DNA of 64,000 bases from Chloroflexota bacterium. Lineage in GTDB: Bacteria > Chloroflexota > UBA11872 > VXOZ01. The stretch is taken from positions 736,001 through 800,000 of the forward strand of contig OZ219802.1 of assembly GCA_964291655.2 (NCBI GenBank), read 5' to 3'. The notes beneath the pieces are model-generated. The model saw nothing but the letters and a program-made list of their open reading frames with translations. It was not told where the DNA came from and did not search any database. How positions within the stretch are numbered: position 1 is the stretch's first letter; each line of letters opens with the position of its first letter. Positions 1-64,000 of the stretch are shown in pieces. The position numbers and the translations under genes were made by a program.

Positions 1-69
1 AACATAGCGGGCTTGGTATCCTGTTGATGTAGCGGCACTGTTTCCCCTTTAGTTTACGGCAAGCAAGAC

Positions 70-1182
70 ATGTCTTCACCACTGCATCGCATTGTCATCA
101 AAGTTGGCACGAACTTGCTCACGCAGGCTGGGATGCAACTTAACCGTGAACGCATGGCTGACTATGCGCGCCAGATCGCCCTCCTGCGAGATCAAGGAAA
201 ACAGGTGGTGTTAGTCTCCTCTGGCGCCGTAGCAGCCGGCAGAAACGCCGGTGTGCCATCCCCCAGCGGCAAGGGCATTCCGGTCCGGCAGATACTGGCC
301 GCCATCGGTCAGCCGCTTCTCATGCGGACGTATGCGGAACTCTTCGCCCCCTATGGCGTAGCGGTGGCCCAAGCTCTCTTTACGCGGACTGAATTGGAAC
401 GCGACGGCTACCTGAACGCGCGCAATACGCTCCTCGGCCTACTGGAAACCGGCGTGCTGCCGATCTGCAACGAGAACGACGTAGTTGCCGTGGCCGAACT
501 CCAGCAGATCGGCGACAATGATACGCTCTCTGCCCTCGTTGCAAATCTGGTGGATGCCGATCTACTTGCAATCTTGACCGACATCAAGGGTCTTTACACA
601 GCGGACCCGCGCAGCGATACGTCCGCCACCCATGTGCCAATGGTGGCAAGCATTACCCGCGAAGTCGAGGCAATGGCGGGCGGCGCCGGTTCCGCCAGCA
701 GTGTGGGTGGTATGGCAACCAAGATCAAAGCCGCCCGCATGGCTACCGCGGCAGGCACTGATGTCGTTATCTGCCGGGGCACGCTTCCTGACGCGATGCT
801 TGCCGTAGCCGCGGGGGAAGAGATAGGAACGCGGTTCGCAAGCAAGGTCAGCCGCACGAAGAGTCTGCGCGATGCCTGGATGGCCTCGGACCTCGCCCGC
901 GGCCATCGCATCATCGTCGACGCCGGCGCGGCAAATGCGCTCTTGAAGAACGGACGCAGCCTCCTGCCTGCCGGCATCATCGCCGTAGAGGGCACATTTA
1001 GTCGAGGTGATACCGTGGAAATCCGCGCCGACGGCGGAGATGCCTTTGCCTGCGGCCTGGTGAACTATCCTTCCGACGAACTGCGGAAGATCATGGGGAG
1101 GAAGTCGAGCGAAATCACCAAACTCTTACCTGAATCTTTCGGCGATGAAGCCGTGCACCGCAACAATATGGTCTTCCTGTAG
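70..1182 (+). CDS. proB: Glutamate 5-kinase with C-terminal PUA domain
   Basis: VIKVGT, VSSGAVAAG, NENDVV, GDNDTLSA and GGMATK motifs; C-terminal VDAGA..GRSLLPAG..HRNNMV PUA region. Confidence 0.97.
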   Translation: MSSPLHRIVIKVGTNLLTQAGMQLNRERMADYARQIALLRDQGKQVVLVSSGAVAAGRNAGVPSPSGKGIPVRQILAAIGQPLLMRTYAELFAPYGVAVAQALFTRTELERDGYLNARNTLLGLLETGVLPICNENDVVAVAELQQIGDNDTLSALVANLVDADLLAILTDIKGLYTADPRSDTSATHVPMVASITREVEAMAGGAGSASSVGGMATKIKAARMATAAGTDVVICRGTLPDAMLAVAAGEEIGTRFASKVSRTKSLRDAWMASDLARGHRIIVDAGAANALLKNGRSLLPAGIIAVEGTFSRGDTVEIRADGGDAFACGLVNYPSDELRKIMGRKSSEITKLLPESFGDEAVHRNNMVFL

Positions 1183-1298
1183 TGACGAGGATCCCAGTTG
1201 CTCCCGCATTGTCGTGCCGAGGGTCAGATTCATAATAGGTAAACTGCAGGGGGCAGGAGTCTTGTCATATAGCAGTGTAAATCTGCTAGCCAGACCCT

Positions 1299-2330
1299 TT
1301 GAATCAGCGAAGGAGTTTTCCCGTGCCGACCGGCAGAGTCGTCGTCTTCCCACATGAGTTTGCAGCCGAACTCGAAGACTTCTCCATCGTGCCCCCGGGC
1401 CCTGGGCAAGTCTTGGTGCAGTCCGAGTACAGTTGCCTAAGCGCAGGCACGGAACGCAAGCGCTATATGAATGTGTATGCCGACTCCGGCGTGCCGCAAC
1501 GTCCGTTCCCAGTGCGGCCGGGTTATGCGAACGTGGGTATCGTGGCGGAAGTCGGCGCGAATGTGACGGCGTACCAGCCGGGCGAGCGCGTCCTCACCAT
1601 GGCGAACCACACCAGTCACTACCTGCGAACGGTAGAGACGGATGCGATCGATCGTCTACCGCCCAATGTACCGTCTGATGGCGCCGCGCTTGCGGTACTC
1701 GCGCAGGTGGCCTTAGCGGGAGTGCGGCGCGCGCCGCCGGAAGTCGGCCAGGCGGCTCTGGTAGCCGGACAAGGAGTTGTCGGCCAGATGGTTGTCCAAT
1801 TCTTGAAAGCAGCCGGGTGCCGGCCCGTCATCGCGACCGACGTGGCAGATTTCCGGCTGGAACGAGCGCAGCGCAGCGGCGCCGATTTGGCCCTGAACGC
1901 CGCCCAAGAAGATGTGTACGCCGCCGTCATGGACGTGACCGGCGGCAACGGCGTCGAACGGGTCTACGATGCCACACCGGTGCCCGACGCGCTGCCGACA
2001 AGCCTGCGTGTGGCGGCGACACGCGGCATCATCGTGATGCTTGGCGGCCCCATGGGCAAGGCAGAGTTAAATCTCTACGCGGACTTCTTCCGGCGCGACC
2101 TCACACTCATGGGCGTCTTCCAACCGCTGACGCCGACGGAGGCCACACCGCAGGCACCGTGGACTCAGCAGCGCCACCGCCAACTCTATCTCACCATGCT
2201 TGAAAGTGGCGCCGTACAGGCTGAGCACCTGATCACCCATGTCGCGTTGCCGACTGATGCTGCCGCCATCTACGCCATGCTCGCGGCAGGCGGGGAAGAC
2301 TCTCTCGGAGTGCTGTTCGACTGGCGCTAG
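1299..2330 (+). CDS. Medium-chain (zinc-binding-type) dehydrogenase/reductase
   Basis: SAGTE and PGYANVG N-terminal motifs, Rossmann GQGVVG; TTG start uncertain. Confidence 0.85.
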   Translation: MNQRRSFPVPTGRVVVFPHEFAAELEDFSIVPPGPGQVLVQSEYSCLSAGTERKRYMNVYADSGVPQRPFPVRPGYANVGIVAEVGANVTAYQPGERVLTMANHTSHYLRTVETDAIDRLPPNVPSDGAALAVLAQVALAGVRRAPPEVGQAALVAGQGVVGQMVVQFLKAAGCRPVIATDVADFRLERAQRSGADLALNAAQEDVYAAVMDVTGGNGVERVYDATPVPDALPTSLRVAATRGIIVMLGGPMGKAELNLYADFFRRDLTLMGVFQPLTPTEATPQAPWTQQRHRQLYLTMLESGAVQAEHLITHVALPTDAAAIYAMLAAGGEDSLGVLFDWR

Positions 2331-2360
2331 CCGCCTACCGTCTCCGGAGGAATCGGTTCG

Positions 2361-3368
2361 CTACCACTCCAAGATTACGCCAAGGTAGGACGTACGGTCC
2401 GCGAGTAGCTTCGGATATAGGTTTGGGGCGCCTTCCGCGGGGGTCCGGTACGTGATGAGGTCACGCACGTTGACGCGGTCATGCGCCAAGAGGTCCATGA
2501 CGTAAGCGGCGTGAGCGCCGCGCGTCCAGCGATTTTCCTTTGACTCTCCGCTCGGGTGATTGCCGATGGCGCCGATGACCTGGAGGGGCTTGATGTGCAC
2601 CTGCTGCATATCCACCGGCGCGGGATAGCGCGGCGAACCAAGTCCTACCACCCGTCCGTGGGGCCTCGTCAGAGCAAACGTCAGGTCATACGTCTCAGTA
2701 AGACCGGTTGCCTCGAAGACGATATCGGCGCCGCGGCCTGCGGTAAGGTCGTGAACCGCGTCCACCACGTCGTCTACACCGGGATTCAGCAGATGGGTAG
2801 CAGCCCCTACCTTCCGAGTAAGAGCTAGCCGACTTGGTTCAAGATCAACGGCAATGACCGGCTCGCAACCCCCAAGACGAAGAAACTGGACCGCGAGCTG
2901 GCCGAGGATGCCCTGTCCCACGACTACTGCGCACTCGCCAAGCTGCGGCGTCCCGCGACGGTAGGCATTGAGCACGGTAGCCCCCAACGTACAGAACGTT
3001 GCTTCTTCATCCGAAACCGATTTGGGAATCGAAACGGCCCCATCGAGATTGCGCACAACTTGAATGGTGGCGTGACGGGCGGCGCTGGCAATGCGGTCGC
3101 CTACTTTCCACGGCGCCGTAGCTTCGCCAGTTGCTACCACGATACCGGCATTAGAGTACCCGGGATACGTTGGATATTTCGGTAGTATACCCGTCCCCGG
3201 ATTCGTCCATTGCCGACCGGAGAAGAAAGCCAATTCGGTACCTATGCTGATCAAGGAACGGCGGGTCTCAATCGACAGTTCACCGCATTGGGGCAGCGGC
3301 ACGTGATGCTCTTCCCAGGCGACCTCTTGCGGTCCTGGGAACACCAGCCGGCGGCTATTCGACTTCAC
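2361..3368 (-). CDS. Medium-chain dehydrogenase/reductase, paralogue convergent with 1299..2330
   Basis: SIGTE, PGYSNAG, GQGILG, GADIVFEATG. Confidence 0.87.
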   Translation of the reverse strand: MKSNSRRLVFPGPQEVAWEEHHVPLPQCGELSIETRRSLISIGTELAFFSGRQWTNPGTGILPKYPTYPGYSNAGIVVATGEATAPWKVGDRIASAARHATIQVVRNLDGAVSIPKSVSDEEATFCTLGATVLNAYRRGTPQLGECAVVVGQGILGQLAVQFLRLGGCEPVIAVDLEPSRLALTRKVGAATHLLNPGVDDVVDAVHDLTAGRGADIVFEATGLTETYDLTFALTRPHGRVVGLGSPRYPAPVDMQQVHIKPLQVIGAIGNHPSGESKENRWTRGAHAAYVMDLLAHDRVNVRDLITYRTPAEGAPNLYPKLLADRTSYLGVILEW

Positions 3369-3819
3369 GTGTCCCTCTCACTTTCTTTGAACCCGATCGG
3401 TCGGCTGCGAGAATTCCAATTCATCCCCGCCTATTTCCAGGGAGAGTGCAAGGCTGACAGGCTTCGAAAAGAATTCAAGAAGGGGCGCAAGAAGCTATTG
3501 CAGAGTAGATTACTCTAATGCAACAGACCCTCTAGGTTGCCAATTTGAGGATGGTAGCATCACGAGCCGCAATGGACTACCGGGCAATGCTCAGGAGCGT
3601 AGGCAGGGGACCTTGATGCGCTACCGACAATCGCATGGGATCGGGACAGAAAGAATTCATCAAGGCGGCAACGAAGCAGCACTCTAGACGAGATAGTCTT
3701 TGCAATCTACCAAAGCTGAAACAAGGGGCCTTGCCCGTAGAACAACAAACTTAGCCCGCAACAAGAACGGTAGACTCTGACTTCTTTGGCTCCTTTGGCA
3801 AGAGCCTTTACTGGGGGAA

Positions 3820-4101
3820 CTAGGGTCCGTCGTAGGGTTGGGGTTTGAACGGTTCCTCAGGCTTGTCCCAATCGATCCACAGCTTCTTGCGACGAAATTG
3901 AAAAACCCAGAAGTCTAACGCCGCAAGCAAGATGACGAGTGTGCCCAGCATCACCGCGCCAAAGACCGCATAGTTCGAGGTGATCGCCACAGCACTCAAA
4001 AACTGCGCGGAAGAGTATCCCCATTCAATGAATGGCCCTACCTGAAAGAAGATATCAAATTTTGGCATCGCATTCCTCGCATAGTGTTTGCTCGCACCCA
4101 T
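3820..4101 (-). CDS. Small hypothetical membrane protein
   Basis: 93-aa ORF with a hydrophobic segment (YAVFGAVMLGTLVILLAALDFWVF) followed by RRKK; co-oriented with dprA. Confidence 0.5.
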   Translation of the reverse strand: MGASKHYARNAMPKFDIFFQVGPFIEWGYSSAQFLSAVAITSNYAVFGAVMLGTLVILLAALDFWVFQFRRKKLWIDWDKPEEPFKPQPYDGP

Positions 4102-4200
4102 TATGGCACGTCAGTTAGCTACTCGCAACTGCGGCGGGTGCAATCCCGATACACCCTCAAGCGTTAGGTGAGCCAACCAGGGCAGGTAGAATTTGTCGGT

Positions 4201-4512
4201 CTAGCCACCGCAGAATAGCGCCTGGTATCTACTCAAGACACGTGCGTACAGTGGGCCAGCCTCCGTCTCACCTTGCGCCCATCGCAAGACCTCTCCATGT
4301 AGCTTGTCCCCCAGATGGAAGCGGAGGTCGCCAAGCAGTTCAATGGCGCCCGGCAGTTCAACCTGCAGCGCCCCCAGGAAGAGGTCGAGTCGCGGATTAG
4401 CGCGCCCCCCTTCCACGGTGCGTTTACCGAAGAGAAATCTCAACACCAAAGCCTGTTCTTCGGCAGTTGCTTGCGCCAACCGTTCATAGAGTACGCGGGG
4501 ATCCGGGCTCAT
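4201..4512 (-). CDS. Hypothetical protein
   Basis: 103-aa ORF starting 3 nt after the dprA stop; plausible composition. Confidence 0.6.
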   Translation of the reverse strand: MSPDPRVLYERLAQATAEEQALVLRFLFGKRTVEGGRANPRLDLFLGALQVELPGAIELLGDLRFHLGDKLHGEVLRWAQGETEAGPLYARVLSRYQALFCGG

Positions 4513-4515
4513 CTG

Positions 4516-5616
4516 TCAGTCTCTTAGCCTGCCGCGCGCATACGTGAGGGCACCAACCGCATGAACAACGCCCCGCACCTCCATCAGCGTCAGCAAACTG
4601 CTTACCTCTTGCACTGGGATAGCAGTTTGGGCACTGATTTCGTCCACGTGCACCGGATCGCCATCCAGCACCTCAAAGATGCGCCCTTCTTCCGCACTCA
4701 TAGGGATAGCGGTAGCCAGTTCAGCCTGCCTCCCGGCCATGTGGATGTTGAGCTCGCCGAGAATGTCTTCTACGTTCATGACGAGCTTGGCGCCGTCCTG
4801 GATCAAACGGTGCGGCCCGGCGCTGGACCGCGTCATGATGCTGCCGGGCACCGCGAAGACATCGCGCCCTTGTTGGCCCGCAAATTCAGCAGTAATGAGC
4901 GCGCCGCTCCGTTCGCGGGACTCGGTGATTACAACGCCAAGCGAAAGACCGCTAATGAGTCGATTGCGCACGGGAAATTGATCCGCTGCAGGCTGTCGTC
5001 CCAATGGGTATTCGGAAATGAGCGCCCCCTGTGCCGCGACCTCCTCAGCCAGCCGCCGGTGCTCGGCCGGGTAGATGATGTCCAGTCCGCAACCGAAGAC
5101 TGCGAGCGTGCGCCCTCCGGACTCAAGGGCAGCGCGATGTGCCACGGCGTCTATGCCGCGAGCCAACCCGCTAACCACCGTCACGCCATTGGCGGCGAGG
5201 TCTGTAGCAAGGCGGCGGGTGACACTGCGCCCATAGGAAGTTGCATTGCGCGTACCCACTATTGCCACGCCCAACGCGTCGCTCGCCGCCATACTGCCAC
5301 GTACGTAAAGGCAAATGGGAGGACTGGGAATCTGCCGGAGGAGCGGAGGAAATGCGGCATCGGCCCACGTCAGCACCTCAATCTGCGCTTTCGCAAGCCG
5401 GGCCAGTTCCTTCGTCGGGTCAATCTTGCCGCGGGCGCGTTCCAGGTTGGCGGCAACGGCCGGCTCCAGACCGGCATCCCGCCATGCGGCAGGAGAGGCG
5501 CTCCAAGCCGCGCCCATTGTGCCAAAGTGCCGCAAGAGGCGGTGCATCCGACCCGGCCCAATATCCGGCGCCATACTCAGCGCTACATAGAATGCACGAT
5601 CTTCATCAGGCGTCAT
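4516..5616 (-). CDS. dprA: DNA-processing protein DprA
   Basis: AIVGTR, VSGLARGIDA, FPVRNRLISG, SGALITA, GRDVFAVPG; C-terminal winged helix. Confidence 0.96.
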   Translation of the reverse strand: MTPDEDRAFYVALSMAPDIGPGRMHRLLRHFGTMGAAWSASPAAWRDAGLEPAVAANLERARGKIDPTKELARLAKAQIEVLTWADAAFPPLLRQIPSPPICLYVRGSMAASDALGVAIVGTRNATSYGRSVTRRLATDLAANGVTVVSGLARGIDAVAHRAALESGGRTLAVFGCGLDIIYPAEHRRLAEEVAAQGALISEYPLGRQPAADQFPVRNRLISGLSLGVVITESRERSGALITAEFAGQQGRDVFAVPGSIMTRSSAGPHRLIQDGAKLVMNVEDILGELNIHMAGRQAELATAIPMSAEEGRIFEVLDGDPVHVDEISAQTAIPVQEVSSLLTLMEVRGVVHAVGALTYARGRLRD

Positions 5617-5934
5617 GAATGGTGCTCCACATGCGGCCAGTGCGTGGAGAGACTGCCGTCTCGCACGAGAATTGCTGAGGCGCTAGTCACAACTGCTTCA
5701 CCCACGCATGCAAAGTGCGTGCGTGAAAGTCGCGCAACCAGCGTAGGAGAAAGCAAGGAATCGTTCTTCTCCGTCGGTAGGTAGTGTATCATGTACAGCA
5801 AGGCTGGTCTGAGACCAATCGAAGCAAAATCGGCCGGCTCGGACCTCATTCTTGATTTCAATACCACTCTTGAAAGCCTAGTATTTTCTCCCAAGTCACA
5901 TCCGCTACATGCACCTCTTTGGATCATCGAAACT

Positions 5935-6555
5935 ATGAATATTGAAAGTGCGGAGATTACTGCAACTGAACAACAGACCCCGCAAACGCGGATACTTGTT
6001 GTGGATGATGAGTCGATCATCCGCTTGGACTTACGCGAGCGGCTGACCGACCTGGGTTACACGGTAGTTGGCGAAGCGGCAGATGGGCACATGGCAGTGT
6101 CCCTGACGCGGCGCCTGCGGCCTGACCTGGTGCTCATGGACATCAAGATGCCAAAGATGGATGGCATAACTGCTGCGCGCGTCCTCCTGGAAGAGCGGAT
6201 TGCGCCGATAGTGCTTCTCACGGCCTTCAGTGATCGCGGACTCGTCGAGGATGCACGAGAGGCAGGTGTGCTCGGCTACATCTCCAAACCGTTCCGTGAA
6301 GCCGACCTCGTGCCGACACTCGAAGTCGCCATTGCCCGATTCGCGGAGTTGAAGGCAATCGAGCTGGAAAACGTGGACCTTAAGGAGACGCTGGCAACGC
6401 GGCGACTGGTAGAGCGGGCAAAAGGGATGTTGATGGATGCGCAAGGCCTCTCCGAAGGCGCAGCCTTCCGCCGCATCCAAAAGCTTGCTATGGACCGCCG
6501 CAAACCGATGAGAGAAATTGCCGAGGCCATAATCCTCGCTAACGAGATTACGTAA
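5935..6555 (+). CDS. Response regulator with receiver and ANTAR RNA-binding domains (PdtaR/EutV-like)
   Basis: VVDDE, MDIKMP, YISKP receiver; coiled coil then LVERAKGMLM..LSEGAAFRRIQKLAMDRRKPM ANTAR; start 5935 preferred over 5791. Confidence 0.93.
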   Translation: MNIESAEITATEQQTPQTRILVVDDESIIRLDLRERLTDLGYTVVGEAADGHMAVSLTRRLRPDLVLMDIKMPKMDGITAARVLLEERIAPIVLLTAFSDRGLVEDAREAGVLGYISKPFREADLVPTLEVAIARFAELKAIELENVDLKETLATRRLVERAKGMLMDAQGLSEGAAFRRIQKLAMDRRKPMREIAEAIILANEIT

Positions 6556-6839
6556 CCACACGGTGTGCCGGCATTTCGCACCATTACTTGCCATCCTGGT
6601 TAACCTCTATCACCGCATTGGCGCAACCATTATTGCCTTCTTGGTTGTCGCGCAGACACTCTGCCGGAGTGTCGGTAGAGCCTGGCTAAGACCGTTGGCT
6701 GGATGTTGACCGGGGGACTAGCCAACTTCCATTGCCGTTTACGCTCCACTGCAGCATTGGTACTCACTTGCTCTGGTACCAATCCTCTCCTATCATTTAG
6801 CACAAGCGGTTGGGAGCGAATCGTCCACAAAACTTACAC

Positions 6840-9800
6840 ATGGCATTTTCGTCTCAAGCACTATCTTCCAATGCATTCCTCCGACGTCATGGGCCATGGC
6901 TGGGTGCTACCTTTCTCCTTGCGGCGCTTGTAACCGCCTTCTTTTGGAAAGCGCTTCTCACCGACCGGGTGCTCGCGGGCTACGATCTGTCGACGTATTT
7001 CTACCCGTACCGCCAATACGCGGCCACAGCGCTGCGGCAAGGCAACCTGCCGTTGTGGAATCCCTATCTCTTCCAGGGCGTCCCTTTCCTTGCCAACCAA
7101 CAGACTGCGGTGTTCTACCCACCGAATCTGCTCTACCTATTCTTTTCTGCCGAGACGGGTCTGGCACTCTCCATCGCGCTGCACCTGATTTGGGGCGCCC
7201 TAGGAGTTTACGTTTTCACCCGAATGACCACGAACCTCGTCTGGCCCGCGGCGATAGGGGCTGCCATAACGTTTGGTCTAAGTGGGTTCTTGGGCGCTCA
7301 GGTCGGGCACGTCAATCAAGTAAACGCCGCAGTGTGGTTGCCGTGGGCTCTTCTCACCGCGCACTACGTGTACCGCGGGCGCAGCGTGCGGTGGGCGGTA
7401 GCGCTGAGCTTCCTCCTTGCGGTGCAGCTCCTTGCCGGACATGCCCAACCTTCATACATGACCCTGGTCGCGGTGATGTTCTCATGGCTGGGACATGCCG
7501 TGTGGGACTTGCTCGGCGTCACTGCTTATCGACCCGCCTTTCTTATGACAAATGAGGAGCCTGTCACGGAGCAGAGTGCGCCTACGTTGGGACTGCCGCC
7601 AGCGCCTCCGTGGTTCGCCTACCTGCGGGACCGGTACACGCAAATTCTATGGCGCCCCGTCGTGGCTCTGGTCTTGCTTGGCGGCGCGTTCGCGAGCACG
7701 GCGGCGCTTACCGCTCCTCAAGTGCTGCCCATGCTCCAACTCACCCACCACTCCATCCGTCAGGGGGGTCTGAGCTATGATGAAGCCTCTTCGTTCTCGC
7801 TGTCCCCACGTGAGTTTCTCGCCGGCATGCTGCCCACTCCGGACGGTTTCGTAAGCACGGATGAGTTCTTCGGCTTTATCGGCATCCTCGCCATTGCACT
7901 GGCACTGCTTGCATTGGTCGCAGCTTACCGCCGGCCTGCCACGTGGGGCTTTGCCGGCCTTGCCTTCGTAGGCCTTTTCCTTGCACTTGGCAGGTATAAC
8001 CCAGTCTATCCGGCCCTCTTTGAGGTCCTGCCGGGATTGGACCTCTTTCGAGTCCCTGCCCGTTGGCTGTTGCTCTACACGTTCAGCGCCAGTGTGCTTG
8101 TCGGCATTGGTATTGACTGGTTAGCCAACACTGCCCGCAATCATGGAAGACCACGCCAAACGATTCTGCGATTTGGCGTGGGCGTTGTCCTCTTAGCGTT
8201 GATTCTCGCTGCGCTCGCGCCGCTCCAGCATTCATTCTCATCTGAACTGCCCCTCATTTGGCTCGGTTTTGCGATTGCGAGCGTTGGGCTGATTCTCGTC
8301 GTGCTGCGCGTTCCGTCCCTTCTCTTAATCTTGCCGCTCTTCTTGGCGCTGGAGCTCTTCTGGGCCTCACGACATCTGGAATACAACCAAGCGCCGCCTC
8401 CCATCGCCTATACCGACCCGGGACCTGTAACTGCTACACTGCGCGACGTGTATCAGGGCGGGCGCATCCTCAGTCTTGCCGGTACTGCCTACGCTCCCGG
8501 CGTAGAACCGCAACTGCGGGAGCAGTTCGCTCACTTGGGAGACGGCAGCACGTACAATCTCCTCGTCACGCAGAAATACTTTGAAGTCATGACCCCGAAC
8601 GTGCCGCAAGGATTTCAAATAGCCACCATAGACGGCTACGACGGCGGTGTGCTGCCTCTGGATGACTACGTGCGCATGAAGGAGGTGCTGCAGCCCGGGG
8701 CGTCGGCGCTACCGGACGCAATCCTCCGCGACCAGCTCAATGCCGTGCCGCCGCCTCGCATCCTCGACCTCTTTGGCGTTGCCTATCTGCTCGATGACAA
8801 GATACGCGACCCGTGGGTTGACGACGTGTACTACGACACAACCTTTACGCAAGCCGTCAACGCGGAAAGCCCGGCGGTTACCCTTGCCAATGTGCCGCAA
8901 GTTGCCGCCGACCGCATCGGGATCATCTCGTACCTCACCGATGCGGCCACCCTCCCACAGGGGCAGGCAGTTGCCACGCTCCGTATCACAACCACTGATA
9001 ACCGGGTTATCGAGCGACCCTTGCAGGCCGGCGTGCATACCGCCGAGGGCGAGTTTGAAAAATCAACTCCGGCGCACCAAGAGGTGCGGGTTGTTGGCGC
9101 CTGGCGGGATAACCCGCAAGGCCGCCACTATCACGCAGTCGTAGATCTCGGCGAGACCGTATCCATCAAGGAAGCCGCTGTAGAGTACCAAGCTGCCAGC
9201 GGCACGCTGCATCTGGTTGCCATGAGCGCAGTTGGGCCCGAGGCGCACGCACCATTCATCCTCACCACCGAGCCATTGTCGCTCCTATTCAGCGGTGACG
9301 TGAAGCTCTACCAGCGTGATCATGCACTTGGCCTCGTGTATGCAGCGAGTACCGTCTACCTTGCGGAGAGCACCGATCTGGCTCGCATCGCTCTCGGCAG
9401 CCCTGCATTCCGCGTCGGACAAGATGTTGTCCTGGAACGGGAGACGGACTTCCTCGAGTTGCCGCCGCGCAATGCGTTGACCGGGTTTCTGAGGCCACTC
9501 AAGCATTGGCTCCAGCGTTTGGACCTCGTGGGCGGCGGGCCGCCGTTCGGCGTTGTGCGCCCCCATCACGAAACCCGCTTTGGCGCCGGCTCTGAGTCTC
9601 GTGAATTGGAAATGACACACACAGTGCTTGGGGCGGATTCCGCAACGGTCACACTTGAAACGGAACGCCCCCAACCGGAACACCTTATCGTGCGGTACGA
9701 CTCTCCAACCCCGCGCATGCTCGTGTTTTCAGAGACCTTCATCCCAGGCTGGGAGGCCACTCTTGACGGACAACCAATTGAAATCTGGCGGGCGAACGCC

Positions 9801-9962
9801 TACTACCAAGCAGTCTTGGTCCCTGCCGGCGCACATGAGATCGTCTTCCGGTACCAGCCGGCGGCATTTCGTCTCGGCATTGCGATAGCCCTCATCGCGC
9901 TGCCTATCCTCACCCTTGTTTGGTCTCTCCCCGCGATTATTCGACGCTTAAGGTGGGCATGA
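6840..9962 (+). CDS. YfhO-family (GT-C-like) polytopic membrane protein
   Basis: D..TYFYP, PLWNPY..GVPFLA, AGHAQ, FRVPAR; C-terminal ETFIPGWEATLDG..RAN..V.VPAGAHEI.F.Y.P. Confidence 0.88.
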   Translation: MAFSSQALSSNAFLRRHGPWLGATFLLAALVTAFFWKALLTDRVLAGYDLSTYFYPYRQYAATALRQGNLPLWNPYLFQGVPFLANQQTAVFYPPNLLYLFFSAETGLALSIALHLIWGALGVYVFTRMTTNLVWPAAIGAAITFGLSGFLGAQVGHVNQVNAAVWLPWALLTAHYVYRGRSVRWAVALSFLLAVQLLAGHAQPSYMTLVAVMFSWLGHAVWDLLGVTAYRPAFLMTNEEPVTEQSAPTLGLPPAPPWFAYLRDRYTQILWRPVVALVLLGGAFASTAALTAPQVLPMLQLTHHSIRQGGLSYDEASSFSLSPREFLAGMLPTPDGFVSTDEFFGFIGILAIALALLALVAAYRRPATWGFAGLAFVGLFLALGRYNPVYPALFEVLPGLDLFRVPARWLLLYTFSASVLVGIGIDWLANTARNHGRPRQTILRFGVGVVLLALILAALAPLQHSFSSELPLIWLGFAIASVGLILVVLRVPSLLLILPLFLALELFWASRHLEYNQAPPPIAYTDPGPVTATLRDVYQGGRILSLAGTAYAPGVEPQLREQFAHLGDGSTYNLLVTQKYFEVMTPNVPQGFQIATIDGYDGGVLPLDDYVRMKEVLQPGASALPDAILRDQLNAVPPPRILDLFGVAYLLDDKIRDPWVDDVYYDTTFTQAVNAESPAVTLANVPQVAADRIGIISYLTDAATLPQGQAVATLRITTTDNRVIERPLQAGVHTAEGEFEKSTPAHQEVRVVGAWRDNPQGRHYHAVVDLGETVSIKEAAVEYQAASGTLHLVAMSAVGPEAHAPFILTTEPLSLLFSGDVKLYQRDHALGLVYAASTVYLAESTDLARIALGSPAFRVGQDVVLERETDFLELPPRNALTGFLRPLKHWLQRLDLVGGGPPFGVVRPHHETRFGAGSESRELEMTHTVLGADSATVTLETERPQPEHLIVRYDSPTPRMLVFSETFIPGWEATLDGQPIEIWRANAYYQAVLVPAGAHEIVFRYQPAAFRLGIAIALIALPILTLVWSLPAIIRRLRWA

Positions 9963-10173
9963 GGCGCATCCCACTTTGATAGGTGACGGGAGACTTTGAA
10001 CGCACTCTGTCGAATTTGAGGTTGGGTTCCACAGACACTTTCCCTCAATGCTCCAGTTTCCGGTCATAAAGGCCGTGATGCTCGCGCCTCCGGCTGCGTA
10101 TTAGGCTGCACCATTCACCCAGGGCGACGAGTTTGGCGCCAGCGATAGATTGAAAAAGCCTTTCGTAACCTGG

Positions 10174-10917
10174 CTAGTCAGTGGGGTGCATCGCGCCTTC
10201 CCGGGCACGCCAGACATGGTAGAGCAAAATTGAACCGGCCACGGCGGCGTTGAGGGACGCCACCCGACCTGTCATAGGAATATGCACGCGGTAGTCGCAC
10301 GCGCGCCGGATCAGCGGGCGCAGCCCCTTGTCCTCGCTACCCACGACGACTACTACCGGCCAATCGTAGTCCAGCGTATCGTACTGAGTTTCCCCGGCGG
10401 GGTCGAGGCCCACAATCCAGATGCCTCGTTTTTTGTACCACGCCAATGTGCGCATGAGGTTCGTGACTGAGCACAGTGCCAGGTGTTCTACGGCGCCACT
10501 CGATGCGCGTGCTACGGTCGTACTTGCCGCAACACTGCGGTCTTTGGGCAATGCCACGCCATGCACGCCCACGGCCTCCGCCGTACGCAGCAATGATCCG
10601 AGATTCTGCGGGTCTTGCAGATGGTCGAGGGCCAAGAGAAATGGCATCTGGCCGCGTTGCTCAGCAATGGCCAGTGGATAGTCCAGAGAGTGCAACGTGC
10701 GCTCGGGAAAGCGCGCGGCGACGTTTTGGTGGTGACTGCTGTGGCAGATATTCCCTAAGTCCTGCCGCGTGACCTGCCGGGCATTCACCCCGCTCGTCCC
10801 AGCCAGGGCGACAATCTCGCCCAGACCCTTCGCCCCTGCCACCACCCATACAGAATCGGGTACGCGTCCCGCGCGCAATGCTTCCCGCACCGGATGAAAG
10901 CCAAACAGTAATTCCAC
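10174..10917 (-). CDS. rlmB: 23S rRNA (guanosine-2'-O)-methyltransferase RlmB, SPOUT family
   Basis: DPQNLGSLLRTA, GSEDKG, IPMTGRVASLNAAVA. Confidence 0.93.
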   Translation of the reverse strand: MELLFGFHPVREALRAGRVPDSVWVVAGAKGLGEIVALAGTSGVNARQVTRQDLGNICHSSHHQNVAARFPERTLHSLDYPLAIAEQRGQMPFLLALDHLQDPQNLGSLLRTAEAVGVHGVALPKDRSVAASTTVARASSGAVEHLALCSVTNLMRTLAWYKKRGIWIVGLDPAGETQYDTLDYDWPVVVVVGSEDKGLRPLIRRACDYRVHIPMTGRVASLNAAVAGSILLYHVWRAREGAMHPTD

Positions 10918-11074
10918 AACACGTCCTTAGGTGAATCTCATACTAACGCTACGGCTTAGTATAGAATGAGAGAAGGAATGCGACTATGTGGCTGACCGTG
11001 AGTCTTGAACGACGCAGCCTGGAATCCGCGCTCGTTCATGCAGGACATGCTCTTGTTGCAGTGTGCTAGAGTTA

Positions 11075-11240
11075 CCGTTCGCGCTGAGCCTACCTGTCCT
11101 GAGCACTTCGACAAGTTCAGCGCAGGCTTGATGAAGGGTCGAAGCGCAAGAACTCAGAAGACCGTTCGTCCTTAGCAACGAAAATCTCTTCCTCTCCACC
11201 CATCGACATGCTCAGAGCCTGCCCCGTACTCGATTCAGCA
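11075..11240. repeat. Triple-nested REP-like element plus a second interrupted copy
   Basis: ccgttcgcgctgagcct[acctgtcctgagc[acttcgacaagttcagcgcaggc]ttgatgaagg]gtcgaagcg at 11075-11146; atgctcag|agcctgccccgtactcgat with junction at 11215/11216. Confidence 0.8.
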
Positions 11241-11365
11241 TTTCGAGACGCTGCGGGGGTGGTCGGAATCGGTGCAGTGAAATGCTACGAGACACGGTCA
11301 GCGGATAGATCCGTTGGAACTCGTCTGCGCGAAAAGACCAGGCGGAATGGACAGCGGGAAACTTC

Positions 11366-12142
11366 ATGATAATTGACGTCCACGTGCACATTCGCTCCAT
11401 GCCGATGCTGGAGCGCGCGTTGCGTCAGGCCGATCAGCTCGATATGATTCTTTGCCTCAACAGCATCAACCTGGAAGGTAGCAGTTCGCCGAATTCTCCT
11501 TCACGGCAGTTTGTGTCTGATTGCAACGACCGTACCGCCCAGGTTGCTGCCGCAAACCCCAACCGTGTTATCCCCATGTGGTACTTAAATCCTGCTCACG
11601 GCCGGTTTGCCGTTGACGAACTGGAGCGGCGGGTGGCAGAACATCGCGGCCCTCAGGGAGTGAAACTCTGGACAGCGGTCAAGGCAAATGACCCCCGCGT
11701 TGATCCTATCTTTGCCGTGTGCGCCGCCTACCGGCTGCCGGTGTTGCAGCATTCGTGGATGGAAGTTACGGGCAATCTCCCGGGCGAGACCGATCCCTTC
11801 GACATGCGCGCCGCCGCCTTGCGTCACCCGAATGTGAACTTCTTCTGGGGTCACGCCAGCGGCGACGTGGAGTATACGGTCAAACTGGCCTGCGGGCTGC
11901 CGAACATCTATCTGGACATCGGCGGCTGCGAGGCAACCAACGGCTATACGGAGATGCTCGTCAAGTACGTCGGCGCCGATCACATCGTTCAAGGCAGTGA
12001 CGGCACCGGCCGCTCGTTTACCTCGCAACTCGCGAAAGTATATGGAGCAGATATCTCTGCAGGGCAGAAAGATCGAATTCTCTACAAGAATGCGCAAGCC
12101 GCCTTCGCGCAGCAGCCTCACAGTCACACACTCTTGGCATAA
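11366..12142 (+). CDS. Amidohydrolase family protein (TIM barrel)
   Basis: IIDVHVH metal motif, GVKL, PVLQH, GH, GSD, ILYKNA. Confidence 0.88.
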   Translation: MIIDVHVHIRSMPMLERALRQADQLDMILCLNSINLEGSSSPNSPSRQFVSDCNDRTAQVAAANPNRVIPMWYLNPAHGRFAVDELERRVAEHRGPQGVKLWTAVKANDPRVDPIFAVCAAYRLPVLQHSWMEVTGNLPGETDPFDMRAAALRHPNVNFFWGHASGDVEYTVKLACGLPNIYLDIGGCEATNGYTEMLVKYVGADHIVQGSDGTGRSFTSQLAKVYGADISAGQKDRILYKNAQAAFAQQPHSHTLLA

Positions 12143-12156
12143 TCGACTCCCCTACC

Positions 12157-13071
12157 ATGCCCGAACTTGCAGTCACAACCCGCCAACTACGCAAAGTCTA
12201 TGGCACAACCCCGGCAGTGGCGAGCCTGGATCTTGCGGTGCCGACCGGGGAGATTTTCGGCTTTCTTGGGCCGAACGGCGCCGGCAAGAGTACCTGTGTG
12301 AAGATGCTGCTGGGTCTCGTCTTCCCTACGGGAGGCGACGGGACGCTCCTCGGCGCCTCTTTGGGCGATCAACGCATCAAAGCCAAGATTGGCTTTCTGC
12401 CGGAGCAGTTTCGCTTCCACGAATGGTTCACCGCGCGCGAGTTCCTAAACTTTCACGGCCAGCTCTACGGTATGAGCAGCAAACTTCGCAAGCAGAGAAT
12501 TGCCGAAGTGCTCGCGCTTGTGAATTTGGAGCGCGCCGCCGCTCAGCAACTGCGCACCTTCTCGAAAGGCATGCTCCAGCGCATTGGCATCGCCCAGGCC
12601 TTGCTCCATGATCCGGAACTGGTCTTCCTCGATGAACCCACCAGCGCCCTCGATCCCATCGGCCGGCGCCTGGTACGGGATATAATCCGCCAACTGAAGG
12701 CCGAGAAGAAGACCGTCTTCCTTAATTCGCATCTGCTCTCCGAGGTAGAGGCAGTGTGCGACCGGGTGGCAATAATCCAACGTGGCGAGGTCGTGCGCGA
12801 CGGCACCTTGGACGAGCTACTTGCTACCCAGCGCCTGCTGGACGTGCAGGCCCAGGGCATACGTGAGGACGTGCTGGAGCGAGTGAAAGCGCAGTGGGAG
12901 ATTACGGCGTACGAGGACGATCGCCTTACGCTGGCATTGACCGACTCCGCCGACGTTCCACAGGTTGTCTCTCTCCTCGTTACTGCGGGCGCTGCCGTCC
13001 ATCACGTGGCATTGCGCCAGGAGAGCTTAGAAGACCTATTTGTGCGGACCGTGGATGACACCGGCGCGTGA
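12157..13071 (+). CDS. ABC-2-type exporter ATP-binding protein
   Basis: GPNGAGKS, FSKGMLQR, FLDEPT, NSHLL. Confidence 0.95.
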   Translation: MPELAVTTRQLRKVYGTTPAVASLDLAVPTGEIFGFLGPNGAGKSTCVKMLLGLVFPTGGDGTLLGASLGDQRIKAKIGFLPEQFRFHEWFTAREFLNFHGQLYGMSSKLRKQRIAEVLALVNLERAAAQQLRTFSKGMLQRIGIAQALLHDPELVFLDEPTSALDPIGRRLVRDIIRQLKAEKKTVFLNSHLLSEVEAVCDRVAIIQRGEVVRDGTLDELLATQRLLDVQAQGIREDVLERVKAQWEITAYEDDRLTLALTDSADVPQVVSLLVTAGAAVHHVALRQESLEDLFVRTVDDTGA

Positions 13072-13119
13072 GTATCTAGCTTAGAGCGCGCCTCCGTTGC
13101 TAGAGATTGAGCCAAGCCA

Positions 13120-13962
13120 ATGATGCCGATTCTCGTCATAGCAAAGATCACCTTGCAGGAAGGCGTACGCAAGAAAGCCGTGCTGGGCGGTGTGCTCTTG
13201 GCCACCGCATTTCTCACGTTATACGGCCTGGGCATGTACTTTGTCATGCGCGACCTGGCGGTACCCGATCGTTTTATAGATCCGGACGTATTTCGCGATG
13301 CCGTCTCGGGCCAACTCCTGGCGGCGGCGCTCAACGTGGCCGGCATGCTGACGGCACTAGTGGCAATTTTCACCTCAGCAGGCGCGATCGCCACTGAAGT
13401 GGAGCAGAATACCCTCCACGCGATCATTCCAAAGCCGCTCATGCGCTGGCAGGTGCTTGTCGGCAAGTGTTGCGGCTTAGGGGCCATGTCCGCCACATTT
13501 GCGATTACGACGACGGTGGCCTTGCTCCTCCTTACCTGGGCTTTTGCCGGCTTCTATTCCTGGTCGGGATTGCAATCGGCGCTCTTACTCGGCTTGCTGG
13601 CGGTCCTACTCACGTGCGTTACCGTGTGCGCCAGTACGCTGCTCTCGACGCTCACGGCGGGCGTGACCGTCATTATGCTCTATGGTCTCGCGATGGTCGG
13701 CGGCATGGTGGAACAATTGGGAGTGCTGCTGGATAACCAGGTAATGCAGAACATCGGCATTATATCCAGCCTGCTCCTGCCCTCTGACGCGCTGTGGCGC
13801 ATGGCTGCACAACGGTTGAACGTGCAGGAACTTGCCATCCTCGCCGGCGGGCCGTTTGAAGGCTTCAGTCAACCTTCAGCGATCATGCTTGTCTGGGCGC
13901 TCTTGTATATCACTTTCGCCGTGCTGCTCGGCATGGGAGTGTTCGCCCGGAAAGACCTCTAG
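13120..13962 (+). CDS. ABC-2-type permease
   Basis: About 6 hydrophobic helices, EVEQNTL..IIPKPL.RWQV.VGK, C-terminal FARKDL. Confidence 0.9.
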   Translation: MMPILVIAKITLQEGVRKKAVLGGVLLATAFLTLYGLGMYFVMRDLAVPDRFIDPDVFRDAVSGQLLAAALNVAGMLTALVAIFTSAGAIATEVEQNTLHAIIPKPLMRWQVLVGKCCGLGAMSATFAITTTVALLLLTWAFAGFYSWSGLQSALLLGLLAVLLTCVTVCASTLLSTLTAGVTVIMLYGLAMVGGMVEQLGVLLDNQVMQNIGIISSLLLPSDALWRMAAQRLNVQELAILAGGPFEGFSQPSAIMLVWALLYITFAVLLGMGVFARKDL

Positions 13963-14060
13963 GCTGCGTACGCGATTGCGATACGAGTCCAGAACGAGCA
14001 GATGGCTAATGGGTGAAGTGTGAGGAGCAAGGGATTCGGGCGATACGCGAAACGCAAACC

Positions 14061-14735
14061 CTAAACCTTCCGCGCGATCATCCGACTCATTGCGTGCTGA
14101 TGCGGAACGCCGCCTGACATGCAGTCGAAGATCTCTTCAGTGCTGTACTCAATCTTCCAGTCATGGTAGAGCGTGAGGAGTTCGCCCGACAGCCAGGGTT
14201 CCGCGCCTGGATCGCTATCCAGCGCTTTGCCGATAAACGGCTTGCGGACAAAGACAGAGAGCACGTTGAGGCCGCCTGTGAGAGTCTGTTCCTTGTAGTG
14301 CGAGAAGATGTCCTGTCGCAGCCTTCGAGGAATGAGATGGAACACCCCCGTAGAGAATAGGACATCGAAATTCTCTTCCAACCTATGCTCATTCATGTTC
14401 GCCTGAAAGACCCTAAGCGTAGCGTTGGCTGCTTCGGCAAGGCGTTCTGCTTTTGCGACACCTGCCGCCGAAAGATCGAACGCCGTAACTTCATACCCGC
14501 TATGCGCAAAGAAGACCGCATTCCTGCCCTCCCCACAGCCGATATCGAGCAACGAGAGCGGCTGTTTCGGCGGCTTTAGTGCCAAGACTTTGTGGCAAAT
14601 TGCGGACGGCTTCGTGCCCCAGTGAAATTCCTGGGCGCCGTATCGCTCATCGTAAGATGATTCTGGATTCATACCGGCTTTTCCTGTCGTATTTCCAGCC
14701 GGAACCTTCTCGGACTGGCAGAATGCTGCGTCCAC
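14061..14735 (-). CDS. Class I SAM-dependent methyltransferase (TehB-like)
   Basis: LLDIGCGEGRNAVFFA; alternative start at 14672. Confidence 0.88.
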   Translation of the reverse strand: MDAAFCQSEKVPAGNTTGKAGMNPESSYDERYGAQEFHWGTKPSAICHKVLALKPPKQPLSLLDIGCGEGRNAVFFAHSGYEVTAFDLSAAGVAKAERLAEAANATLRVFQANMNEHRLEENFDVLFSTGVFHLIPRRLRQDIFSHYKEQTLTGGLNVLSVFVRKPFIGKALDSDPGAEPWLSGELLTLYHDWKIEYSTEEIFDCMSGGVPHQHAMSRMIARKV

Positions 14736-14770
14736 TCTCCCGTTGAGCTGAGGAAGGGCTCTTCGGGCTC

Positions 14771-16027
14771 TTACTCGTAACGCAGGGCCTGGATGGGATC
14801 GAGGCGGGCGGCGCGATTGGCGGGATAGATGCCGAAGAAGATGCCCACCGACGCTGCAACGCTTACGGCGAGCAGGACTATATCCAGAGTGACCGCCGTC
14901 TGCAACCCTTCTCCATCGTCACCCAGCGGAATCTGCGCGATACCGAACGAAATTAACGTGCCAAGCGCTATCCCAAGCAGACCACCAAGCACACTCACAA
15001 CGACACTCTCTACGAGAAACTGAATGAGAATGTCCCGTCGTTTTGCGCCCACCGCCTTGCGGATACCGATCTCGCGGGTGCGTTCGGTAACGGAGACGAG
15101 CATGATGTTCATGATTCCAATGCCGCCCACCAGCAAGGATATCCCCGCAATCGCGCCCAAAAAGAGCGTAAAGACACCCAAGGCCGCGCTGACCGCTTCG
15201 ATGAGGTCCTTGGGACTCATGATGGTAAAGTCGTCGTCCTCTTCTTCCAGGATTTCATGGCGCTCGCGCAAGATCTGCCGGATGCCGGCCGCCCCCGCGT
15301 CGATTGTCTCTTCCCGCTCATCTGGCAACTCAACGCTGATCGTGTTGATCGGTTGGCCGCCGCGGGCGGTAACTAACCTGCTCAGGCGGGCGTGGGCGGT
15401 CGTGATGGGTATCAGCACCATGTCGTCGGCACTTTGTCCGAAAGCGCCGCTGCCCTGTTCTACCAGCACGCCAATCACACGCAGCCGCAGGTTATCGGCG
15501 CGAATAGTCTGATCGATCGGATCATCGATTGGAAACAAGTCTGCGGCGACATTCGAGCCCAAAACGGCAACTAACGCTCGGGAATTTAAGTCCGTTTCAG
15601 AAAGAGGCTGGCCGTAAGCTAATTCATAATTGTTCACTGAAATGTAGCTTGCGGTCACACCGCGAATTGAGGCTTGGGAGTTCCTGCCCTGGGCCACAAC
15701 AGCCATGCCGCGGCTGCTTCCTTCTACGGCGATCTCAATTACTGTTCCATCCCATTTCAACTCTTCAAGCGCGAGCGCATCTTCATACGTCAGCGGCGCA
15801 ATCGGATCGTCGCTATCGGAACCGCCCGGCCGGCCGCTGAAAATGAAAAGGACATTTGTGCCGGCCGATTGCAGCTCGGTCGTAATTTGCCTCTCCACCC
15901 CCCGCCCGATGGACATCAGCGCCGTGACCGACGCCACACCGATGATCATGCCCAGCAGAGTCAAACTCGTGCGCAGTTTGTTGGCAGCCAGCGCGGTGAT
16001 TGCTACTTTCAATGTCGCAAAATTCAC
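14771..16027 (-). CDS. MacB/FtsX-family ABC permease
   Basis: [60 protein letters not shown]. Confidence 0.96.
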
Positions 16028-16992
16028 GGCCTTGCCTCACCAGGATGCGATGATTGCCGCGCCGCTTGCTGGTTGGACGTTGGCACGTCGCGATTCGGGT
16101 CACCCCTGGGTGCGTGATCCGCTTCTAACCCGGCCGGGGCGGGGGTACCGCCGCCCATCTCTCCGCGCTCCTCAGCGTCAATGCGACCGTCGCGCATGCG
16201 CACGATACGATTCGTGCGGCGCGCAATGTCCTCTTCGTGGGTAATGAAGACTACCGTGATCCCGCGGTCGGCATTGAGCCGCAGGAGCAGCGCCATAAGC
16301 TCCTCGCTGGTGCGCGAATCCAAGTTACCGGTCGGCTCGTCCGCCAGGATGATCGCGGGGTCGGTCACTAAGGCACGGGCAATGGCAACCCGCTGCTGCT
16401 GGCCGCCGGAAAGCTCCGTCGGCTTGTGTGACATGCGGTCTTCCAAGCCCACGGCAACGAGTGCCTCCCGCGCGCGGTTACGCCACTCGGCGCCGCCTCT
16501 TTGGAGCAATAGGTCTCGCGCGACTGCAACCCGCTGCTGGGCCCCGGATAGTTCGGGCGTCTGGTTGCCCGAGTGAAGTGTTGACTCGGCCCCTTGCAGA
16601 GACCGCTTCGCGGAGTCGCTCCGCTTATTGCCGCCCCCGTAGAGCAATGGAAGCTCTACCTGCTCCAACGCGCTCACGCGCGGCAGCAAATTGAAAGACT
16701 GGAAGACAAACCCAATCTTGCGGTTGCGTATCTCAGCCAAGCGATTGTCGTCAAGTGTGGCGACGTCTTCGCCGTCCAACAGATAATCCCCGGCATCCGG
16801 CCGGTCCAAGCAGCCAAGGATATTCATGAGCGTGGACTTGCCAGAACCGGAAGGTCCCGTGATCGCCAGCAAATCCCCCCGCTCAACGTGAAGAGAAACA
16901 CCGTCGAGGGCATGAATCTCAGAATCGCCCATCACGTAGGTCTTCCTGAGGTCTCTTGTTTCGATCACGCTCTCGCGCATGCAGTGCCCCAT
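16024..16992 (-). CDS. MacB/LolD-type ABC ATP-binding protein with internal duplication
   Basis: [35 protein letters not shown]; extra degenerate [13 protein letters not shown]. Confidence 0.95.
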
Positions 16993-17048
16993 CCTATCGA
17001 TGCATACCTAGAACTCATCTCATAGATACATCGCTCTGTGTAGATTTG

Positions 17049-17136
17049 CCCTTCGACAGGCCTGTACTGAGCTTGTCGAAGTGCTCAGGACGAACGGAAA
17101 AGGCATAAAACCGTTCGTGCTGAGCTTGTCGAAGCA
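17049..17136. repeat. Inverted pair of REP-like elements, left copy carrying a 23-nt insert
   Basis: cccttcgacag[gcctgtactgagcttgtcgaagt]gctcaggacgaacgg followed by ccgttcgtgctgagcttgtcgaagca. Confidence 0.85.
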
Positions 17137-17176
17137 CAAGTTGGCACGTCGATCTGTGTCGTGATTGCACGTCGCG

Positions 17177-19117
17177 CTACCGCGTACGGATGTCCACGGG
17201 GCCGCCGTCAATACTGCCGCCCGCCCGCGACGGCACGGCGACCTCCTCCCCTTCACTGACGCCGCTCACAATCTCCGACACTTCGCTATCGCGCACGCCA
17301 ATTACAACCACGCGGCGTTCCAGCTCATCGCCATCTCGTCGAACATAGACCACCCGCTCGTCACCCTCACGCCGTATGGCTCTATTTGGCACGAGGAGGA
17401 CGTTCTCGCGGCTCGATACCTCAATCATCGCGTTGGCAGAGAGACCGCCCCGCAGGCGTTGGCCGCCCGGCTCCAGTCGGATGGTAATGGGGAAGAGCAC
17501 GACGCCCTGCTCCGAGGTGGAAATTGGCGAGATGGTTTCCAACACGCCGGTAATCTTGACGTCAGGCGATGCATACGTATTGACAACCACCGGCTGGCCC
17601 TTCGCCACGGACTCCACGTCCGCCTCGTCTACCCGGGCGTGCATTTCGACCCGCTCCGTGCGCACCAATGTAACGACGACGGCTTCCGGCTTTTGTCCAA
17701 TGTTGCCCTCCACTGTCGCCACTACCCCGGCAAACGGTGCCCGCAAGGTGGCGTCCGCCAAGTCTTGTTGGGCCGTTTCCAAGCTTCGCTGTGCTCGCTC
17801 GACCTTCAGCCGTTCCAATTCAAGGTCCTGGGCGCTGGCGCCGGTGCGCTTATCCTGCAGGTCCAGGCGCTTGAGCTCCAGTTCATTGCGCGCCTTGGCC
17901 ACGTCCTCGCTCTTCGGCCCCTCCAGGAGTTCTGTCCGCCTGCGCTGGGCATTATCCAGGTTCAGCCGGGCGCTCTGCACTTCTCTTTCCGCAACCGTGA
18001 TGTCTTCCGCTGAGGGATTGAGCAAGGCATCAAGCCTATCCTGCGCGGCCGTAAGCGTCCGCATGGCACTGTCCACACTGCGCTGGGCCGCATGCTCGTC
18101 ATCCGTGACCGATACACTTGCACTATCGTACGAAAGCTGTGCCTCTCTCACCGCGCCCAAGAGTTCTCCCGCCTTCGTGCCCGACGGCGGGTTGGGCAGG
18201 AGTTGATCCGTCAATTTGGGGATCTCTACATCCACATCCTCTTTTGCCTCGTCGTACTTCTCTTGCGCGTCCTCTAGTGCCTGCTCGGTGAAGGTGTTAT
18301 CGAACTCTTCATCATCTTCTTTGGCTTCATCCAGGGCCTCTTCTGCATCCTCCAACTCATCGAGGAGCCTCGTAATCTCGTCCTTTATGCGCTCCCGCTC
18401 ATCGTGGTATCGGTTTCTTGCGATGAGGAGTGCATTGGCGGCCGCTTGCATCCTGGCCTCGCTGCCGCCGGCGCGCAGCGCATCCAGATTTTCCTGTGCT
18501 GCCGCCAGGGCTGATTCCGCGCTATTCACATCGTTGCGGGCTGCCGCGATGTCGCTTTCCTCGGGATTGCGCAAGGAGCCAAGCGCCTTCACGGCTCTAT
18601 CGTAGGCAACTTCGGCGCTAATTACGGCTGCTTCCGCATCGTTGATTTCGGATTGGGACGGGCCATCCAGCAGCTCGGCCAGCTTGTTCTCAGCGTCCAC
18701 AACCGCAATTTCCGCCGTCCGGATATCTTCCGGCCGTGCTCTCTCCAGCCTCTCTAGGTTCACCTCGGCAGTGCGCAAATCCGCTTCTTTTTCCTGCACC
18801 GCCACCCGGAGGTCGGTGTCGTCTATGGCGGCCAACGGGGCGTCTGCCGCCACCTCATCCCCAACAGCGACGAATATCTCACGCAGGTCTGCCGACGTGG
18901 AGAAACCGAGTCTCACTTGCTCCGGGTACACAATGCTACCGGAGGCGTTGACCGTGGTCATAATTGTCCCACGGCTCACCACCACGAATTCCGTCTCGGC
19001 GCTTTCTACGGCAGCGCCGTTAGAGTCGGTGAGGCGTGGCAATACGACGAACCTGCCAACAATGATGAGCGCTGCCACGATTACGATCAGCAGAGCGATC
19101 TTCTGCCATCTGGCCAC
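17177..19117 (-). CDS. Efflux membrane-fusion/periplasmic adaptor (HlyD/MacA/YknX-like) with very long helical hairpin
   Basis: N-terminal TM, V.VGDEV and LRAPFAGVV lipoyl halves, VDEADV, VLLVPNRAI, EIVSGVSEGE. Confidence 0.9.
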   Translation of the reverse strand: MARWQKIALLIVIVAALIIVGRFVVLPRLTDSNGAAVESAETEFVVVSRGTIMTTVNASGSIVYPEQVRLGFSTSADLREIFVAVGDEVAADAPLAAIDDTDLRVAVQEKEADLRTAEVNLERLERARPEDIRTAEIAVVDAENKLAELLDGPSQSEINDAEAAVISAEVAYDRAVKALGSLRNPEESDIAAARNDVNSAESALAAAQENLDALRAGGSEARMQAAANALLIARNRYHDERERIKDEITRLLDELEDAEEALDEAKEDDEEFDNTFTEQALEDAQEKYDEAKEDVDVEIPKLTDQLLPNPPSGTKAGELLGAVREAQLSYDSASVSVTDDEHAAQRSVDSAMRTLTAAQDRLDALLNPSAEDITVAEREVQSARLNLDNAQRRRTELLEGPKSEDVAKARNELELKRLDLQDKRTGASAQDLELERLKVERAQRSLETAQQDLADATLRAPFAGVVATVEGNIGQKPEAVVVTLVRTERVEMHARVDEADVESVAKGQPVVVNTYASPDVKITGVLETISPISTSEQGVVLFPITIRLEPGGQRLRGGLSANAMIEVSSRENVLLVPNRAIRREGDERVVYVRRDGDELERRVVVIGVRDSEVSEIVSGVSEGEEVAVPSRAGGSIDGGPVDIRTR

Positions 19118-19470
19118 TGAATTCTCTCCATGCGTTCACGCTGAATAGATTACTTGGATCTTCAGATTCGTGTGGCCTCGCCCGCTGCAATGCGCATCCT
19201 AGCGGCCAAGAACCACTGGGGAGAATATGCTACGCTAAACTCATTGTATCAATCTCACATGAGCGGTTGCCAGGACTGCTCGAGGCACCTACGAGCTGAC
19301 GCACGACACGCCATCATACGAATCCCCTATTCGAATCGTGCACGGTGTGTGAGTTCACTATTAACGAGTATAAGATGTAACTTGAAATTGTGCAAGTTCA
19401 TCTTTATTATTATGGCACTTGGCACCAACTATCTTTGACAATTACAACATAGTAATTTTGTACGGCGCAA

Positions 19471-19526
19471 TCAACGTACGTTGCAGGCAGTCAACATACG
19501 TTGCAGGCAGTCAACATACGTTGCAG
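19471..19526. repeat. 20-bp tandem repeat (2.8 copies) with palindromic core, upstream of SDR gene
   Basis: TCAACGTACGTTGCAGGCAG / TCAACATACGTTGCAGGCAG / TCAACATACGTTGCAG. Confidence 0.92.
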
Positions 19527-19560
19527 TTTGAAGCAAAAGTGAGGAACCGGGAGAGGAAGC

Positions 19561-20355
19561 ATGGGTTCGCAAACTCTTGAAGGTCGCTCAGCCATAGTGA
19601 CCGGTGGTAGTCGTGGGATAGGGAGAGCGATTGGTTTCGCTCTGGCCGGTCAAGGCGCAAACGTGACCCTTGTGGCGCGTACGTCTACCGACCTGGACGC
19701 GGCAGCCCGCGCGATCTCTCAAGACACGGGACGCCAAGCAATCGGCATTGCCGCTGACGTAACGGCGCGCAGCGCTATTCAAGGCGCGCTGCAGACGGCC
19801 GACAAGGAGTTCGGTCGGCTGGACATTCTGGTTGCCTGTGCGGGCGGCGGCACTGTTGGCGGCACCTTGGACGTGCCGGACGCTGCCTGGGAAGAGCAAA
19901 TCCGACTCAAGCTGCTTGGTTACATTCGCGCTGCGCGTGAGGCAGTCCCCTACATGCGGCAGAACGGCGGCGGCGCTATTGTGCTCATTGGCGGCGGCTC
20001 CGCACACGATCCGTCAACTCGACTTGCCATCGCCAGTGTGATGAACGCTGGTCTCCTGGCATTTACCAAGACTTTTGCCGATGAAGTTGCCAAGGACCGT
20101 ATCCGCATCGTTATGGTCAATCCCGGCCTCACGGAAACCGGCCTCATCGATGACATGGCCCGGCAGGCCGAACAGTTACGGGGCATACCAGCGCAACAAG
20201 CGGCAGCCGAGATGCGCGCGCCCAACCCCTTGGGTCGCGTGACGCTCCCGGCAGACGTAGCCAACCTGGTGACATTCCTCGTCTCAGATCAGGCGTCCAT
20301 GATCACCGGTACGTCGATCGACATTGATGCCGGCGCGCGCCGAGGTCTGGCGTGA
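19561..20355 (+). CDS. Short-chain dehydrogenase/reductase (atypical active site)
   Basis: TGGSRGIG, GRLDILV, VNPGLTET, PLGR, ITG; canonical YxxxK appears replaced by ASVMN; GGAGAGG RBS. Confidence 0.93.
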   Translation: MGSQTLEGRSAIVTGGSRGIGRAIGFALAGQGANVTLVARTSTDLDAAARAISQDTGRQAIGIAADVTARSAIQGALQTADKEFGRLDILVACAGGGTVGGTLDVPDAAWEEQIRLKLLGYIRAAREAVPYMRQNGGGAIVLIGGGSAHDPSTRLAIASVMNAGLLAFTKTFADEVAKDRIRIVMVNPGLTETGLIDDMARQAEQLRGIPAQQAAAEMRAPNPLGRVTLPADVANLVTFLVSDQASMITGTSIDIDAGARRGLA

Positions 20356-20402
20356 AGATTGAACCCAAGCGTTTTCACGGCGCTGTTTTATTGGATTCCT
20401 CT

Positions 20403-20480
20403 GCACAACCCAGGCCAGCACAACCCAGACCGGCTAGGGTGAATACACCTTCTCCCTGGAGAGAGGACCGGGGTGAGGGG
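20403..20480. repeat. 15-bp tandem duplication plus degenerate palindromic REP-like element
   Basis: gcacaacccaggcca/gcacaacccagaccg; ccttctccctggagagaggaccggggtgagggg. Confidence 0.55.
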
Positions 20481-20602
20481 AGACTCCTTTCAATTTGGCC
20501 CAGTTGCTCGTGTCCCTTAGAGTTGCGCAAAGTTCTCCATTGGGCGTGTGACCGCCTGTCAAGATCGTCTTCTAAGCAATTGGCACGCTCGGCAGTGTAA
20601 GC

Positions 20603-21796
20603 ATGGATACCACTTCTCTCATTGTTGGCGGGGCGGCGGGACTGATTCTCGGCATTGCCCTTGCTGCGCTCTTTAGCCTGTGGCGCAAGCGTACTGCGGA
20701 GGTGATCGGCGAACGCCTGCGCGCGCAGACCGAGCGCGCCCAGCAGGAGCAAGTGCAGACGCTCCTAAATCACATGGCCGACCAGTTCAGCAGCCTCTCC
20801 TTGCAGGCGCTCAATCAGAGCACAAGCCAACTGGTGCAGCTTGCCAAAAGCCAGCTCGGCGCGCAGCAGACGCAGTCCACGCAAGAGCTCGACAGCAAGA
20901 AGCACCTGATCGATCAGCAACTCAATCAGATGAGTGCGACCCTCGGCCAGGTGCGCTCGTTGATGACGGACATGCAGGCGCAAAGCGGGGAGAGGCTGAG
21001 CGCTCTGACAACGGAGATCCGCAACACCGCCGATCAGACGAAGCAGCTTACGGAGACGACAAACTCGCTGCGGGAAACGCTGGCCAACAGCCGCGCCCGC
21101 GGCGCCTGGGGCGAGCGCATGGCGGAGGACGTGCTCAGGGCCGCCGGCTTGCTCCCCAATATCCACTACACTAAGCAGACGACGACCGCGGCGGGGACAC
21201 GTCCCGACTTCACCTTCAAGCTTCCCAAAGACCTCAACCTCAATATGGACGTCAAGTTCCCGCTTGATAACTATCTGCGATCACTTGAAACTGAAGGCGA
21301 TACTGAACGGGAGCAGTTTGAGCAGCAGTTTCTCCGCGACGTGCGCGGCCACGTGAAAGCTGTTGCCTCCCGTGAATACATCGACCCGGAATCCGGCACG
21401 GTGGACTGCGCTATACTTTTCATCCCACTGGAACAAGTGTACGGCTTTATCTTCCAGCGCGATAGCACGCTCTTGGAGAACAGCCTGGAGAGCCGCGTCG
21501 TCTTGTGCTCACCCTTCAGCCTCTTTGGCGTGCTCAGCGTCATTCGCCAGGCTAGCGAGTCGTTTTCGATGCAGCAGACTGCGGGCGAAATGCTCACTTT
21601 GCTGGCCGCGTTTTCGAAGGAATGGTCGCGCTACGCCGACGCGCTGGAGAAACTGGAGAGCGACCTCCAACGTCTGTCCAACGACTTCGACACCCTCACC
21701 GGCACCCGCCGCCGCGCCATGGACCGGCAACTGCTGAAGCTGGAAAACCTGCGCATGCCGGAAACTAGCCAACGGGACGACCCGGCAACGGAGTGA
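20603..21796 (+). CDS. rmuC: DNA recombination protein RmuC
   Basis: N-terminal TM, coiled coil, RGAWGE, RPD, DVKFPL, FIP.E. Confidence 0.93.
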   Translation: MDTTSLIVGGAAGLILGIALAALFSLWRKRTAEVIGERLRAQTERAQQEQVQTLLNHMADQFSSLSLQALNQSTSQLVQLAKSQLGAQQTQSTQELDSKKHLIDQQLNQMSATLGQVRSLMTDMQAQSGERLSALTTEIRNTADQTKQLTETTNSLRETLANSRARGAWGERMAEDVLRAAGLLPNIHYTKQTTTAAGTRPDFTFKLPKDLNLNMDVKFPLDNYLRSLETEGDTEREQFEQQFLRDVRGHVKAVASREYIDPESGTVDCAILFIPLEQVYGFIFQRDSTLLENSLESRVVLCSPFSLFGVLSVIRQASESFSMQQTAGEMLTLLAAFSKEWSRYADALEKLESDLQRLSNDFDTLTGTRRRAMDRQLLKLENLRMPETSQRDDPATE

Positions 21797-21889
21797 TAAT
21801 CATCCTGAATTGTACACTCCTGAAAACCTGCAAATCCCCCTGCCAGTGAGCTTGGCCAAAAAGCCCGTGGGCGAAAATCGAACACTGGA

Positions 21890-24391
21890 TCACCTTGACC
21901 TGCTACGGAACTCAGCTATTGACCCGTAATACCAACGGTTGATAATTGGTTCGGCAATAGCTGCATCTCTTGGGGTTGCAGCATCGGTCACAAAGGCTTC
22001 TCTTACAAGGCACACGGCCCGCTCCATGTCAACGCAGACATCTTCGTGCGCCTCATCGCGGGCCTTGAGGTGCAAGCGGCGAAAACTCTGGCGGAACGCC
22101 CAATCCCCCAGGTTGGTATAGAGGTCCACGAATAGTCCGAATCCCATGACGTACGGACAGTCCCCCGTAAGATAGAAGGGGCCATCGACCTCATCGTCCG
22201 GTCTGGGCTTAAGTTCGATTTTGTCGATTTCAATGAGGCTATTGAATGTCCGACACAATGAGAGCTCGACATTCTCTATCATTAAGGGGTCACCAACTGA
22301 AGCCGCGCGCAGCATTTCCGCACCGCCCTCGCCGAGCCATGGGGAATTACCCAGGAAATACTTATGCGCCACTTCATGCGCAACAAGGTGTACGTCGTTT
22401 TCGCCCCCGGGATCAATAGCAATCATGCTACCTGGGAATGAACCTCCTCCGCTGGATGGGGTGATCTCCGCCGCCAAAATGCCAACGTACTTGAGTGGGA
22501 ATAGCTCGAGCATGAATTCCTCCTGCATGCGCATCGCATGTTCCAGATTATCCATGGTGTGGAACTTTCCTAGTCTGGTGTGAGCGACTGCTAGGCGTAT
22601 CGGTCCGGCACGAGGCAGAAGGATAATCCGTTCCTCGACTGTGGACTTTCTCGGATCCAGCAAGGCATCGAATACTTCAGGGAATCCTTCCCTTGGATCA
22701 TATCTGACAGTCAAAGGCAAGAATGTGATGCGAGCCCTATGGTTATCTGTTACTCCCCCGCGCAGGGTCGGCTGAGACATTACCTCCCAGAAGTAATCTC
22801 GTTCGCCCGGTATACGTAAGCGACTCAAAGAACTCAACGCTGCGGCATCAAACCCATCGACACTTCCCAAGAATGGCATCTCAAGAATGGAAAGCGCCAA
22901 TGGTTCGTCCGGATTAGGACTGCTTCTAGAGATTCCCATGAGGCTCCAAATCACATCTTGTTCGCTCTTGGTGAGGCCGTCTCTCACCCAAGCTTTCAGC
23001 ACAAGGGCCGGGAGTAACTGCTGCGTTCCTTGCGACGCCTCATGCAGCGTGGTAATAGCCTCTTCTTCGGTGGGGTCAATTCCATCCTTCACCCACGGCA
23101 AGGTGTCGATGGCGGCTGCTAACTCAGGGGATCGTTTACCTACAGCAAGCAACTCCACGGTCGCTCGCTGGCCGTCCTCGATGCCGCCTTGGAGCGCCGG
23201 GTGAGCAAGCAACGCTCTCAGATCCTGGTGACTGTTTGGGCTGTATTGAACTACGGTATATAAGGCATCCAAAATGCTCGCATCGTTGGCGGTCGCGTTT
23301 GTCTTTAGAAACGGCATTTCTAGAATCTGCAGAGTTATCTCTGGGTGTCTAATGACGAACCCGGGTATACGGAGGATTACCTGTTCTTCCCACTTTGCTA
23401 ACTCGTCCAAGAGCCATGGCTTGCTCACCAATGCCAGCCCGACTTCTTGCGATCTTAGTGCTATGTCCACCAAGCTGAGCACCGCGCCTTCTTCTCTTTC
23501 AACTGGGTCTCCAGCGAGGGAAAAGTCATTGGATGTTGGACGCCTACCGACTCCGTCTCGGACCCATGGCAAGGCTTCTATCGCCTTGGCTGCCTCCGGG
23601 TGCTCAAGGCCAAGGACGAGCAACGCGAAGGTTGTTATGTGGTCGTCCGTGATGCCGTCAGGCAACCGCGGGTGAGAGAGAATCTGCCGCAGGCCGGTTG
23701 GGTCTGATTGAGTCAGTCTGCTGACATGCCTGAGCACTCTGTGGTCAGCTCCTTGATGTGGAGTGCTCATGAAGGGCATCTGTACGACTTTCAATGCAGT
23801 CTCCCAGTCCACTTGAGCTATGTCAGCAATGTAATTGACCTCTATAGTGCTTCGAAGATCATTCCCGGACTGATCCAGCAGCTTCCAAAACACCGGCTGA
23901 GATACTCTCGCGATACGACGCAGTCCATCGACAATTTCCGGTTCCCTTTTGACAATAGGTAAATTCATTAGCGATTGTATTGCCTGTTCCACCAAGATTA
24001 CCGATTCCGGGCTGGGAGTAGGTTCTGGAGTAGAAGCGGGAATCGCAATGCCGCCGCCGGGGGCATAGTCGGCCTCCCAAGAAAAGCGTTCGGTGTTGAG
24101 GCGTTGCACCAGGCCGTTGGGGCCGTTGATCCAAGTGCGGTAGCCGTCGGTGAAGGCGGTCCAGTTGTCTGCCTTGCGCCAGACCAGCAGGCCGCCGGTG
24201 GTATGTTGCAGGGCGTCACCGTTGGCGCCGTGGTGCTCGTTCTCCAAACACTCACCGACGATGTCATGGCCGATGAGTTCGCGCAGCATCTTGAAGCCGA
24301 GGACGAACTGGCAGTCCGCCGCCGTGACCGAGCTAGGCAGAAACAGGAACAGGGCAGTGGCGAGGATGATTGCAAGACGCCAAGACTTCAT
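21890..24391 (-). CDS. Secreted modular protein: N-terminal module, Pro linker, helical repeats, C-terminal HEXXH metallopeptidase-like domain
   Basis: Signal peptide ending VTA-ADC; PASTPEPTPSP linker; repeated MPF(L/M) and PWV.DG; HEVAH..WLGEGGAE. Confidence 0.75.
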   Translation of the reverse strand: MKSWRLAIILATALFLFLPSSVTAADCQFVLGFKMLRELIGHDIVGECLENEHHGANGDALQHTTGGLLVWRKADNWTAFTDGYRTWINGPNGLVQRLNTERFSWEADYAPGGGIAIPASTPEPTPSPESVILVEQAIQSLMNLPIVKREPEIVDGLRRIARVSQPVFWKLLDQSGNDLRSTIEVNYIADIAQVDWETALKVVQMPFMSTPHQGADHRVLRHVSRLTQSDPTGLRQILSHPRLPDGITDDHITTFALLVLGLEHPEAAKAIEALPWVRDGVGRRPTSNDFSLAGDPVEREEGAVLSLVDIALRSQEVGLALVSKPWLLDELAKWEEQVILRIPGFVIRHPEITLQILEMPFLKTNATANDASILDALYTVVQYSPNSHQDLRALLAHPALQGGIEDGQRATVELLAVGKRSPELAAAIDTLPWVKDGIDPTEEEAITTLHEASQGTQQLLPALVLKAWVRDGLTKSEQDVIWSLMGISRSSPNPDEPLALSILEMPFLGSVDGFDAAALSSLSRLRIPGERDYFWEVMSQPTLRGGVTDNHRARITFLPLTVRYDPREGFPEVFDALLDPRKSTVEERIILLPRAGPIRLAVAHTRLGKFHTMDNLEHAMRMQEEFMLELFPLKYVGILAAEITPSSGGGSFPGSMIAIDPGGENDVHLVAHEVAHKYFLGNSPWLGEGGAEMLRAASVGDPLMIENVELSLCRTFNSLIEIDKIELKPRPDDEVDGPFYLTGDCPYVMGFGLFVDLYTNLGDWAFRQSFRRLHLKARDEAHEDVCVDMERAVCLVREAFVTDAATPRDAAIAEPIINRWYYGSIAEFRSRSR

Positions 24392-24789
24392 CTCTTCGGA
24401 ATCTCTCCCACAAGGCAAAGTTTCCCATACATTCAGATGTGTAGTACCAGTATACATGAACCAATAGAAAGGATATTGATACCTCCCACGATCCGCACCA
24501 TAGTAGCTGGCGATGCGTCAGTTTATGCCCGCGTTAGAAGATGCATGGGTATCCTGGATCCACAAGATCAAAAGATAATTTGCAATCCGGGAAAGGACGA
24601 AGCTTGTTAGAAGAAGAGAGGGCTAGCATGCAAAGCCAGCGTGTCGGGCGACACTAAGAGAGCTCACTGCCAAGACAGTTGGTTGAGTTTTGAGATCCCT
24701 TTTTGAAGGATCGCTTCAACTGGGAGAGGCATCCTGTCTCAGTAGTCCAAACCAAATGTCACAAGCCACAGTCGGATATACTGAGTGGC

Positions 24790-24975
24790 ATGTACGATGC
24801 TCTCGCGGGATTTCTCCAAGAATTCAGCAGCCAGTATCCACTGTTGTGGGCCTTGCTGGTCATGGCAGTGGTGGCGAGCACGGCACTGAGCCTCTACGCC
24901 CTCTGGGAACTGGTCCTGCGGTGGGCCATATCTGCGTGGGCCGGCAGCCGGTCCAGGGCCAGCGGGCGAGGGTAA
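24790..24975 (+). CDS. Small single-TM protein upstream of TauE
   Basis: 61 aa MYDALAGFLQEFSSQYPLLWALLVMAVV...; stop lies 2 nt before the TauE ATG. Confidence 0.65.
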   Translation: MYDALAGFLQEFSSQYPLLWALLVMAVVASTALSLYALWELVLRWAISAWAGSRSRASGRG

Positions 24976-24977
24976 GC

Positions 24978-26036
24978 ATGCTATTCCCCAATGCCGGCGT
25001 GATGGTAGACCCGGTGCTCCTCGTGTTGCTGGGTCTGATTGTCGGTACCCTTGGCGGCTTCTTTGGCGTAGGGGGCGGGTTCCTGATTACCGGGGGGCTG
25101 CTGGTCTTTGGCGTGCCGCCTATCTTCGCGGTGGGCACCGGGCTCACCCTGGTGATGGGATCCTCCATCATCAACATGCTGAAGCACAAGGGCCTGGGCC
25201 ACGTGGACTTCAGGCTGGGACTGCTGATGGTCTGCGGCACCGTGCCCGGCGAGATTCTGGCCGAGCGACTGAACGTGGCCTTGCTCGAGGCGGGTATCAT
25301 CGGCCCGGTGATCCGGTACGTCTACGTCATCTTCCTGGGAGCCCTGGGATCGTTCATCGTTTACGACTACTTCAAGGTGCGCCGCAGCAGCGGGGCGGCC
25401 GGCGACGCGGTGTCCACGGCAAGCCTGGCGCGCAAGGTGCAAGCGCTGCAAATCCCGCCCCATGCCATCTGGCTGCCGGGGCGGGGGATCACGCCCACGC
25501 GGGTGTCGCTGCCCTTATCGGGGATTGGGAGCATTTCGGTATTCGTGCCCTTCAGCATTGGCTTTGGCGTGGGCTTCATGGCCGGGCTACTAGGGGCGGG
25601 CGGCGGGTTTATTCTCATGCCCCTGCTGGTCTACGTGGTGGGCGTCCCCACCGTCATGGCAATCGGCACCGACCTGTTCCAGATTATCATCACCGGCTCG
25701 GTGGGCACCTTCATATACGCCCTGGGTAACCATGTGGACCTGCTCATGGCCATCATCATGTTGACCGCCGCCTCGGCGGGTGCGCAAGTCGGAGCTACGG
25801 CAACCCGCTTCGTAGACCCTGGGCGGATACGCGGGTTATTTGGCGTGACCGTGCTCAGCGGCGGCGCGGCGGTGGCGCTGAAGGAGCTTTCCGAAAGCGT
25901 GAGCCAACTGCACTTTCTGGACTCGGTAGCATCTGTGCTGCTGCTTGGTGTGTCCGGCGCCATCTGCCTGGTGATCGCCGGGTTGTTGCTGCGGGCGGCT
26001 CGCAAGAAGCCGGCTTCCGATGAGGTGAGCACCTGA
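24978..26036 (+). CDS. Sulfite exporter TauE/SafE family protein
   Basis: GGFFGVGGGF and AGLLGAGGGF repeats, AVGT/AIGTDL, GHVD/NHVD. Confidence 0.92.
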   Translation: MLFPNAGVMVDPVLLVLLGLIVGTLGGFFGVGGGFLITGGLLVFGVPPIFAVGTGLTLVMGSSIINMLKHKGLGHVDFRLGLLMVCGTVPGEILAERLNVALLEAGIIGPVIRYVYVIFLGALGSFIVYDYFKVRRSSGAAGDAVSTASLARKVQALQIPPHAIWLPGRGITPTRVSLPLSGIGSISVFVPFSIGFGVGFMAGLLGAGGGFILMPLLVYVVGVPTVMAIGTDLFQIIITGSVGTFIYALGNHVDLLMAIIMLTAASAGAQVGATATRFVDPGRIRGLFGVTVLSGGAAVALKELSESVSQLHFLDSVASVLLLGVSGAICLVIAGLLLRAARKKPASDEVST

Positions 26037-26301
26037 TTCGACTGCACTCTCTTGCGTAGAACCAGGACCTGCTGACGGGTCGCGGGAGAATCGTAACAGA
26101 GGTAGCTGCAGTTGTTTCTGGCATCCTCTTTTCGTCGGCATGAATGCTATACTTAAGTACGCTCGCATTGTCTTCTGTCCTCTCGCAATTGACCGTCAGT
26201 TAGCCGCGACTGTAGGTGCCCAGCAAGACGCACTTTGAGTTTGCTGTTTGCCGAGAGACGCAGCAACGCAAGAGATTCACACAATCTGGGGAGACCGATT
26301 C

Positions 26302-27363
26302 ATGCCCGCTGAAACTGGAATTGTCCGCGTACCGGCCACAACTATGGAAGAGTTCGACACGGAAGCATTCTGCAAAGTCGGCATGCTGCCGGGGGAAGCA
26401 TCACTCGTGGCGCAGTCGCTGGTGCACGCCGATCTCACCGGCGTCTTTACCCACGGCAGCAACTTTCTGCCGTTGTACACCAACTGGATCCAAGTTGGAT
26501 CGATTGACCCGACAGCTTCGCCTGAAGTTGTGTCAGACAACGGCGCCACGGCCGTCATCAGCGCGCGCAATGCTATGGGGCAGGTGGCGGGCGTACAGGC
26601 CATGGACCTGGCAATTGAGAAAGCCAAGCAATTCGGCATAGGCGCCGTGGGTGTGCGGGAGAGTAATCACTTTGGCGCAGCAGCTTACTACACCATGCGC
26701 GCCATCGACCACGACGCCATCGGCTTTTGTTCCACCAACGGCATCCAGGTGATGGCGCCCTACGGCGGCGTTACGCCCAGCTTGAGCAACACCCCCATCG
26801 CCTACGCCATTCCGGCCCAGGAGGAGCGCCCGCTCATGCTCGACATGGCGGTGAGCGTCGTGGCAGCAGGCAAAGTGGCATTGGCGAAGCGCAAGGGCGA
26901 GTCAATTCCTCTCGACTGGGCCCTGACTGACGAGGGCGTTCCCACTACGGATCCCAGCATCGCCACGCTCATGGCGCCAGTGGGCGGTCCCAAGGGCTAC
27001 GGCCTGGCGGTGGTGCTCGACGCGCTGTGCGGCGTGCTCACGGGCGCGCTCTTCGGTCAGGACGTGCGCCGGGGCGGCATTCCCAATACGCCGCAGGCCA
27101 TGGGCCAACTCTTCATGGCGCTCGACATCGGCCACATGATGCCCGTGGAGGAATTCAAGCAGCGTATTGACGTCCAAATCCGCCAAATGCGCGATTCCGA
27201 TAAGGCCAAAGGCGTCGACCGCGTTTACCTGCCCGGCGAGATTGAATTGGAGCGCAAAGAGCACTTCTTGCGCGACGGTATTGCCTTTGCAACTCAAATC
27301 GTGGAAGACCTGGATGCCATGGCAGACACCTACAGCATCCCAACACTGTCAAGCCGACTATAG
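26302..27363 (+). CDS. Ldh_2-family oxidoreductase (type 2 malate/L-lactate/sulfolactate dehydrogenase family)
   Basis: ADLTGVFTHG, SNHFGAAAYY, NTPIA, LDMA.S, GGPKGYGL, PGE.E. Confidence 0.92.
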   Translation: MPAETGIVRVPATTMEEFDTEAFCKVGMLPGEASLVAQSLVHADLTGVFTHGSNFLPLYTNWIQVGSIDPTASPEVVSDNGATAVISARNAMGQVAGVQAMDLAIEKAKQFGIGAVGVRESNHFGAAAYYTMRAIDHDAIGFCSTNGIQVMAPYGGVTPSLSNTPIAYAIPAQEERPLMLDMAVSVVAAGKVALAKRKGESIPLDWALTDEGVPTTDPSIATLMAPVGGPKGYGLAVVLDALCGVLTGALFGQDVRRGGIPNTPQAMGQLFMALDIGHMMPVEEFKQRIDVQIRQMRDSDKAKGVDRVYLPGEIELERKEHFLRDGIAFATQIVEDLDAMADTYSIPTLSSRL

Positions 27364-27459
27364 AGACATCGGAAAGACGAATTCGCGTAGTCGCAGGCCA
27401 CACACGAGCTAGTGAAACCTAAAGACCATCTGCGAAGGGCTATTCTGCCTTAACGCGAA

Positions 27460-27494
27460 GCTTCTGGGACACAGGGTATGTGTGACCCAGAAGC
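27460..27494. terminator. Hairpin between convergent genes, possible terminator
   Basis: gcttctggg(a)caca-loop-tgtg(a)cccagaagc; weak U-tract. Confidence 0.4.
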
Positions 27495-27634
27495 AACTTC
27501 GAAAAAGTGTGCGTACTCTATAGGGTAGGGACCACAGTGGTGAGCAGTCTCTCCTGCACGCACGCCTCTTCTACAAGTGTCATAGAGCGCCCCGCGATTT
27601 AAGCAACAGCCATAGGCGTAAACTCTCAGTTCTC

Positions 27635-29254
27635 CTAGTTCTGCCCGTCGCTGATGCCGCTTATGCGTGAACTAATGGTGTGCCAGCCGGAAGCGCCATT
27701 GGGCGCGGGCTCCAGCTCCGTTTCATCCTGTAGTTCGCCGGTGCCGTCGGTGGCGCGCACCCGAATTGTATAGCCGGCCGCAACCGGCGGTTCCCACGTG
27801 ATCTTCCACTGCACCCATGACAACTGGCTGAGCACCGTGCCGAGCTCCGCTTCTATCCAGTCGCTCTCGTCGATGCTGACTTCCACCTTGCTAATGCCGC
27901 GGTTGCCGGCGAAGGCGATGCCTCCGATCAACACTTCTCGGTCCACTTTGGCGCTTACTGTAGCACCGTTACGCGGCGCATCGATGCGAGACATTGTCTT
28001 GTAAATGGCTTCATCGCTCCAGCCCCGCTGCTGCCAGAAACCCTTGAAGTCGTGGTCCACCGGTTCGATCCGCGTCAGCCACTTCACGTTCTTCATGCCG
28101 TAGATGTTGGGCACAATCAAGCGCGCTGGAAAACCGTGGTTGTTCGGCAGTATCGCACCATTCATGCGGTAGGCCAGAAGTACCTCGGGATCTTGCGCCT
28201 TTTCCAGGGGGATGCTCTCCTGGTACCCGTCTGCGGCGTGCAAGACGATGTCCTTCACGCCCGGTTGGATGCCCGCTTGGACCAGCAGATCCCACAGTGA
28301 TACGCCTTCCCACAGCGCACAGCCGATGAGGTCTCCGCCGACCGCGTTGCTGATGCACTGCAGTGTCGCGTATTGCTGCTGGCTGGGCATGGCCGTCAGC
28401 GCATCGTAGTCCAGAATCATCTTGTTGTCCACCATACCGGTGATGGTGAGACTCCAGTCCTTCACGTCAACGGTAGGATCGATGTTGTTCTTGGAGATTA
28501 CGTAGAACTGGTCGTTGGGCGTGACCAAGGGTTCCAGTCCCTCAAAGCCTTGCTGGAATATGGGGAGCGTCTCACCGCTGTCGGAAACTGTAGTTTCCTT
28601 TGATGGTTCATTGAAAATGGCCTGCGCTTGTGCAGCAAACGATCGCTTGAGCGCATAGGCGCCGCCTAAAGCCAGCCCGGAAACAGCCAACGGCGCCAGC
28701 GACCGGCGGGACAACACGCCCTCAGAGACTGTTTCAGAATCCTCAACGACAAAGGGTTGCCGGACGTACGCAAGCACAAACCCAAAAGCCAGGTAGGCAA
28801 TGATGTCGATGGCAACGGCAGCAATGGCCGGTGAGGATGCATCCATGCCGAAGAAGCCGCGCTCCACGAATGGCGAAATCGTGACTGAGTGGACTAGCCA
28901 CAGCAACCCGCCGATGCCGAGGCCGTACAGCAACGCCGTCGGCGTTCCGCTACTGCTATCTTTTGCACCAAGTAGACCCAGCAGCCGGCCATAGAGTAGC
29001 CCAAATAGGCCACCCACGCCAACCATGCCAATGAGTATCGCGTAGAAATTCAGGGTCTTGGCCAATGTGCCAAAGATCTGAATCACCGCCTCAAAAAGGG
29101 CAGGCGGAATAAAGCTAAGAATGCTTTCAATCACCGCTTCCGGCAAGGCCGGAATCTGCCAAATGAAGCGTGCGACAAAATAGACCGCGAGTAGGGCTAC
29201 TGTGGCTATGGCGCCAGACAGAAACTCTCTCCGCCACGGTACGGTAGACTGCAT
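27635..29254 (-). CDS. Membrane-anchored sulfite-oxidase-family molybdopterin oxidoreductase
   Basis: TPNDQFY, Moco Cys in TLQCISN, HGFPARLIVP..YGMKNVKW, KVEVS, VRATD; 4 N-terminal TMs then SRR plus TM; GAGGAGG RBS. Confidence 0.92.
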   Translation of the reverse strand: MQSTVPWRREFLSGAIATVALLAVYFVARFIWQIPALPEAVIESILSFIPPALFEAVIQIFGTLAKTLNFYAILIGMVGVGGLFGLLYGRLLGLLGAKDSSSGTPTALLYGLGIGGLLWLVHSVTISPFVERGFFGMDASSPAIAAVAIDIIAYLAFGFVLAYVRQPFVVEDSETVSEGVLSRRSLAPLAVSGLALGGAYALKRSFAAQAQAIFNEPSKETTVSDSGETLPIFQQGFEGLEPLVTPNDQFYVISKNNIDPTVDVKDWSLTITGMVDNKMILDYDALTAMPSQQQYATLQCISNAVGGDLIGCALWEGVSLWDLLVQAGIQPGVKDIVLHAADGYQESIPLEKAQDPEVLLAYRMNGAILPNNHGFPARLIVPNIYGMKNVKWLTRIEPVDHDFKGFWQQRGWSDEAIYKTMSRIDAPRNGATVSAKVDREVLIGGIAFAGNRGISKVEVSIDESDWIEAELGTVLSQLSWVQWKITWEPPVAAGYTIRVRATDGTGELQDETELEPAPNGASGWHTISSRISGISDGQN

Positions 29255-29522
29255 GGATGTCCCCTCCTCAACTCCTACGTTCGGATGCCTTGACTTCATC
29301 GTAGCATAGCGATATTGGTGAAGCATCCCTCCCACTTAAAAAGTTCCTAAGAAAAGGACTTGGGAGAAACAGTCGGTCAGGTGGCAAAACAGCGGCAAAC
29401 AGCGTAGACTTGTGAGGAATAGGTAGAGTATGCTATTCGCTTAAGCAGACATGCACTATTTGCAACAAGTACTTGGATCGTAGAACGCTTGCAGGCGCCC
29501 GCAGGACGGAGGTAACCGCCTC

Positions 29523-30953
29523 ATGAAGAATGGATTGATCCCATCTGAACACTCGCGTCGAACTGTGCTACGCACGCTGGGCGCATTTGGCCTTGGCGGC
29601 GCGGCAACGCTCTTCTCTGCGTGCTCCGGCATAAACCGCCGCCGCTGCGACGGCCCGTGCGTTCCCACGCCTACGCCGTTTATCCCAATCACGCCGACTC
29701 CGGTGGAAGGTCCCAAACCCATCATCCGCAGTCCGGGGCTGGTGACATTTTGGACCTGGGCCACAGGGCCCACCCAGCAGTGGCTCACTGACGTACACAA
29801 CCTGTTTGCTGCCCGCACGGGCAACACACTCGAGCCGGTATTTCTCGGTAGCCAACGCGAGGTGGAGAATAGGCTTGCACAAGCTACGGCAGCGGGCACA
29901 GGCGGACCGGACGCTGTGCACGTGCCTATGGGAGCGCTCCCAAGCTGGGCGGAGGCATCGCTGGTGCGAGACCTCACCCCTTACCTCGAGTGGCCGCGCA
30001 CCGTAAACCTGCAGCAATTCGTGAAAGGCGTGCTCCCGTACGCTACTGTGAACGGAAATGTGTACGGTGTCCCCTATGATGATCCCCAGGCTATCGGACT
30101 GGCGCTGAACGTGAAGCACCTGGAAGATGCCGGCATGACCGTAGACGTGGAAGCCTTCAAGCAGTGGGGTTGGGAAAACCTGCGGGAAGCTGCCGCACAG
30201 CTGACCCAGCGGCAAGGCGACACCGTCACGCGTCCTGGCATGCACGTGAGCTCCAACTGGCTCCAAGTCCTGACCTGGCTCTACAGCAATAACACCGGGT
30301 TCTTCCAGAATAACGCCGATGGCGGGTCGGTGGTGGTGAACAATGCCGATGCGCAAGCAGCGCTTCAGTTCCTGGCTGACATGGTCACTGAGGATAAGGT
30401 CAGCGGCGACCCGTCGCCTTTCGTGGACACGGCAAACCTCTTCGTCCGCGGGCGCACCTCGATGGCGGTGGTGAATGCGGACGCGATCAATCACGCGGTG
30501 CGTGTGCAGTCGGAGGAACAATCCGACGATCCGGAATTGCAATTCCACTGGCTGCCGCTGCCCAAGGGTCCGAGTGGCAGCACGGGCGCTACTCAGGTGT
30601 GGTCGCACCAGATAGCCATTCCGGAAGTCGCCGGCAATCCAACGTCCGGGTGGGATCTCCTAACTTTCCTCTACACCAGAGAAACGCTCCAGGACTACCT
30701 GGGCAACACCAGCATGACCCTGCCGTTCAAACCCCAATGGAAGTATCCCATGGCCAAGCTGGTGACAAACTTCACTCCCACCTATACGGAGTACCTGGAC
30801 CTGCTCGATCAGGAAAGCCCCTCGCCGGTGCAGGGCCGCCAAGCCCTGGGGCGCAATCTGGCCCTGCCGCTGCGCCAAGCAATCTCCGGTCAGGTGTCCG
30901 TCGCGGATGCCATGCCTGCGATCGAACGAGCCGTGCGCACCGCAGTCTCGTAG
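29523..30953 (+). CDS. Extracellular solute-binding lipoprotein (carbohydrate-type ABC), Tat signal
   Basis: SRRTVL..FSAC, GPDAV, YGVP, PLPKGP; GGAGG RBS. Confidence 0.85.
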   Translation: MKNGLIPSEHSRRTVLRTLGAFGLGGAATLFSACSGINRRRCDGPCVPTPTPFIPITPTPVEGPKPIIRSPGLVTFWTWATGPTQQWLTDVHNLFAARTGNTLEPVFLGSQREVENRLAQATAAGTGGPDAVHVPMGALPSWAEASLVRDLTPYLEWPRTVNLQQFVKGVLPYATVNGNVYGVPYDDPQAIGLALNVKHLEDAGMTVDVEAFKQWGWENLREAAAQLTQRQGDTVTRPGMHVSSNWLQVLTWLYSNNTGFFQNNADGGSVVVNNADAQAALQFLADMVTEDKVSGDPSPFVDTANLFVRGRTSMAVVNADAINHAVRVQSEEQSDDPELQFHWLPLPKGPSGSTGATQVWSHQIAIPEVAGNPTSGWDLLTFLYTRETLQDYLGNTSMTLPFKPQWKYPMAKLVTNFTPTYTEYLDLLDQESPSPVQGRQALGRNLALPLRQAISGQVSVADAMPAIERAVRTAVS

Positions 30954-30991
30954 CAAGCGGTTCGAGAATTCTGCATTGACGGGAAGGACTG

Positions 30992-31143
30992 CCGGTAGCG
31001 TAGGTTCGCACGGAGACGTGCGCGCAACCTGCGCCCAATTCCCACATTCGCCGCGCATGAGCGCCGGGAGGTTGAGAATGCAACCTGCGCCTGCTTCCCA
31101 CCATGTCGCGCATGAGCGCCAGTAGCGTAGGTTTGCAACCTGC
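30992..31143. repeat. Degenerate GTAG-type REP cluster
   Basis: gtagcgtaggtt...gcaacctgcg repeated, for example gtagcgtaggtttgcaacctgcg at about 31122. Confidence 0.6.
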
Positions 31144-31314
31144 GTCTGCTTCTCACCTTGCCGAACATGGCTAAACGAGCAATTGCCCAACGTCACAATT
31201 GTGTTTATCCACTTTGGCACCGTCTTCTGGCAAGAAGCCGCCGCGAGTCACAGCCGCCACCCTCCCTCGTCGGTCCGGCTACGCCAACAAATGCAGCAGC
31301 GCGGTATGTGTAAT

Positions 31315-31360
31315 ACAAAGAGAGCAGTGTCAACACTCTGGTTGACACTGCTCTCTTTGT
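31315..31360. terminator. Perfect 20-bp inverted repeat downstream of tRNA-Ser(GCT), likely terminator
   Basis: acaaagagagcagtgtcaac-actctg-gttgacactgctctctttgt. Confidence 0.8.
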
Positions 31361-31368
31361 TTGTCGCT

Positions 31369-31462
31369 TGGCGGAGGGGGAGGGATTCGAACCCTCGGTG
31401 GAGCTATTAACCCCACTGTCGCTTAGCAGGCGACCGCACTAGACCAACTATGCGACCCCTCC
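31369..31462 (-). tRNA. tRNA-Ser(GCT)
   Basis: GGAGGGG/CCCCTCC acceptor stem, GTCGC-CTGCTAA-GCGAC anticodon arm, long variable arm, GTTCGAATC, G discriminator, encoded CCA. Confidence 0.97.
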
Positions 31463-31807
31463 CTGCGCTCCTGTGCGTAATCCGAAGACCTTAAGGTCGA
31501 TCCCCGAAATTGCGCGGAGCTACTCTCATTATAGCCTATCAGGCAACTTGCCCATCGACCGTCAATGCCGGCTCTTTCGACAGCACGGCGTCGCAAGCAG
31601 TTCATGGGGGATTTGGCTTTGATTCCTATATTGCAGACCAGGGGCAAGGAAATGGGGCGGTTATTGCGAATCTTACTTGAAGCGTAGCCGCTGAACTCTG
31701 GTTCTTGGAATCAATCGCGCTTCCCCTTCCCATCTCGCTAAGTGGTGAAAGAAGATTAGAACCAAGAATGCCACGACATCCGGCAACAGTGGACCGCCCA
31801 CACTCCC

Positions 31808-31834
31808 CTGGATTCCGGCTTTCGCCGGAATGAC
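31808..31834. repeat. CGTC-type REP palindrome
   Basis: ctggattccggctttcgccggaatgac; relatives at 61765-61841 and 63925-63950. Confidence 0.7.
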
Positions 31835-31917
31835 TCTTCCAATCTTAGGCTTCTAGATGGACTGACGACTCGGCTCTTGCGCCGTCCCAAACCATTGCGG
31901 TAGCTCAACATCAACGG

Positions 31918-32000
31918 CGGAGGGGGAGGGATTCGAACCCCCGGACCTTTCGGTCAATGGTTTTCAAGACCATCTCCATAAACCACTCGGACACCCCTCC
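31918..32000 (-). tRNA. tRNA-Ser(TGA)
   Basis: GGAGGGG/CCCCTCC stem, ATGGT-CTTGAAA-ACCAT anticodon arm, GACC-GAAA-GGTC variable arm, GTTCGAATC; followed by CCG rather than CCA; TATAAT on the minus strand at 32019-32024. Confidence 0.96.
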
Positions 32001-32141
32001 AAGTCACGGTTCTATTGAATTATACCGCAGAATCATCCATCCAAATGAGGTCTCGGTGCCACTGCGCAAGAGCATAGTGTACGGCATGTGCATGGAGGGA
32101 TACGTGGACGATCCGATGGCAACCAAGAACGAAGAAATCTG

Positions 32142-32441
32142 TCACGCCTCAGCAGCTTCCTCTTCTGCGCCTGCCGGTTTGCCGAGGTTGAAGCCGCCTT
32201 CTTCCGTGAAGCTCAAGACTACGCCGTCGAGGGTGCGCATACTTAGCTTATCTACCAGCACCTTCAGGCCGTGCTGTTCGCTGACCTCGTCGTTCTTGCC
32301 GGGATTCTCCTCGCTCGACATGCCGAATTGCATGCCGTCCGCGCCAGGGCGGATGAATACCCGCAGGTACATTTCGCCCTCGCCTTCCGATTCCATTTGT
32401 GACTTGATGAGTTGCGCCGCAGCTTCCGTAATCGTGAACAT
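32142..32441 (-). CDS. HesB/IscA-like protein lacking all cysteines
   Basis: MFTITEAAA..LRVFI..D.V.EQHGLKVLVD.LS..TLDG..L.F..GGF pattern; GGAGAGG RBS. Confidence 0.78.
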   Translation of the reverse strand: MFTITEAAAQLIKSQMESEGEGEMYLRVFIRPGADGMQFGMSSEENPGKNDEVSEQHGLKVLVDKLSMRTLDGVVLSFTEEGGFNLGKPAGAEEEAAEA

Positions 32442-32922
32442 ACATCCTCTCCCAGGTGTGGGATTCTGTGGTGGATTTCGATTTCAGGCTAAAGCGTAGC
32501 ATGCGGCAGATACGCCGTAAATGCGATAGACAATGTCCCTTCCGCGCGTGAGCGTATGGGTTGGCCGGCTTCAACCGGCCGGCTAACCAGTAAAGTAGCC
32601 CTGAGACATAGCCTGGAACGCAATTCCAGGAGCAGACGGCATGCTGGAAAACTCATCGGCTAACGCAGCATACCGGGCCGCTCCCGGTCAAGCGCCCCTG
32701 AGCACAGGCTTACTCGCGAGTGAGTACCCCCACCGTGGCGATGGCAGGCACCCGGTAGTGGCACAAGGCCTTGCGCTTAGGTATTCTTTAACAGGAATAG
32801 ACGAGAAGGCTCTCCGGCACTGGTGTTGCGTGAGCTCAGAGCCTCGCAAACGCTATCCGCTGCGCATCGAATTGTGAAGTGCCGGGTCAGCCAGCAGTCT
32901 GCCGCGAACCGGGAAAGACGCA

Positions 32923-33642
32923 ATGAGCACCGATATAGAACCGCGTTTTGATCGCTCTCAGATCACCGAGGCCGACATCGAGTACCAGCGTAATCATCGG
33001 AACATGCGCAACTGGTTCTGGTACTTCATTGTTGGCGGCCTTATCCTCTTGCCGCTCTTCCATCTCTATTTGGGACTGCGCGTCAGCGGACGCAAACCGC
33101 CGCGATCAGGGCCGCTGCTCATCATCTGCAACCACCGTAACAACCTTGACCCGTTTGCCATGGGCGTAGCGTGCCCCCACCGTGCGCTCACATTCATGGC
33201 CAAGGTGGAGCTCTTCCGCAGCTCAATATTGCGCTTCATGCTGCCCCGTTGGGGAACATATCCAATCATTCGCCAAACCAATGACGTGCGCAGCGTGCGC
33301 ATTCTCATGCAATTGCTCAAACAAGACGAAGCCGTAGTCCTCTTCCCGGAAGGCACGCGCAGCCGCACCGGCGAGGTCGGACCGTTCAACTCCGGCTTTG
33401 TGCGCATTGCGGTGCGCCAGCGGGTGCCCATAGTCCTCGCCGCTATTCGGAACACCGAAAAGGCGTTGCCGAGGGGCAGCCGGTACCCCATCCCAAGGGT
33501 GGGCGTTACCGTGACGTTCGCTGAGCCGCTTGAACTCGACGATCACTACGGCAAGAAGCTCACGGGGGACGAGGCAGACGCCCTTGCCGAGTCTCTGCGG
33601 CAGCGGCTCATTGCATTGCTTGATGAGCGTGTGCCCGCCTAA
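32923..33642 (+). CDS. plsC: 1-acyl-sn-glycerol-3-phosphate acyltransferase
   Basis: NHRNNLD (HxxxxD), FMAKVELF, FPEGTRS. Confidence 0.9.
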   Translation: MSTDIEPRFDRSQITEADIEYQRNHRNMRNWFWYFIVGGLILLPLFHLYLGLRVSGRKPPRSGPLLIICNHRNNLDPFAMGVACPHRALTFMAKVELFRSSILRFMLPRWGTYPIIRQTNDVRSVRILMQLLKQDEAVVLFPEGTRSRTGEVGPFNSGFVRIAVRQRVPIVLAAIRNTEKALPRGSRYPIPRVGVTVTFAEPLELDDHYGKKLTGDEADALAESLRQRLIALLDERVPA

Positions 33643-33965
33643 CGCAAATCGCCTCTGTATTAGACTCTTTTGCCACGGTTGCTGCAGCCCTGGACGAGAT
33701 TGCAGAATATTAGCGCCATATAGACTTGACGAAGGGTCTTGGGAGCGCAGGTTGAGAGCTGCGATACGGTCAAACTCTCATCGCGCGGACACGCCAAGAA
33801 AGTGGAAGAGCCGCAGGCTTCATCACACACGACACGGAAGCATTCCATTCACAAGCCATAGTCTACGCGCGTTACTCCCACTCGGCCGGCAGAAGCAGAT
33901 GATTGTTTCAGCCGACTCTTCTCCGGTACAATGAGAGCAGGCATGCAGATAGCAGAAAGCACTCT

Positions 33966-34826
33966 ATGAACATCATCCTGGCAAAAGAAATGGGGTTTTG
34001 CTACGGCGTCAAGCGGGCCATCGAGATGACCCAGGCCGTAGCGAAAGAGAAGGGCGAGATACATACGCTGGGGCAGCTTGTCCACAACCCCTCAGTGATA
34101 GAGAAACTTCAAGATGATGGCATCAACGTCGTTGGCGACATGGAGGCTATTCCGCAGGACGGCATCGCCACCATCACTGCCCATGGCACCGGCAAAGCGG
34201 TCACCGCTCAAATAGCGGAACACAATCTCGAGCTCTTGGATGCTACCTGTCCCATCGTTTCGAAAGTGCACCGCATCGTGCAGGAGCATGCCGAGCGCGG
34301 CTATCAAATTCTCATCTTCGGCGACCCCACCCATAAGGAAGTGCGCGGCATTCTCGGCTGGTCGGATGGCCGCGGAGAAGCCGTGGCGAGCGCCGAGGCG
34401 CTGGACTCCGTGCGCTTGCGCCGCAAGATCTGCCTGGTCTCTCAAACCACACAAACGGTAGAGCGGTTTCAGGCAGTCGCCCGTCGTCTCATGGACCTGG
34501 CGCTTGAAGACGCGCTCGAAGTGCATGTCGTCAACACGCTCTGCTTTGCAACCACCAAGCAACAGGCAGCCGCGCGCGACATTCTCCCGCAGGTGGACGT
34601 GATGGTGGTAGTTGGCGGCCGCAATAGTGCCAATACCACTCACCTTGCGGAGATCTCCCGCGAGGAAGAAACGCCCACCTACCACATTGAATCAGCGGCT
34701 GAACTTGATCCTGCCTGGTTCAAGCACACGGAGAGCGTAGGCATCACCGCAGGCGCTTCGACACCGGATTGGTCGGTCCAAGAAGTCGTGACCCGGCTCA
34801 AAGAGCTTGACGCAGTTGCGTCCTAG
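33966..34826 (+). CDS. ispH: 4-hydroxy-3-methylbut-2-enyl diphosphate reductase
   Basis: GFCYGV.RA, AHG, DATCP, HKEV.G, SQTT, TLC.AT, SANT, ITAGASTP. Confidence 0.97.
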   Translation: MNIILAKEMGFCYGVKRAIEMTQAVAKEKGEIHTLGQLVHNPSVIEKLQDDGINVVGDMEAIPQDGIATITAHGTGKAVTAQIAEHNLELLDATCPIVSKVHRIVQEHAERGYQILIFGDPTHKEVRGILGWSDGRGEAVASAEALDSVRLRRKICLVSQTTQTVERFQAVARRLMDLALEDALEVHVVNTLCFATTKQQAAARDILPQVDVMVVVGGRNSANTTHLAEISREEETPTYHIESAAELDPAWFKHTESVGITAGASTPDWSVQEVVTRLKELDAVAS

Positions 34827-35159
34827 CCGGAGTCTGTAACCGGCTTGCGCGCCGTCCCTCAGGTGAGCAATGCCCAAGCCCAAAGTGATTTAGACAGGCG
34901 CAGCCGCTCCATTTGAGTTGCAATTCTGCGTGGCGCCCCCCTGTACCATGAGTACGTGGCGCCTCCTCCTACTCTCTTCACCGCCTAAGCGGCATGCAGT
35001 GGCGGCAATTTGCACCGTCTAACTGGTGTATAATTTGCATAGCTTTCCGGAAATCCCGCACATTGGAAGCGAGCGCGCGTGTCATCAAACACGGGCACAT
35101 CACCTATCAATGCAAAGGGGCACAATGTGTGCCCTGTCACATTTCGGCGGATCGACACT

Positions 35160-36518
35160 ATGAGCGCGACAACAAATCAAGCTGACTTTGAGACTCCATC
35201 TGCAGGTGCCACTACCGCCCCAAGCGGAATCGTCGCACTCATAGGACGCCCAAATGTGGGCAAGTCCAGCATCTTCAATCGGCTCCTCGGGCAACGACAG
35301 GCCGTCGTTGAAGACGTCCCCGGCACGACCCGCGACCGCGTCTACGGCGTAGTGGAATGGCAAGACCGCGCTTTCACCGTCACCGATACCGGGGGCATCA
35401 TCGAAGAGCGTGATGCGCTCGCTGAATCCATATATGAGCAAGTGCAAGCAGCCATAGAAGAGGCTACCGTCATCATCTTCGTCGTGGATTCACCGGCCGG
35501 CATTACACCACAGGACCATGAAATCGCCGCGCTCCTGCGCACCACGAAGAAGCCCGTCGTGATTGCCGCGAACAAAGCCGACAACGAAAACACCCATCTA
35601 CAGACGTATGAGTTCTACTCTTTAGGGATAGGTGACGTGATTTCGCTCTCGGCGCTGCACGGACTTGGCACGGGAGACCTGCTGGATGCCGTCTGCTCAC
35701 ATCTTCCCAAAGACGAGGCAGAAGAATCTGATCTAATGCTTCCCCGGTTCGCAATAGTGGGGCGGCCGAACGTGGGAAAATCGGCGCTGCTCAACGCGAT
35801 GCTCGGACACGAGCGTACAATCGTCAGCGATGTTCCCGGCACCACCCGCGACGCCATCGACAGCGTTGTCAACTACGGCGACGATACGGCAATTCTCATC
35901 GATACCGCCGGTATACGGCGGCGGGGCAAGGTGCAGCATGGCGTAGAGTCCCATAGCGTGCTCCGCACGGTACGCGCTCTAGAGCGCTGCAACGTCGCTC
36001 TCCTCCTCATCGACGCTGCTGAAGGACTGACTGCGCAGGATGTGCATATTGCCGGTTATGTCAATGAGGCCTATAAGGGTCTGGTCGTGCTAATCAACAA
36101 ATGGGACCTTGTTGACGCAGATGCCGGAGAAGTAAAACGCATGGTGCAGGGCCGGTTGCGCTGGATGCCGCACGCCCCGTTGGTAGTGTTGTCTGCCAAG
36201 ACAGGTTTTCATCTCAACCGCGTGCTGCCGGCAGCCTTGCAGGTCTTTGCCGAACGGGGCAAACGCATCACGACCGGCACACTCAACCGCGCACTGCGGG
36301 CGTGGTTGGCGAACCGCACCCTCTCCTCGAAGCGACGGCGACTGAGCATCTACTATGTAACCCAAGCAAGTACGCATCCACCGACGTTCATCTTCTCCGT
36401 AAACGACCCTTCCCTCGCTCATTTCTCGCACCGTCGCTTCTTGGAAAACAGAATCCGGCGGCACTTTGGATTCGAAGGGACGCCATTGCGTCTGCTCTTT
36501 CACGACCATCATGGCTGA
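35160..36518 (+). CDS. der: Ribosome biogenesis GTPase Der (EngA)
   Basis: Two GRPNVGKS / PGTTRD / DTxG / NKxD GTPase domains plus KH-like tail. Confidence 0.98.
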
Positions 36519-37137
36519 CCTTCTTGCATACGCCCTCTTTGTCGTTGTAGGCTATCTCGCCGGGTCTATTCCCAGCGGGTGGCTGGTTGCCCGTCTCTTT
36601 CATCAATCAGACATCCGTGAGCACGGCAGCGGCCGCACGGGTTCTACCAACGTGTGGCGCACGTTCGGTGTCGCCGCGGGAATTGTGTCTTTGCTTGGCG
36701 ATACGCTCAAGGTCATATTGCCGCTTGTCGCCATCAGATTACTCTTAGAAGGCAATTCGGAAGGCGAAGCCATAGTCGCCTTCGCGGCAATCATCGGGCA
36801 CAACTGGCCCCTGTTCATTGGTTTTCGCGGCGGCAGGGGCATCGTGCCGGGAGCCGCGGGCCTTGCCTTCATGGTGCCGCTAATTGTGGCGTTACTTTGG
36901 GTGGTTTTCTTGCCGGTCATGTTGATAAGCCGGCATGTCTCCCTCGCTTCTCTTACAACAGTGGCCGCCGCTCCGATTTTCATCGCAATTGCAATGCAAT
37001 GGTTCCACGTACCCGTGGTGTACTTGGTCTACGCAATAATTGGCGGCATCGTCATCATCGTGCAGCACCGTGACAACATAGCGCGGTTGCTCGCAGGCAC
37101 CGAGCGCCGCATCTCACTGGGACGCCGGAGCTCATGA
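36511..37137 (+). CDS. plsY: Glycerol-3-phosphate acyltransferase PlsY
   Basis: GYLAGSIP, DIR.HGSG..G.TN, GHNWP..GF.GGRG, HRDNI.RL. Confidence 0.96.
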   Translation: MADLLAYALFVVVGYLAGSIPSGWLVARLFHQSDIREHGSGRTGSTNVWRTFGVAAGIVSLLGDTLKVILPLVAIRLLLEGNSEGEAIVAFAAIIGHNWPLFIGFRGGRGIVPGAAGLAFMVPLIVALLWVVFLPVMLISRHVSLASLTTVAAAPIFIAIAMQWFHVPVVYLVYAIIGGIVIIVQHRDNIARLLAGTERRISLGRRSS

Positions 37138-37162
37138 CCCCCGCGCCCGATGGCATTCAGGA

Positions 37163-37912
37163 ATGCAATCCGTGCTATCAGTAGACGATCCCGGCGAAGT
37201 CCCGCACGAGTTTGACCGCGCGTCCGATGCGAATCGAGAGTCCGCTCCAGTCGTTTCCATCACTGCTCTCCGTCCCCAGGGAGCTAAGCAAGCCTACATC
37301 AAGGTAGAACTGAGCAGCGGCGAGCGCCTGCGATTGCGCTCGGAGACCGTTGCATCACGCGGGCTTAACGTAGGCGACACTGTCAATACTGCCGCCATTA
37401 TTGCCTGGCAACGTGATGACAGTAACCGTCGCGCCGTGGAAGCCAGCTTGAACTTCGTCTCCTATCGCCCTCGCAGCACGAAAGAGGTGGCCGACCACTT
37501 GCGCAAGAAGTCACTCGATGGGTCGGCGCGAGACCACGCAATCAGCCGCCTGCAAGAACTGGGGTACCTGGACGACACGGCATTCGCCCGCTTCTGGATA
37601 GAGAGCCGTGACACGCATCGCCCCAGAGGGAGAAGGGCGCTCGCATGGGAACTGCGAAAGAAGGGCGTTGCTGAGGAAGTCATTGAAGACGCGCTGGCGC
37701 GATTCGGGAGCGACGAGGCGACTTTGGCGCGCCAGGCCGCACGCAAGCGCGCAGCCACACTCAAGACCGCCGATCCTTACAAGTTTCGCCAGCAGCTTGG
37801 CGCGTTTCTTGCCCGCCGGGGATTCAGCTACGAGGTGATCGAGCAGGTTGTGGATGAGCTCTGGGAAGAACCGGGAATCGCTGAATCTCGTCGGTCGGAA
37901 CCGGTTGAATAA
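37163..37912 (+). CDS. recX: Regulatory protein RecX
   Basis: SYRPRS.KE, GYLDD.AFA, ELRKKGV, LARRGFS. Confidence 0.92.
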   Translation: MQSVLSVDDPGEVPHEFDRASDANRESAPVVSITALRPQGAKQAYIKVELSSGERLRLRSETVASRGLNVGDTVNTAAIIAWQRDDSNRRAVEASLNFVSYRPRSTKEVADHLRKKSLDGSARDHAISRLQELGYLDDTAFARFWIESRDTHRPRGRRALAWELRKKGVAEEVIEDALARFGSDEATLARQAARKRAATLKTADPYKFRQQLGAFLARRGFSYEVIEQVVDELWEEPGIAESRRSEPVE

Positions 37913-37959
37913 TGACTGCGCAGCGGCTTATGATGTATACAACAGGGGTTGCAAGACAG

Positions 37960-38000
37960 GAATCCGTTCAAGGTTCGACAGGCTCACCACGAACGGATTC
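37960..38000. repeat. REP-like hairpin of the ccgttc..ttcgac..gctca..gaacgg family
   Basis: gaatccgttcaaggttcgacaggctcaccacgaacggattc. Confidence 0.75.
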
Positions 38001-38016
38001 ACCCAGGAGAGCAATC

Positions 38017-38565
38017 ATGGCCAGCTCTACACCCACATTCAAATTCACGTACCAGGACTACCGCAACACGCCGGATGATAAGCGCTACGAGTTGTTGGAT
38101 GGAGACTTAGTTATGGCGCCAGCGCCCGGAGAGGCCCACCAAAGGACTTCCAGAAAACTTACCATGCTGCTAGGGCTGTCGGTTGAACGTACCGGTGTTG
38201 GCCACGTCTATGCTGCTCCTTTCGACGTAGTGCTCTCAGACACAGATGTAGTCCAGCCCGATTTGCTGTTCATCTCCAACGAGCGGGCGCACATCATTAC
38301 TGACGAGAACATTCAAGGCGCGCCCGACTTGGTTGTTGAAATCCTCTCTCCTTCCACGGCAGAGCGAGACCAGACCTTCAAACGATCGCTTTACGCCAAA
38401 CACGGCGTGAAGGAATACTGGCTGGTGGACACCGATGCCAAGACGGTGACGGTCCTCCTGCGGAATCCCCATGGCTTTGCGGTGGTAGGCGTGTGCGGTG
38501 AAGGCCAGACCCTGGATTCACCGACCCTTGAGAAGTTCATTATCAAACCCGACGAAATCTTCTAG
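38017..38565 (+). CDS. Uma2 (DUF820) family endonuclease, copy 1
   Basis: RYELLDG, HQR, VVQPDL, GAPDLVVEILSPST, GVKEYWLVD. Confidence 0.93.
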   Translation: MASSTPTFKFTYQDYRNTPDDKRYELLDGDLVMAPAPGEAHQRTSRKLTMLLGLSVERTGVGHVYAAPFDVVLSDTDVVQPDLLFISNERAHIITDENIQGAPDLVVEILSPSTAERDQTFKRSLYAKHGVKEYWLVDTDAKTVTVLLRNPHGFAVVGVCGEGQTLDSPTLEKFIIKPDEIF

Positions 38566-38641
38566 CTTGTGAACGCATTCATTACTGCTGAGACGGCCCG
38601 CTCTCACTGTACGACGTGGGCCGCGAGAGAGAATGGCAACC

Positions 38642-39190
38642 ATGGCTAGCTCTACACCGGCAATCAAGTTCACGTATGCGGACTACCGCAACACGCCGGA
38701 TGATAAGCGCTACGAGTTGTTGGACGGAGACTTGATAGTGACGCCAGCGCCCGGAACGGCACATCAGAGGGCATTGCGTAAACTCACCATTCTGCTCGGG
38801 CTGACAGTTGAACGTACCGGCGTTGGCGAGGTCTTCATTGCGCCCTGCGACGTGGTGCTCTCGGATACGGACGTTGTACAGCCAGACTTGTTGTTCGTCT
38901 CCAAAGAACGGGAACACATCATTACCGACGAAAACATCCAAGGCGCGCCCGACCTTGTTGTTGAAATCCTCTCTCCTTCCACGGCAGAACGGGGCCAAAC
39001 CTTCAAACGCTCGCTTTACGCCAAACACGGCGTGAAGGAATACTGGCTGGTGGACACCGATGCCAAGACGGTGACGGTCCTCCTGCGGAATCCCCAAGGC
39101 TTTGCGGTGGCAGGCGTGTGCGGTGAAGGCCAGGCCCTGGATTCACCGACCTTTGAGAAGTTTATCATCAAACCCGACGAAATCTTCTAG
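38642..39190 (+). CDS. Uma2 family endonuclease, copy 2
   Basis: Same motifs; starts 625 bp after copy 1. Confidence 0.93.
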   Translation: MASSTPAIKFTYADYRNTPDDKRYELLDGDLIVTPAPGTAHQRALRKLTILLGLTVERTGVGEVFIAPCDVVLSDTDVVQPDLLFVSKEREHIITDENIQGAPDLVVEILSPSTAERGQTFKRSLYAKHGVKEYWLVDTDAKTVTVLLRNPQGFAVAGVCGEGQALDSPTFEKFIIKPDEIF

Positions 39191-39266
39191 CTTGTGAACG
39201 CTTTCATTACTGCGGAGGCGGCCCGCTCTCACTATACGACGTGGGCCGCGAGAGAGAGTGGCAACC

Positions 39267-39815
39267 ATGGCTAGCTCTACACCGGCAATCAAGTTCACGT
39301 ACCGGGACTACCGAAACACGCCGGATGACAAGCGCTACGAGTTGTTGGATGGAGACTTAATTGTGGTTCCAGCGCCCAAAGAGATCCATCAAAGAGTCCT
39401 GATGAATCTTTCCTATTTGCTGTTTCAGTCGGTCAAGCGTAGCGGTGCCGGACATGTCTATGCTGCCCCATTTGACGTCGTGCTTTCCAACACGGACGTC
39501 GTTCAGCCCGATCTCCTTTACATCTCCAACGAGCGGGCGCACAAAATTACTGACGAAAACATCCAAGGCGCGCCCGATTTGGTTGTCGAAATCCTCTCTC
39601 CTTCCACGGCAGAACGGGACCAAACCTTCAAACGCTCGCTTTACGCCAAACACGGCGTGAAAGAGTATTGGCTGGTGGATACTGATGCCAAGACGGTGAC
39701 AGTGCTGACTCTGGAAAGTGACGGCTATGCGTTAGTCGCCGTCTATGGAGAGGGGCAAGCCCTGTCCTCGCCCACCCTGGCGGGATTCACTGTCGATACG
39801 GCCGAAGTCTTCTGA
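39267..39815 (+). CDS. Uma2 family endonuclease, copy 3
   Basis: Same motifs; starts 625 bp after copy 2; divergent C-terminus. Confidence 0.93.
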   Translation: MASSTPAIKFTYRDYRNTPDDKRYELLDGDLIVVPAPKEIHQRVLMNLSYLLFQSVKRSGAGHVYAAPFDVVLSNTDVVQPDLLYISNERAHKITDENIQGAPDLVVEILSPSTAERDQTFKRSLYAKHGVKEYWLVDTDAKTVTVLTLESDGYALVAVYGEGQALSSPTLAGFTVDTAEVF

Positions 39816-39891
39816 CCCTGAATTCGCGCCCTACTACGCATTTCACATACCAGCTCGCGAAGTAGGCAGTAAAACCGTTCATCGCCCAATG

Positions 39892-41388
39892 CTATTGTGA
39901 CTCCACCTTAAAGTTCGGCTCTAACGCTACGTACAGGTCACAGAATTCTTGGAATCGCTGCTCGTAGCAGTCTGAATCAGCTCCGTCCGGCGCACAGGTC
40001 CCCTGGGAATTCGGCCGCCACTCGGCAAGCCAGGTGTCGTCCGCCTTCTGAGCGGCAACGAGAGCCAATAGTGCCGCCCCCTGTGCCGCGCTGTCCCCGC
40101 CCTCGATTACGGTGAGCGGGCGCTGAAGCACATCCGCAAGAATTTGCAGCATCAACGGAAATGCTGCCCCGCCGGTCACATTGAGCGGAGTCACCGTGCC
40201 TCCTAGATGCGTTTCTATTTGTGCGAGCACGTTTCGCAGGGCAAACGCAATGCCCTCCACCACCGCCCGTGCCATTTCGGCTTGGCTTGTGCCAAGCTGA
40301 AGTCCGTAAAAGACTCCACGCGCGTCACGGTTCCACAACGGCGCGCGTTCGCCCATGAGATACGGCAGAAAGATCACGCCCCCTGCCCTCGGTTCACTCG
40401 TGGCAGCCAATCTTACCAATTCCTCGACAGACTCGATACCCAAGAGCGCTGCCGCCCAGCGCAGAGTTGCGCCGCCTAGCAACGTGGGCGCCACATGCAG
40501 GTAGCGGCCCGGTAATACATGGCGGCGCGTATAGAATCTTGGGTCAGCCACACTGCGCTCCGTACAGACGGTAAGAACACTCGTTGTGCCGAGAGAGAGC
40601 ACGCCTGCTTGTGGTGACACCAGGCCTGCGCTGACTGCAGCAGCTTGCGCATCCGCTCCTCCCATAGCGACCGGCATGCCTTCCGGGACGCCTAACTGCT
40701 CTGCCGCCTGGGGTAAGACTTTTCCAACCACCGCCTGAGAAGGCATGTGAGGCGGTAGCTTTTCAGGTGGAATGCCAATCTGGCGGCACCAGTCGTCGAG
40801 CCAGCGGGGAGGGTCGTTCAGCGCAAACAGTCCGGTAAGCTGTGCGTTCGCCCAGTCAATGCCAAATGTTCCGGTGAGGCGATGGGCAAGATAGGTCGTC
40901 AGGGTGCCAAAATAGGCGCATGTTGCCGCAAGAGCAGGCCGCTCCTCCACGAACCACAGAATGCTGCTCAGTGTTGTGCTGCCGCTCTCGATCCGAATTC
41001 CAGTCCGCCGTACTATCGTCAACTGATTAGCGCCGGTCAGTACGCGCTTTACTTGCTGTACACTGCGCCGGTCCTCATAGATGATTCCGGCATGCAGCGG
41101 CGTACCGTCGTCGGCTAGGGGCGCCACCGAGGGCGCAAGCGAGGTGAGGCCTATCCCAATAATGCCCTTTGGCGCAGATGCACTGGGCAAGAATGAGAAA
41201 GCCGCGCGGAGAGCTACTTGGACACTGTCCCAACAACGTGGAAAGTCAATCTCCGCCCAGCCCGGTTGTGGGCGTTCGATTCTCGTAGGGGCACTGCCAC
41301 GAGCCACGATAGCGCCTTCGCTATCACAAAGGACTACCTTGGTGGCAGTGCTGCCGACGTCAATGCCAACCGCATATTCAGGAGACAT
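39892..41388 (-). CDS. FGGY-family carbohydrate kinase (xylulokinase-like)
   Basis: GIDVGSTATK, DRR, GGAD, FLPYLMGERAP, RAVVEG, TGG. Confidence 0.9.
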   Translation of the reverse strand: MSPEYAVGIDVGSTATKVVLCDSEGAIVARGSAPTRIERPQPGWAEIDFPRCWDSVQVALRAAFSFLPSASAPKGIIGIGLTSLAPSVAPLADDGTPLHAGIIYEDRRSVQQVKRVLTGANQLTIVRRTGIRIESGSTTLSSILWFVEERPALAATCAYFGTLTTYLAHRLTGTFGIDWANAQLTGLFALNDPPRWLDDWCRQIGIPPEKLPPHMPSQAVVGKVLPQAAEQLGVPEGMPVAMGGADAQAAAVSAGLVSPQAGVLSLGTTSVLTVCTERSVADPRFYTRRHVLPGRYLHVAPTLLGGATLRWAAALLGIESVEELVRLAATSEPRAGGVIFLPYLMGERAPLWNRDARGVFYGLQLGTSQAEMARAVVEGIAFALRNVLAQIETHLGGTVTPLNVTGGAAFPLMLQILADVLQRPLTVIEGGDSAAQGAALLALVAAQKADDTWLAEWRPNSQGTCAPDGADSDCYEQRFQEFCDLYVALEPNFKVESQ

Positions 41389-41470
41389 GGCAGCCGAATG
41401 AAGATCTCTTTACCACTAGAAATAGGAAAGCACGTCGAGTCTTGTTCGTCCCAAGCGAGATAGGACAAGC

Positions 41471-42553
41471 CTAGCGTCGAATGCGCGCCGATCCACCGGC
41501 CGCAAAGGCACGCACGTCGTCTACTGTCGCCATCGTGGTATCGCCGGGGAACGTCGTTATCAAGGCACCGTGGGCCCAGCCCAGCCGTACGGCGTCGGCG
41601 GGGGTTTCACCGGAAATAATCCCGTAGATTAGCCCCGATGCAAAGCCGTCGCCGCCGCCAACACGATCATAGACGTCGAGTTCGGCGGTGGGAGCGAGGT
41701 GGGTATCGCCATTGATCCACGCCACAGCGCTCCAGCTATGGCGATTCGTCGAGTGTACTTCACGGAGTGTGGTCGCGACGATTCTTACTTGCGGAAACTG
41801 ACCGACAACTTGGTCTATCATGGCGGTAAAAGCGCTTGGGTCAAGCTTTGAGGTTGCTGCCACCTCCGGACCCGGAATGCCCAGCCCAGTCTGCAGATCT
41901 TCCTCATTGCCCACGAGGACATCGACGTTTTCTACGATGCGTCGATTCACGGCGCTTGCGCGGTCCTCGCCACCCCATATCTGCCAAAGCTTTGCACGGA
42001 AGTTCAGGTCATAGGAAACGATTGCGCCGGCCGCTTTGGCCGCCTGCATGCCCTCGATGATGACCTCCGACGTGGTCTCCGACAGTGCCGCAAAGATGCC
42101 GCCGCTATGGAACCAACGCACGCCACACGCAAAGATGGCGTCCCAATCAAAGTCGCCGGGTTTGAGCTGCGCCGCCGCCTCATTGCAGCGATTGTAAAAC
42201 ACCACCGGCGCCCGCACGCCCTGGCCCCGATCGCTATAGACCGTTGCCATATTCGGGCCGTTCACGCCGTTGTGCGCAAAGTGCTTGTAGAAGGGCGTCA
42301 CGCCCATGGCGCGGACTCGTTCGGCAATCAAGTCGCCAATAGGATAGTCGACCATTGCGGAGGCGATGCCGGTGTTTAAGCCAAAGCAATTTGCCAGATT
42401 GGCAGCCGTATTGAATTCGCCGCCGCTGACGTGGATCTCACACGTATGCGCCTTACGAAAGGGGATGATCCCCGGGTCGAGGCGATGCACCAGCGCTCCT
42501 AACGAGATTGAGTCCCGTGCCGCATTCGCATTTATGTCCAGACCATAACTCAT
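41471..42553 (-). CDS. PfkB-family sugar kinase (2-keto-3-deoxygluconate kinase-like)
   Basis: GGEFN, YDLNFR, GNEED, DRVGGGDGF. Confidence 0.9.
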   Translation of the reverse strand: MSYGLDINANAARDSISLGALVHRLDPGIIPFRKAHTCEIHVSGGEFNTAANLANCFGLNTGIASAMVDYPIGDLIAERVRAMGVTPFYKHFAHNGVNGPNMATVYSDRGQGVRAPVVFYNRCNEAAAQLKPGDFDWDAIFACGVRWFHSGGIFAALSETTSEVIIEGMQAAKAAGAIVSYDLNFRAKLWQIWGGEDRASAVNRRIVENVDVLVGNEEDLQTGLGIPGPEVAATSKLDPSAFTAMIDQVVGQFPQVRIVATTLREVHSTNRHSWSAVAWINGDTHLAPTAELDVYDRVGGGDGFASGLIYGIISGETPADAVRLGWAHGALITTFPGDTTMATVDDVRAFAAGGSARIRR

Positions 42554-43120
42554 GTCGTGCCCTCCTCCGATTCGTGCTGCGGTTGATGTACGCGGTTCTC
42601 AGTTCAAATCCTGTAATGTCGCCCCTTAGGAGGCGGCGCGCAGCCGCTCTCCTGCTGCTACTAGGATTATACGCGAAGCCCATAGCAAAGATAGCGCAAG
42701 ACTGCGGCCCTTCCTCAGCGCATCGCTTTGCGGACGAGGAAGCCCGATGACTACTGCAACCGGTCGACGGTCTCAAGCCGACGATTCGGCTGGAGTCGTC
42801 GGCTGGCGCATCCACCCAAATGCAGTTGCCTCTGTGACCGCCGCAGGTTGGGGTGAGACCTGCCTCCTAACAGTGCACTCAAAAGGACTGCTGCGCGGTC
42901 AGGCGGTTTCCCGCACGTACCAAGAAACGGGATACCTTGCTCGCACCGCGAAGTCGATGCTACCATATAGACACGCTGGCGGGAGATCGTCAGGAGATGG
43001 ACAAGGAAATTCATGAACACAGCCACCCGTAGTGCGGCATCTGCGGGCGGCTTCTTTACTTAAAGCAGCCTGCAAACTTGAGCAGATTCATCAGGAATAC
43101 GGAGAGGGCTGAAAGCCCGC

Positions 43121-43936
43121 ATGAGCAACCGACGGACACTGCTTAAGGCCGCGTTTCCGGCTACGATTGGTACCTTGGCCGCGGCGTGCGCGCCGCTCGA
43201 CAGCGTGCGGTCCCGTTTCGAGTCGGACGATCGCGATCGCCTCAACGTGTTTGCTGATGCCAGCCTAGCCCCCATCGTGCCATCGGTCACGAGTGACTTT
43301 GAGGGCGCCAATCCCAGCACCCGTCTCGACATCTCATTGCGCCCTTCCGGAGAAATCATGCGAGCCCTCCTCGGGGGCAAGCACTTCGATGCCGTTCTGC
43401 TTGGAGGCGATACGTTTGGCGTGCCGTTAGTTGAGGCGGGACTGATCAAGATCGGTACAATGCGGCCAATCGCGTCGAACTGGCTCGTGATTGCTACTCC
43501 CCGCGCAGGCGCGCTGGAGATCCAATCCCCGCAAGACCTATTGCGTGCAGACGTTGAGCGCATTGGAATTGCTGACTGGGAAGAGTCAGCGCTCGGCAGG
43601 TACGCTTTCCAGTCATTGGGGAGCCTTGAGCTATGGGAGACCCTGGCCGATAAGCGTGCCAAGACCCGCGACGAGCGCGAATTGGTGGAGAGAGTCAGCG
43701 ATGGCAAAGTGGACGCCGCCGTTCTCTATTCCTCGTCAGTTGCTTCTGCGAGCGAACGCGTCATGGGCCAGGCGCCCTTGCCCGAACAGAGCCACCGCCC
43801 CATCATCTACTACGTCGGCATTTCCCAGAAGACCAAGTATTCGATCATGCGTTCACAGTTTTCGGCATACCTTGTCAGCCAGCGGGGGCAGCGCCACTTC
43901 GAGTCGGCGGGCTACCGCATGCTGAACTTGCACTAG
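43121..43936 (+). CDS. Divergent molybdate-binding-type lipoprotein (ModA-like), Tat signal
   Basis: RRTLL..AAAC, LNVFADASL, SGEI, ASNWLV, GRYA, DAA.LYSS, PIIY. Confidence 0.75.
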   Translation: MSNRRTLLKAAFPATIGTLAAACAPLDSVRSRFESDDRDRLNVFADASLAPIVPSVTSDFEGANPSTRLDISLRPSGEIMRALLGGKHFDAVLLGGDTFGVPLVEAGLIKIGTMRPIASNWLVIATPRAGALEIQSPQDLLRADVERIGIADWEESALGRYAFQSLGSLELWETLADKRAKTRDERELVERVSDGKVDAAVLYSSSVASASERVMGQAPLPEQSHRPIIYYVGISQKTKYSIMRSQFSAYLVSQRGQRHFESAGYRMLNLH

Positions 43937-43954
43937 AAATAGGAGCAACGACAC

Positions 43955-44773
43955 TTGGTTCCCATCAACGCCCGTATAAGCCAGCTTTGCGCCGGCAAGG
44001 ACAGCGCGCTTTGCATCGGCTTGGATGTGGACTTGTCTCGTTTGCCCGCGGGGATGCCAGCAACCCGTGAGGGAGTGGTCGGCTTCTGCCGCGACATTAT
44101 TGACGCCACCCATCAGTTCACCGCCGCCTACAAGCCCAATCTTGCCTTCTTCGAGAGTATGGGCACATGGGGATTCGAGGCACTAGAAGCTGTGCGGCGG
44201 CACATTCCGCCTGACGCAATCGCGGTCGCCGACGCCAAACGCGGCGACATTGATTCTACAAACGTGCACTACGCCGCGGCCGTATTTGACGTGCTGGGAT
44301 TCGATGCAGTAACCGCACACCCTTATCTCGGCGCCGAAACCTTGGAGCCCTTCCTTAACCGCCCGGACCGCGGCGTCTTCGTGCTCTGCCGCACATCAAA
44401 CCCCGGCGCGCGGGACTTCCAAGACTTGCGCAATGAGACCGGAGAGCAGCTCTATATCTCGGTGGCCAGAGCCGTACAATCGTGGAACATAAACGACAAT
44501 TGCGGCTTGGTAACCGGGGCGACGTATCCTGAAGAACTGGCAAAGGTGCGACAGGTAGCACCCGACCTTCCCCTGCTTATCCCCGGCATTGGCACGCAGG
44601 GCGGCGACGTGAAAGCGTCGGTGCGTGCCGCCGGCACAGCCGCGCCCATGCTCATCAACGCCTCGCGCAGTATCCTCTATGCCAGCAATGACCGTGACTT
44701 TGCCGAGGCAGCGGCCAGCGCAGCCGCCAAGCTCCACGCGGAAATCAATGAGGCACGCGCGGCAGTCACGTAG
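43955..44773 (+). CDS. pyrF: Orotidine-5'-phosphate decarboxylase
   Basis: LCIGLD, YKPN.AFFE, DAKRGDI, RTSNPGA, GATYP, PGIG.QGG, SRSI.YA. Confidence 0.97.
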   Translation: MVPINARISQLCAGKDSALCIGLDVDLSRLPAGMPATREGVVGFCRDIIDATHQFTAAYKPNLAFFESMGTWGFEALEAVRRHIPPDAIAVADAKRGDIDSTNVHYAAAVFDVLGFDAVTAHPYLGAETLEPFLNRPDRGVFVLCRTSNPGARDFQDLRNETGEQLYISVARAVQSWNINDNCGLVTGATYPEELAKVRQVAPDLPLLIPGIGTQGGDVKASVRAAGTAAPMLINASRSILYASNDRDFAEAAASAAAKLHAEINEARAAVT

Positions 44774-44798
44774 GGGCACGACATGTCGTGCCCCTACG
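44769..44798. repeat. Perfect 30-bp GTAG-type palindrome overlapping the pyrF stop codon
   Basis: cgtaggggcacgaca|tgtcgtgcccctacg. Confidence 0.9.
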
Positions 44799-44831
44799 AC
44801 CGAGATCGATCGGGAGCGCGGCGTTCACTTA

Positions 44832-45108
44832 CCTTTCGCACAGAGCCCGTCGCGGGGCGCGCTCACTCTCCGTTCACACTGAGCCCGTCGCAGTGCGGTC
44901 CAGCTGCCAGAGGCAGCGACCTCCCTCCGTTCGCGCTGAGCCTGTCGAAGTGCAGTCCAGCTGGCAGGCGGCAGTCACCCTCTGCCTCACGGACCCAGTC
45001 GCGGGGCGCGATCTCCCTCCGTTCGCGCTGAGCCTGTCGAAGTGCAGTCCAGCTTCCAGACGCAGCGATCTCCCTCCGTTCGCGCTGAGCCTGTCGAAGT
45101 GTGAACGG
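44832..45108. repeat. Tandem array of about 5 REP-like units (57-nt basic period) between convergent pyrF and uvrC
   Basis: ccgttcgcgctgagcctgtcgaagtg at 44927, 45019 and 45076; degenerate copies at 44870 and 44832; linkers related to each other. Confidence 0.88.
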
Positions 45109-45121
45109 ACATGGGCAGGAG

Positions 45122-47005
45122 CTACAGATGCTCCTTGACCTTCTCCGCCACCGCGCGGTTCATTTTCGGCGCCCCGGCCAAGACCTCGACGGACGCCTGC
45201 CGAATAGCATCCACGCTCCCAAAGTGCTGCAGCAAAGCTACTTTCCGCTTCGTGCCGATGCCCGGCACCTTGTCAAGCAAAGATCCAAGCGTATGTTTGG
45301 TGCGCACGGTGCGATGGTACGTAACGGCGAAGCGGTGCGCTTCATCGCGGACACGCTGCAATAGCTTCCGTGCCTCAGATCGCTCCTCTAGCTCGATTGG
45401 CTTAGATTCTCCAGGTAGAATGATTTCTTCACGCTGCTTCGCAAGCCCCAGCACGGGTATGTCGTGCAATGCGAGATTCGCCAGCACTTCCAAGACAGCA
45501 TTCAGTTGCCCCTTGCCGCCGTCTATCACCAGCAGGTCGGGCTTTATGCCCCAGGAGTCCAGCGCGTCCGCCTCGTCTTGCCCGTCTTGTTCGTTATGTT
45601 TACCTGTTTCCTCTTCGGCCCTTAAGTCACTCAGGCGCTTCAGCCGCCGTGTGAGCATTTCCTGCAAACTCGCATAGTCGTTGGGGCCGTCTACGGTCTT
45701 GATGCGGAAGCGGCGGTAATCGCCAGTGCTGGGGAGACCGGTAACGAACACCGCCATAGCGCCAACCGTATACGCGCCCTGGATATTCGAGATGTCGTAA
45801 CACTCGATGCGCACCGGTGCTTGGTCCAGATCGAGCACGTCAGCCAATTCGGTGAGGGCTACCTGCGCCCGTTGCTGGCTGTCGAGGTGCCGCAGACGGT
45901 GGTCCTGCAGGCCCTGGCGGGCGTTGTTTCCCGCTAACTCGACCAAGCGGCGCTTCTCCCCAATCTTTGGCACATTTAAGGTCACGCTGCCGCCGCGCCG
46001 TTCCCGCAGCCACGTGCGGAGCAACTCAGCGCCGCGAATACCGACCGGCAGGAAGAGCGCCTGCGGTATCTGCATACTGCGACCGTAGAACTGCTGCAGA
46101 AAGTCCCGTATCACGTCGCGGTCTTCCTCGTCAGACACGTGTTCAAGGATGAAATTCTCACGCCCGAGTAGGTGGCCGCCGCGAATACTGAAGACTTGCA
46201 CGCACGCCTCATCCTGCTCGCGCGCGAAACCAATGACATCAATGTCTCCCTGGCGAATATTGGTGATCTTCTGGCGCTCGAGAACGCGCTCAACCGCCCG
46301 GATGCGGTCGCGCATCACCGCTGCGCGTTCGAATTCCAGCGCATCCGACGCTTCGCGCATGTCACCGCGGAGGTTCCGAATTACGTCGCCCGGCCTTCCT
46401 TCAAGAAAGCGGGTGACCTGTTCGATGATCCCCCCGTACCCCTCTTGGGTAACTGCCCCGATGCACGGACCCGCGCAGCGCTTGATGTGATAGTCCAGGC
46501 ACGGCCGTTCATACTCTTTGTCCATATTCAGCGCACAGGACCGATAGGGGAAGAGCCGATTGAGCAGGTTCATGGTGTCGCGCAGGCTATAGGCGCTGGT
46601 ATACGGTCCATAGTAGCTTGCGCCATCATCCAGTATTCGCCGTGTTGTCAACACACGGGGATAGCGCTCATTGAGGGTGATCTTGAGGTAGAGAAACGAT
46701 TTGTCGTCGCGCAGCACCACGTTGTAGCGCGGCCGATGGTGCTTGATAAGATTACTCTCCAGCACCAAGGCTTCAATTTCCGTATCGGTAATGATGTAAT
46801 CGAGCGTCTTGGCATTCTCCACCATGCTCCTGGTCTTCCAGGGCAACCGGTCCTGCCGGCCAAAGTACGAGCGCACACGGTTACGGAGCAGCTTTGCCTT
46901 ACCCACATAGAGCACCGTGCCCTTGCCGTCACGAAAGAGGTAGCACCCCGGCAACAATGGGATAGTAGCCATCCGCTCGCGGATTTCTTTGACCGGAATC
47001 GACAC
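45122..47005 (-). CDS. uvrC: Excinuclease ABC subunit C
   Basis: GCY..LYVGKA..LRNRVRSYF GIY-YIG, PRYN, FERAA, RIECYDIS, IDGGKGQ, RDEAHRFA, HhH; GTG start with GGAGA RBS. Confidence 0.97.
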   Translation of the reverse strand: MSIPVKEIRERMATIPLLPGCYLFRDGKGTVLYVGKAKLLRNRVRSYFGRQDRLPWKTRSMVENAKTLDYIITDTEIEALVLESNLIKHHRPRYNVVLRDDKSFLYLKITLNERYPRVLTTRRILDDGASYYGPYTSAYSLRDTMNLLNRLFPYRSCALNMDKEYERPCLDYHIKRCAGPCIGAVTQEGYGGIIEQVTRFLEGRPGDVIRNLRGDMREASDALEFERAAVMRDRIRAVERVLERQKITNIRQGDIDVIGFAREQDEACVQVFSIRGGHLLGRENFILEHVSDEEDRDVIRDFLQQFYGRSMQIPQALFLPVGIRGAELLRTWLRERRGGSVTLNVPKIGEKRRLVELAGNNARQGLQDHRLRHLDSQQRAQVALTELADVLDLDQAPVRIECYDISNIQGAYTVGAMAVFVTGLPSTGDYRRFRIKTVDGPNDYASLQEMLTRRLKRLSDLRAEEETGKHNEQDGQDEADALDSWGIKPDLLVIDGGKGQLNAVLEVLANLALHDIPVLGLAKQREEIILPGESKPIELEERSEARKLLQRVRDEAHRFAVTYHRTVRTKHTLGSLLDKVPGIGTKRKVALLQHFGSVDAIRQASVEVLAGAPKMNRAVAEKVKEHL

Positions 47006-47126
47006 GCAGAATCTCCATTGGTTGTGCTTGCCAGCACCGACCTCCCGCCATCCGTATGGTATCATGAGCACAAATGGCTCCGTTTTCCCTTCTCTTACTA
47101 TGGTTAACCTTGTGGTGAAGTAGCAA

Positions 47127-47438
47127 GTGTCCAGTAACCTTGAAGATTGATTCCATCGGGCGATGCTGAGCATTGACGCCACAGCTGGCAAGTATGGCTA
47201 TCACCCGAGCTATTTCTTGCGCATGGTACATGAGCTTGGCGGTCTCGGAGCGGCAAAGCAACTGCTCAGCACAGATAACCCGCAATCTGGATTGGCCAGA
47301 CTTTGGGAGTTGGAACTGCTTGACAACTCTATGGAAGCCTTGGTCATACAAGAGCAATGGAGAGAGCTCTTTAGCGAAGAAGAACTACAAGAGGCACGCA
47401 GACGGTTGAGAGAGTACGGGTATACGTTTCCACGTTGA
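47127..47438 (+). pseudogene. Small conserved-looking hypothetical gene with an in-frame TGA at codon 8 (or a shorter CDS from ATG 47163)
   Basis: GTG TCC AGT AAC CTT GAA GAT TGA TTC CAT CGG GCG ATG, in frame with the 91-aa ORF; purine-rich ggtgaag before the GTG. Confidence 0.5.
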
Positions 47439-47549
47439 AAGTCGACAACCAATAGTCGCCCCGGCGCATGTCGGAGTCCAGAGCAAAGTGGATGATGGGG
47501 AATGCGGCGGTGGCAGCGTGACTGCCCGAAGTATAAGGAACAATTAGGG

Positions 47550-47810
47550 ATGGCGGTATTTGATACTTTCAGAGCGTTTGAAGCCCTGACAGGCGCGGGC
47601 TTCACAGAACGCCAAGCCAAAGCCCTTATCGACGTGGGCCGCGAAGGCTACGGTGCGCTAGCAACCAAAACTGACATTCAGGACATGGCGACCAAAACCG
47701 ACTTGCGCGAACTAGAACAGCGCATAACCATCAAGGTTGGCGCTATGCTGTTCACGTTAGCGGGCTTACTGGTTGCGGTACTGGTCGCGCTGGAACTGCT
47801 GCCGCTCTAG
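47550..47810 (+). CDS. DUF1640/CCDC90-like small coiled-coil protein with C-terminal TM
   Basis: FDT..L..AGF.E.QA, tandem ATKTD repeats, hydrophobic tail. Confidence 0.75.
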   Translation: MAVFDTFRAFEALTGAGFTERQAKALIDVGREGYGALATKTDIQDMATKTDLRELEQRITIKVGAMLFTLAGLLVAVLVALELLPL

Positions 47811-47987
47811 ACTCGATCGGGGCTGGCGAAGAAGTGTATGCCAGCAAACATACACTCAATGCAATTCTGCTAGGATGTTTTCCCTTTGTAAGGCAAGAAA
47901 ACCGCTTGCGGACCCCAATAATCCGTGCGCTGTTGTGAGCGAGCACTATTATGTTCAGACATAGGCTCTAAAGAAGGAGTGACCGAA

Positions 47988-48785
47988 ATGCGTTTCACGA
48001 GGAAGTTCATTGGTCTGCTAGCCATCGCGAGCCTACTGCTCTTGGCTGGATGCGCCACTGCGGCGGTGCAGGCCGCGCCCCCGGCGGCGGAAGCCGGAGC
48101 CTCGGCAGCGACGGCCTACAACGGCGGCGAAGAGAAGCCTCTCGAGCGTAGCATTTCAGTACAGGGCCAAGGCACGGTGAGCGCCAAACCGGACTTGGTC
48201 ACACTGTCGCTCGGCGTACAGACGACGGGGGAAACCGCAAAGGAGGCACTGGCCCTCAACAGCGAGCAGATGACGGGCGTGGTGGCCGCGGTCCTGGACG
48301 CCGGGATTGCAGAAGAAGATATTCAGACCTCCGGCATCAACCTCTATCCCGTCTACGAAGACCGCTCCCTGGTGCAACCCGGTGAGCAGCGCCAAATCGT
48401 CGGTTACCGGGCGTCAAACGATGTAAGCGTCAGGGTCCACGATATCGAAATAGCAGGCTCGGTGCTTGACGCGGCGGTTACTGCCGGCGCCAACCAGGTC
48501 GGCGGCGTGCGGTTCGGCTTAAGCGACACCGAGACCATCGTGACAGACGCGCTGATCGCGGCGGTGCAGAATGCCCAGGCCAAAGCGCAGACTATTGCCG
48601 ACACGCTCGGCGTAACGCTTGGCTCTGCGCTCGTGGTCAATGAAGAGTGGATTGAAAGGCCGGAAGCAAGAGGAGTCGCCTTTGCCGCGGAAGCCGCATT
48701 TGACAGCGGCGGTTTTTCCTCACCCGTGCAGGGCGGCGCAGTGAGTGTTACCGCGCACATTCGTGTGACGTTCGCTATCGAGTGA
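47988..48785 (+). CDS. SIMPL (DUF541/YggE) family lipoprotein
   Basis: LLAGC lipobox, ISVQGQG.V..KPD, DIQT, GYRASN, AGAN, A.AKA; AAGGAG RBS. Confidence 0.92.
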   Translation: MRFTRKFIGLLAIASLLLLAGCATAAVQAAPPAAEAGASAATAYNGGEEKPLERSISVQGQGTVSAKPDLVTLSLGVQTTGETAKEALALNSEQMTGVVAAVLDAGIAEEDIQTSGINLYPVYEDRSLVQPGEQRQIVGYRASNDVSVRVHDIEIAGSVLDAAVTAGANQVGGVRFGLSDTETIVTDALIAAVQNAQAKAQTIADTLGVTLGSALVVNEEWIERPEARGVAFAAEAAFDSGGFSSPVQGGAVSVTAHIRVTFAIE

Positions 48786-48830
48786 GGCGAAAAGTCTGGC
48801 AGGTAAGCGGTCGGCATGCAAAGATGATTT

Positions 48831-48867
48831 AAGAAAGCGGGTCGCAAAACGGCCCGCTTTCTTTTCT
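48831..48867. terminator. Intrinsic terminator, possibly bidirectional
   Basis: aagaaagcgggtcg-caaaa-cggcccgctttctt-ttct. Confidence 0.8.
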
Positions 48868-48917
48868 AGCCTGGATTGCTTAAAGAGTGTTTGCAAAGGA
48901 GAGTAGGGCAGCACCAT

Positions 48918-49006
48918 CCGTTCGCCCTGAGCTTGTCGAAGGGTGAATGGAACCGCCGTAAGTTGGCCAATAACCGTTCATGCTTCGACAAGCTCAGCAC
49001 GAACGG
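48918..49006. repeat. Uninterrupted inverted pair of REP-like elements
   Basis: ccgttcgccctgagcttgtcgaagggtgaatgg ... ccgttcatgcttcgacaagctcagcacgaacgg. Confidence 0.88.
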
Positions 49007-49055
49007 TTCTTATCGCCTTTACAGGCCCCCCTCTAAGAAGCTCGCAAACTGGCTC

Positions 49056-50324
49056 TTAGGGATATATCCCGCGGGATAGTGTAGCTTCCGCCACGCGGCT
49101 CACACCGACGGCGGACGCTCCCATGCGGAGATCAACGTCATACTTTTCCGCGGTCGCAATTGTCTCCTGTGTGGCGCGGCCCAGAATGCTCTTCAATCGC
49201 CTGCGAATCTGCTCGATTTCCCAGAAGAACGACTGCAGGCCTTGCACCCACTCGAAGTAGGAGACGGTGACGCCGCCCGCATTGCAGAGAACATCGGGGA
49301 TAACCACAATGCCCCGGTCGCGCAGAATTTCGTCTGCTTCCGGAGTCGTGGGACCGTTGGCGGCTTCGGCAATAAAGCGGGCGCGAATGTCATCCGCGTT
49401 TTCCGCCGTAATCTGGCCGTGGATGGCCGCCGGCACTAAGATATCCACGGGCAGTTCCAAGAGTTCATCGTTACTAATGCGTTCGCCGCCGGGCAGGTCG
49501 CTCACCAGCACGCCTTCGTTCTTGATCTGCAGCGCCGCGTTCACGTCAAGCCCACGGGCATTGTAAACGGCGCCGCTGACGTCCGAGACTGCCACCACCT
49601 TTGCCCCCTGTGCCGCCAAGAGTTCAGCGGCATGCGAACCCACGTTTCCGAAACCCTGAATAGCCACAGTCTTGTCTTCCAACCGCTCCTCTTGGTGGCC
49701 GAGCACCTCCTCGACCACATAGGTTACCCCGCGTCCGGTAGCTTCGGTCCTTCCCGCGGAGCCGCCAATCTCCAGTGGCTTGCCGGTCACGACTGCGGGC
49801 ACAGAGTACCCGCGCTGCATGCTGTAGGTATCCATAATCCACGCCATGATTTGCGAGTCAGTGTTCATATCAGGTGCGGGAATATCGGATTCCGGGCCGA
49901 TCAGCGTGTAGATCTCCGTCGTGAATCTGCGCGTCAGCCCCTCAAGCTCGGTGCGCGAGAGCTGCTTTGGATTGCACGCGACGCCGCCCTTCGCACCGCC
50001 GTAGGGAATGCCCACCAGGGCGCACTTCCACGTCATCCACATCGCCAACGCGCGCACTTCCTCGATGTCCACGTCGGGCGCAAAGCGAATACCGCCCTTT
50101 GCCGGGCCGCGATTCACGTTATGTTGGACACGGTAGCCGGAGAACATCTCCAGCCTGCCGTCGTCCATGCGCACGGGAAAATTGACCGTGAGTTCGCGCT
50201 TGGGGACGCGGAGCACCTTGCGCATATCGTCATCGAGGTGCAAGACTTCCGCCGTGCGGTCAAACTGATCGAGAGCGATCGAAAGCGGATTGACACGGGG
50301 TTGTTGATCAATAAGCTCGGACAT
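49056..50324 (-). CDS. gdhA: Glutamate dehydrogenase (Glu/Leu/Phe/Val family)
   Basis: GPAKGGIR, MTWK, GGAKGG, DIPAPD, GR.EATGRG, QGFGNVG, EAANGP, NAGGVTVSYFEW. Confidence 0.94.
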   Translation of the reverse strand: MSELIDQQPRVNPLSIALDQFDRTAEVLHLDDDMRKVLRVPKRELTVNFPVRMDDGRLEMFSGYRVQHNVNRGPAKGGIRFAPDVDIEEVRALAMWMTWKCALVGIPYGGAKGGVACNPKQLSRTELEGLTRRFTTEIYTLIGPESDIPAPDMNTDSQIMAWIMDTYSMQRGYSVPAVVTGKPLEIGGSAGRTEATGRGVTYVVEEVLGHQEERLEDKTVAIQGFGNVGSHAAELLAAQGAKVVAVSDVSGAVYNARGLDVNAALQIKNEGVLVSDLPGGERISNDELLELPVDILVPAAIHGQITAENADDIRARFIAEAANGPTTPEADEILRDRGIVVIPDVLCNAGGVTVSYFEWVQGLQSFFWEIEQIRRRLKSILGRATQETIATAEKYDVDLRMGASAVGVSRVAEATLSRGIYP

Positions 50325-50344
50325 GTACTATGCCTCCTTCTTTA

Positions 50345-50393
50345 CCGGCGTCCCTGCCGGGCAAAGCGCACAGCTTAGACTCTTCGTTGAGCC
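50345..50393 (-). promoter_or_regulatory. Candidate ANTAR-binding dual-hexaloop RNA motif in the gdhA leader
   Basis: mRNA GGCUC-AACGAA-GAGUC, 17-nt linker, CCGGC-AGGGAC-GCCGG, then UAAAGAAGGAGG RBS; both loops have A1 and G4. Confidence 0.55.
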
Positions 50394-50447
50394 AGACAGC
50401 CCATCGCTTTGGCGCTGAGTCTACAGCATGAGTAGAACACCACCCGT

Positions 50448-51914
50448 TCAGACCTGGCGCAACTCTTCTTGCAGCTTCTGATTTACGATGCCGGGGTTTG
50501 CTTTGCCGCGCGTGGCCTTCATCACTTGACCGACCAAGAAGCCGACGGCCCGTTTCTTCCCCTGTTTAAAGTCTTGCACAGCGTCGGGGTTTTCCGCAAT
50601 AACCTGGGCCACGATTTCCCCGAGTGCATCCTCGTCGCTGATCTGTGCCAGACCTTGTTCCTCCACAATAGCGCGCGCACTCTTGCCCGTGTCAAACATC
50701 TGGTCGAAGACTTCCTGCGCCATACGGTTGCTGATCTCGCCAGACTCAATCATCAGAATCATATCGGCAAGCGCATCGGGCGTTATCTTGCAGTCGTTGA
50801 TCTCGCTGCCAGACTCATTAAGGCGTTGCAGCAGGTTGCGAAGCATCCAATTTGCTACGGACTTCGCATTCTTGGCGCGCGCCGACGCCGTCTCGAAATA
50901 CCCTGCCAAGTCACGAGTCTGCGTGAGCAGGGCAGCGTCGTAGGCTGAAAGATCGTAGGCGGTCATGAAGCGTTGCTGCCTTGCTCCCGGCAACTCAGGG
51001 AGCTTCCCTCTGACTCCCTCCACCCATTCCCGTGACAGTTGCAAGGGCGGGAGGTCCGGTTCGGGAAAGTAGCGGTAGTCGTGGGCTTCTTCTTTGGAGC
51101 GCTGCGATACCGTCTCGCCTGTTGTCTCTACCCAGCCGCGAGTTTCGGTCACGCGCGTGTCGGTGCCGCTCTCCAAAATGCGGGTCTGCCGCTCTTGCTC
51201 AAAGAGCAAGGCCCGCTCTACAGCGCGGAACGAGTTCATGTTCTTGACTTCCACCTTGATGTCGCCAAGAGGCGCGTCCGCCGGCCACACCGAGATGTTG
51301 GCGTCGCAGCGCATGGCGCCGTCTTCCATGTTGCCGGTGGAAATGCCGAGGTAACGCACGATTTGGCGCAGTTTGCGTCCCAGCGCCGCCGCCTCCTGCG
51401 GCGTGGTAATGTCCGGTTCCGTCACTACTTCCATGAGCGGCACCCCGGAGCGGTTGAAGTCAACCAGTGAATACCTTTCGCCGCTTGGCGCCGTCACGTG
51501 GGTCGACTTCGCCGTGTCCTCCTCTTGGTGAACTCGCGTAATCCCAATGTTGCGTCCGCCGTCTTCCTCGTCCAGTGCAAGGTTTCCTACTATGCAAAAC
51601 GGCAAGTCGTATTGTGAGATCTGATAGCCCTTGGGCAAATCGGGGTACGGATAGTTCTTGCGGTCGAACTTGGCGAATTCAGGTATCCGGCAATTCAGGG
51701 CCATGCCCGTCATCACGATGCACTCGATGACCTTCTCGTTGATGACCGGCAGGGCACCGGGTAGGCCGAGACAGACCGGGCAGACGACGGTATTAGGCGG
51801 ATGGGCGGCGTACTGCGCGCTGCATGCGCAGAACATCTTGCTCTCCGTCAAGAGTTGCACGTGGAATTCCAGACCGATAACGGTGCGGTATTTTTCTGCT
51901 ACGGCAGTTGCCAT
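50448..51914 (-). CDS. gatB: Asp/Glu-tRNA amidotransferase subunit B
   Basis: IGLEFHVQL, FDRKNY.YPDLPKGYQISQ, EED, NR.GVPL.E, R.DAN, R.KE.A.DYRYFPEPD. Confidence 0.98.
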   Translation of the reverse strand: MATAVAEKYRTVIGLEFHVQLLTESKMFCACSAQYAAHPPNTVVCPVCLGLPGALPVINEKVIECIVMTGMALNCRIPEFAKFDRKNYPYPDLPKGYQISQYDLPFCIVGNLALDEEDGGRNIGITRVHQEEDTAKSTHVTAPSGERYSLVDFNRSGVPLMEVVTEPDITTPQEAAALGRKLRQIVRYLGISTGNMEDGAMRCDANISVWPADAPLGDIKVEVKNMNSFRAVERALLFEQERQTRILESGTDTRVTETRGWVETTGETVSQRSKEEAHDYRYFPEPDLPPLQLSREWVEGVRGKLPELPGARQQRFMTAYDLSAYDAALLTQTRDLAGYFETASARAKNAKSVANWMLRNLLQRLNESGSEINDCKITPDALADMILMIESGEISNRMAQEVFDQMFDTGKSARAIVEEQGLAQISDEDALGEIVAQVIAENPDAVQDFKQGKKRAVGFLVGQVMKATRGKANPGIVNQKLQEELRQV

Positions 51915-51930
51915 TAATTTGCTCCCACGC

Positions 51931-52030
51931 TGGCGCAGAGTCTGCCCCGTACTCGTTACGGGGTTACAAACCTACAGTGCCTGGCGTGCCTTTCTTTCTC
52001 TGTAGCACAGGATATAAACCTGCGCTACCG
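51931..52030. repeat. GTAG-type REP remnants, one interrupted by a 24-nt module
   Basis: tggcgcag[agtctgccccgtactcgttacggg]gttacaaacctac; gtagcacaggatataaacctgcgctac. Confidence 0.7.
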
Positions 52031-52107
52031 GACGGTCCATTCTCACTGAATTACAAAGATGTGTCACTCATTGCACATGGCCGTTAGCGATCACGCGAAT
52101 GGCTACT

Positions 52108-53319
52108 CTACACTCGCGCGCGCTTGACGAAATTCGCGATTCGTTCCAGCGCTACTTCAATGTCTGCGGTCGGCACGGCATAGCACATGCGCACGTGGCC
52201 GTCGCCGCACGGGCCGAAAGCATCTCCCGCCACACAGGCGACGTGCTCTTCCTGTAACAAGCGTTCCGCGAACTCCTGAGACGAGAGTCCGGTCGAACGT
52301 ATGCTGGGGAAGCAGTAAAACGCGCCGTCCGGCTCCACGCAGTCAAGCCCCATATCATTCAAACCGTCAACGATTAGCGTACGCCGCTTGGTGTACTCGC
52401 TGAGCATCTGCTCGATGTCGGCCTCGCCGTGCCGCACGGCTTGCAGGGCCGCGTACTGGCTCATGGTCGGCGCGCACATCAGCACGTACTGGTGCACCTT
52501 CATGATGTATTCCAACACCGCGCTCGGTGCGGCCACATAGCCGATGCGCCAGCCGGTCATGGCGTAGGACTTCGAAAAGCCGCCAAGCAGGATGGTGCGG
52601 TCCCAGGCCCCGGGGAGAGCGCTAACGCACGTGTGCTCCATCGTGTAGGCAAGCCGCCCGTAGATCTCGTCGGAGAGCATGATGAGATTGTGCTTGCGAG
52701 CCAGGTCGACAATCTGCTCCCACTCCGCGCGGGGCAACATGGCCCCGGTCGGATTTGCCGGAAAGCCCAGTAACAATGCCTTGGTCCGCGGCGTGATCGC
52801 CGCGCTGATTTGCTCTGCCGTGATGCGGAAGTTGGTTTCCGCCGAACTGTTTATGCCAACCGGCTCACCGCCGGCGAATGTTATGCACGGACGGTACGAG
52901 ACATACGCGGGCTCCGGCACGATTACCTCATCGCCGGGATCGATCACGGCGCGCAAGGCAACGTCAACGGCTTCACTCACGCCGGCGGTAATGAGAATCT
53001 CTGTCTTTGGATCGTAGTCCGCACCATAGTGTTTGCTGAGATATTCCGCCACTGCCTCTCGTAACTCGATGATTCCGTAATTGGACGTGTAGTGAGTCTC
53101 GCCCTGGCCGAGCGAGTCTACTCCGGCTTGCAAGATATGTGCAGGGGTGACAAAGTCGGGCTCTCCTACACCGAGCGAGATGACGTCGTCCATGCTCGCA
53201 AGTATGTCGAAGAACTTGCGAATGCCGGAGGCCGGCACCTGTCGGACCCGGGACGACATCCTTCCGGTAACGTCGGCCTCAGTGGCCGTGCCTGTGCCTG
53301 TGATAGAGGATGCGGTCAT
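52108..53319 (-). CDS. Class I/II PLP-dependent aminotransferase (aspartate aminotransferase-like)
   Basis: GEPDF, NPTG, SDEIY, GFSKSYAMTGWRIG, GAFY; ATG overlaps the gatA stop (TAATG). Confidence 0.95.
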   Translation of the reverse strand: MTASSITGTGTATEADVTGRMSSRVRQVPASGIRKFFDILASMDDVISLGVGEPDFVTPAHILQAGVDSLGQGETHYTSNYGIIELREAVAEYLSKHYGADYDPKTEILITAGVSEAVDVALRAVIDPGDEVIVPEPAYVSYRPCITFAGGEPVGINSSAETNFRITAEQISAAITPRTKALLLGFPANPTGAMLPRAEWEQIVDLARKHNLIMLSDEIYGRLAYTMEHTCVSALPGAWDRTILLGGFSKSYAMTGWRIGYVAAPSAVLEYIMKVHQYVLMCAPTMSQYAALQAVRHGEADIEQMLSEYTKRRTLIVDGLNDMGLDCVEPDGAFYCFPSIRSTGLSSQEFAERLLQEEHVACVAGDAFGPCGDGHVRMCYAVPTADIEVALERIANFVKRARV

Positions 53320-54794
53320 TATTGTGGTGCTCCTTGAGAGAGGGCAGGTTTGTAGCGGTTGCCGCTCGCTTGTTCGTAGGCGTACGCCAGTCGCAAGAGC
53401 GTAGCCTCGTCGAACGGCTTGCCAATGAATTGCAGCCCGACGGGTAGTCCCTGCACGAGTCCGCACGGCTGGGAAATGCCGGGCAGGCCCGCGACGTTGC
53501 AGGGCAAGGTGTACAGGTCAGACAAGTACATGCTAATTGGGTCGTCAATCCGTTCGCCAATCTTGAAGGCAACGGTTGCGGACGTGGGGCACACGATGGC
53601 GTTTACACGCTCAAACGCCTGCTGGAAGTCCGCCGCGATCAGTGTTCGCACCTTCTGCGCCTTCAAATAATAGGCGTCGTAATATCCGCTGGAGAGCGCG
53701 TGGGTGCCGACGAGAATGCGCCGCTTCACCTCGGAGCCAAAGCCCCGGCCCCGTGTGCGGCTGTACGCTTCCCACATCGTCTCTGCTTTCTGATCTGAGT
53801 ATCCATATTTGATGCCGTCGTAGCGCGCCAAATTCGCGCTGGCTTCCGCCGGGGCGATAATGTAATACGTGGCGAGCGCATGGTCGGTGTGGGGCAGAGA
53901 AACGTCCTCAACCGCAACACCTAAATCAACCAACTGATCAATTGCCTGGCGAACCGACTGTTCGACTGCCGGGTCGGTGCCTGCGCCAAAATACTCACGC
54001 GGTACCCCAATCCGCAGTCCGCCGACATCCTGCTTCATCTCTTCCCGCCAATTTGGCACAGCTTGAGGGGCTGACGTGGCGTCACGGGGATCATGGCCGC
54101 AGATCGCTTCCAGCACCATGGCGCAGTCGGTGACGTCCTTCGTAAACGGTCCGATCTGGTCGAGCGAGGAAGCAAAAGCCACGAGACCGTACCGTGAAAC
54201 ACGGCCATAGGTTGGCTTCATGCCGACAACGCCGCAGAGGGCGGCCGGTTGCCGGATCGAACCGCCGGTGTCGGAGCCCAACGAAAAGATTGCTTCGTCA
54301 GCAGCAACCGCCGCTGCCGAACCGCCGCTGGAACCGCCCGGTACCCGATCGGTGTCCCACGGGTTGCGCGTGGTGAAAAAAGCCGAATGCTCCGTGCTGG
54401 AACCCATGGCGAATTCATCCATGTTCGTCTTGCCCACTAGCACGATGCCCTGCGCATTCAGTTTCTTCATAACGGTGGCATCATACGGAGGAACATAGTC
54501 CTCCAACATACGCGATGAACAGGTGGTGCGCACACCCTTCGTGCTCATCACGTCTTTAATGGCGGTCGGAATACCCAACAGGGGCGGCGCGTCCGCACCG
54601 TCCTGCGCGCGGCGTTCATCAGCCGCCTTTGCCTGTGCGCGGGCCCGGTCCGCAGTCACGGTGACGAAGGCTTGTACCCGCTCGTCCACAGCCTCGATTT
54701 GTGATAAGACCGCCTCAGTGAGCTCTACAGACGTAGTCTCACCACGGTTAAGCAGGTCTTGGGCCTCATGGACGGTCAGAGCAGTGAGGTTCAC
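53319..54794 (-). CDS. gatA: Asp/Glu-tRNA amidotransferase subunit A
   Basis: [52 protein letters not shown]. Confidence 0.98.
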
Positions 54795-54797
54795 AGA

Positions 54798-55109
54798 CTA
54801 GAAATCCAGGATGGCACGCACGCGGAACTGATCACCCTCGCGGTCCGGCGCATTGGCCAGAACCTCTTGTTCCGTTAGCGATGGTTCGACCGCGTCCGGC
54901 CGCATGACGTTTGTAAGGGGGATCACTTGCGCAGTCGGGGGAATCTGCTCAGTGTCCAAGGCACTGAGCTTCTGAAAGTGTTCAAACACTGCGCTAAGCT
55001 GATGTTGGAAGCGCTCCTCCTCTTCAGGGGAGAGCGCCAGCCGAGCCAAGTCAGCCACGTGCTGAACATCGGCTCGCGTTATAGTATCTGCGTCTTCTGC
55101 TGCTTTCAC
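54798..55109 (-). CDS. gatC: Asp/Glu-tRNA amidotransferase subunit C
   Basis: V.HVA.LARL, NVMRPD, LANAP, F.V..I; first gene of the gat operon. Confidence 0.95.
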   Translation of the reverse strand: MKAAEDADTITRADVQHVADLARLALSPEEEERFQHQLSAVFEHFQKLSALDTEQIPPTAQVIPLTNVMRPDAVEPSLTEQEVLANAPDREGDQFRVRAILDF

Positions 55110-55139
55110 AACGGCTTTGCCTTTCGTAGGTTCACCTCG

Positions 55140-55169
55140 ATTATACCGATTTCATGGGCCTACCCACAA
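55140..55169 (-). promoter_or_regulatory. Candidate sigma70 promoter for gatC
   Basis: Minus strand TTGTGG-N18-TATAAT about 30 nt upstream of the gatC start. Confidence 0.4.
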
Positions 55170-55355
55170 GGAATGCCAGGCATGACCGCGACTGTGGGTT
55201 TCTCATCGCTTAGCTTCTTCCGAACCTCGGGAAGTATACGACCTCTCCAGAATTGCTGTCCGTCTAACGGTCTGGCATACTGCACGAATTGCTGAACGCA
55301 CTCTTTCAATGGCGAGCGGTTTTCTCGCCATTCCAAACGTCCGGAGAGGGCAAAC

Positions 55356-55820
55356 ATGGAAGCTCCGCAGAAAATAGAACCGCAGTCTCTTGCCGACTAT
55401 CTCGAAGTCATGTGCAAGGCAGTCTTCCACAGCGGCATGTCGTGGGCCGTGGTGGAAGCAAAGTGGACCGACATCAAAGCGGCTATGCGCGACTTCGATC
55501 CGGTTGCGATTGCCTTCCTGAGCGAGAAAGAACTGGATGATCTGGCGCAGGACAAACGCGTCATCCGCAACCGCCGCAAGCTGGCGGCCATCATAAAGAA
55601 TGCACAGACGATGCGTGACCTGGAAGAGGAACACGGGAGTTTTCAAAACTACCTGCGCTCGCATGGCGGTTTCGAGCCCACCGTCAAGGACTTGTGCAAG
55701 CGCTTCGGCTTCCTCGGCGAGACCGGCGCATACTACTTCCTCTGGGTCGTCAACGAGGATGTACCTTCATACGAAGAGTGGTGCGCCTCCCGCGGACGCC
55801 AACCGCATGCCACCGGCTAG
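55356..55820 (+). CDS. DNA-3-methyladenine glycosylase I-like protein
   Basis: VF.SGMSW.VV..KW, FDP, IRNRRKL.A.I.NA, F.FLG. Confidence 0.85.
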   Translation: MEAPQKIEPQSLADYLEVMCKAVFHSGMSWAVVEAKWTDIKAAMRDFDPVAIAFLSEKELDDLAQDKRVIRNRRKLAAIIKNAQTMRDLEEEHGSFQNYLRSHGGFEPTVKDLCKRFGFLGETGAYYFLWVVNEDVPSYEEWCASRGRQPHATG

Positions 55821-55839
55821 AACCCCGGCTCACATGCCT

Positions 55840-56153
55840 CCGGTAGCGCAGGTTTGCAGCCTGCGCCCATTTGCACGACACCTTGTGGCGGCTTGTACTC
55901 AACTGTGGCGGTCGCAGTGAAAACCATTGGTGTCAGTGCCTTGCTTCTTGGTCCACCGTAGCGCGGGGGCTTGTCCCCCGCCAGAGCAAAGGGAAACAGG
56001 CACGAAAAGGATTGACCTTACAGGAACGCAGGTTGCAAACCTGCGCTACCGGGGATATGAGGCGTGGTGCTCGGCGCCATTATGTTTAATGTGACAACAT
56101 TGGGGTTGTCCCCCGCCTCTTGCCCTACCGTAGCGCGGGGGCTTGTCCCCCGC
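55840..56153. repeat. Cluster of GTAG-type REPs (two subfamilies)
   Basis: gtagcgcaggtttgcagcctgcgc and inverted gcaggttgcaaacctgcgctac; gtagcgcgggggcttgtcccccgc at 55958 and 56130, also at 63872. Confidence 0.85.
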
Positions 56154-56437
56154 CTCTCAATCTACCTCTGCGCCGGGGCTGGTCCGTCGCCTCCTGACAC
56201 AATCTGCGAACACCTTCCGGGCTTCTGGTACGACTCCCCGTCGCCGCGTGCTGCAATTCGAGAGTGCCGGAACCAATCCTCGTCGATCACGGTCATAAGG
56301 CCCCCATCGGCGCCATCGTCCCGCCCCGTCTCTGATGCGAAACGGCTAGCCCCCCAGGCCCTTGACACTATACACTCGCTTGTTTATTGTTTATTCAGAT
56401 TCACACCCCCATAGTACCGATAGAGGAGAAAGTAGCT

Positions 56438-57844
56438 ATGGATACGGGCAAGACTACTCACGTGTTTTCGCGCCGGCGATTTCTCGCTGGAGGTGCGGCA
56501 ACAGGCGGATTCTTGCTGATGGCTGCGTGTGGTGGTGGAAGCACAGGCGAAGCCATGCCTAAGGAGGAGATGGCGGAAGGTGAGGCGCCCAAAGAGGAAG
56601 CCAAACAGCCTGAGATGGAAAAGGTCACCTTGGTCTTCCGCGACTGGCGCCAGCCAGGCCGCACGGCGACGACATGGGAAGTCTGGTTCACTTGGGCGGA
56701 TGAAACCTTCCGCGAAGCGAATCCGCAGGTAGAGGCGGTAGAGTATTCGCACGTACCCTTTGGCGCAGAATACATTCAAAAGCTTACGACGGAATCCGCT
56801 GCACGCGTTACCGCCGACGTGGTGCATAGCTCCATCATATGGGGACGTGACCTGTGGGATAACGATATCCTCATGGATCTCACCGCACACGCCGCCACGA
56901 CCCCGGACGTTGGGGCCGACCAGTTCATGCCCAGCGCCAATCCCTATCGCATTGCGGATGGCAAAGTCTTTGGCCTCTCTTTCTGGGGCCCGGACTCCTA
57001 CGTGATGGTGATTAATCAGGACCACTATATAGATGCGGGTCTTGATCCCAAGGGCGAGGACCAGTTGACCTGGGAAGGCTTGGCTGCAACCGTGGAGAGG
57101 CTCTCCCGCAAGGATTCCGGCGGCAATTACTCACGCATCGGCTTTACCTATCACATTCCCGGCATGCCCGAATTTGCCGCCTGGCTTTACGCCAACGGCG
57201 GCGAAATGCACAACGCCGAGCTCACTGAAGCCATCTTCGACACGGCCCAGGCTCTGGAAGTAGCGGAGCACCGTCAAATACAGCACGTGCGCTACAAGGA
57301 CAGGGTTGAAGGCTTCCCGGGCAGTAACCTAGACATTCTCAAGGGAGGCCAAGGGTCCGGCATCTCCTGGGGTACCTGGGCCGCCTACTATGTCCGTGAC
57401 GAATTCCCCGAAGACTTCAATTTCTGGATGGTGCCTATGCCGCAGGGGCCAAGCACCGATGGTACGACCAGTGGCGCGACCTGGATAAACATGATGGTTG
57501 TGCCTGACGGTACGTCAAATCCAGACTTGGCATTTGAATTCAGCCGCTTCACGTGCGGCCTGGAGGCACAGGTGCAGAAGCTGCTCCTCGTCAACCAGGT
57601 CTCGCCGCGATTGGACTTCTACAACACGCCGGAGTGGACGAAAGCGGTGGAGGACCTGCCACAGCTCGGCGTCGTGCCCGACGTCGGTGCGAGAGGCAGG
57701 GCCTATCCGTTCTTTAGGCGCTACACGTCAGCCAATGAGCAATGGCAGATCGTGCGCGATGCCATGAGCGGTGAGAGCGAACTCGACCTGCGCGGCGCTC
57801 TGGCCGAGACCGTCAAGCTCATCTCCCAGGAGCTTGAAAGTTAG
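56438..57844 (+). CDS. Extracellular solute-binding lipoprotein, Tat signal
   Basis: SRRRFL..MAAC, DGKVFGL, TWE, PMPQGP; GAGGAG RBS. Confidence 0.88.
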   Translation: MDTGKTTHVFSRRRFLAGGAATGGFLLMAACGGGSTGEAMPKEEMAEGEAPKEEAKQPEMEKVTLVFRDWRQPGRTATTWEVWFTWADETFREANPQVEAVEYSHVPFGAEYIQKLTTESAARVTADVVHSSIIWGRDLWDNDILMDLTAHAATTPDVGADQFMPSANPYRIADGKVFGLSFWGPDSYVMVINQDHYIDAGLDPKGEDQLTWEGLAATVERLSRKDSGGNYSRIGFTYHIPGMPEFAAWLYANGGEMHNAELTEAIFDTAQALEVAEHRQIQHVRYKDRVEGFPGSNLDILKGGQGSGISWGTWAAYYVRDEFPEDFNFWMVPMPQGPSTDGTTSGATWINMMVVPDGTSNPDLAFEFSRFTCGLEAQVQKLLLVNQVSPRLDFYNTPEWTKAVEDLPQLGVVPDVGARGRAYPFFRRYTSANEQWQIVRDAMSGESELDLRGALAETVKLISQELES

Positions 57845-57900
57845 GCAAGGATTAAGGTCTCTCGCTCCCGCGTCAGCGAGAGCACAAACCTAGCCAATTG

Positions 57901-57946
57901 CAAACGGAGAGGCGGCGAACTTGCCGCCTCTCCGTTTGGCTTTTTG
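57901..57946 (+). terminator. Intrinsic terminator
   Basis: caaacggagaggcggc-gaactt-gccgcctctccgtttg then gctttttg. Confidence 0.85.
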
Positions 57947-57956
57947 ATTGGCTAGT

Positions 57957-58076
57957 CTAGCCTGTCGCACAGCACCCTGCGACAGGCTCAGCAAGATCGG
58001 CGCGTCATCAATCCCATTTGGCTTGAGTATTTCGGAGAGTTCACACGCTTCCGTTCGCCCTGAGCTTGTCGAAGGG
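57957..58076. repeat. REP-like elements
   Basis: agcctgtcgca..tgcgacaggct hairpin; ccgttcgccctgagcttgtcgaaggg at 58051-58076. Confidence 0.75.
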
Positions 58077-58140
58077 TGTATCCTTGCTAACGGATGGGAT
58101 AGAGCAGGAGACTCTCAGGTCTAAGGCGGGAGGCGCGACC

Positions 58141-58962
58141 ATGTCCTTCAAACTTGCCGTTGTTCAGATGGATTGCGTGCTCGGCGACGTGGCCGCCAAC
58201 CTTGCGCGCGCCAACAGCCTCGTGGCAGCCGCCGCGGCACAAGGCGCATCGGTGGCGGTGCTGCCGGAACTCGCGACCACCGGGTACTTCGTCGGCGACC
58301 GCATCGGCGCACTGGCGGAGCCTATCCCCGGTCCGACCACCGACGCACTCGGCCGGATCGCGCAGCGCCACCGGTGCTACATCATGGCCGGCATGATCGA
58401 GCAAGGCCAGGACTGCTTCTACAATAGCGCCGCCCTGCTCGCCCCGGACGGCAGCCTGCACGGGGCCTACCGCAAGGTCCACCTCTTTTCGGCTGAACGA
58501 GAGGCCTTCACTCCCGGCACCGAGCCGGCCCTGTTCGACATTGGCGGTACCCGCGTGGCGCTGACGATATGCTACGACCTCATATTCCCTGAGTACATTC
58601 GCCGTCTGGTCCTGGAAGGCGCTCAGGTCATCCTGAACAGCACCGACTGGATCACCAACGACTGGCAGCGCGGCCTGGGCTGGAGCGGCACGGTGGTAAG
58701 CGGCCTTGTGGCCACGCGCGCCTTGGAGAACACCGTGCACGTGGCCATGGCGGACCGCGTCGGCGTGGAAGAAGGCTGGAAGAGCCTGGGACACTCCTGC
58801 ATCGCAGCCCCCTCCGGCGGGCTTCTCGCCAAAGTCGACGAGGGCGAAGGGGTAGCCGTGGCGTCGCTGGAGCTCGATCACCCCGACTGGCAACAGTGGC
58901 GCACCGTAGCCACCTATTTGGACGACCGTCAACCAGATCTCTACACACCGAAAGAGGCGTAG
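58141..58962 (+). CDS. Carbon-nitrogen hydrolase (nitrilase superfamily)
   Basis: E-K-C triad: LPELA, YRKVHL, ICYDL.FPE; RALEN; GGAGG RBS. Confidence 0.93.
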   Translation: MSFKLAVVQMDCVLGDVAANLARANSLVAAAAAQGASVAVLPELATTGYFVGDRIGALAEPIPGPTTDALGRIAQRHRCYIMAGMIEQGQDCFYNSAALLAPDGSLHGAYRKVHLFSAEREAFTPGTEPALFDIGGTRVALTICYDLIFPEYIRRLVLEGAQVILNSTDWITNDWQRGLGWSGTVVSGLVATRALENTVHVAMADRVGVEEGWKSLGHSCIAAPSGGLLAKVDEGEGVAVASLELDHPDWQQWRTVATYLDDRQPDLYTPKEA

Positions 58963-58964
58963 CC

Positions 58965-60920
58965 GTGGACATTCGCACCTACCTTTCCAATGAAGCCAGG
59001 CGCATGCATGGGGAATCCTTGCAGGACTTGCCCGCGCCGGAAGACTGGGCGCAGGCCCGTGTGCAATGGCAGGCGCAGTACTACGAAATGATGGGCATCA
59101 CCTCCCACATGGCCTTGGTGGAGCGCCCGCCTTTGAACATGTGCGTGACCAAAGAGACGCAACGCGACGGCTACCGCATTCAGAACGTCTACTACGAAAG
59201 CCTGCCCGGACTCTACGTGACCGGCAACCTCTACTTGCCGACGAATGTCGACGGCCCCGTGCCCGGTGTGCTCTATGTCTGCGGTCACGCGCAGAAGCAA
59301 AAGGAGCACTATCAGGCGCATCCCCGCAAATTCGCCCAACTTGGCTTCGCCTGCTTGCTCGTGGAAACGATCCAGCTTGGCGAGATAGAGGGGCACCACC
59401 ACGGTACGTGCCATCGCGGCTGGTTCAATTGGTTCAGCCAAGGCTACACCCCCGCCGGTGTAGAGCTGTGGAACGGCGTGCGCGGCCTTGATTTGCTGGC
59501 GTCATTGCCGGAAGTGGACGGCGCGCGCCTGGGAGTCACCGGCATCTCGGGCGGCGGCGCGGTAAGCTGGTGGATTGCCGCGGCGGACGAACGCGTGAAG
59601 GTGGTAGCGCCGGTCTGCGGTACCGCGACGTTTGCTTCCCACGTGTGCGAGCGCACGCTAGACGGCCACTGCGACTGCATGTTCTTCGTCAACGCCTACG
59701 GCTGGGAGCTGGCCGACGTGGCGCGACTCATCGCGCCGCGCCCCATGCTTATCGGTTCCGCCAATCGCGACGGCATCTTTCACATCCGCTCAATCCGCGA
59801 GACCTTTGCGGGAATCAAGAAGATCTACGATCACGTGGGCGCGAGCGAGAACACTATCTTGATCGAGACGCCCGGCGGCCACTCTTACCACGCCAATTCG
59901 CGCCGCGGCATCTTCTCCTGGTTCCTGCGCTATCTCGCGGATAAGGACGTATCGCCGGAGGCAGCAGGCGACATTGACGACCGTCCGGAAGTGCAAGAGG
60001 ACGCGGCCACGCTTCGCGTCTATCAGAACGGCGTGCCCACGTCCGAGCGCGTCACGACTATTCACGAGGACTTTTTCACGCTGCCGGAACTGCCGAACAT
60101 TGTGACCGCAGACGAATTGGCGGCTGTCCGTGACAAGGCGCACGCCAAGCTTGCAGCGATGTCGTTCAGACACTTCCCCAGCACGCCAGGTACTTTAGAC
60201 GCGGAGGTAGAGTACGAGACCGGGCGCGGCGATGCGGTCGCTGGCGGCAGGTTTGCCTTCACGTCGGAAGGCGGCTGGCGGCTGCACGGGTCTTGGACGC
60301 TGCCGGAAGCAGATGCCGATGCACCGGCCGTCGTCGCGCTGCGTACGCCCCATGAGCCACGCCGCGCCACGGAAGACTGGCTGCAAGGCTTCGATAGCTC
60401 CTGGGCACGGGTGGTGGCAGAGCCGCGCGGCACCGGAGACAATGCCTGGGGCACGGAACTTGATTGGCACGTGCGCCGGGCGTGTATGCTCCTCGGCCGC
60501 ACCGTGGCGTCGATGCAGGTCTACGATACGCTGCGCGCCTTGGATGCCGTTGCACACCTGCCCGGTGTGGATAGCTCGCGGCTAGCGTTGGCCGGTCGCG
60601 GCCAGATGGCAGTGGTAGCGCTCTACGCGGCGCTGCTCCACGGCAACTTAGAAGCGCTCATTCTGAGCGATCTGCCGGAATCGCTGGCAGCGCACTCCAG
60701 CCCTGACGGCACCGGCATCGCCAGCGAAATCCTGTTTGCGCTCCAACACGCAGACCTGCCCCAAGCCGCCGGCCTCCTCTGGCCAATGGAACTGGTCTTC
60801 TTGGGTCCGCGCCCCGGCACCTTCGGCTGGACGGAAGATCTCTATAGCCGCCTCGGCAGCCCTGGCGCGATACGGCATGTGATGAATCTTGAGCAATGGC
60901 AGCCGGGTGCGGGGCGGTAG
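58965..60920 (+). CDS. Tandem alpha/beta hydrolase (acetylxylan-esterase-like)
   Basis: YES.PG..VTGNLY.P, CGH, nucleophile elbow GISGGG, IAPRP, GGH; second domain degenerate. Confidence 0.85.
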   Translation: MDIRTYLSNEARRMHGESLQDLPAPEDWAQARVQWQAQYYEMMGITSHMALVERPPLNMCVTKETQRDGYRIQNVYYESLPGLYVTGNLYLPTNVDGPVPGVLYVCGHAQKQKEHYQAHPRKFAQLGFACLLVETIQLGEIEGHHHGTCHRGWFNWFSQGYTPAGVELWNGVRGLDLLASLPEVDGARLGVTGISGGGAVSWWIAAADERVKVVAPVCGTATFASHVCERTLDGHCDCMFFVNAYGWELADVARLIAPRPMLIGSANRDGIFHIRSIRETFAGIKKIYDHVGASENTILIETPGGHSYHANSRRGIFSWFLRYLADKDVSPEAAGDIDDRPEVQEDAATLRVYQNGVPTSERVTTIHEDFFTLPELPNIVTADELAAVRDKAHAKLAAMSFRHFPSTPGTLDAEVEYETGRGDAVAGGRFAFTSEGGWRLHGSWTLPEADADAPAVVALRTPHEPRRATEDWLQGFDSSWARVVAEPRGTGDNAWGTELDWHVRRACMLLGRTVASMQVYDTLRALDAVAHLPGVDSSRLALAGRGQMAVVALYAALLHGNLEALILSDLPESLAAHSSPDGTGIASEILFALQHADLPQAAGLLWPMELVFLGPRPGTFGWTEDLYSRLGSPGAIRHVMNLEQWQPGAGR

Positions 60921-61009
60921 CGTTTGAGGAAAGCCAGAGTCTAGCGATGTGCCCTGCATTACGAGTATAGGGTCTATACTATTAAGGGTACAACGTTCGG
61001 ATACGATGT

Positions 61010-61318
61010 ATGCTTGACAGAATTCGGGCCCAAGTACGCAACAATGAAATACGACTTACCCAGCACGCTCTGCAGGAAATGGCTGAGGAGCAAGTCTCGC
61101 TCGATGAGACTTTGGTGGCACTATCTCAAGGGCAAGTGTTGGAGAACTACCCGCAGCACCGCAGGGGTGCGTGTTGCCTGATTTGCGGTTTTACGCGGTC
61201 GGGGCGGGTCTTGCATGTCGTTTGCACGACGGCTCTTCCCGTTCTCATCATTATTACAGTGTATGAACCTACGTCGCCCAAGTGGGTAACCCCATGGCAG
61301 AGAGGGCAAGCGACATGA
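61010..61318 (+). CDS. DUF4258 family protein (putative toxin)
   Basis: TQHA..EM, G.VLENYP, CLI.G, LHVV, IITVYEP..KW. Confidence 0.85.
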   Translation: MLDRIRAQVRNNEIRLTQHALQEMAEEQVSLDETLVALSQGQVLENYPQHRRGACCLICGFTRSGRVLHVVCTTALPVLIIITVYEPTSPKWVTPWQRGQAT

Positions 61319-61539
61319 AGTGCAGCATTCAGGGCTGTCCTGGTGAATACGAAGCGAAACGCATCGTACACACCGTGCGGAGCGAAGGGCAAGTAATTGT
61401 CATCGACCACGTGCCGGCTGAGGTGTGTGCAATCTGTGGCGACACGCTGCTCCATCTAGACACAGTGCGCAAGGTCGAAACGCTCATACAACAAAAGGGT
61501 CAGCCGGCGAACAGCGTCCCCTTGTATGAGTTCGCATAG
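61315..61539 (+). CDS. YgiT-type zinc finger protein (putative antitoxin)
   Basis: MKCSIQGC..VPAEVCAICG; ATGA overlap with the DUF4258 gene. Confidence 0.87.
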   Translation: MKCSIQGCPGEYEAKRIVHTVRSEGQVIVIDHVPAEVCAICGDTLLHLDTVRKVETLIQQKGQPANSVPLYEFA

Positions 61540-61764
61540 AGTGCGCACGCGCCAATAGGGCGCGAAGTGCTGGGCAAGAGTGAGGCGCTGCCGCTTAGTC
61601 GCGGAGCCCGCCAATGGAATAATGCCTGTTGAGTGGCAAGTCAGACGTATCCGACTCTTTCGCGCCTGCTAGCGGCGTGTTGTCCTCCCTCGCTCCTTTT
61701 TTTACCCCACCTCCTGGAATCCCTACTGCCCAAGCGGCCCCTGCCGGGCCTGAAGTCAAAGGGT

Positions 61765-62039
61765 CGTCACTCCGGCGAGAGCCGGAGTCCAGACAACAAC
61801 CGGCGGAAGAGAAGATGGATTCCCGCCTACGCGGGAATCACCATGGCCTTGCCCAGGCCGCACAAGGGAATGAAAGTGAGTTCCGATATCTCCGTTCGTG
61901 CTGAGCACTTCGGCAAGCTCAGTACAGGCTTGTCGAAGCATGAACGGAGAGATGAGTGTCGCAAGCTCTTAACCGCTTCCGCCGCTCACCCTTCGACGAT
62001 GCTCAGAGCCTGCCCCGTACCGGATACGGGGGCGAACGG
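61765..62039. repeat. Composite repeat cluster: CGTC-type REP pair plus two interrupted REP-like elements
   Basis: cgtcactccggcgagagccggagtccag / tggattcccgcctacgcgggaatcac; ccgttcgtgctgagc[23 nt]ttgtcgaagca; cccttcgacgatgctcag[24 nt]ggcgaacgg. Confidence 0.85.
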
Positions 62040-62087
62040 CAAGACCGCTTGTTTTCATGGCAATGACGAGCGCACGCGCGCTGATGG

Positions 62088-63575
62088 TTATGGCCGCCTA
62101 TCCGGCACCACGTGGCCTTCCGGGTTCGGCCACTGGAATGAGCCCTCTTGCATGTTTTCCAGAGCGCTCAGCACCGTTTGCGGGCCTTCTTGCGCCACTT
62201 TCTTCAACGGATCAGGCCAGCCCTGGAGTTGCTCCTCTTCCCACTGCCAGAGGTGGTATTCCAGGTCCCGCGTGACTTCGACGTTTGCATCCGCCACGTT
62301 GGCTTCCTCACGCGGATCGTTGGCCAGATCAAAGAGCTGAGTCAGCGGCCAGTTCATCAATCCGCCGTGGTAGCTCTTGGTAAGTTTCCAGTCGTGACCA
62401 TCGGCGGCGCCGATGGTGCGGATCGCCCGTTGCGCCGACCATAGGCCATGCTCCAAGTACACGTAGTCGCGTCGCGGCTGCGGTTCCGGCTCGCCGCGCA
62501 GCATCTCCAGGAGCGAGCGTCCCTGCCACTTCGCCGGCGCATCGAGACCGGCGACCGCGCAGAGCGTGGGACCCAGGTCTAAGGTGTAGCTTGCGGCATC
62601 CACCACCGTCTCTGGTCGGATCCCACCACTCGGCCAGCGGGCGAGCATCCAGATGTGGGCATCGGTCTCGTAGACGCCCCAGTGATCGCCGTAGACGCTG
62701 TGTTCGCCTTGATTCTCGCCGTGATCGGTAGCGGCAATGATGAGGGTATCATCCAGAATACCTGCTGCCTCTAACGCATCCAGCAGCCGCCCGACGTACT
62801 CATCGCAATAGGCGATCTCCGCATCATACATCGCCATCCAGTAATCGAAATCTTCCTTGCCCCGGATGCGGTGCGAACCGGCGGAGTTCGGCATATGAGC
62901 GTAGCGCTCGGCGTCATCTTTGATCCGCTCGTCGGACGGCCAGTCAGGCGGCGGGTAGGTAAGCATCTTGTCCACATACGCTTGCGGCGCTTTGTACGAT
63001 TGGTGTGGGTCCCAGTAGTGGACGTAGAGGAAGAAATCGTCCTGCGCGTGGTCTTGCAGCCAAGCAAGAGCAGAAGCCGTGATCTCCGGCGCTTCCACGT
63101 TGCTATGCCCCAAATGCCACTGCGGACGGTAGTACGCATTCCAGCCCATGCGGAACCAGGGTGCCTGGTCGCCGAACGTCGAGACCGCCGCCGTACGCAA
63201 GCCTGCCTCCCCCTTCTGCTCAGCCAGATACTGCTGCACCTGCGGCGCGCGACTGCCGATGGGAGGAAACGTCGGTCCAGCGTAGCGGGTATCTTGCTCC
63301 CAAGGCTTGGTGTCCAATTCGCCTGCCGGCCGTCCATAGTCGCCGACTATCTGTGCCCTCTCGCCGTGCGTGAGCAGTCCGGTCTTGATACCCCAGCGAC
63401 CGGTGAATATGCTCGCCCGCGCGGGCACGCAGGGCGTATCAGCGGCGTACATGTTAGTAAAACGCGCGCCTTCCCGCGCCAGCCGGTCAAGATGCGGCGT
63501 CGTCGGCCGCTCGTAGCCATAGCAGCCCAAGTGATCGCGGCGCAGGGAATCAATATCGATGTAAAGTACTTTCAT
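62088..63575 (-). CDS. Formylglycine-dependent sulfatase family protein
   Basis: DIDSLR.DH, CxPxR motif TPCVPARASIFTG, YWDPH, TDHGE, LFDL..DP.E. Confidence 0.93.
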   Translation of the reverse strand: MKVLYIDIDSLRRDHLGCYGYERPTTPHLDRLAREGARFTNMYAADTPCVPARASIFTGRWGIKTGLLTHGERAQIVGDYGRPAGELDTKPWEQDTRYAGPTFPPIGSRAPQVQQYLAEQKGEAGLRTAAVSTFGDQAPWFRMGWNAYYRPQWHLGHSNVEAPEITASALAWLQDHAQDDFFLYVHYWDPHQSYKAPQAYVDKMLTYPPPDWPSDERIKDDAERYAHMPNSAGSHRIRGKEDFDYWMAMYDAEIAYCDEYVGRLLDALEAAGILDDTLIIAATDHGENQGEHSVYGDHWGVYETDAHIWMLARWPSGGIRPETVVDAASYTLDLGPTLCAVAGLDAPAKWQGRSLLEMLRGEPEPQPRRDYVYLEHGLWSAQRAIRTIGAADGHDWKLTKSYHGGLMNWPLTQLFDLANDPREEANVADANVEVTRDLEYHLWQWEEEQLQGWPDPLKKVAQEGPQTVLSALENMQEGSFQWPNPEGHVVPDRRP

Positions 63576-63628
63576 CTTCGACTCTTCTTAGCACCCAGTC
63601 CCGTTTTTGTAGGCCTCAGTCCCATTTA

Positions 63629-63950
63629 TGTCATTTCGAGCGCAGCGAGAAATCTAGAACTCCATGCACTCCAGTGGTTCAACAACTTAGTCCTAAAGCA
63701 TAGCCGAACTTAGCGCGATACCTCGATAACGTCGCGTACGGCGCAGGTCGCAAACATGTCCTGAGCACTTCGGCAGGCCTGTGCTGAGCCTGTCGAATGG
63801 CCTGCGCTACCGGATGCCTGGCAGCGACCCCAGGGTCCGCGCCATGTATCAGCACTCCGCCGGTCACATCGTAGCGCGGGGGCTTGTCCCCCGCCTGGAA
63901 TGGAACCTAATGCGCTGAAGCCGATAGATTCCCGTCTACGCCGGTATGAC
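63629..63950. repeat. Composite repeat cluster (CGTC-type, GTAG-type and nested modules)
   Basis: tgtcatttcgagcgcagcgagaaatct; gcgcaggtcgcaa[...]cctgcgctac; gtagcgcgggggcttgtcccccgc; tagattcccgtctacgccggtatgac. Confidence 0.8.
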
Positions 63951-64000
63951 CGTCGTCTCCTTGCCTTCACGCAGCGCCACCGCATCGGCAATCATACGGT

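Follow-up and report, generated by a model that had tools for sequence, protein, structure and literature searches.

The stretch of DNA analysed here (the window, 64,000 nt) contains, at 11075-11146, a hairpin repeat whose loop is split by a 23-nt module, and this module is in turn split by another, inverted 23-nt module. Comparison of the source genome with its relatives shows that the unit is discrete, 23 nt long, has fixed join points and is gained and lost precisely between related genomes. We read the locus as three nested levels of a very small insertion unit with a dynamic copy number. That the unit spreads by templated copying of filled alleles is a tentative proposal, in which we place a little less than even confidence.

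Structure of the nest

The nest lies in a 448-nt gap between two divergent open reading frames (ORFs), of which one (10174-10917) is on the minus and the other (11366-12142) on the plus strand. Its parts, the empty-state reference and two single-level modules found elsewhere in the window are as follows.

11075..11083, plus strand: outer 5′ stem arm of the hairpin repeat, CCGTTCGCG
11084..11091, plus strand: left half of the outer 15-nt loop, CTGAGCCT, which rejoins with 11138-11144 at 0 mismatches
11092..11104, plus strand: left part of the direct (D) module, arm ACCTGTC followed by CTGAGC (level-2 D event of the recursive parse)
11105..11127, minus strand: inverted (I) 23-nt module (level-1 I event of the recursive parse)
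11128..11137, plus strand: right part of the D module, TTGATGAAG followed by G (partition of the sequence)
11138..11144, plus strand: right half of the outer loop, GTCGAAG (partition of the sequence)
11145..11153, plus strand: outer 3′ stem arm, decayed, CGCAAGAAC against the expected CGCGAACGG (comparison with canonical hairpins)
17060..17082, plus strand: single-level inverted-type module (recursive parse)
44927..44959, plus strand: uninterrupted copy of the repeat, taken as the empty-state reference (more copies at 45019 and 45076)
61907..61929, minus strand: single-level inverted-type module in a textbook hairpin with both stem arms intact

The letters of the split repeat run ccgttcgcgCTGAGCCT (11075-11091), ACCTGTCCTGAGC (11092-11104), ACTTCGACAAGTTCAGCGCAGGC (11105-11127), TTGATGAAGG (11128-11137) and GTCGAAGcg (11138-11146). 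The outer loop is interrupted by 46 nt, namely a D module (11092-11104 plus 11128-11137) that holds the 23-nt I module; read on the minus strand, the latter is GCCTGCG-CTGAACTTGTCGAAG-T. An earlier, sequence-only reading of this DNA had described a split repeat with nested 23-nt modules at this place, and we arrived at the same partition, with the intact copies at 44927, 45019 and 45076 present as it had reported. Its further statement that removal of the inserts restores each host exactly holds for the outer loop, which becomes CTGAGCCTGTCGAAG with 0 mismatches, but not for the other two levels: the rejoined middle module has 3 mismatches to the genome consensus GCCTGTC-CTGAGCTTGTCGAAG-G, and the inner module (minus strand) has 2 to its own consensus.

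The same nest is present in G008, a separately assembled relative that is about 96% identical to the source genome over the region. There it is cleaner, with 1 mismatch in the middle module and 0 in the inner one, and it reads GCCTGTC where the D arm of the focal nest is ACCTGTC. A T-to-A change in the TTGA.GAAG stretch of the D module is common to both genomes, which marks the nest as inherited from a common ancestor. When folded, the focal composite is no more stable than shuffled sequence (z = -0.6 and -0.3).

The host hairpin

The source genome (G000) measures 3.47 Mb in two contigs, C1 and C2. The host hairpin consists of CCGTTC-nnn, a conserved 15-nt loop motif, CTGAGCYTGTCGAAG, and nnn-GAACGG. 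In the window the loop motif occurs in 17 copies against 2.34 expected, a number that 0/100 shuffles reach, and genome-wide there are 251 copies at ≤1 mismatch. The CCGTTC arm stands exactly 3 nt 5′ of the loop in 143 copies genome-wide and the GAACGG arm 3 nt 3′ of it in 38. The triplets between arm and loop vary yet remain complementary (gtg/cac, gcc/ggc, gtc/gac etc.). Folding of the copy at 45073-45108 as single-stranded DNA gives a stem of 11 bp that closes a loop of 11 nt (-7.9 kcal/mol, z = -3.2). A search of the whole window with the Rfam 15 covariance models gave only two tRNAs at gathering score, and there were 0 matches at E≤1 in 10950-11300 and 44800-45200.

Relative to replication, the strand ratio is about 2:1 in three classes of repeat: the module (38:24), the hairpin (94:53) and a GTAG-tagged REP (120:60). 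Because all three have it, the bias is uninformative about the module. The cumulative GC skew of G000 falls monotonically over all of C1 and has its turning points in C2, at about 0.12 and 1.5 Mb; given this course and the fact that most relatives are single contigs of about 3.5 Mb, C1 and C2 look like pieces of one chromosome and not like two replicons.

A 23-nt module with fixed junctions

We scanned G000 for split loops, allowing any split position and a gap of 1-120 nt, requiring exact halves and excluding the halves of intact loops. Among the 130 events, a gap of 23 nt was the commonest (26/130), followed by 14 and 24 nt with 7 each. The 26 gaps of 23 nt comprised 14 direct inserts, 11 inverted inserts and 1 unrelated sequence. 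Direct inserts take the form CTGAGCYT / GCCTGTC-CTGAGCYTGTCGAAG-G / GTCGAAG, inverted ones the form CTGAGC / A-CTTCGACAAGCTCAG-TAC-AGGC / YTGTCGAAG. Three parts make up the module: a 6-7-nt arm, (G)CCTGTN, a further copy of the loop motif, and 1-2 closing bases. Since it carries the loop motif it is itself a target, hence the nesting.

A recursive parser, which removes a module only where the flanks rejoin into a loop, found 52 modules in G000: 19 direct and 29 inverted at the innermost level and, after their removal, 3 direct and 1 inverted more. The junction falls after loop nt 8 in 21/22 direct modules and after host loop nt 6 in 27/30 inverted ones, with an ambiguity of 1 nt and 2 nt, respectively. 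At loop hosts, removal of the module restores the loop with no duplicated bases and there is no target-site duplication. The only internal structure of the module is the loop motif with a 1-bp closing pair, and subterminal hairpins are absent. Controls with the reversed pattern gave 0 matches in each genome scanned.

The earlier proposal of a fixed-length unit, inserted precisely into hairpin loops including those of its own copies, is thereby borne out by the excess of 23-nt gaps, the fixed junctions and the 52 modules. In the genome-wide survey of insert lengths and flanks that it had called for, 23 nt is by far the commonest length and there are two fixed junctions.

Nests with an inverted module inside a direct one were strictly parsed at 3 loci in G000, the focal locus among them. 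The flanks and stems differ at three further sites with looser copies of the 70-nt composite (C2:2154984, 1590629 and 2143575), and elsewhere in G000 and in its relatives the triple composite of 70 nt is found again at 85-91% identity.

The sequence-only reading took the inverted insert for the same module flipped. Base 7 of the module separates the two, being C in 20/20 direct and 0/29 inverted modules (A or G in 29/29). Direct and inverted inserts are distinct subfamilies, not one module in two orientations.

Three simple origins were tried and rejected. Local duplication or slippage does not explain the direct insert, as host and insert differ at the loop Y base and the closing bases of the insert do not follow the host stem. 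A single-nick rolling-circle (Rep) model would give two tandem complete motifs, L1[L2..L1]L2, and the order found is a nested one, A x A B y B; inspection of the sequences ruled out this model and a polymerase slippage path alike.

Copies in REP hairpins

G000 also contains a GTAG-tagged REP family, GCGCAGGTTGCAAA/CCTGCGCTAC, with 109 uninterrupted copies. Further copies are interrupted at the point marked by the slash: three by 23 nt, one by 24 nt, two by 46 nt and one by 47 nt. The 23-nt insert has the form CNTGTC-CTGAGCCTGTCGAAG-GG. This REP is not homologous to the host hairpin, so the module is a discrete unit that can also occupy a hairpin with no sequence in common with the loop motif. 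The arms are CATGTC or CGTGTC in 6/7 REP-hosted copies and of the CCTGTC type in 20/20 loop-hosted direct modules; the REP-hosted copies form a third module subtype. The left flanks of the three host classes, ..GAGCCT(G), ..CGACAA(G) and ..TTGCAAA, have no common tetranucleotide.

As for the GTAG REP itself, GTAGCGCGGGGGCTTGTCCCCCGC occurs in 180 copies in G000 (≤2 mismatches). One such hairpin, at 63743-63811 of the window, is broken by a 46-nt nest at 63755-63800. In this nest and in one other copy, at C2:1334682, the inner module departs from the usual form in that its last 13 nt are inverted, which looks like a small flip between inverted repeats.

Filled and empty sites in related genomes

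In the relatives, composites were located in G008 (15 direct and 26 inverted) and in G003 (31 direct and 11 inverted), with 0 reversed-control matches. Automatic mapping of 61 composites of relatives to G000 scored 14 sites as filled, 2 as empty and 4 as other; 41 were unscored (21 lacked a 24-nt flank, the flanks of 9 were unmapped and 11 were not collinear), and the conclusions on filled and empty sites rest on collinear cases resolved by alignment.

The focal site is filled in G000 and G008. G013 and G002 have an intact loop here with the same GCG/CGC stem triplet, and G003 has a decayed, uninterrupted loop. The insert of about 25 nt in G004, G005 and G007 is ill-defined.

Other aligned cases include two direct modules that are in G003 and absent from G000 (one of them at G003 C1:2933615), and two 46-nt direct-plus-inverted blocks in G003 that correspond to an intact loop in G000. 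The alignment gap between G003 and G000 is exactly 46 nt at locus L058 and exactly 23 nt at L020. An inverted module is in G008 and absent from G000 twice, at G008 C68:39312 (158 nt against 135 nt in G000) and at L061, and in G000 and absent from G008 once (G008 C64:8214). The differences between these two genomes, which are about 4% apart, go in both directions. Altogether, exact 23- or 46-nt differences between filled and empty sites occur at the focal locus and seven others, and the orthologous empty and filled sites that the earlier reading suggested seeking by alignment do exist.

Orthologs of the neighbouring region at ~11150-11300 show a change of another kind, as whole hairpins are inverted in place between close relatives (L009 versus L006, L007 versus L005). 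A 33-nt hairpin of G014 is the reverse complement of the G012 hairpin bar one base, in flanks that are otherwise collinear.

Distribution across bacteria

A 38-mer query for the direct composite, with four degenerate positions and exact matching, was run against a collection of species genomes and matched in 111 stretches. Among the matches listed, 37/80 lie outside Chloroflexota, and at least a dozen phyla have the composite letter for letter. The carriers outside Chloroflexota include, again among the matches listed, isolates of Acidovorax and Pseudacidovorax, Ramlibacter, Ectothiorhodospiraceae, Propionicimonas, Flavobacteriaceae and Bacteroidales as well as Planctomycetota, Dadabacteria, Desulfobacterota, Omnitrophota, Opitutales, Coleofasciculus and Nostoc, the last with two MAGs. 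The flanking DNA of the matches ranges from 34 to 71% G+C. Both the host hairpin and the direct composite are conserved to the letter across Chloroflexota, Bacteroidota, Cyanobacteria, Actinomycetota and Proteobacteria. Some loci of Bacteroidota and deltaproteobacteria show deeper direct recursion, in which 15-nt left and 8-nt right units are equal in number or off by one.

The complete hairpin was found in >117 stretches of many phyla among the matches listed, and it is present, without annotation, on plasmids of Sphingobium, Comamonas and Moraxella. The inverted composite is almost confined to Chloroflexota (55/58 stretches). Within the class the presence of the module is patchy: it is in 16/16 congeners, and in 1/6 and 1/3 members of two other genera. 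Phage sequences gave only weak matches (E 0.05-0.6).

Possible modes of spread

Under the reading that we tentatively favour, rare illegitimate events would found a filled allele, that is, a direct-in-loop, inverted-in-loop or REP-hosted composite, and filled alleles would then spread by templated copying to empty hairpins of like kind. The copying would take place at the replication fork, where the hairpins become single-stranded: the nascent strand would switch to a filled copy via the conserved loop halves (6-9 nt of homology) and then back. The process would amount to gene-conversion-like homing without an element-specific enzyme.

Templated copying would account for the exact junctions, the self-nesting and the one-step 46-nt differences as well as for the link between subtype and context, which is perfect in G000, and the absence of an associated enzyme gene. 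That link, taken with the difference in range between a lineage-restricted inverted form and a cross-phylum direct form, argues against a single free module landing in either strand; both would be expected if filled alleles were copied into like empty hosts. The inversion of whole hairpins in place between close relatives shows that strand switching happens at these hairpins. Further support for templated copying comes from a change of the loop half that goes with the insert, as the outer-loop Y base differs between the filled and the empty ortholog in 3/5 pairs, a comparison of 5 loci with 13-25% flank divergence at a freely polymorphic site.

Some points speak against templated copying. The homology arms, 6-9 nt with a variable stem triplet beside them, fall short of what RecA-type recombination requires, and the model would therefore need microhomology template switching. 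It leaves without explanation the founding events, the arrival of the same 23-nt unit in a non-homologous REP hairpin and the spread of basic hairpins to about 200 unrelated loci. Within samples, no ongoing movement was apparent either: no contig joint skips 23 or 46 nt, though contigs drop rare variants.

The sequence-only reading held that precise insertion implies a trans-acting site-specific enzyme. Such an enzyme is not implied, because the link between subtype and context is the pattern predicted by copying of composite alleles between like hosts. Enzyme-driven micro-transposition is the chief rival all the same, though one that we rather doubt. A trans-acting enzyme for single-stranded DNA (HUH/Y1 RAYT-like or other) would cut extruded loops at a fixed distance from the stem and paste the module, with internal module bases guiding the target as in IS608; guide bases that set the target would explain why subtype follows context. 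The fixed length, the seamless junctions and the absence of target duplication fit this well, as do the restriction of all hosts to hairpins, the presence of the module in a non-homologous REP hairpin and the placement of direct and inverted modules alike about 7 nt 3′ of the 5′ stem on the module-forward strand. The patchy range within the class is also what a mobile element would show.

G000 has one RAYT-like Y1_Tnp ORF (C2:2523379-2524209, minus strand, 276 aa), which lies outside the window, and Y1_Tnp is found in 17/23 module-positive and 0/18 module-negative relatives. Its restriction to module-positive genomes keeps an enzyme in play, with the proviso that 16 of the 17 belong to one genus. 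Against this, six module-positive genomes have no Y1_Tnp match, including G037, a single contig with 26 module matches, and Y1_Tnp tracks the module only partly among the 41 relatives. Moreover, the flanks of the ORF in G000 hold GTAG REP-like palindromes, and within 1.5 kb of it there is no loop motif. Micro-transposition also has to contend with the lack of a common tetranucleotide in the left flanks of the three insertion classes and of a hairpin in the module itself, and the perfect link between subtype and context demands the extra assumption of a guide.

Nor is a nuclease or transposase gene associated with the module by position. None of the 16 ORFs bracketed by loop motifs encodes one (0/16; they are oxidoreductase, peptidase, sulfatase, lyase etc.). 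In a neighbourhood test, in which 7486 ORFs from 217 loci were clustered, the count among the 22 commonest neighbour clusters was 0/22, all of them being metabolic, transport or signalling. In the 17 genomes of the genus, RVT_1 occurs in 2, TnpB in 0 and IS110 in 9 (it was not found in G000); all three were rejected as module enzymes, as they do not track the module among the 41 relatives examined. Enzymes flanked by these repeats, which the sequence-only reading had suggested looking for, emerged neither from gene neighbourhood nor from co-occurrence, and the RAYT-like gene has GTAG REPs at its flanks instead.

It is improbable, in our judgement, that the module has no mobility of its own and that a few ancient composites of host and insert multiply whole in the manner of MITEs, with the differences between genomes being deletions. 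The recurrence of the 70-nt triple composite at 85-91% identity elsewhere in G000 and in relatives would suit such a history, and so would the REP-hosted composite family with its common flanks and the G026 motif, which forms part of a MITE-like unit of about 120 nt. However, orthologs differ by exactly 23 or 46 nt inside a conserved hairpin, and between G000 and G008 they do so in both directions. Composites also stand in many different complementary stem triplets with unrelated flanks, and the Y-base difference between host and insert means that the insert is not a local duplication.

It is hardly conceivable that the nest results from misassembly or resembles one only by chance. Such repeats do break short-read graphs, and contigs of run X6 end at 11120 and 11140, but three sequencing runs each yield a single contig that crosses 10700-11700 without a gap, and G008, assembled separately, shows the nest again with the common mutation inside it. 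A split 15-mer is expected far below once per genome, and the reversed-pattern controls gave 0. One of the spanning contigs belongs to another study and has about 95.5% identity (45 differences in 1001 positions), which, along with G008, disposes of the artefact that the earlier reading had wished to see excluded.

Comparison with known systems

The earlier reading knew of no named system for such inserts, and in this it overlooked the very small, nested and precisely inserted small dispersed repeats (SDRs) of Nostocaceae. SDR1-8, reportedly described by Elhai et al. in 2008, are said to be dispersed and nested units of 21-27 nt. By our comparison they are the nearest precedent of the 23-nt module. 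The two have in common a very small unit (here 23 nt, with 52 parsed copies), dispersal, precise insertion, nesting and the lack of a known enzyme. Their sequences differ as far as can be told from a comparison by description only. According to excerpts of PMC4390886 and PMC5861425, SDR5 is inserted precisely into HIP1, whereas the host here is a conserved hairpin loop. The excerpts of PMC5861425 also state that no SDR-like repeat was found outside Nostocaceae; if SDRs are restricted in this way, the direct composite differs from them in its occurrence in at least a dozen phyla.

The host hairpin is like REP, BIME and REPIN sequences in being a short intergenic repeat with hundreds of copies and a mosaic of small motifs. 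Unlike REPs, CCGTTCnnn-loop-nnnGAACGG has no GTAG or CGTC tag, and here it is the loop that is conserved and the stem that varies, with compensating changes, the reverse of the situation in REPs. The RAYT-like gene of the genome is not flanked by the host hairpin, which again sets it apart from REP/RAYT systems. Nested insertion of a 23-nt unit is not a known property of REPs.

Elements of the IS200/IS605 family (IS608, ISDra2) use single-stranded hairpin DNA, are excised and inserted seamlessly with no target duplication and rely on internal guide bases. They need subterminal hairpins at both ends and a Y1 transposase, and they insert 3′ of one tetra- or pentanucleotide. The module resembles them in that its hosts are hairpins and its insertion is seamless and free of target duplication; it is unlike them in having no hairpin of its own and in left flanks that differ between host classes.

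Template-switch changes at quasi-palindromes and small hairpin-loop inversions have in common with the present case a replication-linked switching of strands and hairpins inverted in place. In classical template switches, however, a palindrome is corrected or inverted by its own arms, whereas here a fixed 23-nt block would be imported from another locus.

MITEs, in the excerpted text of PMC3733652, measure 70-300 bp and have terminal inverted repeats and target-site duplications. Like them, the module is non-autonomous, multi-copy and nested (MITEs are sometimes nested), but it has no terminal inverted repeats, no target-site duplication and, at 23 nt, not the size of 70-300 bp. A literature search by motif sequence, peptide and keyword, which covered the text of open papers, returned no paper describing the module.

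Significance of the module

Its precise coming and going between related genomes makes the 23-nt module one of the smallest mobile-looking DNA units known. It is possible, although we put this forward with somewhat more reserve than templated copying, that a pan-bacterial, self-targeting module of 23 nt is the smallest mobile DNA known, spreading via the loops of hairpin repeats in at least a dozen phyla with recursion 3-4 levels deep, either by a template-switch homing drive without an element-encoded enzyme or by means of a hairpin-loop-specific transferase for single-stranded DNA.

If the propagation is true, the lower size limit for mobile DNA would be 23 nt, with no coding capacity and no terminal repeats, and hairpin-loop homing would be a mode of spread that genome annotation now ignores. 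Conservation across phyla calls for a universal interacting factor or for frequent horizontal spread. In practice, the inserts are precise presence/absence markers between close strains, and they break short-read assemblies.

Related repeats

A tandem array of about 10 hairpin units of 37-38 nt is located at C2:829579-829930 of G000. Another, at C1:772900-773030, consists of 6 units of 23 nt of a GTGAGC..GAAC variant, in which the first and last loop bases covary.

In G026, a genome of the same class, the loop motif lies within a repeat of ~120 nt at the 20 sampled loci (L185-L204). A diverged, reversed loop-like segment adjoins the loop motif there, and an exact inverted copy is present in 1/20 sampled loci. 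As a whole, this repeat resembles a REPIN or a MITE. A search of G026 for Y1_Tnp gave no match.

Finally, we observed a second micro-module, 'P', a 24-nt sequence (CCCGTATCGAGTACGGGGCAGGCT) with a small hairpin of its own, placed precisely where the 5′ stem meets the loop in the host family. G000 has 7 exact 24-nt cases. The presence of P varies between close relatives, as it is in L003 and absent from L005, and at L061 (G008 C34:~31855) a 58-nt expanded form is in G008 while G000 has none. A decayed copy of P lies at 11195-11262 of the window, about 60 nt 3′ of the focal nest, and contig depth peaks there.

Follow-up and report, generated by a model that had tools for sequence, protein, structure and literature searches.

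A 23-nt module is gained or lost as an exact unit at a fixed site within short repeats of closely related Chloroflexota genomes

Introduction

Elhai and co-workers are said to have described, in 2008, the small dispersed repeats SDR1-8 of Nostoc punctiforme and its relatives, which are non-coding and 21–27 nt in length. These repeats reportedly occur nested within other repeats and within their own copies, and are present or absent at orthologous loci. They are said to be limited to one cyanobacterial group (the heterocystous cyanobacteria); an RNA intermediate was reportedly proposed, the mechanism being unknown.

Other described systems share single features with such repeats or with the hairpins in which they may reside. 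Elements of the IS200/IS605 type involve hairpins and a fixed target sequence, and are gained and lost exactly, with no target duplication. The known Y1 transposases need two end structures, which are longer than 23 nt. REP families are normally lineage-specific, and we know of no description of REPs that take up 23-nt guests at a fixed position of the loop. REP/REPIN elements are associated with RAYT, the REP-associated tyrosine transposase (PMC3116915). Chenal et al. (2025) report SRM/NTS hairpin repeats that are present in tens to hundreds of copies and conserved across phyla together with Ssn GIY-YIG single-strand nucleases; there, Ssn is described as a nuclease affecting transformation and not as an insertion system (PMC11893778).

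Here we follow up a preliminary description of the 23-nt sequence GCCTGTACTGAGCTTGTCGAAGT, hereafter module M, in a window of 64,000 nucleotides (the whole stretch of DNA that was analyzed) of a Chloroflexota bacterium, referred to as G000 in the genome comparisons.

Results

The general form of module M is GCCTGTRCTGAGCYTGYCGAAGT, 23 nt in length (one host class has a 24-nt form that begins with an extra A), and it has no coding capacity. Three matches at ≤3 mismatches were identified in the window, compared to 0 in 100 dinucleotide shuffles. Genome-wide, G000 contains 41 copies at ≤1 mismatch, and the reversed pattern, used as a control, gave 0. The preliminary description had placed M at 17060 and in inverse orientation at 61907, in each case splitting a host repeat, and its coordinates, strands, mismatches and split hosts all held on rechecking the sequence (Table 1). 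The inner insert at 11105 was likewise found at the same site, after ctgagc, where it lies in a module within the host, and the empty hosts reported at 17111, 48918 and 58051 are present.

Table 1. Copies of module M and host repeats in the window, with positions counted from its first nucleotide.
Feature	Position	Strand	Description
Module M	17060-17082	+	The 23-mer itself; inverted relative to the host core
Module M	61907-61929	-	1 mismatch, TTGCCGAAGT variant; inverted in its host
Module M	11105-11127	-	3 mismatches; inverted; after ctgagc, innermost of the triple nest
Host half, F class	17049-17059	-	Reads cccttcgacag on +; right half of the host, split by M
Host half, F class	17083-17097	-	gctcaggacgaacgg on +; left half of the host filled at 17060
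Whole host at 17060, F class		-	ccgttcgtcCTGAGC^CTGTCGAAGggc in the minus-strand reading
Empty F-class host	17111-17137	+	ccgttcgtgCTGAGCTTGTCGAAGcac; inverted partner of the filled host, REPIN-like doublet
Left half, F-class hairpin host	61892-61906	+	ccgttcgtgCTGAGC, also written ccgttcgtgctgagc; left of M at 61907
Right half, host of the 61907 copy	61930-61947	+	TTGTCGAAGcatgaacgg; starts ttgtcgaagca
Second F-class host, same composite	61989-62039	-	25-nt hairpin insert agcctgccccgtaccggatacgggg at 62007-62031 after gctcag
Triple nest	11075-11147	+	F host (11075-11091, 11138-11147) containing a direct 'C-type' module (11092-11104, 11128-11137) containing inverted M (11105-11127)
Doublet of two empty F hosts	48918-49006		48918-48950 on +, 48974-49006 on -
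Empty F host	58051-58078	+	ccgttcgccCTGAGCTTGTCGAAGggtg
T-class host with rearranged module pair	63763-63810 (C2:799777)	+	ACTTCGGCAG + GCCTGTGCTGAGC + CTGTCGAA..

The site occupied by M is fixed, CTGAGC^YTGYCGAAG, and lies within a 15-nt core. This core is carried by the F hairpins and doublets with CCGTTCG arms, by a direct 'C-type' module, by a larger T element, by a Y element and by M itself. All 34 core-context copies in G000 are located at CTTCGRCAR^M^GCTCAG (5 with a variant right side), in host classes F, C, T, Y and A, and 30 copies with the same context were found among 119 loci from other genomes. Within this context, M is always inverted relative to the core that it splits. Since this core is also part of M, every insertion supplies a new target on the opposite strand, and nests of two and three levels arise because the target is renewed in this way. 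Module-in-module nests are found at C2:281165, 846958, 911655 and 2090444, and the rearranged pair at 63763-63810 is, judging from its sequence, probably such a nest after a 24-nt loss between two CTGTCGAAG direct repeats. There are 24 candidate ORFs with cores on both flanks.

The junction at 17060 has an ambiguity of 2 nt, and a 21-nt insert with a GC duplication, the other reading offered in the preliminary description, is possible there. It does not apply in general, as 13/34 G000 copies in core context have an extra A before M, resulting in a 24-nt unit with zero ambiguity, and as ACTCAG or TCTCAG replaces GCTCAG to the right of M in 5/34.

The core can be drawn as a putative hairpin tip comprising C-G, U-A, tandem G.A/A.G and G-C pairs and a 5-nt loop CYUGY, and on this drawing M would enter the apical loop. 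In a DNA fold of the doublet 17049-17137, positions 17083-17097 pair with 17111-17125, and the filled hairpin 61889-61949 folds well, with an energy of -19.5 kcal/mol (z = -5.9). This folding, the intergenic position of 3/3 M copies in the window and the conservation of the core across phyla are consistent with the hairpins being functional RNA or DNA signals (terminators, mRNA stabilizers or protein-binding sites), the M forms being selected structural variants. We regard this as very improbable. A search against Rfam returned only two tRNAs at the gathering score in the 64-kb window, and at permissive thresholds nothing credible on 61780-62080 or on 10 flavobacterial loci. No covariation was observed between the host half and the potentially pairing module half (Watson-Crick in 33/68, as expected under independent assortment), genomes of one genus have anywhere from 2 to 42 copies, and the orthologous loci in most relatives are without the elements altogether.

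Comparison with the relative G008 (96% identical) showed that its orthologue of the 17060 host is empty and exactly 23 nt shorter, with 17049-17059 joined directly to 17083-17097; both host halves and flanks of approximately 100 nt are otherwise near-identical. Over the approximately 48.6 kb of the window aligned to G008, 3 indels of at least 6 nt are present inside the alignments, 2 of which fall at the two M sites. When the 42 M copies of G008 were compared to G000, 24 were filled in both genomes and 4 lay opposite an empty G000 host. These four loci comprise exact 23-nt gaps at L032 and L037, a 24-nt net gap at L017, and L011, which is located within a tandem array. At L037, a hairpin insert of approximately 57 nt is absent together with M from the empty G000 orthologue, and at L036 an imprecise 10-nt remnant is found opposite a G008 nest. 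A 24-nt module nested inside a module is present in G000 and absent in G008 (L032-2700). Among the sequencing runs of other samples, the X7 contig that spans the 17060 locus is a net 23 nt shorter, and contigs of X5, X6 and X9 carry M, those of X5 and X6 ending inside it; stretches of this locus without cover in single runs were excluded as evidence. At 17060 and in the clean G008 cases, the change is precise and leaves neither a duplication nor a footprint. Between close relatives, M comes or goes as a precise unit at several orthologous loci, which belong to several host classes. In an outgroup search for two polymorphic loci, the hosts were found in G000 and G008 only and were absent from other relatives; because of this, insertion and precise excision are not separable by outgroups.

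The same hosts can carry other sequences. In G008, the 61907 host has a 14-nt palindromic insert, GGCTGCGCGAAGCC, instead of M and one base to the left, and the 61989-62039 host has M at cgacaa^ where G000 carries the 25-nt hairpin insert (L023). In G006, the 17060 host is occupied by a 46-nt array of palindromes of the GGCTGCGCGAAGCC kind. The M copy at L015-518 differs between G000 and G008 in that its 5' half is inverted. The triple nest 11075-11147 is filled in G008 also (L025) and is therefore older; the doublet 48918-49006 is wholly absent from G008, where other repeats fill the spacer.

As 23 nt is too short for informative trees of hosts and inserts, contingency and permutation tests were used in their place. 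A significant association was found between host class and insert haplotype (permutation p = 0.0002), and the extra A is found in 8/8 T-class and 0/11 F-class hosts. The insert haplotypes ATT, GCT, GTC and GTT each occur in 2–4 non-homologous host classes, and the junction-adjacent host R and insert Y alleles (GT 19, AT 24, AC 14, GC 9) match the product of their margins, that is, they are independent. A strand-specific wobble test of host half against module half (G.T versus A.C) revealed no asymmetry (19 v 14 in G000, 13 v 20 in G008 and 6 v 15 elsewhere). All three copies of the TTGCCGAAGT variant, that at 61907 among them, have the same host arms. A composite of approximately 230–260 nt, 90% like 61807-62068, is found in G008 and is absent as a whole at the orthologous G000 site (L034), and tandem arrays of filled units vary in copy number (L043). 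Filled composites are also copied as wholes, and both processes occur. The preliminary description had proposed recurrent site-specific insertion rather than the copying of a single composite element. Its positive half is supported in the form of unit gain or loss at one site, by the exact empty orthologues, the haplotypes spread across host classes and the independent junction alleles; the words 'rather than' were too strong in view of the association, the shared arms and the composite. The association between host class and haplotype implies that part of the spread is plain composite copying.

Taken further, these observations could mean that M is immobile, that filled hosts spread as whole composites and that the empty orthologues are secondary deletions of a slippage type. 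The class and haplotype association with its extra A, the composite at L034, the copy-number differences at L043 and the imprecise remnant at L036 agree with this, as does the fact that the events are not polarized by outgroups. We consider it unlikely. The 15-nt core is all that host classes F, C, T, Y and A have in common, which requires at least one entry of M into each, and deletion would have to be exact in each clean case, yet a direct repeat of 0–2 nt is all that flanks M. At L037, two inserts (M and the hairpin of approximately 57 nt) would need exact removal. The different occupants of one orthologous host in close relatives and the independently assorting junction alleles also speak against an immobile module.

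M is multi-copy in 17/17 genomes of the genus, with 2–42 copies each. In the phylum sample, it was detected in 7/7 genus genomes (8–42 copies) and in 8/194 other genomes (1–2 copies each), and multiple copies per genome reappear in Bacteroidota, Nitrospinales and Latescibacterota; five distant genomes have 14–21 copies each at ≤2 mismatches. Copies are found in genomes listed as those of named culture-collection strains, such as Sphingobacterium allocomposti DSM 18850 and Mariniflexile. The core is present in 44/61 genomes of the class and reaches 45–268 copies per genome in 16/16 genus genomes. The ratio of M to core across the genus extends from 2/153 in G010 to 41/165 in G000. Across phyla, core and M are almost invariant and the surrounding stems differ by lineage. 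In other phyla, many copies of M have a context other than the core, for instance in direct orientation in GTCAY-type hairpins or in a flavobacterial repeat of approximately 125 nt. Inverted-repeat flanks around M in other phyla were not significant: a stem of at least 6 was seen in 3 of the 28 scored rows (83 copies listed), where 0.9 were expected and shuffles reached up to 4.

No candidate gene was found adjoining F or M elements. G000 encodes one RAYT (C2:2523379-2524059, minus strand; 82.2 bits against a cut-off of 80, NCBIfam NF047646), which was rejected as an enzyme linked to M or F, as the gene has on its flanks three copies of another, GC-rich hairpin repeat. A link to GIY-YIG proteins was discarded as well, since SRM-like hairpins of their own accompany the three small GIY-YIG genes, with no F core within 700 nt; the genome contains 62 copies of ATTCCC-N8-GGGAAT, and such hairpins flank small GIY-YIG genes. 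Only one long repeat is present in high copy number, a DDE transposase element of approximately 1.3–1.9 kb, and it was dismissed as a parent insertion sequence because its ends are unrelated to M. The Y1 domain (PF01797) was identified in 16/17 genus genomes, the exception being G009, which is 95% complete and has 18 M copies, and in 2/5 of the distant M-bearing genomes (14–21 copies); it was not found in the other 3/5. Viral contigs gave 0 matches to the exact M pattern. Text searches of a literature collection for the core, M or M halves retrieved unrelated primers only, and six peptide strings translated from the repeat had no match.

A possible but doubtful explanation is that M is non-autonomous and moved in trans by a sequence-reading enzyme (HUH/Y1, a single-strand nuclease of the Ssn kind, or another family) that would read the 15-nt tip, cut the apical loop and join M, its gene travelling horizontally. 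The SRM repeats conserved across phyla with the Ssn nuclease are a precedent (PMC11893778). Such an enzyme would fit the near invariance of core and M across phyla while stems vary by lineage, the patchy range (17/17 genus genomes, 8/194 others, and again numerous in Bacteroidota, Nitrospinales and Latescibacterota), the exact gain or loss with neither duplication nor footprint, and the M copies outside core contexts; the difference in M/core ratio between G010 and G000 suggests lineage-specific activity. Against it count the lack of a candidate gene by F or M, the RAYT and three GIY-YIG genes being flanked by other repeats, and the presence of PF01797 in just 2/5 distant M-bearing genomes. 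In addition, M at 23 nt is too short to contain the two end structures that Y1 transposases need.

More tentative still is a wider proposal, in which the core tip and M would form a horizontally spreading mini-element system in many phyla. An enzyme would cut the apical loop at CTGAGC^YTG and insert M, with a self-renewing target and fractal nests as the result; M would count as one of the smallest known site-specific mobile DNAs, and the system would mark an undescribed class of mobile DNA.

Discussion

M looks like one of the smallest mobile DNA elements, and by analogy the cyanobacterial small dispersed repeats would be its closest known parallel. It resembles them in size and copies (23/24 nt, 41 copies in G000 and 2–42 in 17/17 genus genomes), in exact presence or absence as a unit (17060 versus G008, 4/42 G008 copies and one nested 24-nt case) and in nesting (in F, C, T and Y hosts, in M, and in the triple nest 11075-11147). 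It differs in being multi-copy in a Chloroflexota genus, Bacteroidota, Nitrospinales, Latescibacterota and other phyla, and in having a defined 15-nt target that is also carried by M. M is not a member of SDR1-8, from which it is set apart by its taxon range, but it is an element of the same kind.

The hosts, rather than M, resemble REP/REPIN elements, as they are short palindromic intergenic units and form inverted doublets (17049-17137, 48918-49006). Unlike REPs, they have a core common to several phyla. They differ from the REPIN-RAYT pairing in that the G000 RAYT is flanked by another hairpin repeat, not by F or M, and in that the Y1 gene (PF01797) was not found in 3/5 distant M-rich genomes or in G009. 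For SRM repeats, the conservation of hairpins across phyla is explained by a travelling sequence-specific protein, which serves as a precedent (PMC11893778); when compared by eye, however, neither the F core nor M matches the published SRM motif (GTCWY start), and in G000, which has its own SRM-like system, they do not flank the GIY-YIG genes. Like MITEs and IS200/IS605 derivatives, M is non-autonomous and multi-copy, and, in the manner of IS200/IS605, its gain or loss is exact, at a fixed target, without target duplication and with hairpins involved. It differs from MITEs in being without terminal inverted repeats and in its junction ambiguity of 0–2 nt (none in the 24-nt form), and from both in its length of 23–24 nt, without two end hairpins; no parent element was found.

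Among the mechanisms considered, we give about even odds (a probability of roughly 0.5) to M being moved at the DNA level by core-guided copy-choice. Template switching or short-patch conversion would copy M from a filled donor to an empty recipient during replication or repair of the hairpins, and the switch would be guided by the two shared core halves that flank the site, CTTCGRCAR (9 nt) and GCTCAG (6 nt). The site would be fixed because the shared homology ends there, and an element-encoded enzyme would be unnecessary. The patchy cross-phylum spread would reflect the horizontal arrival of a filled element in genomes already rich in empty cores. Copy-choice is supported by the exact unit differences at orthologous loci, the single site used in many host classes and the independent junction alleles, by the unrelated occupants of the same host apex in close relatives (the 61907 host, and the 17060 host in G006), and by the finding of no linked enzyme, the 0 matches in viral contigs and the wider range of core hosts than of M. 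The half inversion at L015-518 and the deletion form at C2:799777 look like slippage or strand-switch products.

Several observations count against copy-choice. For the 17060 copy, the flanking homology is very short, the best donors matching it over 11 nt to the left and 7 nt to the right, or 15 nt if one mismatch is allowed, and RecA-type conversion normally needs longer homology than this. The near letter-perfect core and M across phyla points to a sequence-reading factor or a function, and precise excision would give the same presence and absence patterns. Strand bias is not demonstrable, as the two-contig assembly has too weak a cumulative GC skew to give a usable origin or terminus. Core guidance does not account for the M copies of other phyla that have a different context, and these at least must have entered in another way.

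Three further models were worked through on paper and set aside. Hairpin opening (with P-nucleotides) gives the wrong order of the inverted halves, and target-primed reverse transcription from either M strand fails to yield the observed junctions. A full pseudoknot would have to span a 9-bp stem with a linker of only 1 nt, which is implausible on steric grounds.

To our knowledge, mobile DNA of 20–30 nt has hardly been studied, the one described case being the cyanobacterial SDRs, which are still without a mechanism. The nests described here produce strain-level indels in intergenic DNA, break short-read assemblies (such as the X5 and X6 contigs that end inside M) and yield spurious ORFs, among them a 235-aa frame through 61633-62340. 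M offers unusually clean material: an exact filled and empty orthologous pair in genomes that are 96% identical, a 15-nt target carried by the guest, several host classes and alternative occupants of the tip. With culture-collection strains that contain M, the question of what moves a 23-nt element becomes testable at the bench.

The 15-nt core and its repeats

The genome holding the window (G000; contigs C1 and C2, 3.47 Mb, 59% G+C) contains 370 occurrences of the 15-nt core CTGAGCYTGYCGAAG at ≤2 mismatches, against 5–7 for shuffled 15-mers. The core is common to several repeats with otherwise no kinship: F elements, whose CCGTTCGnn arms form self-hairpins or inverted doublets; the direct C-type 23-mer GCCTGTCCTGAGCYTGYCGAAGG, located at CTGAGCYT^GTCGAAG; the larger T element, of the form ..GTTGCAAACGTGTC-core-GGCCTGCGCTACC; the Y context, with a hairpin insert placed 3' of GCTCAG; and the 23-nt module M. 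In every case M is inverted relative to the core that it splits and, as M contains the core, every copy supplies a further target site on the opposite strand; four nests of module within module were found in G000. By inspection, the core may be drawn as C-G, U-A, tandem G.A/A.G and G-C closing a 5-nt loop, and M would enter the apical loop of this hairpin. In the fold of a filled host (one carrying an insert), the 3' half of M is base-paired to the left half of the host.

The 143 left-arm/right-arm pairs of F in G000 were sorted by loop content. The loop was empty in 69 (4–5 nt between CTGAG and TCGAAG), held a 14-nt palindrome of the GGCTGCGCGAAGCC type at CTGAG^CYTG in 6, and measured 27 nt in 14 (inverted M in 6, direct C-type in 8), the remainder holding arrays or deeper nests. 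Relative to the M site, the palindrome lies a single base further left in the hairpin tip; it is seen in either orientation, also as tandem arrays, and substitutes for M at orthologous hosts in relatives. A third guest of F hosts is a GC-rich hairpin insert (agcctgccccgta..tacgggg) of 25 to ~57 nt, 3' of GCTCAG, whose presence varies at orthologous loci. Arrays of repeated F left arms with a single right arm at the end (period about 22–25 nt, longer in the window) look as if the 5' side of the hairpin had been partially duplicated in series.

The preliminary description had M splitting hosts at 17060, 61907 and 11105; sequence matching bore out all three placements, and the three empty hosts that it listed were found. 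The copies are all intergenic (3/3), and 100 dinucleotide-preserving shuffles of the window gave no M-like match. At 17060 M lies between cccttcgacag and gctcaggacgaacgg, and at 61907 between ccgttcgtgctgagc and ttgtcgaagca; the copy at 11105 follows ctgagc of an inner module, which itself sits within a host. Such repeats create spurious ORFs, and a 235-aa open frame running through a repeat composite is probably one of these.

Table. Positions of M, its hosts and other features (C1, C2: contigs of G000)
Feature	Location	Detail
M GCCTGTACTGAGCTTGTCGAAGT	window 17060-17082 (+)	exact 23-mer
M	window 61907-61929 (reverse complement)	1 mismatch
M	window 11105-11127 (reverse complement)	3 mismatches
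Triple nest	window 11075-11147	
Empty hosts	window 17111, 48918, 58051	
Module-in-module nests	C2:281165, 846958, 911655, 2090444	
F left-arm arrays	C1:798760-798920, C2:863057-863150, C2:2458477-2458560, window 44879-45100	
14-nt palindrome	C2:863132, 2600797, 1578020, 2220985, 2379952, 499298	
14-nt palindrome, relatives	orthologues of window 61906 (G008) and 17060 (G006)	
GC-rich hairpin insert	window 62007-62031; G008 C34:~31890-31950	second site: locus L037
Open frame	window 61633-62340 (+)	235 aa
20-nt tandem unit	window 19470	ATCAACGTACGTTGCAGGCA
Differing spacers	window 31010-31135, 13078-13118, 48792-49055	G000 vs G008
Small inversion	C2:~1334690-1334720	vs G008 C19:81717
RAYT gene	C2:2523379-2524059 (-)	
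ATTCCC-N8-GGGAAT	window 61819-61838; C2:1259728	first site in composite
GIY-YIG ORFs	C2:1259810-1260028, C2:1711914-1712132, C1:823705-823920	small, single-domain
DDE-transposase IS	C1:64872-66693	example

Gain and loss of M among relatives

M occurs in 17/17 genomes of the genus, with 2–42 copies at ≤1 mismatch (41 in G000, 42 in its relative G008), and a reversed-pattern control gave no match in these genomes. Identity between G008 and G000 around the window is ~96%. In the G008 spacer orthologous to 17060 the host doublet is kept, its left member has no insert, cccttcgacag being joined to gctcaggacgaacgg, and the spacer is exactly 23 nt shorter. Another relative (G006) keeps the doublet and has the same spot filled by 46 nt of 14-nt-type palindromes, and in G001 and G012 neither host is present. 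Among sequencing runs of other samples, a contig of X7 across 16700–17500 is 23 nt shorter in net length over the span, and contigs of X5, X6 and X9 carry or run into M at this locus. The G008 host orthologous to 61907 has the 14-nt palindrome in place of M, one base to the left, and the neighbouring host (61989–62039) holds a 25-nt hairpin insert in G000 and M in G008. At two polymorphic loci the hosts are present in G000 and G008 only, among the relatives compared. Inside the G008 alignments (~48.6 kb of the window) there are just three indels of ≥6 nt, namely the 23-mer, the replacement at 61906 and a 20-nt tandem unit, of which G000 has one copy more. Whole intergenic spacers also differ between the two genomes, the same spacer being filled by separate repeat families (ccggtagcgtaggtttgcaacctgcg type, ctccctctccctgggggagagg type).

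All 42 M copies of G008 were fetched and their flanks mapped onto G000. The site is filled in G000 too for 24, of which one is rearranged and one degenerate in G000, and four face an empty G000 host, with gaps of exactly 23 nt at L032-2919 and L037, a net 24 nt at L017, and a position within a tandem array at L011. The G000 host has other content in two cases (L023, L036), the entire host element is missing in three (L026, L027-536, L034), two copies lie in tandem arrays that do not resolve the G000 state (L016, L019), and seven lack colinear anchors. At L037, G008 carries two separate inserts, M and a hairpin of ~57 nt located after GCTCAG. The reverse case is L032-2700, where G000 has a 24-nt module within the module and G008 the outer module alone. 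Of roughly 17 G000 copies missing in G008, three were traced (17060, 61907 and the inner copy at C2:2090444).

As 23-nt trees carry no signal, counts were used instead: insert positions 7, 14 and 17 were scored with host class for the 34 G000 copies in the context CTTCGRCAR^M^GCTCAG. Haplotype ATT occurs in host classes A, C, F and one other, GCT in A, F, T and Y, GTT in A, C, T and one other, and GTC in A and T. The host classes share nothing but the core, and therefore M entered each at least once. Junction alleles (host R by insert Y: GT 19, AT 24, AC 14, GC 9) are at the exact expectation under independence. By these counts the filled copies do not form one clade in which host and insert co-vary. 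Host class and haplotype are nevertheless associated (mutual information 0.836, reached by 1/5000 permutations of the 34 copies), and an extra A precedes M in 8/8 T hosts vs 0/11 F hosts. The TTGCCGAAGT variant of 61907 recurs at C2:661591 and C2:814305 with identical host arms, and a composite of ~230–260 nt, 90% like window 61807–62068, is present in G008 where the orthologous G000 site is empty. Gain or loss of M as a unit and composite copying thus both occur. The recurrent site-specific insertion proposed earlier is supported, as gain or loss of the unit, by the unit gaps and the haplotypes spanning host classes; its exclusion of composite copying is not. That composites spread whole, M then being lost by exact deletions, would account for the copied composites and is improbable as a full explanation given those same haplotypes and junction alleles.

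A possible mechanism

We consider it about an even chance (probability roughly 0.5) that M spreads by copy-choice. When worked through, a template-switch scheme reproduced the M junctions. A strand having copied CTGAGC of an empty core would pair with GCTCAG right of M in a filled donor, would copy M plus the donor CTTCGRCAR, and would return to the recipient via the 9-nt CTTCGRCAR match. Only 6 + 9 nt, common to all hosts, would be required. Copy-choice would yield a fixed site, inverted orientation and exchange of occupants at one apex, as well as the small inversion and the repeat-mediated deletion found in some M copies. In the inversion, the 5' half of an M copy is reverse-complemented between G000 and G008, a change typical of strand switching in quasi-palindromes. 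Copy-choice leaves unexplained the near-perfect conservation of core and M across phyla and the M copies outside core contexts, both of which favour a sequence-reading factor; movement by a putative enzyme is a possible, less probable reading. That M and the core are purely a functional motif seems very improbable.

No gene associated with M emerged among the REP-associated tyrosine transposase (RAYT), PF01797, GIY-YIG and IS genes examined. The single RAYT of G000 (NF047646, 82.2 bits vs a cut-off of 80) was rejected as mover, being flanked by another repeat: three tandem GC-rich hairpins (gcgggcgagacgcccgc..) 100–200 nt upstream, presumably its own REP. PF01797 is present in 2/5 distant M-bearing genomes. 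Three small GIY-YIG genes, each flanked by its own hairpin variant, were likewise rejected, as these hairpins are of the SRM type, which Chenal et al. (2025; PMC11893778) describe together with Ssn nucleases (GIY-YIG single-strand nucleases). G000 holds this SRM/Ssn system as well, with 62 copies of ATTCCC-N8-GGGAAT. The abundant IS of G000, a DDE-transposase element of ~1.3–1.9 kb at about 45 or more sites, is unrelated to M and is flanked by another short repeat family (ctccctctcc..gggagaggg).

Distribution and relation to known repeats

At least 119 loci in a species-genome collection match the M pattern exactly, where ~0.14 would be expected by chance from its information content in 596 Gb; viral contigs gave no exact match. 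The matches listed include Bacteroidota isolates (Sphingobacterium, Chryseobacterium, Flavobacterium, Mariniflexile, Arenibacter) and MAGs labelled Cyanobacteria, Planctomycetes-type, Patescibacteria, Nitrospinales, Latescibacterota, Verrucomicrobia-type and others, and 30 of them show the CTTCGRCAR^M^GCTCAG context. Other copies outside the genus lie in direct orientation in GTCAY-type hairpins. Five distant genomes carry 14–21 copies apiece at ≤2 mismatches (control 0). In a complete flavobacterial genome (G027, loci L169–L186), most of 20 listed copies fall in the middle of a ~125-nt repeat, ..ATGAAACGAGCATG..AATAGCGAACAGCAT[M]ATGACC..ACACATGAAA, which ends directly at apparent start codons of downstream genes and has no Rfam match.

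In a phylum sample M is patchy (7/7 genus genomes with 8–42 copies vs 8/194 others with 1–2 each). The core is much wider, being present in 44/61 class genomes and at 45–268 copies in each of 16/16 genus genomes, and ratios of M to core are unequal (2 vs 153 in G010, 41 vs 165 in G000). M therefore behaves as a guest of the core with lineage-specific success.

By the features tested, M falls outside the REP-RAYT, SRM-Ssn, MITE and Rfam groups, and text searches of the literature found no paper with its sequence. The nearest described phenomenon appears to be the small dispersed repeats of Nostoc, reportedly described by Elhai in 2008. M resembles these repeats, as reported, in size, nesting in itself, orthologous presence/absence and lack of coding capacity, and differs in taxon range and in having a defined target that it carries itself.

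Follow-up and report, generated by a model that had tools for sequence, protein, structure and literature searches.

Within the window, a stretch of 64,000 nt (G000:C2:736001-800000, in a 3.47-Mb Chloroflexota genome of two contigs, G000), a GTAG-type REP is interrupted by a 24-nt hairpin-forming module, and a related copy splits a different repeat family about 10 kb downstream. The question raised by this locus is how so short a sequence, which contains no gene, came to lie at a fixed point inside unrelated repeats. The analysis presented here indicates that the module is probably a non-autonomous, site-preferring ultra-small mobile element that is moved in trans, and that its behaviour is that of one of the smallest known mobile DNA elements.

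The consensus of the module comprises a leader, AGCCTG (6 nt), followed by CCCCGTA, a 5-nt loop CnnGA and TACGGG, 24 nt in total, and its 7-bp stem is completed by the next base of the host, a G. Folding as single-stranded DNA gave this 7-bp stem and 5-nt loop on either strand (-7.3 and -7.6 kcal/mol, z about -2.2), in agreement with the ccccgta/tacgggg-type hairpin closed by the following host G that had been proposed in the initial annotation, whose positions for the two short copies, the copy at 11216 and the uninterrupted comparison site are exact (Table 1). The copy at 11216 had been read as a damaged 24-nt module; it is actually a decayed 42-nt variant with 18 additional nucleotides inside the hairpin. 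A pattern search of the window returned 2 module matches against 0.01 expected, and two or more matches were reached in 0/100 shuffles. Among the module copies, the leader and the loop-closing bases C8, G11 and A12 are conserved at the level of the stem, which fits sequence-specific recognition at the time of copying, and loop positions 9-10 vary freely.

Table 1. Features of the window and of contigs C1 and C2 of G000 that are discussed in the text (positions without a contig name are those of the window; ^ marks the junction between host and module).
Feature	Position	Strand	Remark
24-nt module, short form, agtctgccccgtactcgttacggg	51939-51962	+	leader AGTCTG; stem CCCCGTA/TACGGG with host G 51963; loop CTCGT
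Host D repeat (GTAG-type REP), left half, ...ctggcgcag^	51930-51938	+	uninterrupted gcgcag^gttacaaacctacgctacc in congeners
Host D repeat, right half, ^gttacaaacctac	51963-51975	+	split by the module at 51939-51962
24-nt module, short form, agcctgccccgtaccggatacggg	62007-62030	+	identical to consensus; loop CCGGA; empty in the closest relative, G008
Host A repeat, left half, ccttcgacgatgctcag^	61990-62006	+	ends gatgctcag before the module at 62007-62030
Host A repeat, right half, ^ggcgaacgg	62031-62039	+	start of the next hairpin
42-nt module variant (24 nt + internal 18-nt unit), decayed	11216-11257	+	after ...catgctcag
Empty host D copy, gcag^gttgcaaacctgcgctac (gcag^gttgcaaacctgcg)	56028-56049	+	comparison site of the initial annotation
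Second module, ~23 nt, AGCCTG start (agcctgtactgagcttgccgaag type)	11106-11128	-	
Second module, ~23 nt	17059-17081	+	
Second module, ~23 nt	61908-61930	-	
Second module, ~23 nt	63776-63798	+	
Small GIY-YIG gene, Ssn type, ~90-100 aa	C2:1711914-1712132	+	inverted SRM-like hairpins around the gene
Small GIY-YIG gene, Ssn type, ~90-100 aa	C2:1259810-1260028	-	inverted SRM-like hairpins around the gene; upstream hairpin with a different ~20-nt palindrome in its loop
Small GIY-YIG gene, Ssn type, ~90-100 aa	C1:823705-823920	+	inverted SRM-like hairpins around the gene
RAYT-like Y1 gene (L158)	C2:2523481-2523714	-	own REP (gggaacgcgggcgtcccgcccgcatc type), three direct copies before and one inverted after

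Genome-wide, G000 contains 118 copies of the module, namely 92 short (24 nt) and 26 long ones (41-43 nt), and 45 hairpins with a perfect stem. Five host repeat families, within each of which the junction is constant, hold 104/118 copies: host B, a G-tract hairpin (gggagagggttag^ggtgaggg; 54/118 copies), host A (cttcgacaggctcag^ggcgaacgg; 25/118), host D, a GTAG REP (gcgcag^gttgcaaacctgcgc; 13/118), host C (gtcattccggcgaaa^gccggaatcc; 9/118) and host E (3/118), the other 14/118 copies lying outside these families. Taking out exactly 24 nt regenerates the dominant empty form of each of hosts A-D, and alternative junctions, one base shorter or shifted, gave 0 and 1 matches in the genome. Empty host copies are abundant in G000 (168 B, 135 C, 105 A and 95 D), and these counts bear out the earlier proposal that the module sits in unrelated host families and that its excision restores the host. 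The checks set beforehand were run and found both enrichment of a target motif in the flanks and restoration of the host by excision.

Two of the hosts belong to known repeat classes. Indeed, in the scheme set out in sections of Di Nocera et al. 2013 (PMC3733652), hosts D and C are REPs tagged GTAG and CGTC, respectively, so that the module is in these cases a passenger in repeats that were already known. Host C also fits the NTS/SRM motif CGTCATTCC...GGAATCC, and in G000 each of the three small GIY-YIG genes lies between inverted copies of it. The bulk of the copies in G000 arose as the host repeats themselves were amplified and not by independent insertion, and loop variants follow host subfamilies (e.g. 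GT in 18/39 short host B copies); true insertion events in this genome may therefore be few. Only one inverted close pair of true copies (81-nt gap) was found among neighbouring copies no more than 4 kb apart, copies being otherwise single, and a search for a master copy revealed no pair of G000 module copies that brackets a candidate gene.

The precision of the junctions is accompanied by a preference for a short target. In G000, the junctions read CAG^G (hosts A and D), TAG^G (host B) and AAA^G or AAG^G (host C), and a G follows the module in 106/118 copies under a pattern that does not force this base. Beyond this genome, the matches listed were de-duplicated into 81 contexts from 148 sites in species-representative genomes and 56 contexts from 126 metagenome sites, and the same target logo was obtained from both of these sets. 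Among these listed matches, (i) position t-3 is G in just 7/81 and 4/56 contexts (11/137), (ii) t-2 is A in 59/81 and 35/56, (iii) t-1 is G in 56/81 and 40/56 and otherwise mostly A, (iv) the first A of the module is kept in 76/81 and 48/56, and (v) the base following the host G is G or T in 60/81 and 49/56. The landing site is about HAG^GK (not-G, A and G before the module), sometimes AA^G or AT^G. The host-independent CAG^G target of the initial annotation was thus a real preference that holds across hosts, drawn too tightly, the logos supporting the looser HAG^G. Filled and empty sites differ by exactly 24 nt, and target-site duplication is absent.

The junctions show microhomology (AG^AG... 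and ...GGG^G), as would be expected if no dedicated machinery were involved and the copies arose by template switching or fold-back synthesis together with ectopic gene conversion via AG/G microhomology, host palindromes growing and shrinking in the same manner. Such an origin is unlikely: 2 + 1 bases of microhomology should not yield identical ends in 81 + 56 unrelated contexts, among the matches listed, across phyla, and the avoidance of G at t-3 in the same contexts is not predicted by microhomology. Inserts in unique coding sequence, with exact 24-nt gaps, also speak against it.

Indeed, the module carries no stop codon in five of its six frames and therefore survives in frame inside genes; a stop arises in one frame only, with T at the second variable loop position (L074, L123). 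Among the matches listed, a frame is open across the whole 324-nt locus in 23/81 genome contexts. Of these 23 open frames, 14 were submitted to Pfam, and in-frame inserts were found in DDE_3 (three loci), HTH_32, DDE_Tnp_IS66 (two loci), a tRNA-ligase anticodon domain, Response_reg and Cob_adeno_trans, the remaining submitted frames giving one weak UvrD match and four frames without a family. Three different module sites occur within IS630-like genes, and homologous IS630-like DDE_3 genes carry the module at two places, each of which is empty in the other gene, with exact 24-nt gaps. In G000, the module is in frame in a helicase gene (Helicase_C), where it reads AVN[SLPRTGYW]GNG, and a second module site of the helicase gene is filled in the L129 orthologue and empty in G000.

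Several of the individual contexts can be described further. In locus L029 (uncultured Pseudoxanthomonas), a host-type repeat together with the module is in frame in the anticodon-binding domain of a tRNA-ligase gene; L135 and L031 are loci at which a gene for cobalamin adenosyltransferase, also with a host-type repeat, and a response-regulator gene have taken up the module in frame. A mobile-looking island of G000 (C1: ~345,000-358,500) encodes Helicase_C and Rad52/22-family proteins, and both of its module copies are matched in Dehalococcoidia (L129, L102). The copy at C1:357754 was considered as a master copy and rejected: it lies just after the ATG of a short ORF upstream of the Rad52-like gene, is also present in L102 and is simply another insertion.

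Filled and empty states were also found at orthologous positions. At the 51939 REP site, 16 genomes of the genus including G000 comprise 6 filled (G000, G008, G001, G006, G012 and G016), 9 empty (gcgcag^gttacaaacc) and 1 not assignable. In a tree built from 2.6 kb of flanking genes, the filled genomes fall within a 7-genome clade that includes one empty genome (G003, with a shortened spacer), a pattern that corresponds to one gain and one loss or to two gains. Each of the six orthologous copies has followed its own course of divergence. At 62007, G008 shows the empty form (tactcag^ggcgtacgg), with flanks that are 93-97% identical; the G000 copy resembles a paralogue with the same loop (C1:650509), and the difference between the two genomes could be due to gene conversion from this paralogue, a resemblance that again favours recombination as the origin of copies. 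Comparison of G000 with G008 at five additional sites showed the module in both genomes each time, with a different number of inner units at one site; two others in these regions were unmatched. Taking all sites that are comparable between the two genomes, 51939 and 62007 included, 5/7 are unchanged, so that current activity is low or absent.

In assembled public contigs, the 51939 copy is unchanged in three samples of one study, and no 24-nt skip was found at 51939 or 62007 in such contigs, in which empty alleles of low frequency would not be visible. Contigs of public assemblies from the same organism end at the repeat stacks of the window (61911-62030 and 55958-56064), where many foreign contigs pile up. 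The possibility of an adapter or assembly artefact was rejected, as the copies are internal in closed genomes, are inherited at orthologous sites and show lineage-specific decay.

The distribution of the module is patchy. With at most one mismatch, it occurs in 23/41 related genomes (16/16 in the genus, 5/7 in a second family, 1/6 in a third family and 0 in three others), with 4-62 copies in each of the 16 congeners, and the pattern read backwards gave 0 matches in the 41 related genomes and in 401 genomes of the phylum. In this even sample of the phylum, the exact module is present in 24/401 genomes and 5/217 genera. Genera differ sharply in this respect: the module is carried by 10/10 genomes of g1, 9/9 of g8 (with up to 77 copies in a genome) and 2/3 of g12, and by 0/16 of g10 and 0/5 of g4. 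An exact-match scan of one genome per species returned at least 140 loci, many of them in Dehalococcoidia. Among the matches listed, exact copies are found in records titled Pseudoxanthomonas (two cultured strains), Methylococcales, Nitrosomonadales, Syntrophaceae, Desulfatiglans, Thermodesulfobacteriota, Saprospiraceae, Brocadiaceae and Entotheonella. A corresponding metagenome scan returned at least 122 loci. Viral contigs gave 2 exact matches only, and carriage by phages is not favoured for this reason. In a Nitrosomonadales MAG (L025), the module and a 22-nt spacer are tandemly repeated with a period of 46 nt. Same-orientation arrays in Dehalococcoidia were considered as integron attC sites; this reading was rejected, the arrays being intergenic stacks of SRM and other repeats.

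Could the module itself be immobile, a few ancient accidents in repeats or insertion sequences having been followed by amplification of the carriers and by horizontal transfer? The 104/118 copies held by five hosts, the loop variants linked to host subfamilies and the low turnover between G000 and G008 would agree with this explanation, as would several cross-phylum contexts that are of the same host types (SRM loops, a G-tract hairpin + TTAG, ttcgac...ctcag) or are transposase genes; indeed, a host hairpin, mostly of the SRM/NTS type, encloses the module in 21/81 genome contexts among the matches listed. It is nevertheless quite improbable, since the distinct contexts are too many: among the matches listed, a recognised host type or hairpin is absent in 54/81 genome contexts and 23/81 are open frames, and both context sets share a consistent 4-nt target motif. 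The three sites in IS630-like genes argue in the same direction, as does a genus-specific long variant that is present in at least three hosts.

This long variant deserves separate consideration. The 42-nt form is the short form with 18 additional nucleotides after ...CGATAC, in the layout CGATAC-AGC-GTATCG-ACA-CGATAC, and the inner 18-nt unit can iterate, giving 60-nt forms; the number of inner units differs between G000 and its closest relative G008 (41 vs 58 nt at one site). The direct-inverted-direct layout is the one expected of a fold-back event. In host A, moreover, the leader of the module is an inverted copy of the host's own CAGGCT, which would allow a fold-back origin. At L230:6188-6211 (G044:C2), a module has the left flank of host B and the right flank of an SRM, which points to recombination between different repeat families through the shared 24 nt. 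Layout, iterated unit, inverted CAGGCT and chimeric copy all count in favour of an origin without dedicated machinery, and fold-back synthesis and recombination clearly also shape these repeats, as seen in the long variant, the iterated units and the L230 chimera. The variant is genus-specific (13/16 congeners, 0/25 other relatives). At the standard junction it is present in 7 copies in host A, 15 in host B and 4 in E/other, and transfer of the module from one host family to another must therefore have taken place after the origin of the genus. Gene conversion is unlikely to account for this transfer, since the sequence common to long copies of different hosts extends only 3 nt beyond the extra unit on its right side.

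Selection might be suspected of maintaining the module at all its sites as a functional cis element (for example a protein-binding site, a terminator or an RNA hairpin), because the 22 fixed positions are exact across phyla and because 36/92 short copies of G000 match the consensus at all 22 of them. This is extremely improbable. In a compensatory test, 32/81 mutated pair cells were still paired against 31 +/- 1.5 in shuffles, i.e. no compensatory excess in the stem, and orthologous copies decay freely. The module occurs on either strand and inside coding sequence, where it sometimes adds a stop (L074/L123). Furthermore, no U-tract follows the 51939 and 62007 copies, and no Rfam match was obtained in window positions 51000-64000 at E up to 1. 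Copies decay neutrally after insertion.

The preferred reading, mobility of the module itself, would involve the following steps. The module would be copied to new sites with fixed ends and without target duplication, preferentially between (not-G)AG and G. As it has no gene, it must be moved in trans, and the most likely agent would be a putative enzyme that recognises the leader and the hairpin in single-stranded DNA, in the way that HUH/Y1 enzymes act on the ends of IS200/IS605 elements and on REPs. Transposase genes with the module in frame may be its vehicles from one genome to another. Within a host repeat of high copy number, it is then multiplied along with its host, and its copies decay neutrally.

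No mobilising enzyme was tied to the module: genes for Y1/RAYT, Ssn-type GIY-YIG and TnpB do not travel with it. In brief, (i) the only Y1/RAYT-like gene of G000 (Table 1) lies between copies of a different REP, the module is missing from the 1.5 kb around it and was found within 1.5 kb of Y1-like genes at 0/8 loci, and no Y1_Tnp match was obtained in G039 (53-77 module copies, 96% complete) or in G033; (ii) the module is absent from the flanks of small Ssn-type GIY-YIG genes in 11 genomes (G000 and ten others), these flanks being empty SRM hairpins, and no small GIY-YIG match was obtained in G033; (iii) no TnpB match was obtained in G000; and (iv) among 150 of the 273 ORFs of at least 90 aa located within 400 nt of metagenomic copies, among the matches listed, 0/150 matched GIY-YIG and 0/150 matched Y1_Tnp, these neighbours being a miscellany. 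The (A)GCCTG start that had been assumed to be a shared mobilisation signal is a candidate for such a signal: the leader is conserved like the stem and recurs in another AGCCTG-led hairpin (L201), but no enzyme was tied to it.

The CCTG of the leader is complementary to the CAG^G target. This complementarity would fit a target guide encoded by the element and is only a lead. Leader variants AGCTTG and AGTCTG keep CAG^G targets, so that covariation between leader and target is not supported, in a comparison that is weakened by mutation after insertion. A broader reading, according to which the module is a complete 24-nt transposition substrate, a single hairpin read by a widespread putative ssDNA enzyme with CCTG pairing to CAG^G as a self-encoded guide, is doubtful. 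If it were true, the module would be the smallest guided mobile element known and would offer a handle on the movement of REP-like repeats, and hairpins led by AGCCTG would join GTAG and CGTC as a third superfamily of tagged REPs.

By analogy, the module seems in kind to most resemble the small dispersed repeats (SDRs) of Nostocaceae and in action single-strand insertion of the IS200/IS605 type. It shares with the SDRs their size class, high copy number, non-coding nature, hairpin formation, nesting in repeats and short preferred motif, with a mobilising agent assigned to neither; indeed, it is 24 nt long, has 118 copies in G000, is embedded in five hosts and has an 18-nt unit nested in its hairpin. 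SDR1-8 of Nostocaceae are reportedly 21-27 nt long, with structures said to be backed by compensatory changes, whereas the module hairpin has no compensatory support. The SDRs are a matter of one cyanobacterial family, whereas the module is found in Chloroflexota and other phyla, is exact across phyla and occurs in frame in genes; its sequence is probably different from that of SDR1-8. Reference passages of PMC3116915 list the SDR work of Elhai et al. 2008, and a passage of PMC5861425 gives HIP1 as the insertion site of SDR5 and states that SDRs are found only in Nostocaceae.

Like IS200/IS605 elements, the module inserts 3' of a short fixed motif without target duplication and has ends defined by a hairpin and not by inverted repeats. 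These elements have two subterminal hairpins and TnpA and/or TnpB, whereas the module is one hairpin with no gene and no associated Y1 gene. The lagging-strand bias of IS200/IS605 was not seen in the orientations of the module (55:46 and 7:10 on the two contigs of G000), in a comparison that is weak because GC skew gave no clear origin or terminus for these contigs. Unlike MITEs, with their terminal inverted repeats and target-site duplication, the module has no duplication and leaves a gap of exactly 24 nt. Rickettsia palindromic elements are ~100-150 bp long and are known only from Rickettsia, whereas the module is 24 nt long and crosses phyla. The likeness to these elements lies in palindromic selfish DNA that is tolerated in frame in genes, as sections of PMC3733652 relate.

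REP/REPIN elements, paired with RAYT (Y1 HUH) transposases and comprising the GTAG and CGTC superfamilies according to portions of PMC3116915 and PMC3733652, resemble the module in having a short conserved tag next to a GC-rich hairpin, in being dispersed and in being non-coding. The differences are that its tag is AGCCTG and not GTAG/CGTC, that its copies appear to be mostly single and not doublets, and that no RAYT gene is flanked by it; the GTAG (host D) and CGTC (host C) REPs are here targets and not the mover. The relevant parts of PMC3733652 describe these two tag classes, REPs inside other palindromes and in frame in genes, and loops of some REPs with inner self-complementary inserts of up to 27 bp. 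In the SRM/NTS-Ssn system, the CGTC tag, the ATTCC...GGAAT palindrome and the C-tail that bracket GIY-YIG genes correspond to host C and not to the module. As reported in main-text passages of Chenal et al. 2025 (PMC11893778), NTS/Ssn motifs go together with SsnA-type GIY-YIG ssDNA nucleases, and these motifs require no particular loop sequence and tolerate longer loops; the harmlessness of a module placed there is thereby explained. No mention of inserts such as the module in SRM loops was found in those passages, and a literature search found no published description of the module sequence; the supplements of PMC11893778 might list SRM loop variants.

How very small palindromic repeats spread in bacteria is a decades-old question. 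To our knowledge, a candidate transposase exists for GTAG REPs alone; for the CGTC/SRM class a nuclease is known, but no route of spread. The question becomes testable with a unit that has sharp ends, a target motif, sites in both the filled and the empty state, a marker variant, and copies in distant phyla, cultured Pseudoxanthomonas strains among them. The practical effects of such inserts, which annotation pipelines do not recognise, are that eight residues are added to proteins, repeats and transposase genes are split, recombination between unrelated repeats is seeded and assemblies are broken.

Other AGCCTG-led sequences occur beside the 24-nt module. The second module, of ~23 nt, is present in 4 copies in the window (Table 1) against 0 expected, and the (a)gcctg start that had been noted as common to both modules is confirmed. 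It contains an inverted copy of the cttcgacaggctcag of host A, and in G008 a ~23-nt AGCCTG-led module occupies the host A copy that is orthologous to 62007, a few bases upstream of the empty junction. Upstream of a small GIY-YIG gene in locus L201 (G044:C2:106493-109714), an SRM loop holds another AGCCTG-led hairpin (agcctgcccccgtgcagacggggg), which suggests, from its leader, a family of leader-sharing modules.
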